A DNA stretch of 32,000 nt, taken from contig JAGWGU010000002.1 of assembly GCA_028867275.1 (NCBI GenBank), positions 67,667-99,666 of the forward strand. Reading direction: 5' to 3'. A program made the position numbers and the translations under genes. Shown here in pieces: positions 1 to 32,000 of the stretch. Source of the DNA: Nitrososphaerota archaeon. GTDB taxonomy: Archaea; Thermoproteota; Nitrososphaeria; Nitrososphaerales; Nitrosopumilaceae. How positions within the stretch are numbered: the stretch's first letter is position 1; each line of letters starts with the position of its first letter. The notes below the pieces were generated by a model. The model was not told the DNA's origin and made no database searches. It saw only the letters and a list, made by a program, of their open reading frames with translations.

Positions 1-224
1 TTAGCTGTTACCACTTGATCTGTCTCTGACAGGACACCGTTGATAGATTTTATCAAGTTGCCCGCTTTTTCCATTATTTGTGAGTGATGCAAGTCAAACC
101 TGTTTTTTCGCGATTTTGCATTTCTCGAGTTTAGTCTAAGTTTATTGTTACAACAAGGACAGCGTATCCCAATAGATAACGAGTCTACAAATATACCGCA
201 TACAGAGCAAGGCCTTTGTCCCAC
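1..224 (-). CDS. Partial small zinc-ribbon protein (3' end runs off the window start)
   Basis: Absent from the ORF track because it is truncated. The minus frame is open from GTG at 224 to position 1. Translation MGQRPCSVCGIFVDSLSIGIRCPCCNNKLRLNSRNAKSRKNRFDLHHSQIMEKAGNLIKSINGVLSETDQVVTA... shows CxxC...CxCC zinc-ribbon spacing. GTG is the only in-frame start; an in-frame TAA lies at 279-281. Confidence 0.35.
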   Translation of the reverse strand, partial: MGQRPCSVCGIFVDSLSIGIRCPCCNNKLRLNSRNAKSRKNRFDLHHSQIMEKAGNLIKSINGVLSETDQVVTA

Positions 225-539
225 TGCAAAACGGTATCCTCCTAGTGGCTTTTTTGCCGCAAACCTATAGCAAATTCCCTTACACTTCAAATTTCAAATT
301 CTCCTTTGCTATGAAAATACACTTCATTCTAAATAAAATAGACTGGCATTAACAAAACCTAGTCACACGTATTTTTATGCAACTAGAACAAGGTTGTCAA
401 CTTCATACCATGGGTATGAGGCATGAAATTCAATGAAAACACCTGTTTTATACTATCAGTCACAAACGGACTGCAAATATAGGTTCTCGTCTTTTTCTTT
501 CAATCAATAACCTGCGGCATTCTTCGCTAATTTACGAAT

Positions 540-1043
540 CTAGTGAACTACCATTACAGGGCATGACGAATTTTCCAACACGTGTCTACTGACACTCCCG
601 AGGACCTTGATTTTTTTAATTCCTCGTAGACCCTGACTGCCCATGACAATCAGATCGTTTTCATTTCTTTTTGCATAATCAATTATTGCTTTTGATGGAC
701 TTTCAGTCACGACCTTATATCGTGCATCAACCCCCTTGTCCGTACAATACTTGACACTTTCTTTCAGAATATGATTTGCCTCATCAAATGCTTTCTTTAC
801 ATATTCATCTATTGCCCTTGTTGCACCTTTACCTTTTACCACTCCAGAGATTGCGATTCCTGGAGGCCGCGCAGCAGAGGTTGTAACTGCCATCAAGAGA
901 TCGATTTTTGCATCGAGTTTTTTTGATAATCTAATAGCTTCGCCTAGTGCTCTTTTTGAATACTCTGATCCATCAACTGGAACAAGTATACTGGAGTAAT
1001 TTTGTACCATAACCCAAGTTTGTTTCCCAAGTTTTATAGCCAT
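540..1043 (-). CDS. Universal stress protein (UspA family)
   Basis: 167 aa. N-terminal ILVPVDGSEYSKRAL and C-terminal GSQGLRGIKKIKVLGSVSRHVLENSSCPVMVV match the USP ATP-binding fold pattern. Confidence 0.85.
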   Translation of the reverse strand: MAIKLGKQTWVMVQNYSSILVPVDGSEYSKRALGEAIRLSKKLDAKIDLLMAVTTSAARPPGIAISGVVKGKGATRAIDEYVKKAFDEANHILKESVKYCTDKGVDARYKVVTESPSKAIIDYAKRNENDLIVMGSQGLRGIKKIKVLGSVSRHVLENSSCPVMVVH

Positions 1044-1118
1044 TGATGAATATCATTTGTGATAATCATCAAGGACATGGTGTAGATATTTTATGATTTA
1101 CAACTTCAAAAAACTGGT

Positions 1119-1838
1119 TTAATTTTGTTGTTTGTTGCGTGTAACTGCAATTACTGCAATCACCACCCCTGCAATGCCTATTCCAATCCCAGTCATGCTT
1201 ATCATGTACAACTTATCAGTAGTGTCTTTAACATCACCAAATGATTTTGAAACATCAGCATACCCTTTTGCAGCTACATCAGCACTGTTCTTTGCGTCAT
1301 TTATGTCACTAGTAAGTTGACTTAGTATGGTTCCAAGTTTTGAGCTGATATTTTGCATGTCGGTATTACTTGTACTACTGCCCACCTGAGGAAAGTTCAA
1401 TGTGTCTGAGCTTAATACTTCATCAAGGGGTATCTCACCACTAACGTCTTGATCTTCAACCTTACCATTTATGGCAAGACTGTATTGTCCGGTTTTTGTA
1501 GGAATCACAGTGGCATCATATTCACCATTAGTAGTAGTGCTAGGTAGAAAATCAAGCTGTTTTACTGCATTTCCATATTTTATCGATAATTGTAAATTTG
1601 CAAGTGCATTAATTACAGGTTTACCAGTGTCAAGATGACTTCCCTTTACAACAACAACTACGACATGATTAATTTGACCTGTTAGAGGAGGCTCCTCTAA
1701 CCATCCAACTTCAACAAGATAATTTCCAAATGCTTTTGTTATGTGAGCAGATGCAGGTTGCAAAACAAGACCAGAAAGAGGTGCAGATAACGACACTATT
1801 GCTACTATGACAATTATTGCAAGAATTCTTGTGTTCAT
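1119..1838 (-). CDS. Secreted, C-terminally membrane-anchored beta-rich protein with predicted mature N-terminal His (candidate copper-binding protein)
   Basis: 239 aa. Signal peptide MNTRILAIIVIVAIVSLSAPLSGLVLQPASA|HITKAF with an AxA cleavage motif. C-terminal TM segment GIGIGIAGVVIAVIAV followed by TRNKQQN. It sits in the cluster with CopCD. Confidence 0.7.
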   Translation of the reverse strand: MNTRILAIIVIVAIVSLSAPLSGLVLQPASAHITKAFGNYLVEVGWLEEPPLTGQINHVVVVVVKGSHLDTGKPVINALANLQLSIKYGNAVKQLDFLPSTTTNGEYDATVIPTKTGQYSLAINGKVEDQDVSGEIPLDEVLSSDTLNFPQVGSSTSNTDMQNISSKLGTILSQLTSDINDAKNSADVAAKGYADVSKSFGDVKDTTDKLYMISMTGIGIGIAGVVIAVIAVTRNKQQN

Positions 1839-1864
1839 TGTAATATTACATAATTCCCTGATAT

Positions 1865-2830
1865 TTATCGCAAACCTTTCAGTCTAGTGATTGTGATTAC
1901 ACCAGCGACAGAGATCAAAGTCAATAAGACTGGCAATGGAAATTCAGGCACAGCGGCATTTGGATTACCTGCTGTAGTAGATGATGATTCAAGAGGAACG
2001 TTATAGCCAGAGATAAGACCCGGATGAATACCCTCATGAACATCCATCATTATTGTATTCCCATCAGCCTTTGCATTAAGATCAGAAATTAACTTTGTAA
2101 ATGCATCAGAGATCTTGCTGTTGTATGTATTTGATGGATTTTTCGATGCAACATCACTAAACATTTGTTGTGCAGACATAGCAAGTGCAATGGAGTTGTC
2201 ATAAGCATTTTGGTCAACAATGGCCTGAGGTTGTGGTGCCATACTCATTCCATTCATACTTCCGCTGCTACTCATTCCACCAGTATTGTTACCGTTCTTC
2301 ATGTTGTTCATATTCATGTTACTCATGTCAGTCAAGTCCACAGTGGAATTGATAGCAGTACCATATTTTTCCAACACTTCCTTTGATACATACGCTACTG
2401 CCAAAGCCTGAATTGTAGAATTGTTTGCCTTGTCAGGATCAACTCTTGCTTGAAGTGCTTCTGCCAGATAACCGTTAAGATCAGAGATGTGAGAATCAAC
2501 ACTGGCAGAATCACCAGACTTTGCCGCCTCAAGGGTGGCATTAATGGTATCAGGAATTTCCTTTGCTAAAAGGGAATTACGTTCGCCCATTTCCTTTGTG
2601 TCATTTGCGTTCCAATATTCATTTAGTGCATCAGCATAATAACCAATAGAGTCAGCATTTCCAATATTTTTTGCGACTTGGTTAACTTCTGCCTTTATCT
2701 CATATGTCTTTGCGATAAAGGTGGCACTTTGATCTCCACCAAAATTGTGAGCAAATGCAGGATGTGTGTAAATCATACCTACAACTATAATTCCTGCTAA
2801 ACATAATGCTACTACTTTTTTCACGTACAT
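1865..2830 (-). CDS. Secreted helical Met-rich protein with PEFG-CTERM-like sorting signal and predicted mature N-terminal His
   Basis: 321 aa. Signal peptide MYVKKVVALCLAGIIVVGMIYTHPAFA|HNFGG. The Met-rich tract MSNMNMNNMKNGNNTGGMSSSGSMNGMSM has 8 Met in 29 aa (nt 2240-2326). The C-terminus VPEFPLPVLLTLISVAGVITITRLKGLR has a PEF motif, a TM helix and a basic tail. Confidence 0.75.
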   Translation of the reverse strand: MYVKKVVALCLAGIIVVGMIYTHPAFAHNFGGDQSATFIAKTYEIKAEVNQVAKNIGNADSIGYYADALNEYWNANDTKEMGERNSLLAKEIPDTINATLEAAKSGDSASVDSHISDLNGYLAEALQARVDPDKANNSTIQALAVAYVSKEVLEKYGTAINSTVDLTDMSNMNMNNMKNGNNTGGMSSSGSMNGMSMAPQPQAIVDQNAYDNSIALAMSAQQMFSDVASKNPSNTYNSKISDAFTKLISDLNAKADGNTIMMDVHEGIHPGLISGYNVPLESSSTTAGNPNAAVPEFPLPVLLTLISVAGVITITRLKGLR

Positions 2831-2884
2831 CGTTAATTACATGTTATTTAAAAAGATTATAGTACAAACATCGAATGAAATTTT

Positions 2885-5800
2885 TTGAAAATTCTTGAAA
2901 ACAGAAATACTGAAAAACTTAGCAAGGATGAAATAGTAATAAGACAATTTGGATACTACTTGAAAAAATCACAAAAACAAAAACTAATTATTTTTTTGTT
3001 GATTGTTTCACCATTAGCAATTCTAACAATTTCTCACATTCCAAATTCATATGCACATGCATTAATAGCAAACAGTGATCCAAAACCATCACAGTCACTT
3101 AGTTCCCCGCCATCAAAGATTGATGTTTACTTTACAGATCCAGTAGACATCCATTACAGCCAAATTAAAGTTCTTGATCCCACAGGAAAAGAAATTGAAA
3201 ACAAGGATGAACAATACATCAAGGGTGATCAGACTGCTCTTACTGTAACTCTACCTTCAGGACTTACAAATGGAGTATATACTGTGTCCACAAAGGTCTT
3301 GGACCAAACAGATGGTCATGTTACGGAAAATGCTTTTGTCTTTGCAGTAGGTGTACAAGCTCCATCGTCACCAACAACAAAAGCTGTTAGTTATTCAGAT
3401 GTCATTTCCATACCAGATGCAGTAGCAAGATTTCCTGCCATACTAGGTCAAGTAATTGTAGTCGGTACAGCATTTTCCACACTATGGTTATGGAGGCCAG
3501 TAGGAAAAATAAATGGACTTCAAAAAATCATGTACAATGTTCGTCTCAACACGGACCGACGCGCTTCTACGCTAATGCTCATAGGCGCTGTAGTAGTATT
3601 TGCTTCTGGTTTTGGTATGATATTATCCGTAGCATATTCACTTAACACAGGATTTGCAGATGCAGTTCTGACAAAATTTGGCCAGTCATGGCTAATCCGA
3701 ATGATCTTTTCATCAGCATTACTTGCGTTAACATCTATCTTGTATTTGAGACAAAGAAAATCAAATTTGGAAATTCCTACCGGATGGACTGCTGCAATAC
3801 TTGTCACCGGTTTTGCAGTTCTTGCAACTACAAGCATAATAAGTCATGGTGCTGCAATTGGCGGTTTACCATTCACACTTGATTTCATACACAATCTTGC
3901 GGCATCAATATGGATTGGAGGTGTCATCTACATTGATTGGGTACTAATCTCAAAACTAAAAGAAATGAAGGACAGTCATACACCGTCTGCAGTCTTATCC
4001 ATGATGATACCAAAATTTTCTACCACCGTATTACCAATACTTGGTGCAGTCTTAATCACAGGGCCATTTTTACTATATCTACTTGAAAGTGATCTTTCAC
4101 TTACGATCTCTTCAATTTATGGAAAAATATTGATTACAAAATTTGTTTTTGCAGGAATCATGCTAGTGGTTGGAGGATATCACCAGATTTCAGTACATAA
4201 CAAAGCAAAATCAATTCTCGCCTCAATGACAAAGAAAGAAACTACTGTCATCAGAGGCGCCATAGCTGGTTCAGAATCTATTGACAATGGTCACCACACA
4301 AAATCACTTTTGAATAAATTTGGCATTAGCGCAAAAATTGAATCTGCTGCAGGGATTGCGTTGATAGTTACTATTGCATTATTGGTAAACTCTGGTCTTC
4401 CTGCAACAGAGTTTCAAGATCAGATAATACAAAAATCAAGTGCATTTGCGTTGTCACTTCCAGATCATTCAACTACGGTTTTTTCAGATACTAGATTTGT
4501 GGACAATGGAAACAGAATAACAGTGGCAATAGATCCATACTATGTTGGTTCCAACAATATCAAAATTTCATTCTTGGACAATCAAGGAAAACCGCTTGAT
4601 ACAACAGATATTTTTGTCTCGTTAAATCAAATTGACAGGGGAATTGGTCCATTAAGCCTCAATGCGACTCAAGTTTCCAACGGAGTGTTTACAATAGATA
4701 CTGACGCTATAACCATACCTGGAAATTGGAAGATGGAGGTACAAGGAACGCCCAATACCGCAAACGCATTGAGCCTAGTAGCCACCTATAATTTAATTTT
4801 CAAACCCCAACCCAGTCAAATGACAGCTAACATACAAGAATTTAAAATTCCAGATAATTCAACAATGCCACTTGTCCCAATATACGATAAGCAAAGAAAC
4901 GTGGTGTGGTTTGGAGATTCAAAAATTGGAAGTGGAAGACTGTTTGATTTCAACCTAGATTCAAAGAAATTCACAGAGCATAAGATCAACAATGTAAATT
5001 TGATTACATCAATAGTACTGGATAATAAAAATACCATTTGGTACATTGACCCCATAAACAAAACACTAGGCAATTTTGATCCTTCAGACAATTCGAACAA
5101 GTTGTATACTCTACCCACCAAAGGAATTCTTTCTGGCATAGCATATGACGGAACAGATAACATATGGCTGTCAGCATCAAGTACGGACGAGGTTCTAAAG
5201 TACAACATCATCAGCAGTAAATTTACTTCAATCAAGCTTCCTGCCGGATCAGTTCCACTTGGAATCTATGTCGACCAGGTAGCAAATCAAACTTGGGTTA
5301 CAGAGAGTGGAACTGGAAAAATTGCAAACATAAATGGTTCCAACATGCAATTAATTTCCGAGTACCCTACAAAAAATCAAAATATCACACTTGCTAGCCC
5401 TACTGCCATAGTTGCAGATCCACTTTCAGAAAATCTTTTCATATCAGAGCATGACGGAAAAGCAATTACTAAATTTGATCCATTATTGAAAACGTTTACA
5501 AGATACAATCTAGACCAAAATGGATTGCCTTTTGGCATGGTTTTTGACAACAATAATGAGATATGGATAGCACAACACACATTAGATAAAATTGCAGTGG
5601 TTGATCCTCGAACAGGAAACACAAACGAGTTTTCCATCCCAACGGAGTCTTCCTTTACCCAGTACCTGACTGCTGATGCAGACGGTCATCCAATTTTAGC
5701 AGAACAGAGATCTCATGCAATAGCCATAGTCACCACAACAGCAAATCCGTCATCACCAGTTAAAAATTCACAATCTACTTTGCCAATCACTAATTTGGGA

Positions 5801-5923
5801 TTTTCATACAGCGATTTAGCTGCACCTTCCATCATGATTGGTTTTATAGGAGTTGCATATTTCTATGCTAGATCAGCACTAGACCTTCAAAATAATACCA
5901 ACAAAGTAAAACAGATTTTTTAA
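2885..5923 (+). CDS. copCD: CopC-CopD copper transport/resistance fusion protein with YtkA-like Ig domain and C-terminal beta-propeller (Vgb/NHL-like repeats)
   Basis: 1012 aa. CopC hallmark begins at the mature N-terminus (NSYA|HALIANSDP, His codon 3056-3058) and includes GVYTVSTKVLDQTDGHVTENAFVFAVG. A multi-TM CopD-like region covers about nt 3410-4400. An Ig-like YtkA-type segment (NRITVAIDPYYVGSNNIKISFLDNQGKPL...GNWKMEVQG) follows. Then come about six repeats of the type NxIWFxD...I..FDP (about nt 4835-5720) and a final TM helix. There is no in-frame ATG near the N-terminus. The start is TTG at 2885, or TTG at 2960, which gives a cleaner signal peptide (MKKSQKQKLIIFLL...). Confidence 0.88.
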   Translation: MKILENRNTEKLSKDEIVIRQFGYYLKKSQKQKLIIFLLIVSPLAILTISHIPNSYAHALIANSDPKPSQSLSSPPSKIDVYFTDPVDIHYSQIKVLDPTGKEIENKDEQYIKGDQTALTVTLPSGLTNGVYTVSTKVLDQTDGHVTENAFVFAVGVQAPSSPTTKAVSYSDVISIPDAVARFPAILGQVIVVGTAFSTLWLWRPVGKINGLQKIMYNVRLNTDRRASTLMLIGAVVVFASGFGMILSVAYSLNTGFADAVLTKFGQSWLIRMIFSSALLALTSILYLRQRKSNLEIPTGWTAAILVTGFAVLATTSIISHGAAIGGLPFTLDFIHNLAASIWIGGVIYIDWVLISKLKEMKDSHTPSAVLSMMIPKFSTTVLPILGAVLITGPFLLYLLESDLSLTISSIYGKILITKFVFAGIMLVVGGYHQISVHNKAKSILASMTKKETTVIRGAIAGSESIDNGHHTKSLLNKFGISAKIESAAGIALIVTIALLVNSGLPATEFQDQIIQKSSAFALSLPDHSTTVFSDTRFVDNGNRITVAIDPYYVGSNNIKISFLDNQGKPLDTTDIFVSLNQIDRGIGPLSLNATQVSNGVFTIDTDAITIPGNWKMEVQGTPNTANALSLVATYNLIFKPQPSQMTANIQEFKIPDNSTMPLVPIYDKQRNVVWFGDSKIGSGRLFDFNLDSKKFTEHKINNVNLITSIVLDNKNTIWYIDPINKTLGNFDPSDNSNKLYTLPTKGILSGIAYDGTDNIWLSASSTDEVLKYNIISSKFTSIKLPAGSVPLGIYVDQVANQTWVTESGTGKIANINGSNMQLISEYPTKNQNITLASPTAIVADPLSENLFISEHDGKAITKFDPLLKTFTRYNLDQNGLPFGMVFDNNNEIWIAQHTLDKIAVVDPRTGNTNEFSIPTESSFTQYLTADADGHPILAEQRSHAIAIVTTTANPSSPVKNSQSTLPITNLGFSYSDLAAPSIMIGFIGVAYFYARSALDLQNNTNKVKQIF

Positions 5924-6325
5924 TACCAAATGTGTACACCGAGATGAAACCACATACATAGAGTCAGAAGACAATCTAGTACCAACACATGCTATGAAAT
6001 AAATTTCGTGCCTTGAAAGAGTCTCACATATCAAAGATGGATACCATTAATCACTCGAAATTGAATTATAAGATTTTACAACCATAACACATGAAACAGA
6101 TTTTCAAATTACAACTCAGATCTTTGCTGCATGGGCGCACGTTTTCCATACAGCGGAGATATGAGAAGGATGAAGTCGAACCGATACGCTGTGTATATCA
6201 CATACCATTTCACAAAATAAGGAAAGTGGTACATTCATCGAATATACCATTCATGATACATCAGTTCAAGAAATTAGAACTCATTCGAGAGTTGTACCAG
6301 TTCGTTTAAATTCAATTTTAGACCA

Positions 6326-6727
6326 ATGTATGCCATGTCCAAGTATGACAGCATAATAGAAAACAGGTCCAATTTACTGACTCTGATTATGTTTGCGGTC
6401 ATAGGTGTTTTGGCAATACCAGTAATCTTACCACACATTTTCCACAAATTTCAGATCTTTCACATACTCATTCATCTCAGCGGCATAAGTCTGGCAGTAT
6501 TTTTAAGCATAATATCTGCAATTGCATATTCTAGAGTTAAAACCAAGAGATTATTTTTCACAATGCTTGCATTTTCACTTTTTGTAATAGCAGAGGCATT
6601 ATCTCTTGTAGATGCAGCATGGCAATACACGTATTATTTGGGCCCATTCCCAGCAGGCGAGCTTGGGCATTTCTTTGAGTTATCAACGCTTGGAATGTTT
6701 GCACTCAGTGTGTTTAGGAAGGATTAA
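6326..6727 (+). CDS. Integral membrane protein (4 predicted TM helices), unknown function
   Basis: 133 aa, hydrophobic helices throughout. Its stop TAA (6725-6727) lies 1 nt before the ATG of the next gene. Confidence 0.6.
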   Translation: MYAMSKYDSIIENRSNLLTLIMFAVIGVLAIPVILPHIFHKFQIFHILIHLSGISLAVFLSIISAIAYSRVKTKRLFFTMLAFSLFVIAEALSLVDAAWQYTYYLGPFPAGELGHFFELSTLGMFALSVFRKD

Positions 6728-6728
6728 C

Positions 6729-7226
6729 ATGAATAGAGAAATAGAGATCATAAGCATTATTGAAAAAAATCCAGGAATAAAATTCAGGGAGATAATGAGG
6801 GAGACAGGATTAAAGAATGGAGTTCTAAGCTATCATGCAAGAAAACTAGAAGAGAATGGAAGTGTAAAGATAGATAGAAAATCTGGAGAGACTAGATTCT
6901 ATCCTCTTTTTGTCACAGAAGAAGAATCAATGTTGATAACAAGTCTTAGGCGAGACACACAAAGATACATCTTATTATCATTGTTAGAAGGCAAACTGCT
7001 TTCATTCAACGAGATAGTTCAAAAAGTGAAAAAGGCCCCTTCCACGGTTTCGACATTTCTTGCAAAACTTGTTGATGATGAAATAGTAGAGATAAAAATC
7101 ATAGAACTAAAGAAAGTATACTTTTTGAAAAACCCAGATATGGTACATGAAATTATAGAAAGATACAGCCCAGTATTACTTGAGAGAACTGCGTATAACT
7201 TTGCAGATACGTTCTCAAACCTTTAG
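6729..7226 (+). CDS. Tandem winged-helix (ArsR/MarR-like) transcriptional regulator
   Basis: I take the start as ATG 6729 (MNREIEIISIIEKNPGIKFREIMRETGLKNGVLSYHARKLEENGSV). The track start at 6612 would overlap the upstream membrane gene. A second wHTH follows (RYILLSLLEGKLLSFNEIVQKVKKAPSTVSTFLAKLVDDEIVE). Confidence 0.75.
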   Translation: MNREIEIISIIEKNPGIKFREIMRETGLKNGVLSYHARKLEENGSVKIDRKSGETRFYPLFVTEEESMLITSLRRDTQRYILLSLLEGKLLSFNEIVQKVKKAPSTVSTFLAKLVDDEIVEIKIIELKKVYFLKNPDMVHEIIERYSPVLLERTAYNFADTFSNL

Positions 7227-7343
7227 CAATAATCAACATATTTCCAAGTACAGGTGTTGTGTTCTGATACATAAAAAAACCAATGCGATCATACGAGAAT
7301 CGGCCTACTATTTATTTAGAGTTACAAGATAAGACACTACGAA

Positions 7344-8711
7344 TTGACGAGTATACCAATCCTGCTTGCCATTACATGTATTTTATTTCCAAGTTTTATT
7401 CTCTTGTCAGCTTATGGAGATGGACTTGCAAGTGAGATACTTCCTCCTGCAATGATTGGAAACAAGAATGTTACACTATCAATCAATTCTTCACCTTTTT
7501 TGATTGACAACAATCATGTTGGTACTCAAATAAACTTCGTTTTACAGGATGCCTCAAATCAAGAGCCATTCCAAGAGGTAACACTTGCTGTTTCTGCCTT
7601 CAAAAATGACCAAGCACTTTTTGGCCATGTATTTATGAGCGACAGTGGTAATTTTCTGTTCGATGTAGTACCAGACAATTCTTCAGACAAAATTTCAATA
7701 AGCGAGCAGGGAGGAATATTTCCTGGCTTCTTGGGTCACAGTGGAAGTTACCAGATAAAGGGACCAGTTTTTGCATCAGGTGGATTGTACAAGTTCAAGA
7801 TAGATGTTCTCACAATGGGTTCCTATAATAATCAAATTAGTAAATCATACAATGCTGCAATATCAATTCCAGAGACCAAAGAATACCACATAAATGACAA
7901 CGAAGACGGCAAGCAGACAGTTACAATAATTGCATATTATGATCAGATTGGAAATTTCCAGTATGATTCAGACAAGAAGAAGATGAGTTTTTCAATGCCG
8001 TTCAACTGGAATCAAGACAACCTAAAACAAGTAACAGTGGTACATCAAGAACTCAAGATACCAAGAACATTTACCAATTTCATAGTTACAAAGTATAATG
8101 CATATGTAAATGGAGTAGAGTTGCCAGATAATGCAGTCAGCATAGATGATTATTCCTCTGATGAATACAGAATCCTACACCTTATACTATACAAGAAGGA
8201 AGTAAACGCCATTGCGGCACAACAAAGTTCCAAACCAGAGATGGACTTTACAATTTCGCCAAGCAATGAAACAGCATTTCCAATAACACAGTACACAAGA
8301 AATGCCCAGTACAAAGTAAGCCTTAGTTGGGATCCGCCAAAAATCATTTCAGGTCAGACAACAAGATTTAGTTTCCAGATTCTTGATCCATACCTGACAA
8401 ACAAGACAGTAAATTCTATAGATTATGACTTTTCCATAATAGCCGGAAAAAATGGGCTGATGTTCCACAAGAGTGGCACAACCAACAATAACGATAACCC
8501 AAATACAATTGATGTCAATTTCCCAGCAAACTATTCAGGCCCCATCACAATTGGATTTGAGAATCTAAATGGAAACAGTTTTGCAGACTCGGAAATCTCA
8601 GGAATTGTTTCAAAGCCTCGCATAGTTCCAGAATTTCCCGCAGGAGCACTGATTATTACAGTAGCCATATTTTCACTAGCAATCATGCTTCCAAGACTTG
8701 CAAAAAGATGA
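7344..8711 (+). CDS. Secreted surface protein with PEFG-CTERM-like sorting signal
   Basis: 455 aa. Signal peptide MTSIPILLAITCILFPSFILLSAYG. C-terminus RIVPEFPAGALIITVAIFSLAIMLPRLAKR. TTG start; the first in-frame Met lies after the signal peptide. Confidence 0.8.
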   Translation: MTSIPILLAITCILFPSFILLSAYGDGLASEILPPAMIGNKNVTLSINSSPFLIDNNHVGTQINFVLQDASNQEPFQEVTLAVSAFKNDQALFGHVFMSDSGNFLFDVVPDNSSDKISISEQGGIFPGFLGHSGSYQIKGPVFASGGLYKFKIDVLTMGSYNNQISKSYNAAISIPETKEYHINDNEDGKQTVTIIAYYDQIGNFQYDSDKKKMSFSMPFNWNQDNLKQVTVVHQELKIPRTFTNFIVTKYNAYVNGVELPDNAVSIDDYSSDEYRILHLILYKKEVNAIAAQQSSKPEMDFTISPSNETAFPITQYTRNAQYKVSLSWDPPKIISGQTTRFSFQILDPYLTNKTVNSIDYDFSIIAGKNGLMFHKSGTTNNNDNPNTIDVNFPANYSGPITIGFENLNGNSFADSEISGIVSKPRIVPEFPAGALIITVAIFSLAIMLPRLAKR

Positions 8712-8962
8712 AAATAAATCGAGGTGTCGGAATTTTACTAGCAGGAATAGGAATGTTCCTAGTAGGACATTTTCTTTCACAACTTGTTCTTGATTTGATT
8801 CCTACAATTAATCCGGCCAATTCAAGTGTGATTGCAGATGCAAATTATCACATGTTGTCAATTAGCAACCAATTATCAATCATAAGTCAGTTTGGACTCA
8901 TAGTGATAGTAATAGGTGTAATTATTTTCTTTATAGATAGAAGAAAAAAGATTAAACAATAA
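8708..8962 (+). CDS. Small membrane protein (2 TM helices)
   Basis: 84 aa. ATGA start/stop overlap with the upstream surface-protein gene (8708-8711). Two hydrophobic helices and a basic tail RRKKIKQ. Confidence 0.55.
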   Translation: MKINRGVGILLAGIGMFLVGHFLSQLVLDLIPTINPANSSVIADANYHMLSISNQLSIISQFGLIVIVIGVIIFFIDRRKKIKQ

Positions 8963-9021
8963 AACATGGTAAATTTTAGACATACTCTAAAATCATGTGT
9001 CGCTATTTCAAATATACCGCA

Positions 9022-9972
9022 TTATCCCTTCATGCCATATCCAACAAGTACAGAATAGCATCCAAGGCCACACTCCTCACATATTGGTTGCATCGAAGAG
9101 TTTTCTGCACTACCAATGCAGCATGGTTTTTTTTCTCTTCCCATGTGGTCAACTGATACAATTGCCCACGTAGGACAATCAATTGGAATAGTCCCCTTTC
9201 CGCCCCAGTTTTTCTTCATCAATTCAAGCTGACTGTCAGGGTTTATGATGTATTTATCATCAAATTTCTTTTTCATTGCAATGATATCATCAACTACTCT
9301 AGTTCGCTCAGGGCCAAATGGCAAGAAGAGTGGATCATTTTTTGCAAATGGAGTATGAAATTGAAATCCAATCTTATTTGTGTAGTCGTGCCATTCTTGT
9401 GCCACATCTTGTACCGTCTTGTAGTTTTGCGAGTTTATGGTCATCGTAATCCATACATCCTTCCATGCTTTCTCTCCATTATTTTTCACATACTCAAGAA
9501 CATTCTTTCTGGTTTTATCATATGATCCAGGACCGCGAATTTTGTCATGAATCTCTTTTGTGCCATCTATTGATATCCAGTAAAAGTATAGATCTGGAAT
9601 TTTTTTCAACGGCATTGTTCCATTTGATACGATACAGATTCTTTTGGGAAACTGTTTTACAAACAAGTCAATGACATCAGGTCGAAGAGTGGGCTCACCT
9701 CCAACTAGAGTAATAATGAACACATGTCTTTTCTTAAATTTCTCATCAATCACTTTTTGCCATTGCGCAATTGTGAGCTCCTCATTTTCTTTTCTGTTAA
9801 GCCACCAATAGCAGTGAGTACAGTGCAGGTTGCACACGTTGATTATATCAGCAGAGCCATACAAGGGACTCTTGCGATGAAATAACTTGTAGCCTGTAAA
9901 TTTGCCAAAGATATGAAAATAACAAGGCATCTCCCGGACTATTTGCGTAAACCCTCTACCCATTATTTCCAT
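9022..9972 (-). CDS. Radical SAM enzyme with C-terminal Cys-rich auxiliary-cluster region (layout reminiscent of HpnH-type enzymes)
   Basis: 316 aa. CNLHCTHC is a CX3CX2C motif. LVGGEPTL is the SAM-binding GGE motif. WISIDGTKEIHDKIRG is present. C-terminal cysteines: CPTW...PCCIG...CEECGLGCY. Confidence 0.85.
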   Translation of the reverse strand: MEIMGRGFTQIVREMPCYFHIFGKFTGYKLFHRKSPLYGSADIINVCNLHCTHCYWWLNRKENEELTIAQWQKVIDEKFKKRHVFIITLVGGEPTLRPDVIDLFVKQFPKRICIVSNGTMPLKKIPDLYFYWISIDGTKEIHDKIRGPGSYDKTRKNVLEYVKNNGEKAWKDVWITMTINSQNYKTVQDVAQEWHDYTNKIGFQFHTPFAKNDPLFLPFGPERTRVVDDIIAMKKKFDDKYIINPDSQLELMKKNWGGKGTIPIDCPTWAIVSVDHMGREKKPCCIGSAENSSMQPICEECGLGCYSVLVGYGMKG

Positions 9973-10065
9973 TATACCATAATAACATCCTGCTGGTTAA
10001 AAGACATTTTTTCCCAAATGGCAATTTTTACAATGGCAGAGCACTGACATTTGTACTCACATTAC

Positions 10066-10299
10066 TCAATTGGCGCACATTAGGGTAGTAGTACATTTTA
10101 CTTGTGACAGATGACGTATTTTTTTTGCAATGATATCACGTATTTCGTCTATATCTGAGCATTCTAGTTTCACTATGATATCATAGTTGCCAAATACGCC
10201 TGACACTTCCTTTACTGAATCAAACGACTTCACACCTTCGACAATTGTCCCCTCCGCACCCATCTCACAATTTATCATTACATATGCGGTTTCCACCAT
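10066..10299 (-). CDS. Stand-alone Lrp/AsnC ligand-binding (RAM) domain protein
   Basis: 77 aa. Beta-alpha-beta-beta-alpha-beta pattern AYVMINCEMGAEGTIVEGVKSFDSVKEVSGVFGNYDIIVKLECSDIDEIRDII. No HTH domain. Confidence 0.7.
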   Translation of the reverse strand: MVETAYVMINCEMGAEGTIVEGVKSFDSVKEVSGVFGNYDIIVKLECSDIDEIRDIIAKKIRHLSQVKCTTTLMCAN

Positions 10300-10500
10300 A
10301 ATAATTCGTGTTCATAATATATGAAATTTTTGATATGTCTTAAAAATATCTAGAAATTATTCGGATTAATTTTTAAAATTTCCAATCAATTATCAATATA
10401 CACGTAATTTCTGAAAAATATTCATGACAATTTGTAAATGGATATGATAGTGGACATAAGGTACTGCCAACACAATTCAAAAAAATGAAAAAATGTAAAA

Positions 10501-11283
10501 CTACTGGTCTCCTATTAGAAAGGTTACGTTCACAGTAGTTGTTACTTGTTGGTTTGCCGTAAATACAGGCGTTGCCTTTTCAGCCATAGACATGGCACCA
10601 TAATACATTGGAACTGGCGGCATGGTAAACTCTGACAAGCTAACCATTTTTACGCCTATTATCTTCTGGCCTAGAGGATCAAGTGCTTTTTGTGCTCGCG
10701 ACTTGGCATTCAGGACGGCCTTAGTTAGCAGATCATCTTGTATGCTTTGTTGCTTGTCAGGAGAGAGTGAGAACGAAATGTTGTCTACTCTGTTTGCCCC
10801 TGCACCTGTTGCAGCATCAATGATATCTCCTGCAAGTGACAGTTTGGTTGTCTTGACATACAAGGTGTTTGAAGCTCGGTAGCCTGTCAATACTGATTTG
10901 TGTATACCAGTGGTTGGATCAGGCACAGAATCATTGTACACTGGATAAATTGAAAATCCAGCAGTGCTGATCTCATCTTTGGTTATTCCACTGTTCAAAA
11001 CAGCATTTACCACATCATTCATCACCTGAGAGTTTGAACTTGATGCATCCTTGGCAGTCTTTGCCTCAGTGTCAACACCAAACTGAACAGTAACCAAATC
11101 TGGCGATACAGATGTGGTTGCTGAACCTGTGACAGATGCTGTCCTTTCTCGTGATGCTGGTATTACAGACACTTGTTGTCCATAGGCCCCTTTCTGAGAA
11201 ATCTCCAGGCTTGCAAATATGGCAGTTGAAACAATCAAGACTGCAGCAAGTGTTGCAAGCATGGTTTTTTTCGGAGTTGTCAT
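10501..11283 (-). CDS. SIMPL-domain (DUF541) secreted protein
   Basis: 260 aa. N-terminal signal/anchor, then SVTGSATTSVSPDLVTVQFGVDTEAKTAKDASSSNSQVMNDVVNAV and ...VNVTFLI, typical of the SIMPL/26-kDa periplasmic immunogenic protein family. Confidence 0.8.
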   Translation of the reverse strand: MTTPKKTMLATLAAVLIVSTAIFASLEISQKGAYGQQVSVIPASRERTASVTGSATTSVSPDLVTVQFGVDTEAKTAKDASSSNSQVMNDVVNAVLNSGITKDEISTAGFSIYPVYNDSVPDPTTGIHKSVLTGYRASNTLYVKTTKLSLAGDIIDAATGAGANRVDNISFSLSPDKQQSIQDDLLTKAVLNAKSRAQKALDPLGQKIIGVKMVSLSEFTMPPVPMYYGAMSMAEKATPVFTANQQVTTTVNVTFLIGDQ

Positions 11284-11417
11284 TAGATATCACAATATCA
11301 GCAGAGTTAATAGGCTTTGATTAAATTTCATTTTAACTTAATTTTTTTTAAAAATTTAGGTTACAACAAGCAACATAATGTATTTTTATCAAAACTAGAC
11401 CAAAGCATAATATTGTA

Positions 11418-12122
11418 TTAATTTTTTATTTTTCTTAATTTTGCAAATGCACGCATTCCAAAAAATACTGTAAGAAATGCAACAGTAGCTCCAGCTATTG
11501 CAATTGCAATCATCACAGGATCTGCTGATGCAATAGACGGTTCCGGACTTAGGATGTGAGTAGTAGCAAATGGAGCAATGGAACCATTACTTCTCAGAGA
11601 TTCAGTTGCATGTGGCAGGCTTTTTTGCACAATCTCTTGAACTGGCGCTTTCGGATTTGCAATCTGGTTCTGTTCTACAAGGTAGATCACAGGACCAACT
11701 ATAACAAAGGCTACAATACTTGCTAGATAATGACGCAGCTGTAGAAAAATTGCCTCTTTTTTTGATTTTGAAACGTTATTTTCGGCAGGGTTTTCAGGAG
11801 ATACTATCACAAATGCCGTTTTTACTGGACCATAATACTTCATTTTTTTATTTTTGGAGCTAAGCTCAATTTTCTCTACTTTTATCAATCCTACACCAAG
11901 CAAACGATTGATATGCCAGTTGACAAGAGGAAGCGAAATGTTTAGTGATTTTGCCAGATCGTTTGTGCTTGACACTCCCTGAGATATTTTGCCAAATATT
12001 GCTCTGCCAGTGTCATTTGCTAGTTCTTCGCCAATGATTTTTATCCTTTCATCTTCAGTACTGATTATCTCAATGTGTTCGTGTGCCTTGACAAAAAAAT
12101 CAGAGTTATCATCGTCTGACAT
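11418..12122 (-). CDS. Membrane-tethered winged-helix (ArsR-like) transcriptional regulator
   Basis: 234 aa. wHTH segment GRAIFGKISQGVSSTNDLAKSLNISLPLVNWHINRLLGVGLIKVE, followed by two TM helices (LASIVAFVIVGPVIYLV and VMIAIAIAGATVAFLTVFFGM). Confidence 0.7.
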   Translation of the reverse strand: MSDDDNSDFFVKAHEHIEIISTEDERIKIIGEELANDTGRAIFGKISQGVSSTNDLAKSLNISLPLVNWHINRLLGVGLIKVEKIELSSKNKKMKYYGPVKTAFVIVSPENPAENNVSKSKKEAIFLQLRHYLASIVAFVIVGPVIYLVEQNQIANPKAPVQEIVQKSLPHATESLRSNGSIAPFATTHILSPEPSIASADPVMIAIAIAGATVAFLTVFFGMRAFAKLRKIKN

Positions 12123-12393
12123 GGTATAGGAATATCATAGCTTGAACATATAATTGAACAATGTCTTCATAATCATGCGCAACACTTTTCTTTGCAAGAC
12201 ATGTCACATGGTTTTAAAAAATATGTCTTAGAATTGGCCCTCACAGTTCCAGATTGGAATCAATGATCCCAGACTAGTTCCAGACTCTTTTCATATAACA
12301 GATACAAAGTGATAACATCTTGGAATTTAGTATACTAAACGTAGAGAAGTCAATGCACAGTACAATGAGCGACCAAGATAGGAAGAAGACCAA

Positions 12394-12678
12394 ATGAGTA
12401 GAATAGATGTCAACGAAATGAAGGCAATAGTGGTGCTTGCCATAGAGCACACGCTATTGAAGATAAGCAAAAACACATTAGAAAAAGTCGAGACAGAGTT
12501 ACATCAAAAGTACAAGTGTAGTATATCTGACTGCTATGAGCATCCAGAATACCTAAGCAAGGTTCTCAAAGATCTCTTTGGCAACTCCCACCATGGTATT
12601 GTAAGAGATGTAAACAAGTATCTTGACGAGTTTACATATCAAAGACCAATATCTGAATTTTTAGACAAGATCAAGTAA
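12394..12678 (+). CDS. Hypothetical small soluble protein
   Basis: 94 aa ORF with balanced composition and no competing ORF. I recognised no motif. Confidence 0.45.
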   Translation: MSRIDVNEMKAIVVLAIEHTLLKISKNTLEKVETELHQKYKCSISDCYEHPEYLSKVLKDLFGNSHHGIVRDVNKYLDEFTYQRPISEFLDKIK

Positions 12679-12819
12679 CCCAAGATCAGGTTTTGTTTGC
12701 CCAAGATTTGAACATCAAGTGTTTTTCAAGCCATCATACTTACAATCATTTCACAACATCGTTAATTGATGCTCATAGATAATGTAAAAATGCCTCAAGA
12801 CGTCTTTTGACATATCGAC

Positions 12820-13155
12820 ATGTTACCTTTTTTTCTTGACATTTGGGGGTGTATGACAGAGATCTCCAAGAACTGTTCCGATATGAGCAATGCGTCCTCG
12901 ACATACCTTGGAATCTTAGGGGGCGCAATAGTTGGAGGCATAGTTAGCTGGTGGATTTACAACAGACAAAAACGCACATCAGAACAACAGGACAAGATAC
13001 TAGGAAGAATAGAAAAACTAGAGGAAAACCACAGTGAAATTTTAAAAAAACTCGCAGACTTTGATGACAAGCACGAGTACTCATTTGATGCAATACAAGA
13101 GCTAGACAAAAAGATTGATTCACTTTTAAAGAAATTTCAAGATGATCCCAAATGA
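12820..13155 (+). CDS. Single-pass membrane protein with C-terminal coiled coil
   Basis: TM helix YLGILGGAIVGGIVSWWIY, then a charged heptad-like tail (ILGRIEKLEENHSEILKKLADFDDK...). ATG at 12883 (MSNASS...) is an equally plausible start. Confidence 0.5.
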   Translation: MLPFFLDIWGCMTEISKNCSDMSNASSTYLGILGGAIVGGIVSWWIYNRQKRTSEQQDKILGRIEKLEENHSEILKKLADFDDKHEYSFDAIQELDKKIDSLLKKFQDDPK

Positions 13156-13166
13156 GGATATCATCA

Positions 13167-13319
13167 CTAGTTTGAAAATGACCACTTGTCTTCCTTGTTG
13201 ATCTTTAGTATTTGCTCTGGCGATATGTCTTTGTGATCAATGCCAATATGATTAGTATATTCTACAAGACTGGTGAACTTTTTACCGCATACAGGACAGT
13301 TCTTTTCAAACCCACCCAT
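13167..13319 (-). CDS. Small C2H2-type zinc-finger protein (50 aa)
   Basis: Below the track length cutoff. Manual translation: MGGFEKNCPVCGKKFTSLVEYTNHIGIDHKDISPEQILKINKEDKWSFSN*. It shows CxxC...HxxxxH spacing. ATG at 13319, TAG at 13167-13169. Confidence 0.55.
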   Translation of the reverse strand: MGGFEKNCPVCGKKFTSLVEYTNHIGIDHKDISPEQILKINKEDKWSFSN

Positions 13320-13373
13320 GGTATATCATAGATACAAATTTTCTATTTTAAGATATTCTAGATTCCCAAGATA

Positions 13374-14630
13374 TTAGAGCTTACCATATTCTTCTTCGTC
13401 AGAGTACGCCCTCTCTGCATGCTCTTCAATATCAAGTCCTGCCTCTTCTACACTAGGACTCACCCTTATCGGAACTAAGGCCTTGATTATCTTGAGAATT
13501 AGCCACGTGCCTCCAAATCCCATCAGTATTGCAATGCCGACTCCAATTGCCTGAGCCCCAAGTTGTCCTGGATTTCCAAATAACCATCCGTTTATTCCAA
13601 GATGGTTTACTGCAGAGTTGGCAAATACTCCTACAAGTAATGAGCCAATAATTCCTGAAACTCCATGAACTGCGCCAATGTCAAGCGCATCATCTATCTT
13701 CAATCGTTCCTTGAGCACTGGCACCATCAGTGATGATGCAAAGCCTGCAATGATTCCAATCACTACAGCATATTCTACTCCCACGTATCCTGAAGCAGGG
13801 GTAATTGCTGCAAGACCTGCAACTGCCCCATTGATTGCAGCAATCACACTAGATTTTCTTGTTCGAATCCAAAATATTACAACCCAGATAAGACATGAGA
13901 CAGCAGATGCCATTTGCGTATTTACTATAGTAATTCCGGAAAGAGAGCCTGCAGCATATGCACTTCCAGCATTAAATCCAAACCAACCAAGCCATAGAAG
14001 TGAAGATCCAAGAACTGCAAGTGGAATATTGTGCGGGACCATGATACCCGGGCCAAATCCAAGTCTTCTACCAAGTACCAGGGCAGCTGCAATTCCACCA
14101 ACACCTGTTGTTGTGTGTATAATCATTCCTCCTGCAAAATCAACCACACCAAGCTTGTGCAACCATCCATCCCCCCAGATCCAGTGTACCAGTGGATAGT
14201 AGATCAGAGCACTCCACGCCACGATAAACAAGACATATGCACTAAACTTCATTCGCTCTGCCACTGCACCAGTAAGTATCAGTGGCGTGATTACTGCAAA
14301 CATCATCTGGAACATTGCAAACGAGACTCCAGGTACAGTTGGCGCATAATGGAGTCCCTCATTTTGAGACACTCCTTTTAGGAATCTCCAGTCCATGTTA
14401 CCTGTGATTCCTTCACCAGTATCAGGACCAAAAGTCAGACTAAAACCTACTGTAAACCACATCACACTTAGCAATGCAAGACCAAAGAAGATCTGCATAA
14501 AGACAGAGACTGCGTTTTTTTGTCGTAAAAGGCCAGCCTCAAACATACCAAGTGCAGGTATCATAAGCAGCACCAAACTAGATGCTATCATAAGCCAAGC
14601 AGTATCACCTGTGTTTATCGGAACGGGCAA
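13374..14630 (-). CDS. amt: Ammonium transporter (Amt/MEP/Rh family)
   Basis: 418 aa with about 11 TM helices. Family signatures GDTAWLMIASSLVLLMIPALGMFEAGLLRQKN, DFAGGMIIHTTTGVGG and GAVHGVSGIIGSLLVGVFA. TTG start at 14630 with an in-frame TGA just upstream. The conserved first TM helix precedes the first ATG. Confidence 0.95.
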   Translation of the reverse strand: MPVPINTGDTAWLMIASSLVLLMIPALGMFEAGLLRQKNAVSVFMQIFFGLALLSVMWFTVGFSLTFGPDTGEGITGNMDWRFLKGVSQNEGLHYAPTVPGVSFAMFQMMFAVITPLILTGAVAERMKFSAYVLFIVAWSALIYYPLVHWIWGDGWLHKLGVVDFAGGMIIHTTTGVGGIAAALVLGRRLGFGPGIMVPHNIPLAVLGSSLLWLGWFGFNAGSAYAAGSLSGITIVNTQMASAVSCLIWVVIFWIRTRKSSVIAAINGAVAGLAAITPASGYVGVEYAVVIGIIAGFASSLMVPVLKERLKIDDALDIGAVHGVSGIIGSLLVGVFANSAVNHLGINGWLFGNPGQLGAQAIGVGIAILMGFGGTWLILKIIKALVPIRVSPSVEEAGLDIEEHAERAYSDEEEYGKL

Positions 14631-14700
14631 GATGGAATTAGGTCATAATGTTGAGCTATTAATCATTTTCCCAAGACCTGTCAAAGACATAGATCCAACA

Positions 14701-15108
14701 CTAGGAACGAGGTGGCATGTGAAATATTTTTTTAGGAACAATCTTCAAGAGGACCCTTTCTTCACCAGGCATTGCAAACGGATATTTATCAACTCCCAGG
14801 TATTTTTTTGCCATTTTATCGATGTGCTTGTCTGCACCATCAGTTGTCTGTTCTACTACATGACCTTGGATTGTCACCATGTTGTAAGGATTGTTTCTGT
14901 CAACAATAGAGATCGCAACCCTTGGATCCCTTGAGACATTTCTTTGCTTTACCCTACCTTTTGCAGTATTTATAAGAATCATCCCATCAACTAGGTCTAT
15001 CCATACCGGAGTTATCTGTGGCGAGGCATCTTTCATCAAGGTAGCAATAAATGCAAAGTTTTTGTCTTCAATTAATTTTGCAACCTCTGGAGATATGTTA
15101 CTAGTCAT
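14701..15108 (-). CDS. Pyridoxamine 5'-phosphate oxidase (PPOX) family split-barrel flavin/F420-binding protein
   Basis: 135 aa. NFAFIATLMKDASPQITPVWIDLVDGMILINTAKGRVKQRNVSRDPRVAISIVD...VTIQGHV matches the PPOX-class fold pattern. Confidence 0.78.
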   Translation of the reverse strand: MTSNISPEVAKLIEDKNFAFIATLMKDASPQITPVWIDLVDGMILINTAKGRVKQRNVSRDPRVAISIVDRNNPYNMVTIQGHVVEQTTDGADKHIDKMAKKYLGVDKYPFAMPGEERVLLKIVPKKIFHMPPRS

Positions 15109-15713
15109 AGTGACTTGGCCTTGTTTCCAAACTTGCCCTCCATCACAATTTCGGACAAGGGCTTTCTAGTATTTGGAGTCTCCCGTGCTTGAAGTTCAGG
15201 AGTCAGTCTTTCTTTTGGACCTCTTTTTCCTATTGCAATCATTGCCATTACATCATAATCATCAGGTACCTGTAGTGTCTTTCTTGCCTTGTCATAATCA
15301 AACCCAGCCATTGCATGTGTAACCAATCCCTGAGATACTGCTTGAATTGCCAAGTTTTCCCATGCTGCTCCAGTATCGAACTGGTGCGTTATTGACGGTT
15401 GACCATTATGCTCAAAGTTCTTTCTAGATACAACAACAACTAGAGCTGATGCATCGGTACACCACTGTTTGTTAAAATCAATCAACAGATTGAAAAAGTC
15501 ATCCCAGTTTGCAGAGTTCCTTTTTGTATAGATGAACCTCCATGGTTGACTGTTAGAAGAAGACGGTGCCCATCGTGCAGACTCGAAGAGAGAAAACAAG
15601 TCTTTGTCACTTAGATCACATGGTGCAAATGATCGTGGTGACCACCTGTTTACTATAACAGGATTAATTTCAAATGTCATGTTTCGTGTCTTTTGGACTT
15701 CAGGGTCTATCAT
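15105..15713 (-). CDS. Nitroreductase-family flavoprotein
   Basis: 202 aa. RWSPRSF...LFESARWAPSSSNSQPWRF is the classic nitroreductase N-terminal signature. ATGA overlap with the downstream PPOX gene (15105-15108). Confidence 0.85.
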   Translation of the reverse strand: MIDPEVQKTRNMTFEINPVIVNRWSPRSFAPCDLSDKDLFSLFESARWAPSSSNSQPWRFIYTKRNSANWDDFFNLLIDFNKQWCTDASALVVVVSRKNFEHNGQPSITHQFDTGAAWENLAIQAVSQGLVTHAMAGFDYDKARKTLQVPDDYDVMAMIAIGKRGPKERLTPELQARETPNTRKPLSEIVMEGKFGNKAKSL

Positions 15714-15814
15714 AAACGGTTTTCATATTCTGTGATGGCCATCCAGTATTATTGGGTTTCTAAATGATTAGAAATTTTATTCACGCTAACAGATTTCATA
15801 TTTTTAAGAAACAG

Positions 15815-16477
15815 TCATCTTTTCATTGAATCTATACGAGAAAAAATTGGTCCCATGTATTTGCTTGAAGCAATTACAGCACATGCTATTCCAGTACCAA
15901 GAAGAATTCCTCCCACGACATCTAGTGGATAGTGTGCACCAACGTAAACTCTAGAATAGGAAACAAGCAATGCCTCAATTCCAAGAATTACAGAGGCAAT
16001 AATCTGCCTTCCCCTATGAAATCTCAAAAGTAGTATGGCGGCACCACCAGAAACAATTGTTGCGTGACCAGACGGAAAAGATGGATCGGTTTCACTTTTT
16101 ACAAGTAGATTCTCACTTGGTGATACAGGTCTTGGTCGGTCTATCTCATCTTTTATTATAGTTCCAAGAGGAATTAAGATCAAAAAGGTCACAGTAAGCA
16201 AAACTGCAGCTTTTCGACCATCTTTTTTTCCAAAGACAAAGAATATGGCAGTAACTCCAATCCACACTACCTCCCTACCATATTTTGTCAACTCTACCAT
16301 TATGTTGTTAATGGTTTTGCCACTGGGATGATTTACTGTTACAAATGATGAATGATCCCACTCTGAAACACTAGCATTATTTCCAACAATTAGAAAAGAC
16401 AAAACTGCAAAGCCTGCAAGCAAGATTGCAGATATTACAGCATACTTCATTTCAAACAAATTGAAAATAATGCCCAT
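15815..16477 (-). CDS. PAP2-family membrane phosphatase (phosphatidic acid / undecaprenyl-PP phosphatase-like)
   Basis: 220 aa. The three PAP2 motifs are present: KDEIDRPRP, PSGH and SRVYVGAHYPLDV. Multiple TM helices. Confidence 0.85.
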   Translation of the reverse strand: MGIIFNLFEMKYAVISAILLAGFAVLSFLIVGNNASVSEWDHSSFVTVNHPSGKTINNIMVELTKYGREVVWIGVTAIFFVFGKKDGRKAAVLLTVTFLILIPLGTIIKDEIDRPRPVSPSENLLVKSETDPSFPSGHATIVSGGAAILLLRFHRGRQIIASVILGIEALLVSYSRVYVGAHYPLDVVGGILLGTGIACAVIASSKYMGPIFSRIDSMKR

Positions 16478-16489
16478 TATAAAACAAGC

Positions 16490-16636
16490 TTACTTGCAAT
16501 CATAGTGCACCTGTTCTTCACTTTCTTGTCTACAGGATTTACAGTAAAACTTGTAGGGTTTATTACAAATGAGGCATTTCTTTAGCATCTCAAGTTCATA
16601 ACCACAATGTCTACAAGTATCTGTACGCATTTTCAT
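16490..16636 (-). CDS. Small zinc-ribbon protein (48 aa)
   Basis: Below the track cutoff. Manual translation: MKMRTDTCRHCGYELEMLKKCLICNKPYKFYCKSCRQESEEQVHYDCK*. Three CxxC pairs. ATG at 16636, TAA at 16490-16492. Confidence 0.5.
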   Translation of the reverse strand: MKMRTDTCRHCGYELEMLKKCLICNKPYKFYCKSCRQESEEQVHYDCK

Positions 16637-16813
16637 GATAATTACCAGTGTATCATATTTATCAATTACACGAAAACTCCAAAGGGTATTTTGCAGTAGG
16701 ACAAGCTAATTGTCAATTCAATTCATAAAATAAAAAATCGATTAAACAACTTAGCTTAACAATAACAAAACAAGCTTATGATATGTTATCAGTTTGTTCA
16801 CATAACTACATGT

Positions 16814-16957
16814 ATGACAGACAAGCCAACCAACCCCACTGTGTGGGCAACAGAGGTTCGTGCTCCATTCAAAAAAATAATAGCATACGATATCCTGTTT
16901 TTGGGACTAGGTGCAATTATCGGAGCAGGAATAATTACTGCAGTCCTATTTCATTAG
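16814..16957 (+). CDS. Possible small single-TM membrane protein (47 aa)
   Basis: Manual translation: MTDKPTNPTVWATEVRAPFKKIIAYDILFLGLGAIIGAGIITAVLFH*. It looks more protein-like than the overlapping track ORF 16783..16992, and a hairpin plus T-tract follows it. Confidence 0.3.
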   Translation: MTDKPTNPTVWATEVRAPFKKIIAYDILFLGLGAIIGAGIITAVLFH

Positions 16958-16974
16958 ATAGGACTATTCTTTTT
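16942..16974 (+). terminator. Hairpin plus oligo-T tract
   Basis: AGTCCTAT (16942-16949) pairs perfectly with ATAGGACT (16958-16965) across an 8-nt loop containing the TAG stop. ATTCTTTTT follows (16966-16974). Confidence 0.3.
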
Positions 16975-17054
16975 AATTTAGAAAAAATTTAATGTCATAG
17001 AAGATATTTTCAAGTCATAAAATAATTTACAGAAAAATATTTTGATAAAAAAGT

Positions 17055-18443
17055 CTATTCCACACGATGGTGTAAGACAAGCTGATCATAGTATCTCACA
17101 GACTTGACATTTACAAATTCAAGCATTCCATATCTTGAGAGTTCGCGTCCAAATCCACTCTGCTTGACACCTCCAAACGGAATTCTTGGATCAGATATGA
17201 CCACATTGTTTACTGAAACAATTCCTGATTCTATCAATCTAGACAATTTTTCTGCTTTTTCAAGATTTTTGGTCCATATGCTCGCTCCAAGACCATATTG
17301 TGATGAGTTTGCAAGCCTTACTGCCTCATTTTCGTCCTCAACCACAGTCACAGGGGCCACTGGTCCAAACACTTCTTCATGTGCTACCATCATGTCCGGG
17401 GTAACATTGTCAAGCACTGTTGGCGCATAAAAGTAGCCTTTGTCTTTGAGCCTTTTGCCTCCAGTGAGAACTCTGGCTCCTTTGCTGACGGCATCTTTTA
17501 CCATTTCATCTATCCTATGGAGTCCATCGGCATTTACAAGTGGTCCAATGTCTGTACTATCAGACATTGGATCTCCCACGTTTAGTTTTTCCACCTTTTG
17601 CACAAATTGTTCAATAAACTCTTTTGCAAGGTTTTTCATCACAAAAAATCGCTTTGATGCAATACAGCTTTGTCCGCAGTTGATGAACCTTCCCTTGACC
17701 GCACCAGTTGATGCCTTTTCAATATCTGCATCAGAGCAGACTATGAATGGATCACTTCCACCCAACTCCAAAACACATTTCTTGATTTGCGATGTTGCCC
17801 GTTGTGCAACTTTTGCACCAACGATATTACTTCCAGTAAAGGTTACTGCATTTATATCAGAATCAATTAATTTTTCAGCCATACTGGAATCACTTACAAG
17901 TGTTTGAAACACTCCTTCAGGAAATCCAGTTTTTGTAAACATTTTTTCTATTTCAATGCCGCATTGCATGGTCACACTTGCAGGCTTGAGCGCAATGGTA
18001 TTTCCAGCCATCAATGATGGTGCAGCAAATCTCAATGCTTGCCAGTATGGAAAGTTCCATGGCATTATACTTGCTATAACACCAATTGGCTCAAAGGCAA
18101 CAAAACTTTTTCTTGCATCAGTGTTTACCACTTCAGGATTTAGAAACGTCTCTCCATTATCTCCATAAAACTCCATTACCCATGCACATTTTTCCACCTC
18201 GGCAAGTGACTCCTTGAGTGGTTTTCCCATCTCTTGAGTAGCTACCTTTGCAAGAGATTCCTTGTTTTTTCGAAGCTCTTCGGACAAGAGATGTAAAAAC
18301 ATTGCCCTATTTTTAGAATCAACCTTCCATTTAGAAAAGGCCCCTCGTGCCTTGGTTATTTTATTTTTCAGATCTGCTTCTGTTATGTTTTGATATTCAG
18401 ATATGACAACTTCAGTTGCAGGATTGATTGTCTTAATAGACAT
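17055..18443 (-). CDS. NAD(P)+-dependent aldehyde dehydrogenase (succinate-semialdehyde dehydrogenase-like)
   Basis: About 462 aa from ATG 18443; the track begins one codon earlier at TTG 18446. ALDH signatures: FTGSNIVGAKV, catalytic Glu in LELGGSDP, catalytic Cys in FINCGQSCIASKR, and EEVFGPV. Confidence 0.9.
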   Translation of the reverse strand: MSIKTINPATEVVISEYQNITEADLKNKITKARGAFSKWKVDSKNRAMFLHLLSEELRKNKESLAKVATQEMGKPLKESLAEVEKCAWVMEFYGDNGETFLNPEVVNTDARKSFVAFEPIGVIASIMPWNFPYWQALRFAAPSLMAGNTIALKPASVTMQCGIEIEKMFTKTGFPEGVFQTLVSDSSMAEKLIDSDINAVTFTGSNIVGAKVAQRATSQIKKCVLELGGSDPFIVCSDADIEKASTGAVKGRFINCGQSCIASKRFFVMKNLAKEFIEQFVQKVEKLNVGDPMSDSTDIGPLVNADGLHRIDEMVKDAVSKGARVLTGGKRLKDKGYFYAPTVLDNVTPDMMVAHEEVFGPVAPVTVVEDENEAVRLANSSQYGLGASIWTKNLEKAEKLSRLIESGIVSVNNVVISDPRIPFGGVKQSGFGRELSRYGMLEFVNVKSVRYYDQLVLHHRVE

Positions 18444-18464
18444 CAACTCAGCTACAGAAGGATA

Positions 18465-18476
18465 CTATTATATACC
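18465..18476. promoter_or_regulatory. Candidate shared (bidirectional) TATA box
   Basis: CTATTATATACC sits in the 54-nt divergent spacer. The TTATATA core (18468-18474) is centred about 27-28 nt from both the ALDH ATG (18443, minus) and the PhaR-like ATG (18498, plus). Confidence 0.35.
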
Positions 18477-18497
18477 TTTGGTAGGTTACCATTACCA

Positions 18498-18917
18498 ATG
18501 ACTGGTAACTATGACCAACCTGACCCATCGGCAATCTTTAGAGAATGGATCCAGCGAAGCGGCAAGGCACAGATGGACTTTATGAGAACATTTGGCGATA
18601 TGATGAATCGTACAAACCAAACCAACCCACTTGATACATTAAAAGAGATGGCAGACAAAACAACCAAGACACAGACAGATTTTGTACAAAATTTTGCAGA
18701 GAGTGGATCAAAGGCCATGTACAACTGGTTTAACCTTGCACAAAACTTACCCCAGTTTTCATCATGGGGTGCGTTTAAGACATCAGTTGGAAGCAATGGC
18801 AGAATTTCCATACCCGAAGCAGAAAGAGAGGCAATAGGAATCAAGGAAAACGATTTGGTACAAGTGATTGTAGTTCCAATCCATAAAAGTAATTCACGAC
18901 AGGAGGTGAAAAAATGA
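18498..18917 (+). CDS. phaR: PhaR-like PHA granule regulator with C-terminal AbrB/SpoVT-type DNA-binding domain
   Basis: 139 aa from ATG 18498; the track start at 18390 would overlap the ALDH gene. The C-terminus SNGRISIPEAEREAIGIKENDLVQVIVVPI is a looped-hinge-helix (AbrB/SpoVT) pattern. The N-terminal part is helical and phasin-like. It lies next to phaC and phaE. Confidence 0.6.
   Translation: MTGNYDQPDPSAIFREWIQRSGKAQMDFMRTFGDMMNRTNQTNPLDTLKEMADKTTKTQTDFVQNFAESGSKAMYNWFNLAQNLPQFSSWGAFKTSVGSNGRISIPEAEREAIGIKENDLVQVIVVPIHKSNSRQEVKK
18902..18909 (+). promoter_or_regulatory. Shine-Dalgarno sequence GGAGGTGA for the phasin-like gene
   Basis: Full-length SD 4 nt upstream of ATG 18914, inside the 3' end of the PhaR-like gene. 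Confidence 0.55.
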
Positions 18918-19327
18918 GCAAGACAGAAACAAAAGAGGCATATGCAGTATACAAACAAAACATGAATCGATATTTTGAAGAAGCAGAAAAAAATGTCACA
19001 CAATACATTCAGGCAGTTTCAAATCTCCAGCAGGAATTTGCAACAGCATACAAGAATGCAGTAGAGACAGCAATTGAGTTCCAGCAAGAGACAGCAACAA
19101 AGAGTGGCTTTAATGCAAACCTTCCACCAACTTATCTCAAAGCAATCAACGATGCAACAGAGGAGATAGTAAAAACTAGTTCTGTACAAAACAAGGCAGT
19201 ACTAGCAGCAATGGAAGCAGCAAGACAAAACATCAAGACATTCAATGACAACCTGAAGGCATTCACAACTATGGATTCAAGTATACTTCAATCATGGTTC
19301 TCAGCATGGACTCCAAGCAAGAACTAA
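18914..19327 (+). CDS. phaP: Phasin-like helical protein (candidate PHA granule structural protein)
   Basis: 137 aa, all-helical and Ala/Gln/Glu/Lys-rich (YIQAVSNLQQEFATAYKNAVETAIEFQQETATKSG...). ATGA overlap with the PhaR-like gene (18914-18917), mirroring the phaR-phaP pairing known in haloarchaea. Confidence 0.5.
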   Translation: MSKTETKEAYAVYKQNMNRYFEEAEKNVTQYIQAVSNLQQEFATAYKNAVETAIEFQQETATKSGFNANLPPTYLKAINDATEEIVKTSSVQNKAVLAAMEAARQNIKTFNDNLKAFTTMDSSILQSWFSAWTPSKN

Positions 19328-19345
19328 CCATTAATTTTTCATTTT

Positions 19346-20416
19346 TTATTTTTCAGATCTTTCGGTAAGCCATTGGCCAAATTCAGGAAGAACCTTTTTT
19401 TGTGAAAATGAACTTGCGATCATGCCCACATGCCCAGTGGGGTATATCTTTAGCGTCTTGTCTTGACTTGATACAGAATAGTGAATCGGCATGCTGCATT
19501 CGGGCGATACCAAGTGATCACCCACTGCAACCTGTGTAAGAAGCGGCATGGCAATATTTTTCAGAGACACCCGTCTTCCCCCCACGTACATGTTGTTATT
19601 TATCAAGAGATTTTCTTGGTAGACATCTTTTATCCACTGGCGGAACAACTCTCCTGGAATTGGAGGTGTATCAGAGATCCATTTTTCCACTCGAATAAAG
19701 TTTTCAACATATTCTTTATCATGTATATTTTTAAAGAAATTAAGATATTTTTCAAAGCCTTGCTCAAATGGTTTTAGTATTGAGAAAACATAATACATCA
19801 GCTCAGGAGGCATGTTGCCAAGTGTGTCTACCAACTTGTCAACATCCATATGTTTTGCCAAGTTTGATACTACGGTACTATCTCTTCTTCCGTCAATCAC
19901 GGGGGCAGTAAGAACCAAGTTCTTTATTTTTTCAGGATGTAATGCAGAATAAACGGTGGAGAGGGTACCGCCAGTACAATATCCTTGCAGTGATACTGCA
20001 TCAGACGAGGATTCTTTTCTAATAAAATCTATACAGTTGTCCATATAACCATTGACATAGTCATCAAACCCCTCATGTCGATTGATTTGAGTTGGTGTTC
20101 CCCAGTCAATCAGATAGACATCAACTCCCTGATTTAGCAAGTTTCTCACCCAGCTCTTTTTTGGATGAATATCCAAAATGTGGAATCTGTTTATCAAAGC
20201 ATATGCAATCACAAGCGGTGTCTTCATTTGCCTTTGAACCAATGGATTAAAGTGTAATAATCGAACTTTTCCTTCAGAGTACACAACTTCATTCGGAGTT
20301 ATTTCAAGATCTATCTCATCAAGAGATTGGGCAAGATTTGGTGCCTCTAGTATGTTCTTGTTTAGTTTGATAAAGTCTGCCAATAGCTGTGGATCTACTT
20401 TTATTTCATTTGCCAT
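19346..20416 (-). CDS. phaC: Class III poly(3-hydroxyalkanoate) synthase, catalytic subunit PhaC
   Basis: 356 aa, the size of class III PhaC. Lipase-like box with catalytic Cys in LQGYCTGGTLS. Conserved Asp in AVGDHLVSP and His in PTGHVGM. SD GGGAGGA (complement of 20424-20430) lies 7 nt upstream of the ATG. Confidence 0.92.
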   Translation of the reverse strand: MANEIKVDPQLLADFIKLNKNILEAPNLAQSLDEIDLEITPNEVVYSEGKVRLLHFNPLVQRQMKTPLVIAYALINRFHILDIHPKKSWVRNLLNQGVDVYLIDWGTPTQINRHEGFDDYVNGYMDNCIDFIRKESSSDAVSLQGYCTGGTLSTVYSALHPEKIKNLVLTAPVIDGRRDSTVVSNLAKHMDVDKLVDTLGNMPPELMYYVFSILKPFEQGFEKYLNFFKNIHDKEYVENFIRVEKWISDTPPIPGELFRQWIKDVYQENLLINNNMYVGGRRVSLKNIAMPLLTQVAVGDHLVSPECSMPIHYSVSSQDKTLKIYPTGHVGMIASSFSQKKVLPEFGQWLTERSEK

Positions 20417-20417
20417 T

Positions 20418-20984
20418 TCAAGTTCCTCCCTTGTTTACTATTTTTTCAAGTTTGGCAACTCTTTTTCGCAAAGAGTGTAGTTCTTTGTACACTTCACCCA
20501 TCTCTTTCTTCGTAGGCATGTTTGCACTCTCAAGTAGTGTGGACGCCATGTTGTTCCAGTGCTTTGCGATTTCAAGCTCACTTGATACAAGTTTGCCAAA
20601 GTTTTCAGCAAAATCAGCAGAGTCAAAGAGCCTAGTAAAGTAGTTTTCAAATATATCTATCCATATGCGTTTTGAGGCCTCTACGTGTTCGGTATCATTT
20701 GGAAGTTCAGGTACTTTTCTAGTGTATTCTTTTTGGGCCTCATTCCATGTATCTGTGAGTTGTTTGTAGTAGGCAGACAATCTAGTGTTAAATTCTGCCA
20801 TATCTTCATTCATCTCTATTGTTTCTGTGCCAAGGTGTTTGGCGTTGATGGCAAATTTTCGAAATGGTCCAGTGGCAGCAAGTGATTGTTGCCTATTTGA
20901 CATTAGGTACAACAGATCAGTCCAGAAAAGAGAGTTGTGCTTGTAATTTGCTAATGATTTTTTCATATCAGGTGGAATAGACAT
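20418..20984 (-). CDS. phaE: Class III PHA synthase subunit PhaE
   Basis: 188 aa helical protein. Its stop lies 1 nt before the phaC ATG, giving the phaE-phaC order typical of class III synthases. The size matches the short haloarchaeal-type PhaE. Confidence 0.72.
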   Translation of the reverse strand: MSIPPDMKKSLANYKHNSLFWTDLLYLMSNRQQSLAATGPFRKFAINAKHLGTETIEMNEDMAEFNTRLSAYYKQLTDTWNEAQKEYTRKVPELPNDTEHVEASKRIWIDIFENYFTRLFDSADFAENFGKLVSSELEIAKHWNNMASTLLESANMPTKKEMGEVYKELHSLRKRVAKLEKIVNKGGT

Positions 20985-21088
20985 GTGAAATAGAATAAAG
21001 TAGATTTCTATACATATAGAGATTACTAGATATCAATCTTACATATAACAAATTGTTAAAAGGATGTACATGTAATAACCAATATCAA

Positions 21089-21529
21089 ATGTCAAAATCT
21101 CAACCCCAGGAAAAAACTATGGATGTCAAGCATTCCCTTTCAGTGTGTGATGTGGTGAGGGACAATACAAATGAAATCATAATGAAGATTGAGGGCTTGC
21201 TGCCAACATATATTGAAAGCTTTGCAGATTTGCAGGCGGAAGGCTTGCGTATTGCAAGAGACTTTTTTGGCACATGCTATATTGCAGAAAAAGAGATTCT
21301 TGACAACATGGGAGTAGACCAAAATGCAATAGAATCATTTGACAAGTATTCAAAAGCAGTAACAAAGACTGCCATATGTGAGATAGACATGATGAACAGT
21401 TTTCAAAAGACATTTGTAGAAAACATCATGTCAGCAATGAAATCATATGATGATTATATAAAACTCATGCTGTCATCTTATGCCAAGATGTTAGACTACA
21501 CCATAATTACAATTCCAAAGAAAAATTAA
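21089..21529 (+). CDS. Helical protein divergent from phaE (possible second phasin / granule-associated protein)
   Basis: All-helical composition (IESFADLQAEGLRIARDFF...SFQKTFVENIMSAMKSYDDYIKLMLSSYAKML). The start is ambiguous: TTG 21053 (track), ATG 21089 or ATG 21119. Confidence 0.5.
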   Translation: MSKSQPQEKTMDVKHSLSVCDVVRDNTNEIIMKIEGLLPTYIESFADLQAEGLRIARDFFGTCYIAEKEILDNMGVDQNAIESFDKYSKAVTKTAICEIDMMNSFQKTFVENIMSAMKSYDDYIKLMLSSYAKMLDYTIITIPKKN

Positions 21530-21629
21530 CTATTTTCCGATCTTTTTAGTGAACAAGGCTTTACTGATATTGTCATAACTAATATCGCTAAAAACTTATT
21601 TTGTTTGCAAGGTCTCAAGATTCACGCTG

Positions 21630-22418
21630 ATGAAGGAAAAATTTGTTACGATAAACAGGAATAACATAAGATATTTAGAAGATGGTCACTCTGATCGCAA
21701 TTTGATCCTCCTACACGGACTTGGAGGATATGCAGAAAGGTGGAGTAACTTGATGCCCCATATGAGTAAAAAATATCATATTTTCGCTCCAGATCTTATC
21801 GGGTATGGCCAAAGCGACAAACCTTCAGTGGATTACACTCCAGAACTCTTTACAAAATTTGTTTTTGATTTTATCAGTACACTTGGAATCAAAAAGACAT
21901 GCATGATAGGCACTTCGCTTGGAGGCCAAATAGTAGCCGAGTGTGCAGCGACACAAAGTGCCATGATTGAAAAGATAATTTTGATCTCTCCTGCAGGCAT
22001 AATGCGAAAGTCTACTCCCACACTGGATGCATATACAATGGCAGCATTATACCCAAACAAGGATTCTGTAAAAAATGCATACCAGATGATGGTAGGTTCA
22101 GACAAGCAAGTATCAGAGGTATCAATTGAGAGATTTGTCAACAACATGTCAAGGCCAAATGCAAAGATGGTATTCCTGTCTACACTCTTAGGATTAAAGA
22201 ATGCACCTGACATTTTTGACAAGTTGCAAAAGATCAATGTCCCTACACTAATAATTTGGGGCATGGAGGACAGGTTGATACCCTTCGAATACTCGCACCA
22301 GTTTGTATCAGCAATCAAAGGCAGTAAACTTGTGCCAATGGAGGGATGTGGTCATTCCCCATATGTTGAGGACCCAGAAAAACTGGGAGAAATAGTGGAC
22401 AGATTCCTATCAAGATAG
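21630..22418 (+). CDS. Alpha/beta-fold hydrolase (MhpC/BphD-like; candidate esterase or PHA depolymerase)
   Basis: 262 aa. Oxyanion HGLGG, nucleophile elbow GTSLGG, Asp in WGMEDRLIP and His in GCGHSPYVEDPE. Confidence 0.85.
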   Translation: MKEKFVTINRNNIRYLEDGHSDRNLILLHGLGGYAERWSNLMPHMSKKYHIFAPDLIGYGQSDKPSVDYTPELFTKFVFDFISTLGIKKTCMIGTSLGGQIVAECAATQSAMIEKIILISPAGIMRKSTPTLDAYTMAALYPNKDSVKNAYQMMVGSDKQVSEVSIERFVNNMSRPNAKMVFLSTLLGLKNAPDIFDKLQKINVPTLIIWGMEDRLIPFEYSHQFVSAIKGSKLVPMEGCGHSPYVEDPEKLGEIVDRFLSR

Positions 22419-22525
22419 GCCCATGTAGCAGAATCATGTATGAGAATCACATCAATACAAATAAGGAATAACCTAGCAAGTGTAGACATGCTGAACAGTC
22501 TTTTACAAGAGGAGTATTACACGTC

Positions 22526-23335
22526 ATGAATCTATTTCTGGCAAACAAGACATTAGATGAGATCTTGCCAGAATCAGTATTTTCCACACCGGCAGTAAGC
22601 ATCAGAGTTGATGACACGCTAGGTGATGCCGCATCTCTTCTTCCTCACCACCTTGAGACATTGACTGATTCGCTGGTTGCAACAAGCAATGACAAGCCAG
22701 TTGGCATAGTAGGAGGAATTGAGGTCCTAGAGGGCATCATAAAAAACCAGACTCCAGGTTTTCTTGACAAGGCAAAGATAGGAGATGTAATGAGTAAGAA
22801 ACTTGTCATTGTGAATCCAAAGACCAAGTTTTCAGAGTTGGCAAAACAATGGTCACAAACAAGAAGGGCATTTGCTATAATACCTAACCAATATCATGGT
22901 TATTCAGTAATCTCGGCAAGAAAGATTCTTGACGTAGGTGTTTTGTTTAAAACCAACACTACAATTTCTGTAGTTCCAAGAAGAAAGATAGCTACATTTC
23001 ACAAATATGATACAGTAAGGCAAATAATTCAGCGCATGTTTGACAATAAAACTCGCAAGCTAGTACTAGATGGTACAGACTCTTTTATCAGTGACAGAAT
23101 AATCATACAGAAACTGGTCAGAGAGTTCAACTGCCTCAGAGATGGAAGAGATTTTCTGGAAACAGGTTCAGACATTTTCAGCCTAGAGCAAGCAAAGAGG
23201 GCATCAGAGGATCTCACAATTACCGAAGCATGCAGGATCATGCAAGAGATGAGATCTCCATACCTAATGAGTAATGAGAAAACAATCAGCCCGTGGGATA
23301 TCATATCAGTTCTTGCTTTTGAAAACTTGTCATAG
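22526..23335 (+). CDS. CBS-domain (Bateman module) protein
   Basis: 269 aa with repeated CBS-like beta-alpha-beta-beta-alpha segments, for example VSIRVDDTLGDAASLL...KPVGIVGGIEVLEGI and VMSKKLVIVNPKTKFSELAKQW. No catalytic domain recognised. Confidence 0.7.
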   Translation: MNLFLANKTLDEILPESVFSTPAVSIRVDDTLGDAASLLPHHLETLTDSLVATSNDKPVGIVGGIEVLEGIIKNQTPGFLDKAKIGDVMSKKLVIVNPKTKFSELAKQWSQTRRAFAIIPNQYHGYSVISARKILDVGVLFKTNTTISVVPRRKIATFHKYDTVRQIIQRMFDNKTRKLVLDGTDSFISDRIIIQKLVREFNCLRDGRDFLETGSDIFSLEQAKRASEDLTITEACRIMQEMRSPYLMSNEKTISPWDIISVLAFENLS

Positions 23336-23364
23336 TTTAAAATGACAAGTAATAGACAACAAAT

Positions 23365-23790
23365 ATGGCTACAAATGAAGGAAGAACAAGTTTTGCCATA
23401 AATCACAGGCTTTTACTTTGTTGTCTTTTTTCACTTGCCTTCATAGGCACTACATATTATTACATAGATAACAGAAAGCAAGCATATGAAATACAATGGA
23501 TTGTCATATCCATTGCATGGTATAGTGCCATTTGTTTTAGTATAACCAAGGTCCTTTACAAGGCAAGAATTGGCTATCTGCTTGCAGGCATAGTGTCGTG
23601 GGCAACACTTGCATTTTTGATATTGGACAATTACGACGTTGTATTTCAGACAACAATTACAACCAAGCAAGACGACATCATTACAATACGAAATCTAATC
23701 CTAGCCGGAATAGTATCACTTGGCATATTATCCTCTCACAATGCATTCCACAAGTTCAATCACGTACAAAACAAAGCAAAATTTACGTGA
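23365..23790 (+). CDS. Integral membrane protein (4 TM helices), unknown function
   Basis: 141 aa with four hydrophobic helices. Confidence 0.55.
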   Translation: MATNEGRTSFAINHRLLLCCLFSLAFIGTTYYYIDNRKQAYEIQWIVISIAWYSAICFSITKVLYKARIGYLLAGIVSWATLAFLILDNYDVVFQTTITTKQDDIITIRNLILAGIVSLGILSSHNAFHKFNHVQNKAKFT

Positions 23791-23865
23791 GAGAACATTA
23801 ACACAGTGTAGAGATTTTGAGAATCATAGAAAACATCATACATAACAACACAAACTAGATCATAC

Positions 23866-24948
23866 ATGCGTGTAGAAGGTAGAGAAAAACATTGCAATGA
23901 AAATGTACTTGTTCTCCAAGGCGGAGGATCTCTTGGTGCCTATGAATGTGGAGTATACAAGGCAATTGACAAGCTCAAGATAAAGATAGATGTTGTTGCA
24001 GGCACTTCGATTGGAGGAATAAACTCTGCAATAATTGCTGCAACAAAGAGTGGTAATCCTGCAAAAGATTTGGAAGAGTTTTGGCTCACATTGGCACAGA
24101 CAGTAACATCGCCCTTTCTTACGGAACATATGAGAGAGATTTCATCATCAATCTATTCTGCAATATGGGGAAACTCTAATGCATTTTTCCCACTTTGGCT
24201 GACACCATCATTTGGATTTTTGTACAACTCGCCATATCTTTATGACATGTCTCCTCTGAAAGTAACGCTCGAAAAGTTTGTAGATTATTCAAAACTCAAG
24301 GATCCTTCAAGACCAAGACTCATAATAACTTCAACAGACATCCAAAATGGAAAACCGTCCATATTTGACAGCAAGTATGACAATTTCACATCAGAGCATG
24401 TTCTTTCAAGTGCTGGATATCCATTTTATGGAATCTCGTGGACCAAGGTAGGTAACAGGTACCTATGGGATGGAACGCTACTAAGCAATACACCCCTAAG
24501 GGAGGTAATTTATGCCTCACCTGTGTGTGACAAGCGAGTTATACTTGCAAACCTGTTTCCTAAAGGACAAGAAGACATCCCAAAGAACATGATGGAGTCA
24601 TGGCATAGAGCAAGAGACATCATGCATACAGACAAGACAGACCAGACAATTCGAACGTCAAAAATAATTTCAAGATACCTTACAATAATAAACAAGATGC
24701 ATGATATTTTGGAATCCATCCCGCTTGATGATGCAAGCAGGAAAAAACTTGTAGAAATTGAACCAGAGTTTAACAAGCTTGCCCGCCAGAGAGGGGCCAT
24801 AATAAAAGAAATAGTCAGGATAGAAAGAAGTGAAGATTCGCACTATCTTTTTGAAGACGCAGACTTTTCAATTGATACTATAAAGAAGTTGATAAGATCT
24901 GGAGAACAAGATGCAAGAACAGTCCTTGAAGACTTTGGTAAAAGCTAG
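23866..24948 (+). CDS. Patatin-like phospholipase-family serine hydrolase
   Basis: 360 aa. Oxyanion LQGGGSLGAYECGV, nucleophile GTSIGG and catalytic Asp in WDGTLLSNTPL together form the Ser-Asp dyad pattern of patatin. Confidence 0.88.
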   Translation: MRVEGREKHCNENVLVLQGGGSLGAYECGVYKAIDKLKIKIDVVAGTSIGGINSAIIAATKSGNPAKDLEEFWLTLAQTVTSPFLTEHMREISSSIYSAIWGNSNAFFPLWLTPSFGFLYNSPYLYDMSPLKVTLEKFVDYSKLKDPSRPRLIITSTDIQNGKPSIFDSKYDNFTSEHVLSSAGYPFYGISWTKVGNRYLWDGTLLSNTPLREVIYASPVCDKRVILANLFPKGQEDIPKNMMESWHRARDIMHTDKTDQTIRTSKIISRYLTIINKMHDILESIPLDDASRKKLVEIEPEFNKLARQRGAIIKEIVRIERSEDSHYLFEDADFSIDTIKKLIRSGEQDARTVLEDFGKS

Positions 24949-25123
24949 CATGTTAACATGACACATGCAATCAATGCAACGTATTGGAGTCTTACTTGCA
25001 CAAGAGGTATTTTTTGTGAGTTCATAATGCATTGCGTATCACTGTAACTTAATAAAATTAATCAAGATGATGGCATTCCCAAATAACACATTTAAGTTAT
25101 AAGTACAAAGAAAACAGAGAGAA

Positions 25124-25252
25124 ATGATGCAACAAAAGAACAAAGAGAAGGAAGAATTTCTAGACGAATCTTCGGAAAACAACGAAGAATCAGTAGAATT
25201 TCTGGATGACGAATTTGAAGAAGACATTGATTCTGAAAAATCTGAATCATAG
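25124..25252 (+). CDS. Possible small highly acidic protein (42 aa)
   Basis: Manual translation: MMQQKNKEKEEFLDESSENNEESVEFLDDEFEEDIDSEKSES*. It competes with the antisense track ORF 25039..25263, which is Ser/Phe-rich and low in complexity. Confidence 0.3.
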   Translation: MMQQKNKEKEEFLDESSENNEESVEFLDDEFEEDIDSEKSES

Positions 25253-25292
25253 ATGACAATCACTTAAAAGCAAGAAATAGTTTGAATAAAAC

Positions 25293-25544
25293 ATGAATGA
25301 TTCGCAGCATAACTCGCAGATTGAAAAAATTGCATCATTAATACTCCAAGACAAGATATCCCTGGATGAGCAAGATGAGGACAGATTAAAGAAATATCAC
25401 GATTTGGCAAAAAAACAATTTCACTTGGAAGATGAATCTGCAATTCAGCTTGTAAACGAGGCATTTTTGTATCTAAAGCTAAAAGGTTCTGATTCTGCCG
25501 ATCCTCTCCAACATGGAGATCAGTTTGGTGCAGGATTTAGTTAG
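25293..25544 (+). CDS. Hypothetical small soluble protein
   Basis: 83 aa, helical and charged. No motif recognised. Confidence 0.45.
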   Translation: MNDSQHNSQIEKIASLILQDKISLDEQDEDRLKKYHDLAKKQFHLEDESAIQLVNEAFLYLKLKGSDSADPLQHGDQFGAGFS

Positions 25545-25563
25545 AAAAATAAATTATATTCCC

Positions 25564-26064
25564 TTAGGAAAACTTGAGTCGAGTTTTTGCAGATACTGCA
25601 ACTATGGAAATTACTGCAACAGCGAGAACTATTGAGGCCAAGGTTCCAAATTCTGGAACTACCTGAGTACCAATTACCTCTACTTGTGTAGTATCCTGAG
25701 GAATTGACACTGTTATGGTTCTATCAGTAGGAGTCTTACTTTCTGTAAAATCAGTATCTGCACCATCCACTAGAACAAAGAATTGGTCATCGTTTGCACC
25801 ATCTTTTGCATCAATAAGAGCCCGCGGTAGTGCAACTGTCAGGTTGCCGTCAGCAGTTGCCTGCAATGAAATCACAAGTGATGTGTCTTGCGAGTTAATT
25901 GACATATCACTAACTGTTGCGCCTGTTATGTCATAAGGTACCTGAAATGATTGACCGCTCTGTGCGTCTTTTATGGTATACTGTTGTGATGTTTGCGCAA
26001 AAACTGGTGCCATTCCTATTGAAAAGACAATGCATGACATAATCACATAAGAATACCAGCGCAT
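25564..26064 (-). CDS. Small secreted surface protein with canonical PEFG-CTERM sorting signal
   Basis: 166 aa. Signal peptide ending PVFA|QTS. C-terminus VVPEFGTLASIVLAVAVISIVAVSAKTRLKFS has the PEFG motif, a TM helix and a basic tail. Confidence 0.8.
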   Translation of the reverse strand: MRWYSYVIMSCIVFSIGMAPVFAQTSQQYTIKDAQSGQSFQVPYDITGATVSDMSINSQDTSLVISLQATADGNLTVALPRALIDAKDGANDDQFFVLVDGADTDFTESKTPTDRTITVSIPQDTTQVEVIGTQVVPEFGTLASIVLAVAVISIVAVSAKTRLKFS

Positions 26065-26153
26065 AGACTATTTTTTATCACGTATTATTTGACCTTTTCT
26101 AGAGATTGATATTGCCTAGAAAATTGAAAATAGAGGTCTTTTAGTAATAAAAG

Positions 26154-27095
26154 ATGCAATTGTTTTTGCCAAGACATTATACAACTCTCTTTTTAGTTCA
26201 GGTTTTGCTATTTTTTATCACAGCACCAAGCAGTCAAGCAGCATATTTACAAAATAATCAAGTCATCATCAATGTCACATATGCAAATGATACATCAACT
26301 GCATATATCATTCATGTAGTCAACCATCAAAAACATACAATTTCTCAGAAATATTCTTGGATGGGAGATAGTCCTGGCAGATATAACCTGCAGGCTTATT
26401 CTATTGACAATGGTCCAGTTATTCCCATCAGCAGGGCATCTGATGGGAATTTCACATTAGATCTTTTAACAGATTCTAACCACTCGGTTGTCTTTATTGC
26501 AAAGCATCAATTTGAGATGTCACTGCAAGGAACATCCAATGCAATTTTTTCCCCAGCATCCCCAACAAATGACAATTGGTTTGATGCAGGCTCTGATGTG
26601 CAATTTGTTGTGCCATATGTGATATCATCTGACAAGGAATACACACGACAGCAGCTTGACGGGTGGTCACTTGACAACTCTGACATCAATGTGATTTCAA
26701 GACAAGAGTCAGACACTTTCAGATCCCCTGTGATCCACATGTCAGAAATGCACAAAATTGATCTAGAGTACAAAACCCAGTATTATATCAATGTCATCTC
26801 CAATTTCGGGCGAGCCCTAGGAACAGGGTGGTACAACTCTGGAACCATTGTAGATATAACAGCACTTCCAGGAAATGATATTCTTGTAAACCACATATTT
26901 TCAGGATGGCAAGGCCCAGTCATAGGAAACATAAATCAAGAATCTACAGAAATATTGGCAGACTCGCCAAAAGTCCTAGTAGCCAACTGGTCGGCAGATT
27001 ATACCAACATATCCATCATTGCAATAATCATAATTGCAGCCATAGTTTTACTTACAATCTACCAAAAAAGGAAAACATACTCAAAACAGGATTAA
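26154..27095 (+). CDS. Secreted beta-rich protein with C-terminal TM anchor
   Basis: 313 aa. Signal peptide ...APSSQA|AY. Two xGW-containing repeat segments (LDGWSLDNS and FSGWQGPVIG). C-terminal helix ISIIAIIIIAAIVLLTIY followed by QKRK. Confidence 0.7.
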   Translation: MQLFLPRHYTTLFLVQVLLFFITAPSSQAAYLQNNQVIINVTYANDTSTAYIIHVVNHQKHTISQKYSWMGDSPGRYNLQAYSIDNGPVIPISRASDGNFTLDLLTDSNHSVVFIAKHQFEMSLQGTSNAIFSPASPTNDNWFDAGSDVQFVVPYVISSDKEYTRQQLDGWSLDNSDINVISRQESDTFRSPVIHMSEMHKIDLEYKTQYYINVISNFGRALGTGWYNSGTIVDITALPGNDILVNHIFSGWQGPVIGNINQESTEILADSPKVLVANWSADYTNISIIAIIIIAAIVLLTIYQKRKTYSKQD

Positions 27096-27140
27096 AAATA
27101 GAGCGAGAACTTAAAGCCACCAGATTCAATTACCAAAACG

Positions 27141-28469
27141 TTGCTACAGAACCAGGATCCAGTAGCCTTACGTGAAGAGATTCAAAAAATCATGGTAAAT
27201 AATGGTTTTAAGAGAGAGTGCTATGCCAAAATTCTAGACTATACTATAAACCTGTTCGAGTCAAAGGGTCTTGGTGTAGAGTATTACGGATATCATAACA
27301 TTATCCACGAACTAGAAGTAACTTATGTAACTCTACTTGCAGCTCAATGGGAAAGCATCCAAGGCATTCTCAATTCGGAGGATTTTCCATACCTCTTTGT
27401 TGCAGCGCTGTTTCATGACTATGATCCTCAAAAAAAGGTAGACAAACCGCATGAAGAAGACGCCGTAAGATTTGTCATGACAGATGAAAAGCTACACTCG
27501 TTACTAAGAGATGCAAATATTGATAAAAATTTGATTGCTGCACTAATCCACAGGACCACATATCCTTGGAGCGGAGAAATAAAAGAAATCACGGAGAAAA
27601 AAATTGAAGATTGTCTTAATTCATCAGATGTTGTAAGAGATGATCAAAACAAAAGATCACATTTCAAGAGGATGGGATGGTTCCTCTCAGTCACGGACAG
27701 GATTGCAGGATACACACTTGGAGACTTTGCAAAAGCATTAGAGATGGCGCAAAAAAACGCTCATGCACTAGCATGGCATCCATATTACATCGTTAGAAGA
27801 TCTGTCGCATATTTTGAGGATCTTCTCAACAATGACGCAGAAATGTATCAGAGTGTTTTACAAGCACTTCCAAAAGACATGAGAAAACATTTCACAGACA
27901 ATGTATTGTCTTTTATGAAATTACGTGAACAAGAAATTCAGATTGAAGGATCACTTGTGTATGATAATACAAAATTCTTTGCAGTAATAGAGTCAATGTC
28001 AAATAGGCAAGCGCCAGAATTCATAGATACACTATCAGAAATTCATAAACAATTACCAAAACCACTTCAATTCAAAAAGGATAATTTTGTAGAATCGGTC
28101 ATGGCAAAAGACACCATACTAAACACACTAAGACTTGGAAGTGACAATGGCCCCATCATAGGTTTTACAAAAGGAGGACCACTTGAGACATACAAATTGC
28201 GACCCGAGATAAATGATGTAAACCATGGACTCAAGAATACAGCATTTATGGAACCGCTTGCAATTAGGATGGGTTATTGGGGACAGAGAGGTGGAAGAGA
28301 GATGAGATTGTTATTTAACATGCAGGTTCAAGCAAAAGGATACAAGTATCTTACAAGTTTTGCATTACGCGACGTGATTGCAAGCAGAATTGAAAGAAAT
28401 GAGCAGATTGAATTTGTAAAGCAATTTGACCCAGAACGCTGGGATTATTATCGTATTGTACTACAATAA
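27141..28469 (+). CDS. HD-domain phosphohydrolase-like protein fused to a GNAT-like C-terminal domain
   Basis: 442 aa. The N-terminal YHNIIHELEV...AALFHDYDP forms an H...HD motif. The C-terminal PLAIRMGYWGQRGGREMRLLF resembles the acetyl-CoA-binding Q/RxxGxG/A loop of GNAT acetyltransferases. Start is TTG 27141 or ATG 27192. Confidence 0.65.
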   Translation: MLQNQDPVALREEIQKIMVNNGFKRECYAKILDYTINLFESKGLGVEYYGYHNIIHELEVTYVTLLAAQWESIQGILNSEDFPYLFVAALFHDYDPQKKVDKPHEEDAVRFVMTDEKLHSLLRDANIDKNLIAALIHRTTYPWSGEIKEITEKKIEDCLNSSDVVRDDQNKRSHFKRMGWFLSVTDRIAGYTLGDFAKALEMAQKNAHALAWHPYYIVRRSVAYFEDLLNNDAEMYQSVLQALPKDMRKHFTDNVLSFMKLREQEIQIEGSLVYDNTKFFAVIESMSNRQAPEFIDTLSEIHKQLPKPLQFKKDNFVESVMAKDTILNTLRLGSDNGPIIGFTKGGPLETYKLRPEINDVNHGLKNTAFMEPLAIRMGYWGQRGGREMRLLFNMQVQAKGYKYLTSFALRDVIASRIERNEQIEFVKQFDPERWDYYRIVLQ

Positions 28470-28472
28470 CAA

Positions 28473-29009
28473 CTAGCTTGAGATCTTTCGCGACATGATA
28501 AACCTGGCAAGGTGGATTGAACCAATAAATGGCCATGACACCAACAATACTAAAAATCCAAACCAGACAACTGGGCCATAATTGACATAGTTTGCAGCCA
28601 AGTTTAGGGGGAATACATATGATATTATGCCATTTGGAATAAAATCAGACATGAATGGCTGAATATAGAGTTGTAATGCGTTCCACCCTACAAATACTGT
28701 AACAAAGAACAAGATGGCTTTTCTTCCCACATACTTTTCAAATCCTTTTCTTTCAATTTTTTGTATTTTCTCACGAAGTTCTTTTACTTCATCATGTAAT
28801 TTTTCCATTGCAAGTTCAGTATTTTTCTGGTATGACTCTGAGTCTTTTGGCCCTAGATAGAGAGGTATCATGATTTGCAGATATTTTTGATCAGATTCTG
28901 GAAGCGGTCGTCCCTTTTGTAAAAGATCAAGAAGATATTCTAGTCTACCTTGGTCGCCTTTTCCAAGAATTAAAATTTGTTGGATTGCCCCAATTAGATC
29001 CTCTGACAA
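28473..29009 (-). CDS. Membrane protein with soluble N-terminal helical domain
   Basis: 178 aa, TTG start. A coiled segment (EKLHDEVKELREKIQKIERK) is followed by three hydrophobic helices. Confidence 0.55.
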   Translation of the reverse strand: MSEDLIGAIQQILILGKGDQGRLEYLLDLLQKGRPLPESDQKYLQIMIPLYLGPKDSESYQKNTELAMEKLHDEVKELREKIQKIERKGFEKYVGRKAILFFVTVFVGWNALQLYIQPFMSDFIPNGIISYVFPLNLAANYVNYGPVVWFGFLVLLVSWPFIGSIHLARFIMSRKISS

Positions 29010-29059
29010 CAGTTTGAACCAAAGTTTGCCCAGATAAAAGCGATAGCACCAGTGAATAG

Positions 29060-30205
29060 CTAGACCTGAGCCATTCCCACTATGGCTCGTGGAAAGACAT
29101 CTTTGCGTTGCTCTTCTTCCTTGAGATATTCCTCATATCCTCCTATTGGTCGCAATGACTTGGCATCCATTATAGTGTATTTAGATATCTTTGCTCGACA
29201 AAACAGGTCTTCTAGATCATCTTTTGAGAACCATTTGGAGTAAACACCTTTTGATGTTCGAAGTATTGCATTTTCCACATCTTGTTTTGAGGTCATTATC
29301 TCGCCCACAGTTCTTTTGACCTCTCGGCCATAGAACTTTTTGAGTCCAAAATCTTTGAAGAGTTTCTTGTTAAAGACAGAAACTAGAATAGTACCATGTG
29401 GAAGTGCAAGGCTTTTCATTGACTTTAACATCTGCACCTGCAACTCTGCATTTTCTTGGTTTCCCAGTGTCTGAAAAGTGCAAACTATAACCTTGTGGGT
29501 ATTATCTAGCATCTTTTTGTTTAGATTAAAGTTCTGGGCTATTCCTGTTACTGGAAATATTCTTTTATTTAGAAATTGGCCCAAGCCATATTTTTTGAGC
29601 AATCTTGTAGAGTGAGATATCATCTCCTCAGAATAGTCTATTCCTACAACATATCGCAATTTCTTTTCATATGTCTCATCATATCGGTATAGTCTGCTTG
29701 TTTCAGGATTTTTTTTTAGATCCTTGCATGAGTTGATTCCAATTTTAGATCCTAGCAGTAAGAGATATCTTCCAGGCCCCGAGCCTGCATCAACAAAAGT
29801 CACTTGTTTTTTTTTCAAAAGAGAATCAAGATAGTGCGTTATGAATATCTCCTCAAATCTTTCATATGATCTGGCAGACCAAGCAGCCTCTGTTGGGTGT
29901 ACTACATTTCTAAAATATTGTCTTGCCATGTACTTGCTTGCAATTATTCCTTTGATTAGGTCATGTTCATTTTTTGAAAGATCTCCCATATGCAGTCTCT
30001 TTTTTATCTTTCTTGCAAGTATTCCATTTGTACAAATTTCATGCCTTATACTAGGTGCAAGTAAATTCAGATAGTCATTTTTAAAGACATATCTAGACGA
30101 ACAATTTGTGCAAAACAAATTTTCTCTTTTTTTGGTTGTTTTATCAAACCGCAACTCGTGGCCACAGACAGTACAATTTGCAATTATCGGTTCAATGTTG
30201 GACAA
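29060..30205 (-). CDS. Class I SAM-dependent methyltransferase with N-terminal zinc ribbon
   Basis: 381 aa. The zinc ribbon is CTVCGHEL...CTNCSSRY. SAM motif I is VTFVDAGSGPGRY. TTG start only 2 nt after the stop of the upstream regulator gene. Confidence 0.8.
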   Translation of the reverse strand: MSNIEPIIANCTVCGHELRFDKTTKKRENLFCTNCSSRYVFKNDYLNLLAPSIRHEICTNGILARKIKKRLHMGDLSKNEHDLIKGIIASKYMARQYFRNVVHPTEAAWSARSYERFEEIFITHYLDSLLKKKQVTFVDAGSGPGRYLLLLGSKIGINSCKDLKKNPETSRLYRYDETYEKKLRYVVGIDYSEEMISHSTRLLKKYGLGQFLNKRIFPVTGIAQNFNLNKKMLDNTHKVIVCTFQTLGNQENAELQVQMLKSMKSLALPHGTILVSVFNKKLFKDFGLKKFYGREVKRTVGEIMTSKQDVENAILRTSKGVYSKWFSKDDLEDLFCRAKISKYTIMDAKSLRPIGGYEEYLKEEEQRKDVFPRAIVGMAQV

Positions 30206-30207
30206 GA

Positions 30208-30990
30208 TTACTTTTCTGGCGTAGTACCATCGTATGCATCTTCATTACTTTTCTTTTTAGTAATCTTTTGTTTTGACGAACCCTCATCTTTTATGTATGT
30301 ATCATAAGTTCTATACACCTGTCGTATGGTTTTAAGATAAGACTCAAAGTCTGGGAGTTTTATTGGTTCATAAAAATAATTCATGTGAACTTTGGTCAGA
30401 TTATTCTTAGATATTCCCACACCTTCAAGCACATGGATTGGCTTGCTGTCAACAGAGTGGACCCAGCCAAGAGACCTAATTTTTTCCACCATCTCTTCAA
30501 AATGACCAGTCTCATTTGTTACTATTCGTAGAATAAAGTCATAGTTTTGTCCCTCTCCCTGGACCACGTCAATTGTTGTAACAATACCATATTCTCGACT
30601 AATTTCTACCAAATTGTTGTACATTTCAGAATATGGAATAACTCGACGCTCAAAAAGCGGGTTCTGGGTTTTGATAAAAGTATACCATTGGTTATCAAAT
30701 AGCTTGCTTGGATCAACAAGAATCCATTTTATCTTGTCGTCTCTCTTACTGTCTGCAGTATTGTTATGCTCCAAAATAACACCCTTTTTTATCAAGTCCT
30801 CGATTCTGCCCTTGACATTATCTCGTGATAGCACGTAACCATGTTTTTCAAGTTCCTTGTTTGCAGTGTCAGGAGTAGCACCGCTTTGTAAAACTTGCAA
30901 TATTAGCACATCAAGTGGGCTGATGTCATTTTTTGTAAGATTTTTCATCGGGATTGCCCCTTCAGGATTATCCGTTCCTCTTCCTACCAT
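30208..30990 (-). CDS. Lrp/AsnC-like regulator (wHTH plus RAM-like domain) with Lys-rich C-terminal tail
   Basis: 260 aa. wHTH DVLILQVLQSGATPDTANKELEKHGYVLSRDNVKGRIEDLIKKGVI. RAM-like YTFIKTQ...VTTIDVVQGEGQNYDFILRIVTNETGHFEEMVEKIRSLGWV. ATG 30948 (MKNLTK...) is an alternative start. Confidence 0.65.
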   Translation of the reverse strand: MVGRGTDNPEGAIPMKNLTKNDISPLDVLILQVLQSGATPDTANKELEKHGYVLSRDNVKGRIEDLIKKGVILEHNNTADSKRDDKIKWILVDPSKLFDNQWYTFIKTQNPLFERRVIPYSEMYNNLVEISREYGIVTTIDVVQGEGQNYDFILRIVTNETGHFEEMVEKIRSLGWVHSVDSKPIHVLEGVGISKNNLTKVHMNYFYEPIKLPDFESYLKTIRQVYRTYDTYIKDEGSSKQKITKKKSNEDAYDGTTPEK

Positions 30991-31028
30991 GATGACAAGG
31001 TCTCACAGTATTATTAAAAACATTTACT

Positions 31029-31049
31029 ACATTTTTGTCGCAAAAATGT
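31029..31049. promoter_or_regulatory. Perfect 9-bp inverted repeat, candidate operator
   Basis: ACATTTTTG-tcg-CAAAAATGT lies about 40 nt upstream of the Lrp-like gene start, in the divergent spacer shared with the zinc-finger gene. Confidence 0.3.
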
Positions 31050-31163
31050 TAAAACACCAATGTTCTAGGCATGACCAAGTTAGATTCATTCCTAAAATGA
31101 TCTCCACATTTCTGCGGCAAAACGTGTTCTAATTGATTTATAATTTCTCTGACAAGTAACGCC

Positions 31164-31391
31164 ATGACAACAATACCAACAGTTGAAAGAACTGAGACAA
31201 CAAAATGCAGTGCATGTGCTCGCAACTGTGCACAACTATGCACACAATGCGGAAAAAACTTTTGCACAAAGCACCTACTCGGGCATGCCGAGAAATGTAG
31301 TGGATACAAGGCAGTCATCCACAAAATACTGCAAAACGACATGAAAGAGATTGTAAAACAGGTCATGGAGGCAATGCTAAGATCGATATGA
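31164..31391 (+). CDS. Small Cys/His-rich zinc-finger protein (two-zinc, cross-brace-like spacing)
   Basis: 75 aa. CSACARNCAQLCTQCGKNFCTKHLLGHAEKC gives 7 Cys and 2 His within 31 residues. A helical tail follows. Confidence 0.6.
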   Translation: MTTIPTVERTETTKCSACARNCAQLCTQCGKNFCTKHLLGHAEKCSGYKAVIHKILQNDMKEIVKQVMEAMLRSI

Positions 31392-31395
31392 CCAG

Positions 31396-31463
31396 CACCA
31401 AATCCCCTGATGAGTCCGTGAGACTCGGACGAAACAATATTGTCGGGAGAAAACTAGGAGGTG
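31396..31463 (+). ncRNA. Type I hammerhead self-cleaving ribozyme motif
   Basis: The core is UCCC-CUGAUGA-GUCCG(ugagacu)CGGAC-GAA-ACA(auau)UGU-C|GGGA (31403-31448). All invariant core positions are present, including the G10.1-C11.1 and A15.1-U16.1 pairs and C17 in a GUC triplet. An outer helix I arm pairs CACC 31396-31399 with GGUG 31460-31463. Predicted cleavage lies between 31444 and 31445. Confidence 0.75.
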
Positions 31464-31464
31464 A
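31457..31464 (+). promoter_or_regulatory. Shine-Dalgarno sequence GGAGGTGA for the downstream secreted-protein gene
   Basis: Full-length SD 10 nt upstream of ATG 31475. It overlaps the 3' strand of the predicted outer helix I of the hammerhead. Confidence 0.5.
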
Positions 31465-31474
31465 AACATAGAGA

Positions 31475-32000
31475 ATGAATGGAATAAAAATACAGCTAGT
31501 TCTTGCAATTAGTGCAGGATCATTGCTATTGAGTGCAAGTTACGCAGGGTTTGCCTGGGCAGATTCAGGACAGAATTCTTTAGGCAACATACAGATCAAG
31601 GCTACCGATGCAATAAAGAATGATCCTGGCATGATGAAGATACTATACAACATAGAACTCTTCAAGCAGCAATATGCAGCTCAGCAACAAAAGCAAGCAT
31701 ATCAAGACCAGCAGCAAAAGTTGATTGACCAGCAACGCAAACTTGCAAATGATTACTTGCAAGCAGATCTTGCTAGCGCAAACAACGCCAATGATATGAG
31801 CAACCCGACAAACGCATACTCAGGCTTTGTAAGCAAAGTGGATAGCTCTGCTCAAGGAGTATTCCTAGATGAGTTTGCATACATGCAGGCAAAGGTAGCA
31901 CAGGGAAAACTTGCCATGAACAAAGTCTTGCAGCATGGAGGCTCACGTAGTGAAGCATTGAATGCATACTACAATGGTGCTGCAACACAAAAGACAGAAT
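31475..32000 (+). CDS. Partial secreted Gln-rich helical protein (3' end beyond window)
   Basis: Absent from the track because no stop lies in the window. The frame stays open from ATG 31475 to 32000: MNGIKIQLVLAISAGSLLLSASYAGFAWA|DSGQNSLG...QQYAAQQQKQAYQDQQQKLIDQQRK... It has a signal peptide and is preceded by a strong SD. Confidence 0.7.
   Translation, partial: MNGIKIQLVLAISAGSLLLSASYAGFAWADSGQNSLGNIQIKATDAIKNDPGMMKILYNIELFKQQYAAQQQKQAYQDQQQKLIDQQRKLANDYLQADLASANNANDMSNPTNAYSGFVSKVDSSAQGVFLDEFAYMQAKVAQGKLAMNKVLQHGGSRSEALNAYYNGAATQKTE

Follow-up and report, generated by a model that had tools for sequence, protein, structure and literature searches.

The stretch of DNA analysed here (the window, 32,000 nucleotides) comes from a Nitrosotalea-like ammonia oxidiser. 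It contains a locus that we interpret, with a probability of about 60%, as a YcnJ/YcnI-like copper-acquisition module, with a YcnJ-like importer as its core and partner proteins that are not homologous to those of the known system. Three open reading frames are adjacent: gene A (positions 1119-1838, minus strand), gene B (1865-2830, minus strand) and copCD (2885-5923, plus strand); the strands confirm the divergent arrangement of A and B relative to copCD given in a preliminary description of the locus. In Bacillus subtilis, YcnKJI comprises the regulator YcnK, the CopC-CopD-YtkA importer YcnJ and the DUF1775 protein YcnI; in YcnJ the Cu(II) site at the N-terminal His is required, and the protein exchanges Cu(II) with YcnI and helps cells grow when copper is limiting. 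The window locus is similar in having an importer in which CopC, with its Cu(II) site at the N-terminal His, is followed by CopD and then by a putative Ig-like domain, an adjoining protein (A, compared with YcnI) in which a signal peptide leads to a His start, a beta-sandwich and a C-terminal membrane helix, a helix-turn-helix regulator in the cluster, and a link to copper limitation. It differs in the extra beta-propeller and C-terminal helix of the importer, in the presence of B as a second partner and of P455 as a fourth exported family, and in its ArsR/MarR-type regulator and archaeal promoter.

The three proteins have, as first described, an A-x-A signal-peptide motif directly followed by His, and the junctions are exact: QPASA↓HITKAF in A, HPAFA↓HNFGG in B and NSYA↓HALIANS in CopCD. 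A typical n-region, a hydrophobic h-region and a small-x-small c-region precede each of them. In AlphaFold models, a helix at residues 2-18 of A and 2-20 of B is followed by a disordered stretch, and the folded domain begins one to two residues past the His. For CopCD, position 1 of the Pfam CopC model falls exactly on His58, and the crystallised chains of the YcnJ CopC domain (9C14) and of CopC (5ICU) begin at the His aligned with it. Cleavage exposing the His is predicted for A, B and CopCD; no biochemical data show that these proteins are cleaved or bind metal. In a crude scan of all open reading frames in the window and 64 related loci (mostly from one archaeal order, and retrieved with A-derived patterns), His was present at +1 in 100 of 327 signal-peptide-like cases. 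Members of the A, B, CopC or P455-like families account for nearly all of them, and the two exceptions are reading frames that are probably not genes. The scan flagged nine reading frames in the window itself, with His at +1 only in A and B, and missed CopCD because the start of its reading frame is over-long. The A-x-A↓H junction is invariant, and the signal-peptide residues before it vary. Judged from the sequences alone, the recurrence of His at +1 in these families exceeds chance, and the residue, invariant in all three, is under selection.

The copCD reading frame encodes a fusion of 1012 residues with matches to Pfam CopC, CopD and Vgb_lyase. Translation probably starts at TTG 2960 (MKKSQKQKLIIF...) rather than at 2885, a start inferred from the sequence that would result in a normal 32-residue signal peptide and a divergent promoter region of 129 bp. 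The CopC domain begins at His58 (nucleotides 3056-3364; PF04234, 57.2 bits against a cutoff of 23.3, residues 58-155, full model length) and is followed by the CopD membrane domain (about 3422-4384; PF05425, 38.2 bits against a cutoff of 32.1). Residues 545-624 (4517-4756) form a putative YtkA/FixH-like Ig domain, for which the scores for FixH (20.2 bits, cutoff 23) and YtkA (18.5 bits, cutoff 25.9) are both below cutoff; a homologue in locus L064 also has a weak precomputed match to YtkA. Residues 649-954 (4829-5746) form a Vgb_lyase/SGL-type beta-propeller (Vgb_lyase, 80.9 bits), after which comes a C-terminal membrane helix. In the Protein Data Bank, the CopC domain best matches the YcnJ CopC domain (9C14), its closest solved relative, and CopC (5ICU), with His1 and the D-G-H motif aligned. 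His58, Asp143, His145, His321, Asp333 and His336 are conserved in 47 CopCD proteins (His321 in 100%, His336 in 98%); no solved CopD structure exists for comparison with YcnJ His295.

The CopC domain is devoid of Met and is therefore of the Cu(II)-only C0-1 type, the type associated with uptake; with CopC of Methylosinus trichosporium (5ICU) it shares His1, the D-x-H motif and the lack of a Met-rich Cu(I) site. This bears on the possibility that CopC, A and B instead bind surplus copper at the surface, so that it stays outside the cell, as first proposed for cop operons. The names CopC and CopD go back to resistance, the role in which CopCD systems were first described; it has been proposed that YcnI limits entry by sequestering Cu(II) from YcnJ; and Met-rich loops, of which B has one with a weak CopA match, are typical of the Cu(I) detoxification proteins CopA and PcoA. 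However, the cluster has no multicopper oxidase CopA or CopB partner, and neither the uptake-associated CopC type nor the copper-limitation response discussed below fits resistance, which we regard as quite unlikely.

Gene A encodes 239 residues, and neither A nor B matches any Pfam or NCBIfam family in profile searches; the original statement that A and B look uncharacterised thus holds, CopC and CopD being the recognisable families. The signal peptide of A (residues 1-31, nucleotides 1746-1838) ends before His32 (codon at 1743-1745), with which an Ig-like beta-sandwich begins (residues 32-145, 1404-1745; model pLDDT 81-88 for residues 31-140). A long helix, probably a stalk (residues 161-206, 1221-1358), and a C-terminal membrane helix (about residues 212-233, 1140-1205) follow, all on the minus strand. 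A belongs to an unannotated family of at least 922 clusters at 50% identity. The His at +1 is kept in 133 of 133 distant relatives and in all 69 copies in related loci. Ala31, His32, Gly38, Asn39, Tyr40, Trp46, Glu49, Pro50 and Asn57 are invariant, and across the family, conservation within 26 residues of the His covers Gly-Trp, Glu-Pro and Asn. Strands 33-37 and 40-46 form a hairpin, as assigned by DSSP on the predicted model, so Trp46 and Glu49 would sit beside His32, a proximity that is inferred. No second conserved His was found among A relatives; any copper site would therefore be a mono-histidine brace (His with Glu/Trp), of the type found in YcnI or Ang-1, and not a canonical two-His brace. 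The candidate Glu and Trp are 14-17 residues past the His in A, whereas they are at +23 and +110 in YcnI.

Loss of the gene neighbourhood in related genomes had been named as grounds for abandoning the copper-acquisition proposal; the gene order is instead kept in related loci, and for A this extends to high-GC organisms that are only distantly related. In 49 of 50 informative loci, including those of organisms with 63% and 71% GC, CopCD is encoded within 3 kb of A. Five distant A relatives were sampled and four are linked to CopCD, one at 7 bp in a 63% GC genome and another at 70 bp in a 71% GC contig. One distant A locus is near a CtaA/COX15 gene. With its signal peptide leading to a conserved His, its C-terminal membrane helix and its CopCD neighbour, A shares features with YcnI, but these are functional features and no proof of homology.

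Comparison with YcnI/DUF1775, CopC and PmoD-like proteins, suggested at the outset, gave no support for membership: A and B fit none of these by sequence or fold search, and family searches with either protein returned no DUF1775, CopC or PCuAC match. Assignment of A to DUF1775/YcnI was rejected on sequence. A has no Pfam match at E-values up to 1, DUF1775 is absent from the families matched by 117 A relatives at E-values up to 0.01, alignment with YcnI (sequence of 7ME6) has an hhalign probability of 0.1%, and YcnI is not among the top 50 fold matches of A. Descent of A and B as CopC paralogues was likewise rejected (hhalign against CopC, 0.4-1%). The best fold match of A is Helicobacter pylori CrdA, a small periplasmic copper/silver-binding beta-sandwich (E 1.4e-4, identity 17%, TM-score 0.64). 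Generic filamin Ig repeats score close behind, and on its own the fold is therefore not diagnostic.

Franco Cairo et al. (2025) used signal-strapping, a search for a signal peptide followed by His, to obtain new copper-binding Ig-like proteins with mono-His braces, and showed Cu(II) affinity for the Ang-1/Ang-2 'anglerase' and other families. A resembles Ang-1 and Ang-2 in its signal peptide, invariant His, Ig-like beta-sandwich, scarcity of other conserved ligands and the membrane metal permease beside or fused to it. The Ang domains are bacterial and fused to HupE/UreJ-2 permeases, whereas A is a separate, CopCD-coupled gene product with its own anchor; A does not match the Pfam models of Ang-type families.

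The only remote sequence relationship detected for A is with the YtkA/CtaK and FixH Ig-like domains. Alignment with the YtkA/FixH-like domain of CopCD has an hhalign probability of 49% (E 1.7e-4), and 4 of 117 A relatives match Pfam YtkA weakly; all scores are below family thresholds, and the aligned region excludes the N-terminal hairpin that bears the His. A may be distantly related to this domain. The relationship raises the possibility that A and B are metallochaperones which, rather than feeding the importer, load extracellular copper enzymes (ammonia monooxygenase, plastocyanin-like proteins, multicopper oxidases or the CuA site of aa3 oxidase), with A acting like CtaK/YtkA or PCuAC and the CopCD link reflecting a shared assembly pathway. 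In B. subtilis, CuA assembly is aided by CtaK and by the YtkA domain of YcnJ, CopC has been discussed as a possible oxidase or AMO chaperone by Reyes et al., and the CtaA/COX15 neighbour of the distant A locus would be consistent with such a role. CtaK is a lipoprotein, while A has a C-terminal anchor instead. Given the weakness of the YtkA relationship, its failure to include the hairpin, and the linkage of A to CopCD and not to oxidase or amo genes, we consider this explanation rather unlikely; it is nevertheless compatible with import and does not exclude it.

Gene B precedes A by 26 nt and has the same orientation, so the two probably form one operon. The reading frame encodes 321 residues, predicted as an all-helical bundle of nine helices (pLDDT 80.7, pTM 0.73), for which the Protein Data Bank contains no fold match with an E-value below 0.1. 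After the signal peptide (residues 1-27), His28 (codon at 2747-2749, minus strand) opens an invariant H-N-F-G-G-D start. Further on are a Met-rich loop with 8 Met in 36 residues (165-200, nucleotides 2231-2338, minus strand), weakly matching the Met-rich region of CopA, and the motif M261-x-D263-x-H265-x3-H269 (2024-2050, minus strand). The protein ends with PEFP, a membrane helix and a basic tail (residues 294-321, 1868-1951, minus strand); in the tail a PEF(P) motif, hydrophobic helix and basic residues are visible, but the score for Loki-CTERM (14.1 bits) is below the cutoff of 19.9. All 45 B homologues found in the loci, a divergent clade included, have A-x-A↓H, and the H-x-F-x-x-D start is invariant. 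His265 and His269 are kept in every homologue except one divergent copy, and either could be the second His ligand of a canonical brace with His28. B is found only in Nitrosotalea-like genomes and there always near copCD.

P455 (7344-8711, plus strand), an exported protein of 455 residues with a PEFP-type C-terminal anchor, is co-conserved with copCD and A. Its mature start is D-G-L-A-S-E in this lineage and H-G-L-G-G-D in others; the PEF(P) pattern of its tail is visible, but the PEFG-CTERM score (TIGR04296, 13 bits) is below the cutoff of 25. The Asp at the mature start of P455 in this lineage and the archaeosortase-type tails of B and P455, typical of surface proteins, would fit envelope components that merely lie beside copCD. 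The His of A, B or both would then serve another metal (Ni, Zn or Fe) or a non-metal role in maturation, sorting or surface-layer contact. Binding of Ni or other metals by an N-terminal His is possible, Ni-binding families occur among such proteins, and the fold of A resembles generic filamin-type Ig domains. We nonetheless regard such roles as very unlikely: A remains linked to CopCD even in very distant lineages, the conserved residues of A gather at its N-terminus and not across a surface, and the B-A promoter element is shared with a copper-limitation motif.

This element, TTCGATGTTTGTAC (2862-2875, minus strand), is located between the divergent genes copCD and B (2831-2959), and the TATA-like box TTTTTAAAT of the B-A operon (2846-2854, minus strand) follows it 7 nt downstream. 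A second copy, TTCGAGAGTTGTAC (6284-6297, plus strand), precedes TTTAAAT (6305-6311) by 7 nt and, by 29 nt, the ATG of a gene for a small membrane protein of 133 residues (6326-6727, plus strand), conserved beside copCD. The latter is paired with a regulator containing two winged-helix domains, HTH_24 and ArsR-type HTH_5 (6729-7226, plus strand), which were identified by Pfam; the gene is kept in synteny, and a weak NCBIfam match is to metalloregulator ArsR/SmtB. The regulator is listed as a reading frame from 6612, but its start is likely ATG 6729, 1 nt past the preceding stop. The module thus extends beyond the span first described, to this pair and P455. Both elements, each beside the TATA box of its operon, conform to TTCGN4TTGTAC, for which 0.09 exact matches would be expected in the window and two are present. 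In related loci, the element is present at the same B-A position in 24 of 37 cases exactly and in 29 of 37 with at most one mismatch, and the second is also conserved upstream of the orthologous membrane-protein gene. The consensus is the core of the published copper-limitation motif of Nitrososphaera viennensis, located there in front of genes around copC/D that copper limitation induces, although this core was defined only after both window sites had been seen; the published 18-mer itself has only five matches at up to three mismatches, against 1.55 expected.

The copC/D region of N. viennensis (NVIE_014250-014340) is induced by copper limitation. Like the window locus, it has CopC/D fusions, exported proteins of unknown function nearby and an ArsR regulator co-transcribed with a membrane protein (NVIE_014290/014280) behind the motif TTCSGSMTTTGWACYANT; N. 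viennensis belongs to another order of ammonia oxidisers. Induction of this orthologous region by copper limitation, and the presence of the motif core in front of B-A, argue against resistance. The ArsR-type regulator is a likely candidate for binding the element, a pairing that is inferred.

For the copper-acquisition module, the following mechanism can be envisaged. The CopC domain would bind Cu(II) outside the cell through the N-terminal His58 with Asp143 and His145, and the importer would continue with the CopD membrane domain and its conserved His321 and His336, the YtkA/FixH-like Ig domain and the beta-propeller. The B-A operon would supply two membrane-anchored surface proteins, cut to expose an N-terminal His. 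A, its beta-sandwich raised above the membrane on the helical stalk, would most likely bind a single Cu(II) by way of His32, using both its amine and its imidazole, together with the invariant Glu49 and Trp46 of the neighbouring hairpin strand, and then exchange copper with the CopC domain, as a functional analogue and not a homologue of Bacillus YcnI. B would probably capture extracellular copper using His28, His265 and His269 and its Met-rich, Cu(I)-type loop, and pass it to A or CopC; the direction of transfer and the hand-off are inferred, as are the ligands. Copper limitation would probably switch expression on through TTCGN4TTGTAC, with the adjacent ArsR-type regulator as likely binder. 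Encoded beside CopCD and predicted, like its CopC domain, to begin with His once exported, A and B are testable candidates for how copper-hungry ammonia-oxidising archaea obtain their copper.

A further proposal is tentative, and we do not hold it to be probable: A, B and P455 may be founding families of N-terminal-His copper proteins. A, spread over archaea and high-GC (probably bacterial) organisms, would shuttle Cu(II) in association with CopCD and would have arisen from a YtkA/FixH-like Ig domain independently of YcnI; B would be a new helical fold with a histidine brace and a Met-rich Cu(I) loop. Together with the ArsR-type regulator at TTCGN4TTGTAC, they would provide high-affinity copper capture supplying ammonia monooxygenase in acid-soil ammonia oxidisers.

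The genes for protein A (1119-1838, minus strand, an open reading frame of 239 residues) and protein B (1865-2830, minus strand, 321 residues) are separated by 26 nt, and both are divergent from copCD (2885-5923, plus strand, 1012 residues). Each of the three products begins with a signal peptide, recognisable by a basic n-region, a hydrophobic core and a small-x-small motif before the junction. The junctions quoted in the preliminary description, QPASA/HITKAF for A, HPAFA/HNFGG for B and NSYA/HALIANS for CopCD (the slash marks the predicted cut), match the sequence exactly, placing His32, His28 and His58, respectively, at the predicted mature amino-termini. The listed start of copCD, TTG 2885, adds 25 residues that do not resemble a signal peptide before an in-frame TTG at 2960 (MKKSQKQKLIIF...), which yields an ordinary signal peptide of 32 residues and a shared promoter region of 129 bp. 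Judged from the sequence, TTG 2960 is probably the true start, the annotated one being too far upstream.

A crude signal-peptide scan of open reading frames of at least 100 residues, in the window and all related loci, gave 327 matches. A histidine directly follows the cut in 100 of these: members of the A, B, CopC and P455-like families, one further protein encoded beside a bacterial-type CopCD, and two reading frames that are probably not genes. Beyond these families its frequency is about 1% or less; therefore, three adjacent genes with this feature are not a coincidence. The invariance of this histidine across families with less than 30% sequence identity points to selection on the amino-terminal residue itself.

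In CopCD, the CopC domain (residues 58-155; 57.2 bits against a Pfam cutoff of 23.3) and the CopD domain (residues 374-500; 38.2 bits against 32.1) each exceed their family thresholds, and the Pfam CopC model begins at His58. Two solved structures match the CopC domain, those of Bacillus subtilis YcnJ CopC (9C14) and Methylosinus CopC (5ICU); both chains start at the aligned histidine and share the D-G-H ligand motif with the protein described here. In 47 CopCD proteins from related and distant loci, His58, Asp143 and His145 of CopC and His321, Asp333 and His336 of CopD are conserved; no solved CopD structure was found onto which the latter residues could be mapped. The CopC domain lacks methionine and is thus assigned to the Cu(II)-only type. 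Between CopD and the propeller, residues 545-624 resemble FixH (20.2 bits, cutoff 23) and YtkA (18.5 bits, cutoff 25.9), both under threshold. They are followed by a Vgb_lyase/SGL-type beta-propeller (residues 649-954, best stretch 788-954; 80.9 bits against 50). The protein is thus a CopC-CopD-Ig fusion resembling YcnJ, with a propeller and a terminal membrane helix in addition. YcnJ itself, of CopC-CopD-YtkA architecture, requires its amino-terminal histidine Cu(II) site and a CopD histidine.

Only the CopC domain had been considered recognisable in the preliminary description, and neither A nor B gave anything above noise in Pfam and NCBIfam scans. A profile of A run against the PDB sequences returned only coiled-coil and Ig noise (Lpp, E 0.3; contactin, E 0.008). 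The predicted layout of A consists of the signal-peptide helix, a disordered linker, a confident beta-sandwich (residues 32-145, pLDDT 81-88), a long helix (residues 161-206) of low confidence with a weak Lpp-like resemblance, and a carboxy-terminal membrane helix. Predicted strands 33-37 and 40-46 make up a hairpin with the invariant Gly38-Asn39 at its turn. This hairpin would bring Trp46 and Glu49 beside His32, a placement inferred from the model and not taken from coordinates.

The best fold match of A in the PDB is the Cu/Ag-binding protein CrdA of H. pylori (E 1.4e-4, TM 0.64 on the target), with filamin-type Ig repeats scoring close behind; YcnI is not among the top 50. Membership of A in DUF1775/YcnI is ruled out on sequence (hhalign probability 0.1% against YcnI) and unsupported by the fold search. 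Descent as a CopC paralogue is also ruled out, at hhalign probabilities of 1% and 0.4% for A against CopC. The A domain aligns best with the Ig domain that follows CopD in CopCD proteins (49%, E 1.7e-4, 79 columns). Among 117 A relatives none has a Pfam family, and the weak matches are limited to Filamin (5), YtkA (4, best 5.5e-5) and FixH (1). With no Pfam or NCBIfam family and such weak profile comparisons, A represents an unannotated family. It may perhaps be a distant YtkA/FixH-type Ig domain with an acquired hairpin bearing the amino-terminal histidine. The weak YtkA link also counts for a rival role of A, that of a chaperone in enzyme metalation, which is not excluded without biochemistry.

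The family is large. When only the beta-domain was used as the profile in an exhaustive search, 922 clusters at 50% identity matched with E up to 1e-3, 215 of them with E up to 1e-10, and nearly every match starts 20-35 residues from the beginning of the protein. A word-indexed homologue search with the diverse A alignment gave just 17 proteins, none with an organism name other than Nitrosotalea. Of the top 150 members from the profile search, all 133 sequences covering the position have the histidine, preceded by Ala, and Gly-Trp, Glu-Pro and Asn are kept 14-26 residues after it. Many members are alanine/arginine-rich, high-GC-style sequences with canonical A-x-A/H sites and carboxy-terminal helices flanked by RRR.

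The stalk helix of A (residues 161-206, window 1221-1358, minus strand) resembles the trimeric coiled coil of Lpp, and single A relatives match Pfam LPP and Alanine_zipper; this hints that a coiled-coil stalk may present A as an oligomer. A second Nitrosotalea clade (L006, L035-L037, L040-L045 and L049; around 7500-9500) has A duplicated in tandem next to copCD, a short copy of about 150 residues without the membrane helix being accompanied by one or two that are longer, all with HPAEA/HILK junctions; in the same clade B lies beyond the far end of copCD.

Protein B gave no PDB sequence match either, and its fold search led to no assignment (best match E 0.12, alpha-catenin four-helix bundles). 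The model is nonetheless confident and all-helical, with nine helices (pLDDT 80.7, pTM 0.73). A single-sequence search returned 275 homologues; those with archaeal names are all from Nitrosotalea, Nitrososphaera or other Thaumarchaeota/Nitrosopumilaceae, and one is labelled Verrucomicrobiae. When all open reading frames of the 64 loci were searched with hmmsearch, B was found on Nitrosotalea-like contigs only, apart from a single divergent copy in Thermoproteota. In the main clade, the mature start H-N/T-F-x-x-D does not vary, nor do several Glu pairs and the motif M261-x-D263-x-H265-x3-H269; a divergent clade, at 29-36% identity, keeps A-x-A/H and both later histidines. A loop rich in Met, Ser and Gly, which varies in length, has eight Met in 36 residues here and weakly matches the Met-rich stretch of CopA, a multicopper oxidase. 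The carboxy-terminus, PEFP followed by a hydrophobic helix and basic residues, resembles a PEFG-CTERM archaeosortase signal, below threshold. A is thus a large unannotated family and B a lineage-restricted protein of unknown fold; no paper describing either family was found.

For the gene neighbourhood, 58 genome loci were retrieved with A-derived patterns and compared by tblastn with the window proteins. The conserved order is P316 (radical SAM), P84, P455 (an exported protein of 455 residues), the HTH regulator, the small membrane protein and copCD, then divergent B and A. Some loci lack B or have it on the other side of copCD, and A is then the direct neighbour of copCD, 74-300 bp away, including in marine Nitrosopelagicus. 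All 69 A-family reading frames that cover the amino-terminus have the histidine. The neighbourhood, whose loss in related genomes would have spoken against the proposed cluster, is kept, with a CopCD gene within 3 kb of A in 49 of 50 informative loci. Five distant A-family members, selected solely by the length of their contigs, were also sampled. One, in L059 (5926-9053; GCA_030157145.1, 63% GC, bacterial-type neighbours), precedes a plain CopC-CopD gene of 609 residues by 7 bp; two, at 33% and 71.5% GC, are divergent beside CopC-CopD-propeller genes; one is 2.2 kb from such a gene and one is unlinked to CopCD. The linkage therefore persists far beyond ammonia oxidisers.

The L059 locus, which is probably bacterial, also contains a reading frame of 202 residues overlapping the end of the CopC-CopD gene, with a predicted amino-terminal histidine (GSA/HGGG), and a DUF1529 gene just upstream. 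In L032 (3188-9688) and L039 (Nitrosotalea sp. TS), copCD has a nearly identical A-B pair on either side, inverted and in the order copCD-A-B rather than copCD-B-A; this could reflect a genuine inverted duplication or an error of assembly.

The P455 family (7344-8711, plus strand; L043 11334-12995; L051 11187-12842; L061 7374-8906; L062 7747-9561; L064 2860-4302 and 6387-7769) is co-conserved with copCD and A, including on the 71.5% GC contig. At the predicted mature start, Nitrosotalea has D-G-L-A-S-E, and Nitrosopelagicus and distant lineages have H-G-L-G-G-D or H-G-A-G, resembling the H-N-F-G-G-D start of B. P455 may be a fourth amino-terminal-histidine family of the module, with the histidine swapped for Asp here.

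The nearest relatives of every gene in the window are from Nitrosotalea and other Nitrosopumilaceae, so the host is a Nitrosotalea-like ammonia-oxidising archaeon; GC content is about 36-40% across most of the window. Other genes, all on the minus strand, encode a radical-SAM protein kept at the cluster edge in most loci (9022-9972), a SIMPL/DUF541 protein (10501-11283), an Amt ammonium transporter (13374-14630) and a PhaC-like alpha/beta hydrolase (19346-20416).

In N. viennensis, a motif precedes copper-limitation-induced genes around copC/D, one of them encoding a membrane protein that shares its transcript with an ArsR regulator. That pair is similar to the one at 6326-7226, where the small membrane protein (6326-6727, plus strand) is followed 1 nt later by the start of a two-winged-helix regulator (6729-7226, plus strand; the listed frame, from 6612, overlaps the membrane gene via an upstream in-frame ATG). 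From this spacing, their translation is probably coupled. The published 18-nt motif, TTCSGSMTTTGWACYANT, has one match with two mismatches, at 6284-6301; with up to three mismatches there are five matches against 1.55 expected, which is weak alone; the informative part was solely the shared core, once compared between loci. Its core, TTCGN4TTGTAC, occurs in two exact copies in 32 kb against 0.09 expected, a statistic biased by the core having been chosen after the two sites were seen. Each copy lies 7 nt upstream of a TATA-like box, that at 2862-2875 (B strand) for the B-A operon and that at 6284-6297 (plus strand) for the membrane-protein/regulator pair. Upstream of B genes in related loci, the core is exact in 24 of 37 cases and within one mismatch in 29, including loci with moved B. 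It occupies homologous positions (L001-L054) in otherwise diverged intergenic regions, and an inverted second copy frequently points towards copCD. In biofilms of soil ammonia oxidisers, the copCD region is likewise induced, alongside genes for copper acquisition.

Of the characterised systems, B. subtilis YcnKJI comes closest, and the window follows its logic with other components. YcnI has a signal peptide, matures to a histidine, is tethered by a carboxy-terminal helix and binds Cu(II) in a mono-histidine brace (His, Glu and a nearby Trp); it exchanges Cu(II) with YcnJ, and both support growth under copper limitation. A would be the functional counterpart of YcnI, via His32, Glu49 and Trp46; in the absence of binding data, we suggest that it acts as YcnI does, although by sequence it does not belong to the YcnI family. 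B would be an extra, lineage-specific capture protein, with a putative site of His28, His265 and His269 and a Met-rich loop for Cu(I). Copper limitation would induce the module via the shared promoter element, with the adjacent ArsR-type regulator as the probable agent. In recent work, the combination of a signal peptide and a following histidine has predicted new copper-binding Ig-like proteins beside permeases, a precedent that raises the prior. Without biochemistry, sequestration or resistance in place of acquisition is not excluded, nor is the binding of another metal.

Ammonia oxidation and electron transport in ammonia-oxidising archaea run on copper enzymes. How these archaea acquire copper is unresolved; transcriptomes point to the CopC/D region, its neighbours being left as "exported proteins of unknown function". 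The copper-acquisition reading gives these neighbours a testable role, through His32, Trp46 and Glu49 in A and His28, His265 and His269 in B, and singles out a possible operator and regulator through which copper limitation may act. It also suggests that Cu(II) exchange between tethered extracellular amino-terminal-histidine sites, an idea recently established for YcnI and YcnJ, has been realised a second time by non-homologous means, in a family of at least 922 sequence clusters annotated by no domain database.

Follow-up and report, generated by a model that had tools for sequence, protein, structure and literature searches.

A probable polyhydroxyalkanoate storage locus with candidate accessory genes in a Nitrosotalea ammonia oxidizer

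Do the genes that surround an archaeal polyhydroxyalkanoate (PHA) synthase belong to a carbon-storage system, or do they simply sit beside it? The question is raised by a locus within a 32,000-nucleotide stretch of DNA (hereafter the window), for which the original prediction had proposed a haloarchaeal-style PHA granule gene set in a thaumarchaeal context. The window originates from Nitrosotalea (Nitrosopumilales), its PhaC being 95% identical to that of Nitrosotalea genomes, which bears out the thaumarchaeal context, and all of the genes named in the prediction were found in it, with small corrections needed. We consider it probable that this is a PHA carbon-storage locus of a Nitrosotalea ammonia oxidizer, a soil archaeon, the proposed accessory roles included. 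Its features are as follows.

17055..18443, minus strand: aldehyde dehydrogenase, most like succinate-semialdehyde dehydrogenase (SSADH) (PF00171, 492 bits)
18468..18498, plus strand: phaR promoter and candidate operator (sequence read directly, conserved position)
18498..18917, plus strand: phaR homolog, 139 residues (TIGR01439, 29.4 bits, cutoff 28.3)
18914..19327, plus strand: phasin-like helical protein "PhaP1", 137 residues (position, helical amphipathic character)
19346..20416, minus strand: phaC, predicted class III PHA synthase catalytic subunit, 356 residues (TIGR01836, 430.5 bits, cutoff 365.3)
20418..20984, minus strand: phaE, predicted short-type class III synthase subunit, 188 residues (PF09712, 46 bits, cutoff 25.7)
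21089..21529, plus strand: second phasin-like helical protein "PhaP2" or Hel2, 146 residues (paralog of 18914..19327)
21630..22418, plus strand: alpha/beta-fold serine hydrolase, 262 residues, with a GTSLG lipase box (PF00561, 96 bits)
22526..23335, plus strand: CBS-domain protein, 269 residues (PF00571, 50 bits)
23365..23790, plus strand: small predicted membrane protein, 141 residues (no family match)
23866..24948, plus strand: patatin-like serine hydrolase, 360 residues (PF01734, 85.8 bits)

The synthase and its precursors

As judged from its sequence, the phaE-phaC pair is a two-subunit class III synthase, as had been proposed: both products pass the cutoffs of their models, the GYCTGG box corresponds to PhaC residues 145-150, and the catalytic triad (Cys147, Asp300, and His329) is invariant in 82 aligned homologs, Haloferax included. 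Direct reading of the junction placed the phaC ATG 1 nt past the phaE stop codon. The window PhaC is 41% identical to that of Haloferax mediterranei and 36-40% identical to rhizobial class III PhaC, and it resembles the enzymes of bacterial class III loci (Allochromatium vinosum or rhizobial phaEC type) in its length of ~355 residues and in passing TIGR01836. These bacterial loci differ in having a PhaE about twice as long, and PhaR and phasins of unrelated families, none of which was matched in the window.

The predicted haloarchaeal style held for one subunit of the synthase. PhaE is of the short type (188 residues vs. 182 in haloarchaeal PhaE), a form of about 185 residues that the H. mediterranei cluster shares, and BLASTP relates it to H. 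mediterranei PhaE with an E-value of 3e-5. Its PF09712 match is confined to the C-terminal third of the 311-position model, and it scores higher than the 28.3 bits of the characterized Haloferax PhaE. PhaC, on the other hand, is without the roughly 130-residue haloarchaeal C-terminal extension (356 vs. 492 residues).

The scan of the window ORFs turned up no thiolase, no reductase, and no MaoC gene, in agreement with the stated absence of phaA, phaB, and MaoC-type supply genes. The 3HP/4HB cycle, encoded outside the window, would provide the precursors as hydroxyacyl-CoA intermediates, an idea already in print (PMC3835317, citing Spang 2012). PHA Raman and granule signals are also on record for ammonia-oxidizing archaea (PMC11082331), while in one relative, Nitrosotenuis uzonensis, PHA was not detected by Raman (PMC3835317). 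The published record for these archaea already includes phaEC, PHA signals, and the supply of monomers by the carbon-fixation cycle.

A PhaR homolog, its candidate operator, and two helical proteins

The AbrB protein had been likened to H. mediterranei PhaR, and sequence comparisons identify it as a genuine homolog of that characterized regulator. Its N-terminal region (~90 residues) is conserved and helical and precedes a C-terminal AbrB/SpoVT swapped-hairpin domain, and H. mediterranei PhaR likewise has a non-AbrB N-terminal region. The AbrB domains are 67% identical over 39 residues, and hhalign aligned the window PhaR family with haloarchaeal PhaR over 81 columns (99.3%, E 1.6e-20). The window protein is longer (139 vs. 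110 residues) and its structure model is poor (pLDDT 51). The AbrB and helical genes, which had been described as convergent, in fact run in the same direction with an overlap of 4 nt; it is the pair as a whole that converges, on the 3′ end of phaC. Direct reading of this overlap (ATGA), with GGAGGTGA upstream, indicates that phaP1 is translationally coupled to phaR. In the H. mediterranei pHM300 cluster, maoC(phaJ)-phaR-phaP-phaE-phaC, phaR likewise overlaps the gene that follows it, whose product is small, acidic to neutral, amphipathic, and helical, and Shine-Dalgarno-like sequences precede the internal genes in both. The Haloferax regulator operon, however, precedes phaEC rather than converging on it, and the window has neither maoC/phaJ nor a nearby phaB-like reductase, while adding a second helical paralog and hydrolases.

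Upstream of phaR, the dyad TTGGTAGGTTACCATTACCAA comes after a TATA-like TTATATACC and reaches into the phaR ATG, so that the candidate operator overlaps the start codon in part. This arrangement implies a leaderless or near-leaderless phaR transcript. The candidate operator is recognized by conservation only: the position of these elements is kept in 73 loci (consensus gTTAaATACC..TTGGttAttATTACCAATG), in which ACCWA/TWGGT half-sites occur at 1.86 per 43 nt vs. a background of 0.18, an enrichment of about 10-fold. The only match to TTGGT-N5-11-ACCAA in the window is the phaR site, and the same site occurs in about 25 loci. Haloarchaeal phaR genes also have phased ACCAY repeats upstream, but these lie upstream of the TATA box, whereas the candidate operator in the window lies downstream of it. 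The conserved near-palindrome between TATA box and start codon suggests autorepression: PhaR would probably repress its own operon by binding the dyad-symmetric TTGGT...ACCAA, and granule formation would titrate it away from the operator, as in Haloferax, where PhaR is a granule-bound repressor of phaRP (PMC7137286, PMC10948481).

The AlphaFold2 model of PhaP1 is a helical hairpin (H3-63, H72-119, H122-132; pLDDT 74.6). PhaP1 is amphipathic (z 5.8 vs. shuffles), as is Hel2 (z 4.8), both on a par with Haloferax PhaP; such helices are not confined to phasins. The N. sinensis PhaP1 ortholog is automatically named "Phasin domain-containing protein" by UniProt. The phasin identity originally put forward was not borne out by the profile searches, as neither helical protein matched the curated phasin models of Pfam and NCBIfam, and comparison with the haloarchaeal PhaP profile gave hhalign probabilities of 1.3-1.6%, i.e., no detectable homology. 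Nor were they recognized in the PDB fold search, and PhaP1 differs from H. mediterranei PhaP in having no D/E-rich tail. "Phasin-like" is consequently a candidate label, taken solely from gene position and helical, amphipathic character. PhaP1 is, on these comparisons, the founder of a family of 343 clusters at 50% identity, known so far only from ammonia-oxidizing archaea. Hel2, present as predicted and divergent from phaE across 104 bp, is by profile alignment a diverged PhaP1 paralog: the two families align over 127 columns (hhalign 99.5%, E 4.4e-22), with a pairwise BLASTP E-value of 0.003. Together, PhaP1 and Hel2 would coat the granules as phasins.

Hydrolases and other neighbors

Both hydrolases are members of very broad families. 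The alpha/beta hydrolase shares its fold and GxSxG box with the Bacillus-type intracellular short-chain PHA depolymerase, which is among its top matches; however, it scores 111.8 bits on NF050089, far below the cutoff of 300, and its scores against meta-cleavage-product hydrolases and lipases are as good or higher. Among PDB structures, the PHB depolymerase 8ynv (E 3e-20) is likewise equaled as a match by meta-cleavage hydrolases. In almost every Nitrosopumilales locus the pha genes have a homolog of the hydrolase as a neighbor, even where all other flanks differ; it is located upstream of phaR or next to Hel2, and both copies occur in some lineages. It is because of this conserved neighborhood, and not its sequence, that we rank the hydrolase first among candidates for the PHA depolymerase that these archaea are said to lack.

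GTSIG and DGT motifs are present in the patatin-like protein, whose C-terminus is DUF3734-like (21.6 bits on PF12536, cutoff 22). It had been compared to the patatin-like depolymerase of Haloferax, and a superfamily relation to H. mediterranei PhaZh1 does stand (21% identity over 286 alignable residues, E 3e-10, with the patatin fold, GxSxG serine motif, and DG(T/L) aspartate motif in common). A close match does not: the protein is nearer to bacterial patatin/DUF3734 proteins (27-34%), and, unlike PhaZh1, it is not adjoined by a 3-hydroxybutyrate dehydrogenase gene (bdhA). Deletion of PhaZh1 in Haloferax left in vivo mobilization unaffected (PMC4823750). In Nitrosotalea-like lineages the patatin gene is linked to the cluster in two gene orders, i.e., it survives rearrangement; Nitrosotenuis and others have no such gene near phaEC. 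We view it as a second candidate depolymerase in Nitrosotalea, or a lipase.

The aldehyde dehydrogenase gene fills the first 1.4 kb of the interval as initially delimited and was absent from the prediction. Its best PDB matches are SSADH structures (4it9/3vz1, E 4e-121), and its 504.6 bits on the NCBIfam NADP-SSADH model fall below the cutoff of 730. A 54-bp spacer separates the gene from divergently oriented phaR, and its place on the phaR side is kept in Nitrosotalea-like lineages only; the gene's functional membership in the cluster is uncertain. The CBS gene is missing from many of the closest Nitrosotalea loci and its product is probably outside the core cluster. The membrane protein, which had no match in family-model profile searches, is restricted to the closest Nitrosotalea relatives (40-73% identity). 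The inclusion of these last two genes in the cluster was not upheld, as they are variable among close relatives.

Conservation of the locus and alternative readings

In every informative locus from about 80 Nitrosopumilales species, down to 50% PhaR identity, phaE-phaC faces phaR-phaP1, with phaP1 always downstream of phaR. Linkage of the patatin, Hel2, and SSADH-like genes to pha genes is found only in Nitrosotalea-like lineages, to which the presence of Hel2 is also restricted. Co-occurrence of the accessory genes with phaEC, as expected in the prediction, holds for phaR, phaP1, and mostly the hydrolase, and not for the CBS and membrane genes; by order, synteny was established in Nitrosopumilales only, and in three Nitrososphaeraceae contexts the PhaP1-family homolog was not adjacent to phaEC or phaR.

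Could only phaEC, and perhaps phaR, be PHA-related? The helical proteins, both hydrolases, the CBS and membrane proteins, and the aldehyde dehydrogenase would then be unrelated neighbors (e.g., lipid/ester hydrolases or housekeeping genes) kept by ordinary background synteny. Some of the linkage is indeed plain background, because the Amt-like, nitroreductase, and PAP2 flanks are likewise syntenic in Nitrosotalea. The unlinked Nitrososphaeraceae homologs and the coming and going of the CBS and membrane genes point the same way, as do the matches of the hydrolase, patatin, and CBS proteins, which are to broad families only, with no score that reaches the cutoff of a PHA-specific model. Against this, phaR-phaP1 stays with phaEC across genera in all of the ~80 loci, down to about 41-50% identity, the coupling of phaP1 to the PhaR homolog is exactly like that of Haloferax phaP, and the hydrolase and patatin genes keep their linkage through changes of flank and order, so we regard this reading as unlikely.

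Two further alternatives fare worse. A role for the patatin-like protein in phage defense, as a phospholipase effector instead of a PHA enzyme, is suggested by its top NCBIfam/PADLOC matches, which are CBASS-type phospholipase effectors; their 43-44 bits are far under the 200-bit cutoff and cover the generic patatin domain only, neither a cyclase nor another defense partner was found nearby, and the position beside pha genes in two gene orders also argues against it, making this highly improbable. We give almost no credence to the AbrB and helical proteins being a regulatory pair, either antitoxin-toxin-like or of the general AbrB/SpoVT transition-state type, that happens to lie beside phaC. 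The genes do form a small, overlapping two-gene operon, and the top Pfam match of the AbrB protein is PF04014, MazE_antitoxin (23.4 bits, below the 24.7 cutoff). However, its AbrB domain is C-terminal, behind the conserved 90-residue region, as in Haloferax PhaR and unlike MazE/AbrB. Among 72,556 plasmids, the significant PhaR matches were haloarchaeal AbrB genes only (five of five inspected being in the phaR position), whereas generic AbrB/MazE proteins had E-values of 4 or worse. The link to phaEC is universal and strictly vertical in descent, no signature of a mobile element was seen, and PADLOC gave no match.

We therefore return to the reading of a PHA carbon-storage locus. The gene set is real and varies a known PHA system in a way that is partly new: the synthase was already known, and the accessory genes seem to be undescribed so far.

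The pha gene cluster and its synthase

The window derives from Nitrosotalea, as judged by its PhaC, which is 95% identical to the PhaC of Nitrosotalea assemblies and 92% identical to that of Ca. Nitrosotalea devanaterra. Nitrosotalea belongs to the order Nitrosopumilales and comprises acidophilic ammonia-oxidising archaea. The PHA locus of the window is genuine and conserved, and contains the following genes.

Genes of the PHA locus (position in the window, strand, product, length)
17055-18443, -, aldehyde dehydrogenase, 462 aa
18498-18917, +, AbrB-domain protein (PhaR homologue), 139 aa
18914-19327, +, helical protein (PhaP1), 137 aa
19346-20416, -, phaC, 356 aa
20418-20984, -, phaE, 188 aa
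21089-21529, +, second helical protein (Hel2), 146 aa
21630-22418, +, alpha/beta hydrolase, 262 aa
22526-23335, +, CBS protein, 269 aa
23365-23790, +, small membrane protein, 141 aa
23866-24948, +, patatin-like protein, 360 aa

The gene list of the original prediction was right, subject to three amendments that concern orientation, the dehydrogenase and the phasin label. The AbrB and helical genes, which had been described as a convergent pair, do converge jointly on phaC, but they run in the same direction as each other and overlap. All of the genes listed lie within 17055-24948, but so does that of the aldehyde dehydrogenase, which had been left undescribed. A terminator scan, which used a bacterial model, identified no intrinsic terminator between phaP1 and phaC. 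Strong Shine-Dalgarno-like sequences precede two internal genes, phaP1 (GGAGGTGA, 18900-18917) and phaC (GGGAGGAA, 20417-20430).

Profile searches upheld the assignment of a class III phaE-phaC pair with a GYCTGG box. PhaC scored 430.5 bits against TIGR01836 (cutoff 365.3), covering 344 of the 350 model positions, and has the sequence GYCTGG, consistent with the lipase-box-like motif G-x-C-x-G-G, at residues 145-150. Its residues C147, D300 and H329 are invariant across 82 aligned homologues, the haloarchaeal (Haloferax) PhaC included. The stop codon of phaE is 1 nt ahead of the phaC ATG on the same strand, as is consistent with an adjacent co-transcribed partner. PhaE scored 46 bits against Pfam PF09712 (gathering score 25.7), with a match confined to the C-terminal third of the model; for the characterised PhaE of Haloferax mediterranei the score was lower, at 28.3 bits. 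Against NCBIfam TIGR01834, which models the long bacterial PhaE, the window protein fell below the cutoff (37 bits vs. 154.95), and the Haloferax enzyme likewise failed, at 29.1 bits. Because Haloferax PhaE behaves alike on both models, we consider the window PhaE to be of the short, haloarchaeal-length type (188 aa, compared to 182 aa in H. mediterranei); the pairwise similarity of the two proteins is weak (E 3e-5). PhaC is of bacterial length (356 aa) and does not have the C-terminal extension of its haloarchaeal counterparts (492 aa). It shares 41% identity with Haloferax PhaC and 36-40% with the class III PhaC of rhizobia.

The PhaR homologue and its candidate operator

The AbrB-domain protein had been likened to H. 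mediterranei PhaR, and our comparisons confirmed that its C-terminal AbrB domain is homologous to that regulator. The domain is 67% identical to that of H. mediterranei PhaR (encoded on pHM300) over 39 aa (E 3e-16), and alignment by hhalign of 71 thaumarchaeal sequences with three haloarchaeal PhaRs gave 99.3% with an E-value of 1.6e-20 over 81 columns. The protein scored above the cutoff of TIGR01439 (29.4 bits vs. 28.3) and below that of Pfam PF04014 (23.4 bits vs. 24.7). When 72,556 plasmids were searched with PhaR, every significant match was to a haloarchaeal gene of the AbrB/MazE/SpoVT family, with generic AbrB/MazE proteins appearing at E-values of at least 4. All five of the plasmid matches that we inspected are directly upstream of a gene for a small helical protein, and four of these five pairs adjoin phaE-phaC, the exception being that of Haloarcula JP-L23, which has no phaEC nearby. 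In both the thaumarchaeal and the haloarchaeal PhaR the AbrB domain is C-terminal, behind a helical region. This N-terminal region has many invariant residues among the thaumarchaeal proteins, and when it was compared alone with the haloarchaeal N-terminus by hhalign the similarity was not significant. A phasin- or PhaE-like identity for the N-terminus was also considered and rejected, as hhalign gave no signal. The AlphaFold2 model of PhaR was poor (pLDDT 51). The phaR gene overlaps the downstream helical-protein gene via ATGA and adjoins phaC in about 80 loci; in the window the phaR operon is convergent on phaEC, an orientation that differs from the haloarchaeal arrangement. Public records name the thaumarchaeal homologues only as "AbrB/MazE/SpoVT family" or "hypothetical." In Haloferax, PhaR is granule-associated and represses phaRP (PMC7137286, PMC10948481).

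A TATA box (gTTAaATACC) at about -31 to -23 upstream of phaR is common to 73 loci. It is followed there by TTGGttAttATTACCAATG, a near-palindrome of the form TTGGTWA-N3-TWACCAA that ends at the start codon; in the window, TATA box and dyad together occupy 18468-18498. The dyad is kept with either upstream gene, a divergent dehydrogenase or a co-directional hydrolase. Half-sites (ACCWA/TWGGT) occur at a density of 1.86 per 43 nt at the candidate phaR operator, compared to 0.18 in the loci overall. The pattern TTGGT-N5-11-ACCAA has one match in the window (18478-18498), and the site recurs in about 25 loci. As 0.47 such matches are expected by chance per 32 kb, the lone match is not significant alone, and the weight of the evidence for the predicted operator is its conserved position, not the single motif match. 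The spacing of the dyad and the TATA box would imply that the phaR transcript is leaderless and that the dyad is situated between the TATA box and the start site, a position typical of archaeal repressors. The promoters of phaE, Hel2, the hydrolase and the patatin, each of which has its own conserved TATA-like element, were not enriched in the motif. One clade (L049-L059) has four phased copies of ACCAAT, which flank the phaR TATA box on either side.

Upstream of phaR, H. mediterranei (L081:5700-5790) and Halogeometricum borinquense (L082:5850-5910) have ACCAY/RTGGT repeats in phase, four or five of them in a stretch of 50 nt (Poisson P about 8e-4 and 3e-5, respectively). The repeats have a period of about 10 bp and a core that resembles the thaumarchaeal half-site. 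Their placement differs, however, as the haloarchaeal repeats are upstream of the phaR TATA box, whereas the thaumarchaeal dyad is between the TATA box and the start codon. In Haladaptatus and H. larsenii the corresponding regions have only degenerate versions of the repeats.

Phasin candidates and candidate depolymerases

The PhaP1 gene is directly after phaR, as is that of the haloarchaeal phasin PhaP, and a phasin had been counted among the haloarchaeal-style components of the locus. That part of the prediction did not hold, as no homology of PhaP1 to haloarchaeal PhaP was detected by BLASTP (E 16) or by hhalign (probability 1.6% with three sequences and 1.3% with five), the proteins compared being those of Haloferax, Halogeometricum, Haladaptatus, H. 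larsenii and Haloarcula. None of 22 PhaP1-family members matched a curated phasin model at E-values up to 1, and NCBIfam gave no match either; the bacterial phasin models concerned are Pfam Phasin_2 (PF09361) and NCBIfam TIGR01841, TIGR01985, and TIGR01837. Searching 1.84 billion representative proteins with a profile produced a PhaP1 family of 343 clusters, and none of the top 150 matches was markedly acidic in the manner of haloarchaeal proteins or PhaP-like. AlphaFold2 predicted a long helical hairpin followed by a short C-terminal helix (pLDDT 74.6), for which a Foldseek search of the PDB returned 0 hits. With BLASTP, Pfam/NCBIfam, hhalign, the profile search and Foldseek all without a match, we rejected homology of PhaP1 to known phasins. 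UniProt has automatically named the N. sinensis orthologue (92% identity) "Phasin domain-containing protein," the basis of which we could not reproduce.

Because no phasin model matches, the term "phasin-like" refers solely to the position of PhaP1 and to its helical, amphipathic character. Its helices are strongly amphipathic (hydrophobic-moment z against shuffles of 5.8, compared to 7.6 for Haloferax PhaP), a property common to many helical proteins. Its pI is 5.5, compared to 4.1 for haloarchaeal PhaP, and its C-terminus (...LQSWFSAWTPSKN) is without an acidic tail, whereas the C-terminal region of haloarchaeal PhaP is Asp/Glu-rich. Hel2, which is divergent from phaE, is a diverged paralogue of PhaP1 (family-family hhalign 99.5%, E 4.4e-22, 127 columns). 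By position and physical character, we regard both proteins as phasin candidates, of a family that we have so far encountered in ammonia-oxidising archaea only. On one metagenomic contig (L095:4027-4461) a PhaP1 homologue (46% identity) has a radical SAM gene upstream in place of phaR.

The alpha/beta hydrolase contains a GTSLG box, and among its best matches were PDB 8ynv (E 3e-20) and NF050089, the model for the Bacillus-type intracellular short-chain PHA depolymerase. Its score against NF050089 was under the cutoff (111.8 bits vs. 300), and meta-cleavage hydrolases and lipases match it as well as the depolymerase does. The NF050089 result lowers the likelihood of membership of that family, not that of action on PHA, as suggested by gene neighbourhood; the case for the hydrolase as a depolymerase candidate is its near-universal adjacency to pha genes. 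Specific kinship to the hydrolase that neighbours the pha genes of Haladaptatus was rejected, the match being a partial, N-terminal one of 31%.

The patatin-like protein had been proposed as a depolymerase comparable to PhaZh1, the characterised patatin-like PHA depolymerase of H. mediterranei, which we located on pHM500 via the locus tag given in PMC11218638. The proposal holds for the patatin domain (85.8 bits against PF01734) and for the GxSxG/DG motifs, as GTSIG and WDGT of the window protein correspond in the alignment to GTSGG and WDGL in PhaZh1 (Ser/Asp dyad). It does not hold for orthology to PhaZh1 (21% identity over 286 residues, E 3e-10) or for linkage to bdhA, the neighbour of the PhaZh1 gene, as there is no bdhA-like or SDR gene beside the patatin gene, and the haloarchaeal likeness is weak. 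The C-terminus of the protein is DUF3734-like, and the plasmid proteins closest to it are bacterial ones of the patatin/DUF3734 kind; its weak matches to defence phospholipases are due to no more than the generic domain. In Haloferax, deletion of phaZh1 left in vivo mobilisation unimpaired (PMC4823750).

Conservation of the cluster, monomer supply and implications for ammonia oxidisers

We retrieved 80 Nitrosopumilales loci with PhaC (69-95% PhaC identity) from Nitrosotalea, Nitrosotenuis, and sediment and groundwater clades. In every one with enough flank phaE-phaC faces phaP1-phaR, the commonest layout being hydrolase, phaR and phaP1 in one direction, convergent on phaC and phaE. In Nitrosotalea-like lineages, Hel2 and another copy of the hydrolase gene are additionally found next to phaE, and a patatin gene is upstream of the hydrolase-phaR operon, with the aldehyde dehydrogenase gene divergent from it. 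The lineage of the window no longer has the hydrolase on the phaR side; here the dehydrogenase gene abuts phaR, and the patatin gene follows Hel2, the hydrolase, (CBS) and the membrane protein. That the patatin gene has been kept in the cluster through this rearrangement argues for its functional linkage to the pha genes. A synteny comparison had been proposed across Nitrosopumilales and Nitrososphaerales, and the cluster is conserved in the former. For Nitrososphaeraceae we sampled three contexts, using a distant PhaP1-family representative as the query. The homologues obtained (L096:8001-8486, L098:5903-6379, and L100:2335-2871) are 26-27% identical (E 1e-11 to 1e-15), and none of the three has phaEC or phaR within 8 kb. 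The tight cluster is thus shown for Nitrosopumilales only, and may be specific to them. Haloarchaeal plasmid phaC matches, fetched to widen the PhaP set, were mostly integrase-MaoC-PhaC cassettes without phaR or phaP. Several (L086-L089) have a conserved integrase-MaoC-PhaC cassette and SHOCT-domain genes, without phaE, phaR or phaP, and look like mobile phaC paralogues.

The best matches of the aldehyde dehydrogenase (17055-18443, -) are succinate-semialdehyde dehydrogenases (PDB 4it9, E 4e-121), with scores under the NCBIfam equivalog cutoffs. Its gene and phaR are divergent across a spacer of 54 bp and seem to share one TATA element. The enzyme could tie the locus to the metabolism of 4-hydroxybutyrate or succinate semialdehyde; alternatively, as its gene always marks the same flank, the association may be no more than synteny. 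Some close Nitrosotalea relatives have the CBS gene (22526-23335) and others lack it, and it resembles an indel in the cluster more than one of its core genes; its product and that of a CBS gene located close to a phaC paralogue in Haloferax are similar at the domain level only, and kinship was rejected. The CBS and membrane genes were unsupported as haloarchaeal-style components. Two flanking genes were also observed. A 442-aa protein (27141-28469, +), conserved beside the cluster in Nitrosotalea at up to 93% identity, has a weak PDEase_I/HD-type match (20 bits, below the cutoff), and an ORF at 13374-14630 (-), predicted by eye to be Amt-family ammonium transporter-like, is retained close to the cluster, at 83-98% identity, in many loci of Nitrosotalea.

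PHA synthases take (R)-3-hydroxyacyl-CoA, whereas the thaumarchaeal cycle yields the (S)-isomer, and therefore an epimerase, an (R)-specific route, or use of the achiral 4HB-CoA or 3HP-CoA is needed. None of the scanned window ORFs solves this mismatch. It is a possibility that the adjacent succinate-semialdehyde dehydrogenase returns 4-hydroxybutyrate units to central metabolism in Nitrosotalea. The cycle had already been proposed as a monomer source, by way of 3-hydroxybutyryl-CoA (PMC3835317).

PHA synthase genes of ammonia-oxidising archaea have been on record since 2010, when thaumarchaeal PhaC sequences served as an outgroup (PMC2939530). The presence of phaCE has been reported for essentially all sequenced ammonia-oxidising archaea and its acquisition inferred in their last common ancestor (PMC3835317, PMC4084955, PMC7554672). 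Granule-like signals are also on record, as N. gargensis and N. maritimus have been reported to show Raman bands of PHA and granules rich in carbon (PMC11082331). Published genome papers on these archaea describe canonical depolymerases as absent, and a 2024 survey covered KEGG orthologues only, among them the KEGG PhaR entry K24257. In the papers that we searched, neither a regulator such as the AbrB PhaR homologue, nor a phasin or the helical family, nor the linked hydrolases had been described for ammonia-oxidising archaea. What is new here, at the level of annotation and hypothesis, is a PhaR common to two phyla with its predicted operator, a family of phasin candidates with its paralogue, and a hydrolase as depolymerase candidate. 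The description of the locus as haloarchaeal-style is apt for PhaR and the short PhaE, but not for the phasin, which has no homology, or for the CBS and membrane genes, and is weak for the patatin. We tentatively suggest, as a reading that may well prove wrong, that ammonia oxidisers have a granule machinery of their own, in which a PhaR and ACCA-type operator shared with haloarchaea are combined with a separate phasin family and a hydrolase depolymerase.

If this is true, the sharing of PhaR across phyla would imply either that this module for PHA control is old in archaea or that it was transferred long ago along with the short-type phaE-phaC; there would be a phasin family without detectable relation to known phasins, duplicated in Nitrosotalea; and the conserved alpha/beta hydrolase would be the long-missing PHA depolymerase of globally abundant nitrifiers. 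The likeness to haloarchaea of PhaR and the short PhaE, and not of the phasin, is relevant to the spread of PHA systems through the archaea. Ammonia oxidisers of this domain rank with the most abundant microbes of soil and ocean, and at issue is their survival of energy and carbon starvation. The locus, conserved across about 80 Nitrosopumilales species, supplies concrete candidates for each missing role: as regulator the PhaR homologue with its predicted operator, as granule coat the helical family, and as depolymerase the alpha/beta hydrolase, plus the patatin in Nitrosotalea.

Follow-up and report, generated by a model that had tools for sequence, protein, structure and literature searches.

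A probable self-cleaving type I hammerhead ribozyme in the spacer of a conserved two-gene operon of Nitrosotalea-like ammonia-oxidising archaea

What does a complete hammerhead motif do in the short spacer between two cellular genes of an archaeon? Archaeal hammerheads were reported in 2011, with "at least three representatives" (PMC3088659), and thousands of prokaryotic hammerheads are known, almost all of which are found in viruses or mobile elements and whose roles are unproven (PMC3088659). The initial annotation of the window (the whole stretch of 32,000 nucleotides that was analysed) described a type I hammerhead that fills an archaeal spacer, with scission predicted between 31444 and 31445. 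We argue, with a probability of about 80%, that 31403-31448 is a genuine type I self-cleaving hammerhead, located between the two cistrons of a conserved operon in a Nitrosotalea-like, acid-soil ammonia-oxidising archaeon; the cleavage is predicted from the sequence and from its conservation in relatives.

Every position in that annotation proved correct when 31200-32000 was read again (Table 1), and so did the size of the spacer, 83 nt (31392-31474), from the ORF1 stop codon (31389-31391) to the ATG at 31475. The class criteria that we used are those of Perreault et al. 2011 (PMC3088659), and the window has all of the sequence features that they list: the core C3-A9, the GAA, the A15.1-U16.1 pair, an H at position 17 (here C) and no core-adjacent mispair, the pairs in question being all standard (G31414-C31430 for 10.1-11.1, G31445-C31406 for 1.1-2.1 and A31434-U31443 for 15.1-16.1). 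Helix I is open and helices II and III are capped, which is the type I topology. Hammerhead criteria also ask that loop II be in tertiary contact with stem I (through a loop, a bulge or a pseudoknot) for fast cleavage at low Mg2+, and the cut site was placed using the hammerhead consensus (both from PMC3088659). A strict descriptor (CUGANGA, helix II of at least 4 bp, GAA, a helix III of at least 3 bp that begins with A and ends with U, H17 not G, and stem I of at least 4 bp) matches the window once, at 31407, when both strands are searched. It gives a single match in total over 1000 dinucleotide-preserving shuffles, hence a chance expectation of about 0.001 per window. Hammerhead cleavage leaves a 2',3'-cyclic phosphate on C17 and a 5'-OH on N1.1, which would be C31444 and G31445 here.

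Table 1. Positions of the hammerhead and of the neighbouring operon features in the window
Feature	Position	Strand	Remarks
Imperfect palindrome, TTTYTGYnGCAAAA type	31109..31122	+	upstream of promoter; about -55 to -40 of ORF1 ATG
Archaeal promoter core GATTTATAATTTCTC	31135..31149	+	TATA box TTTATAA at 31137-31143
ORF1, first cistron	31164..31391	+	75 aa, Cys/His-rich, zinc-finger-like
Whole segment	31396-31463	+	CACC AAA UCCC CUGAUGA GUCCG UGAGACU CGGAC GAA ACA AUAU UGU C GGGA GAAAACUAGGA GGUG
Letters of the outer arm, CACC and GGUG	31396-31399, 31460-31463	+	
Hammerhead motif	31403-31448	+	every invariant position present
Stem I, 5' strand UCCC	31403..31406	+	conserved AAA before it, 31400-31402
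Catalytic core strand C3 U4 G5 A6 U7 G8 A9 (CUGAUGA)	31407..31413	+	
Helix II GUCCG/CGGAC, 5 bp	31414..31430	+	closed by a 7-nt loop, UGAGACU, that is conserved (UGARAYN in the family)
G10.1/C11.1	31414/31430	+	
Core G12 A13 A14	31431..31433	+	invariant in relatives
Helix III ACA/UGU, 3 bp, AUAU loop	31434..31443	+	shortest form in the family; the 10 nt are a perfect palindrome, ACAAUAUUGU
A15.1/U16.1	31434/31443	+	
C17 and N1.1	31444..31445	+	predicted scission between the two
Stem I, 3' strand GGGA	31445..31448	+	conserved GAAA next
Shine-Dalgarno sequence GGAGGUGA for ORF2	31457..31464	+	12 nt after the cut site, 10 nt before AUG
ORF2, second cistron	31475..32000, runs off the window	+	homologues 207-236 aa (about 209 aa)

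The relatives of this locus were chosen through the ORF2 protein, not through the RNA. A scan of one genome per species gave 20 loci, which include the complete chromosome of Ca. Nitrosotalea devanaterra (L008; LN890280.1, near 1,192,000), several Nitrosotalea MAGs and other Nitrosopumilales; in all 20, the motif lies directly before the Shine-Dalgarno sequence and the start codon of ORF2. Eight further loci, obtained by exact protein look-up (seven distinct contigs, L150 being a duplicate of L149; L154 and L155 were left out), were scanned with R1, a covariance model built from 24 relatives that all have a 16-nt helix III, the window being excluded from the seed. Each of the eight has one copy just upstream of ORF2, which brings the total to 28 loci out of 28. 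R1 scores the window itself at 64.9 bits (E = 7e-18), its sole match in the 32 kb, and detects a single copy in each of 99 loci out of the first 100 among the metagenome matches listed.

The 28 protein-anchored loci represent 20 distinct sequences, in which the core is invariant except for N7 (U, A or C), and position 17 is C or A in the loci found through ORF2. Helix II undergoes compensatory changes, from GUCCG/CGGAC to GUUCG/CGAAC or GUCUG/CAGAC, and helix III varies from 3 to 6 bp (6 bp in L010, for instance) with differing loops. In the sister species, helix III and its loop read ACAACAUUGU, which is not palindromic (the loop AUAU has become ACAU); the species that have a 3-bp helix III, whose ORF1 is 73-84% identical to that of the window, keep the core intact. 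The purine-rich flanks, AAA before UCCC and GAAA after GGGA, are conserved, as is the loop II consensus UGARAYN. In a model-based alignment of these 28 loci (20 distinct), 94.2% of the cells are paired, against 31-47% when the 3' partners are slid, and four pairs show compensatory change. RNAalifold, run on 18 distinct spacers, recovers stem I, helix II and helix III de novo, and nothing else. Orthologous spacers had been proposed as a check of the motif; they keep the core in 28 of 28 cases, with compensatory changes in helices II and III and with variation at N7 and H17 that stays within the consensus. These observations greatly strengthen the claim of a complete type I hammerhead with predicted scission at 31444/31445. 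Since the motif is kept at the same spot in every relative examined, it most likely cuts the two-gene message.

Comparison with relatives leaves little of the outer part of helix I, which had been annotated as a second arm, CACC/GGUG. The letters are present, but neither the register nor the existence of the arm is conserved: in 59 unique relatives, the best duplex between the 5' flank and the Shine-Dalgarno region is only 3-6 nt long and shifts in position, and the letters GGUG are themselves a piece of the Shine-Dalgarno sequence. We also rejected a pseudoknot in which loop II would pair with the 5' flank: it looks good by eye in L004, L006 and L010, but has no mutual-information support. 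The scan detected no position that covaries with loop II, conserved as this loop is.

When metagenomes were scanned with a DNA pattern that fixed the core and helix II, at least 120 loci were obtained; 133 copies were parsed, of which 98 are unique. The helix II/loop II module is common to all of the copies found in this way (at least 133), and stems I and III are quite different from one copy to the next: stem I is for example UCCC/GGGA, GGGCC/GGCCC, AAGCCC/GGGCUU or ACCC/GGGU, and helix III is ACAAC/GUUGU, ACACUC/GAGUGU, ACCCGC/GCGGGU, ACGCC/GGCGU or ACCAA/UUGGU. Position 17 is C, A or U but never G, and N7 is U, A or C (98 unique copies among the matches listed). The helix III of the relatives has 3-8 bp (5-8 bp in most of the family), with loops of varied length and with compensatory changes. 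It spans 10-27 nt among the copies listed, and since these lengths are not multiples of three, the conservation is non-coding. In a gap-free alignment of 24 sequences, 96.4% of the cells are paired and 7 pairs are changed on both sides; the covariation is 0.386 versus 0.105 for shuffled alignments, and none of 500 shuffles reaches so high a value. Only stems I and III are informative in this set, because the search pattern fixed the core and helix II. Across both alignments, controls with slid partners are 24-48% paired, compared to 94-96% for the real ones.

Some of the copies come from quite different surroundings. Among the groups that are not Nitrosotalea, one hot-spring contig encodes a Prim-Pol and a D5-like helicase, another pattern-found group precedes a DUF932 protein, and an IMG/VR contig that has a copy carries an HK97-type capsid gene. 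A second scan, of viral sequences, returned contigs with type I copies, at most 9 of them in 7 kb (in L144), each copy lying 20-35 nt before a Shine-Dalgarno-like sequence and an ATG. The module is thus widespread in viral and mobile-element contigs, and the copy in the window is a chromosomal instance of it. In the hot-spring relatives, we also observed that a hairpin separates the cut site from the Shine-Dalgarno sequence.

Regarding the curated models, Rfam at its gathering thresholds gives no match in the whole window and none in the 20 related loci. A permissive search of 181 nt nevertheless aligns Hammerhead_1 (RF00163, clan CL00010) from end to end (model positions 1-45), with 26.5 bits and E = 9e-5. 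The gathering score of this family is 34 bits, and the window falls below it owing to its stem I of 4 bp, its loop II of 7 nt and its helix III of 3 bp. The covariance-model check that the initial annotation called for is therefore positive in one respect, a significant local alignment, and negative in the other, the curated threshold not being reached. The related loci that were tested are likewise below every Rfam hammerhead threshold. It is important to note that a gathering score is a threshold for annotation, not a property of the ribozyme. The second-best Rfam alignment is with the RAGATH-1 hammerhead (RF03152), which is likewise type I-like; membership of this family was rejected, since the score is 15.2 bits in the window (21.7 in L024) for a gathering score of 56.3, and the upstream hairpin of RAGATH-1 is absent. 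Current Rfam thresholds thus miss a whole sub-family of canonical type I hammerheads, present in archaeal genomes and in viral and mobile-element contigs.

What the ribozyme would cut is defined by its genomic context. On either side lies a conserved gene on the minus strand: the upstream one encodes about 260 aa, and the product of the downstream one is an fn3 protein with a length of about 550 aa. The unit is thus ORF1-ribozyme-ORF2. The promoter sequence GATTTATAATTT(C/T)TC is nearly invariant and at a fixed distance from the ORF1 ATG in the 29 group-A loci examined (29/29). The palindrome upstream of it is conserved in 29/29 as well; it is a possible operator for a transcription factor. 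In archaea, the TATA box and the transcription start are separated by a usual spacing, and first cistrons are typically leaderless while internal ones use Shine-Dalgarno sequences, which are complementary to the 3' end of the 16S rRNA. The position of the TATA box, combined with this usual spacing, would place the start at or next to the ORF1 ATG, which would make the first cistron a leaderless one.

In each of the 65 group-A loci with sufficient sequence, tblastn places a full-length homologue of ORF1 immediately before the hammerhead, down to 35% identity, and its residues C15, C18, C26, C29, C34, H37, H41 and C45 are invariant or nearly so. Comparison with the PDB returns weak zinc-finger matches only, the exact look-up of ORF1 in the protein collection gave no record, and neither ORF1 nor ORF2 has a match in Pfam or NCBIfam. 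ORF2 looks like a secreted protein, with an N-terminal hydrophobic, signal-like segment and a Gln-rich body; its family comprises about 170-235 clusters, whose named members (best 120 of about 235) are all from Nitrosotalea, Nitrosopumilales or Thaumarchaeota. The Shine-Dalgarno sequence of ORF2 is a perfect one in the window. The form GGAGGTGAAA is present in 19 of the 20 loci found through ORF2 and hardly varies in group A, where one-base changes are rare (e.g. GGGGGTGAAA in L011, the twentieth locus, and GTGAGGTGAAA in L027). No conserved TATA-like element was found in the spacer, and the AATATT of helix III in the window is not conserved in relatives. From this layout we infer that ORF1 and ORF2 are co-transcribed. 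No mobile-element genes were noticed near the Nitrosotalea-like loci.

In the mechanism that we propose, transcription would run from the conserved TATA promoter, just upstream of the leaderless ORF1, through the spacer and into ORF2. The emerging spacer would fold into helices II and III and the short stem I (UCCC/GGGA), arranged around the CUGAUGA...GAA core, and the RNA would cut itself after C31444, thereby splitting the bicistronic mRNA. The upstream and downstream RNAs should then separate at once, because only the 4 bp of stem I hold them together. The upstream product would be the ORF1 message, with the folded ribozyme and a 2',3'-cyclic phosphate at its 3' end. The downstream product would be the ORF2 message, which would start with a 5'-OH on GGGAGAAAACUA; the Shine-Dalgarno sequence GGAGGUGA and then the AUG would come next. 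Its leader would be 30 nt long, the first 12 nt forming an unstructured lead-in before the Shine-Dalgarno sequence. Cleavage would likely uncouple the stability and the translation of the two cistrons, and would likely insulate the ribosome-binding site of ORF2 from upstream structure and from the ribosomes that finish ORF1.

The weak points of this proposal concern the folding of the RNA. The initial annotation had rightly pointed out that helix III is very short: with 3 bp it is the shortest in the family and, together with a stem I of 4 bp, it gives window-type spacers the weakest hammerhead fold of all. Folding the spacer as a single sequence yields z = -0.89 and a minimum free energy (MFE) structure that is not the hammerhead; we relied on comparative folding instead, because single-sequence folding is uninformative for small ribozymes. 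In the window, the three hammerhead helices sum to -10.5 kcal/mol, versus -18.3 kcal/mol for the predicted alternative fold (the MFE), in which the core pairs with the 3' half of helix III (UUGUCGG) and the Shine-Dalgarno sequence with CACC..UCC. Since the helices are short and the alternative fold is stronger, cleavage could be slow or partial. When contig ends were used as a proxy for cleavage in vivo, six Logan short-read contigs (of unknown library type) all spanned the uncut spacer, and none began at the cut.

It may be, then, that the fold is conserved but that the ribozyme is weak or inactive in the clade of the window, its role being mainly structural (e.g. to stabilise the 3' end of the ORF1 message, or to space the cistrons so that ribosomes are positioned for ORF2) and cleavage incidental. 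The helix lengths and the energies just given point in this direction, and 4 of 18 consensus hammerheads were inactive in vitro in the study of Perreault et al. (PMC3088659). We consider it unlikely, however, since structure alone would not keep 11 unpaired core nucleotides invariant, with change only at N7 and H17, and since the species with a 3-bp helix III retain an intact core in spite of the change in its loop. The alternative fold could also be part of a regulated switch: it would hide the core and the Shine-Dalgarno sequence until a signal, or ribosomes terminating on ORF1, turn on cleavage and ORF2 translation together. The MFE structure of the window spacer is exactly this fold, and the ORF1 stop codon is 4-23 nt before stem I in all relatives, which would be within reach of a terminating ribosome. 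But the fold is not conserved, because the variants with N7 = A or H17 = A, which many relatives have, break the alternative helix; most relatives lack the CACC/GGUG arm or have it in a shifted position, RNAalifold does not recover the alternative fold, and the mutual-information scan reveals no supporting covariation. A switch is therefore quite improbable.

A different way to accommodate the short helix III is dimerization, the palindrome ACAAUAUUGU of helix III and its loop pairing between two transcripts to make an extended helix III, in the manner of the hammerheads with a short stem III from retrotransposons, ASBVd and newt. That the 10 nt at 31434-31443 are perfectly palindromic is suggestive, and dimeric hammerheads with a short stem III are documented, according to a citation in PMC5737381 and to the legend of Figure S8 of PMC3088659. 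A conserved palindrome would be the mark of such dimers, but the sister species do not have it (ACAACAUUGU), and most of the family has a normal helix III of 5-8 bp, which makes dimerization very hard to believe. Last, the initial annotation had warned of an engineered or contaminant origin, since CUGAUGAGUCCGUGA resembles the minimal hammerhead of the laboratory, which is derived from sTRSV. As a matter of fact, CUGAUGAGUCCGUGA is the commonest natural helix II/loop II module; many viral contigs have it too, and so do the consensus lines of type I and type III in Rfam. Vector contamination, an assembly artefact or chance resemblance is refuted by the comparative data: the same gene context, with natural variation, recurs in 20 species-level genomes, among them a complete chromosome, and in more than 60 metagenome contigs, and the chance expectation is 0.001 per window. 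We give practically no weight to this last explanation.

Going back to the self-cleaving hammerhead that we favor, the element is a further example of a well-known ribozyme class and not a new kind of RNA, although the sub-family to which it belongs is arguably new, and well populated. None of the papers searched combines a hammerhead with Nitrosotalea. What makes the element notable is that it is single-copy, chromosomal and vertically kept, and that it occurs in the cultured Ca. Nitrosotalea devanaterra; it has kept its place between one and the same pair of cellular genes, even as the identity of the ORF1 protein fell to 35%. It makes testable what intercistronic self-cleavage does for an operon with a leaderless first cistron and a Shine-Dalgarno-led second one.

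A bolder reading, which we put forward tentatively and regard as doubtful, is that the element is a housekeeping hammerhead, non-mobile and inherited vertically, which serves as a natural insulator and has become fixed in several lineages of genus rank among the ammonia-oxidising archaea. Ribosomes that terminate on ORF1 would gate its folding, so that the ORF2 message would report the translation of ORF1; this gating is suggested by the fact that the stop codon is so close to stem I. If it were true, the insulator would join a leaderless zinc-finger gene to the Shine-Dalgarno-led gene of a secreted protein, and Ca. N. devanaterra, which can be cultivated, would provide one of the first cases of a prokaryotic hammerhead whose role in the cell is defined.

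The element has the same core, three-helix junction and open helix I as the type I hammerheads of RF00163, and GUCC...GGAC is also the Rfam consensus for helix II. Most known type I hammerheads are eukaryotic repeats, whereas that of the window is single-copy, chromosomal and archaeal.

Hammerheads flank genes in prophages, where they have been proposed to cut long transcripts into gene-length mRNAs, and in the haloviruses HF1 and HF2 a hammerhead lies 13 nt before a start codon, with a mapped 5' end no more than 3 nt from the cut site (PMC3088659). Like the prophage and virus hammerheads, including HHphage of HF1 and HF2, the window element is located just upstream of a start codon in a polycistronic unit, and it shares its helix II/loop II module with the viral contigs found here. 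Unlike the clustered viral copies, it occurs once per Nitrosotalea-like locus (and R1 matches only once in 32 kb), between two conserved cellular genes and with conserved neighbours on both sides. HHphage has an atypical insertion in the core, whereas the window element is canonical.

The statement that no hammerhead was known in ammonia-oxidising archaea went too far: a type I construct from Cenarchaeum, a thaumarchaeote (JP_270-t1-Cenarchaeum), is listed in Table S1 of Perreault et al. 2011 (PMC3088659), and its core reads CUGACGA...GAAAC. As given in that table, its helix II is GUCC-UAUGU-GGAC, its helix III has about 10 bp and GCCAUA/UGUGGC forms its stem I. The construct has no Shine-Dalgarno sequence after the hammerhead, and the Cenarchaeum element is not orthologous to the window locus.

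A functional parallel is RiboJ, a hammerhead placed before a ribosome-binding site, whose self-cleavage gives a defined 5' UTR that is independent of the upstream sequence (PMC7536230). RiboJ is engineered, derived from sTRSV and used in bacteria, whereas the window element is natural and archaeal and is not followed by a post-cleavage hairpin, so that the comparison is one of functional analogy, not of homology. The cut that we propose would agree with the role suggested for prophage hammerheads, with the 5' end mapped in HF1 and HF2, and with the insulating action of RiboJ.

The small protein encoded by ORF1 (75 residues, Cys/His-rich and zinc-finger-like), which precedes the hammerhead, is probably under-annotated in public genomes: gene callers often skip it or annotate an antisense ORF instead (as in L149-L152, loci retrieved by exact protein look-up, and in one further contig), despite its conservation in 65 of 65 loci. 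Its upstream neighbours are encoded on the opposite strand, and the gene of about 260 codons still adjoins ORF1 in distant relatives; a Pfam search returned no match for the 260-aa protein of the window.

The region ahead of ORF1 contains a promoter block and a palindrome, which are found at the matching position in the loci identified through the ORF2 protein (L001-L020) and in other loci. Together, these two elements resemble a TATA box accompanied by the operator of a putative regulator. The Logan contig ERR13253153_227371 (L156) terminates, at its position 1, exactly 1 nt ahead of the ORF1 ATG; this edge would be consistent with a leaderless transcript start if the run were RNA, but it may be a coincidence.

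Helix III of the window's hammerhead forms, with its loop, a perfect 10-nt palindrome, in which AATATT resembles a TATA element. The sister species carry ACAACATTGT, which retains neither the palindrome nor the TATA-like AATATT.

Positions of the features discussed (in the window unless a contig is named)
Feature	Location	Strand	Remark
Upstream neighbours of ORF1	29060-30990	-	opposite to ORF1
260-aa protein, upstream of ORF1	within 29060-30990	-	LysM-regulator-like match in NCBIfam, very weak
381-aa protein	within 29060-30990	-	zinc-ribbon plus methyltransferase
Imperfect palindrome TTTTGYnGCAAAA	about -55 to -40, ahead of promoter block		conserved
Promoter block GATTTATAATTT(C/T)TC	about 15-29 nt upstream of ORF1 ATG, within 31105-31149		near-invariant
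Helix III and loop, ACAATATTGT	31434-31443		
Type I hammerheads, L144 (IMGVR_UViG_3300041956_000313)	1335-6896		nine copies
Second hammerhead copy, L030 (QZGF01000070.1)	11937-11998		50.4 bits
Hot-spring group, L024	5875-5960		
Hot-spring group, L064	6610-6700		
Hot-spring group, L114			
Prim-Pol and D5-like helicase genes, L064	1826-4895		

The nine copies of the viral contig L144 lie within about 7 kb, they share the window's helix II/loop II module, and each stands just ahead of a Shine-Dalgarno-like sequence and an ATG. L142 and L148 were grouped with it as viral contigs with type I hammerheads. In the metagenome contig L030, the second, more divergent copy is situated 4 kb further downstream than the first, and the first copy matches an IMG/VR contig bearing an HK97-type capsid gene.

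The hot-spring contigs found by the DNA-pattern scan (within L021-L140) form a group that is part of a plasmid or virus-like element, because L064, one of these hammerhead-bearing contigs, has genes for a Prim-Pol primase-polymerase and for a D5-like helicase. The genes 3' of the ribozyme vary among these contigs; among them are a weak Hfq-like (Sm-type) match and further small ORFs that had no match in Pfam. In this group, the stem I 3' strand, GGCC, which follows the predicted cut site, can also base-pair with another GGCC located a few nucleotides further on, the alternative pairing being GCCC-GUAA-GGGC. Either would place a predicted hairpin at the new 5' end, immediately ahead of the Shine-Dalgarno sequence; in L114 both sides of this hairpin are altered (GGCU...AGCU). 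The layout is similar to the ribozyme-plus-hairpin design of RiboJ.
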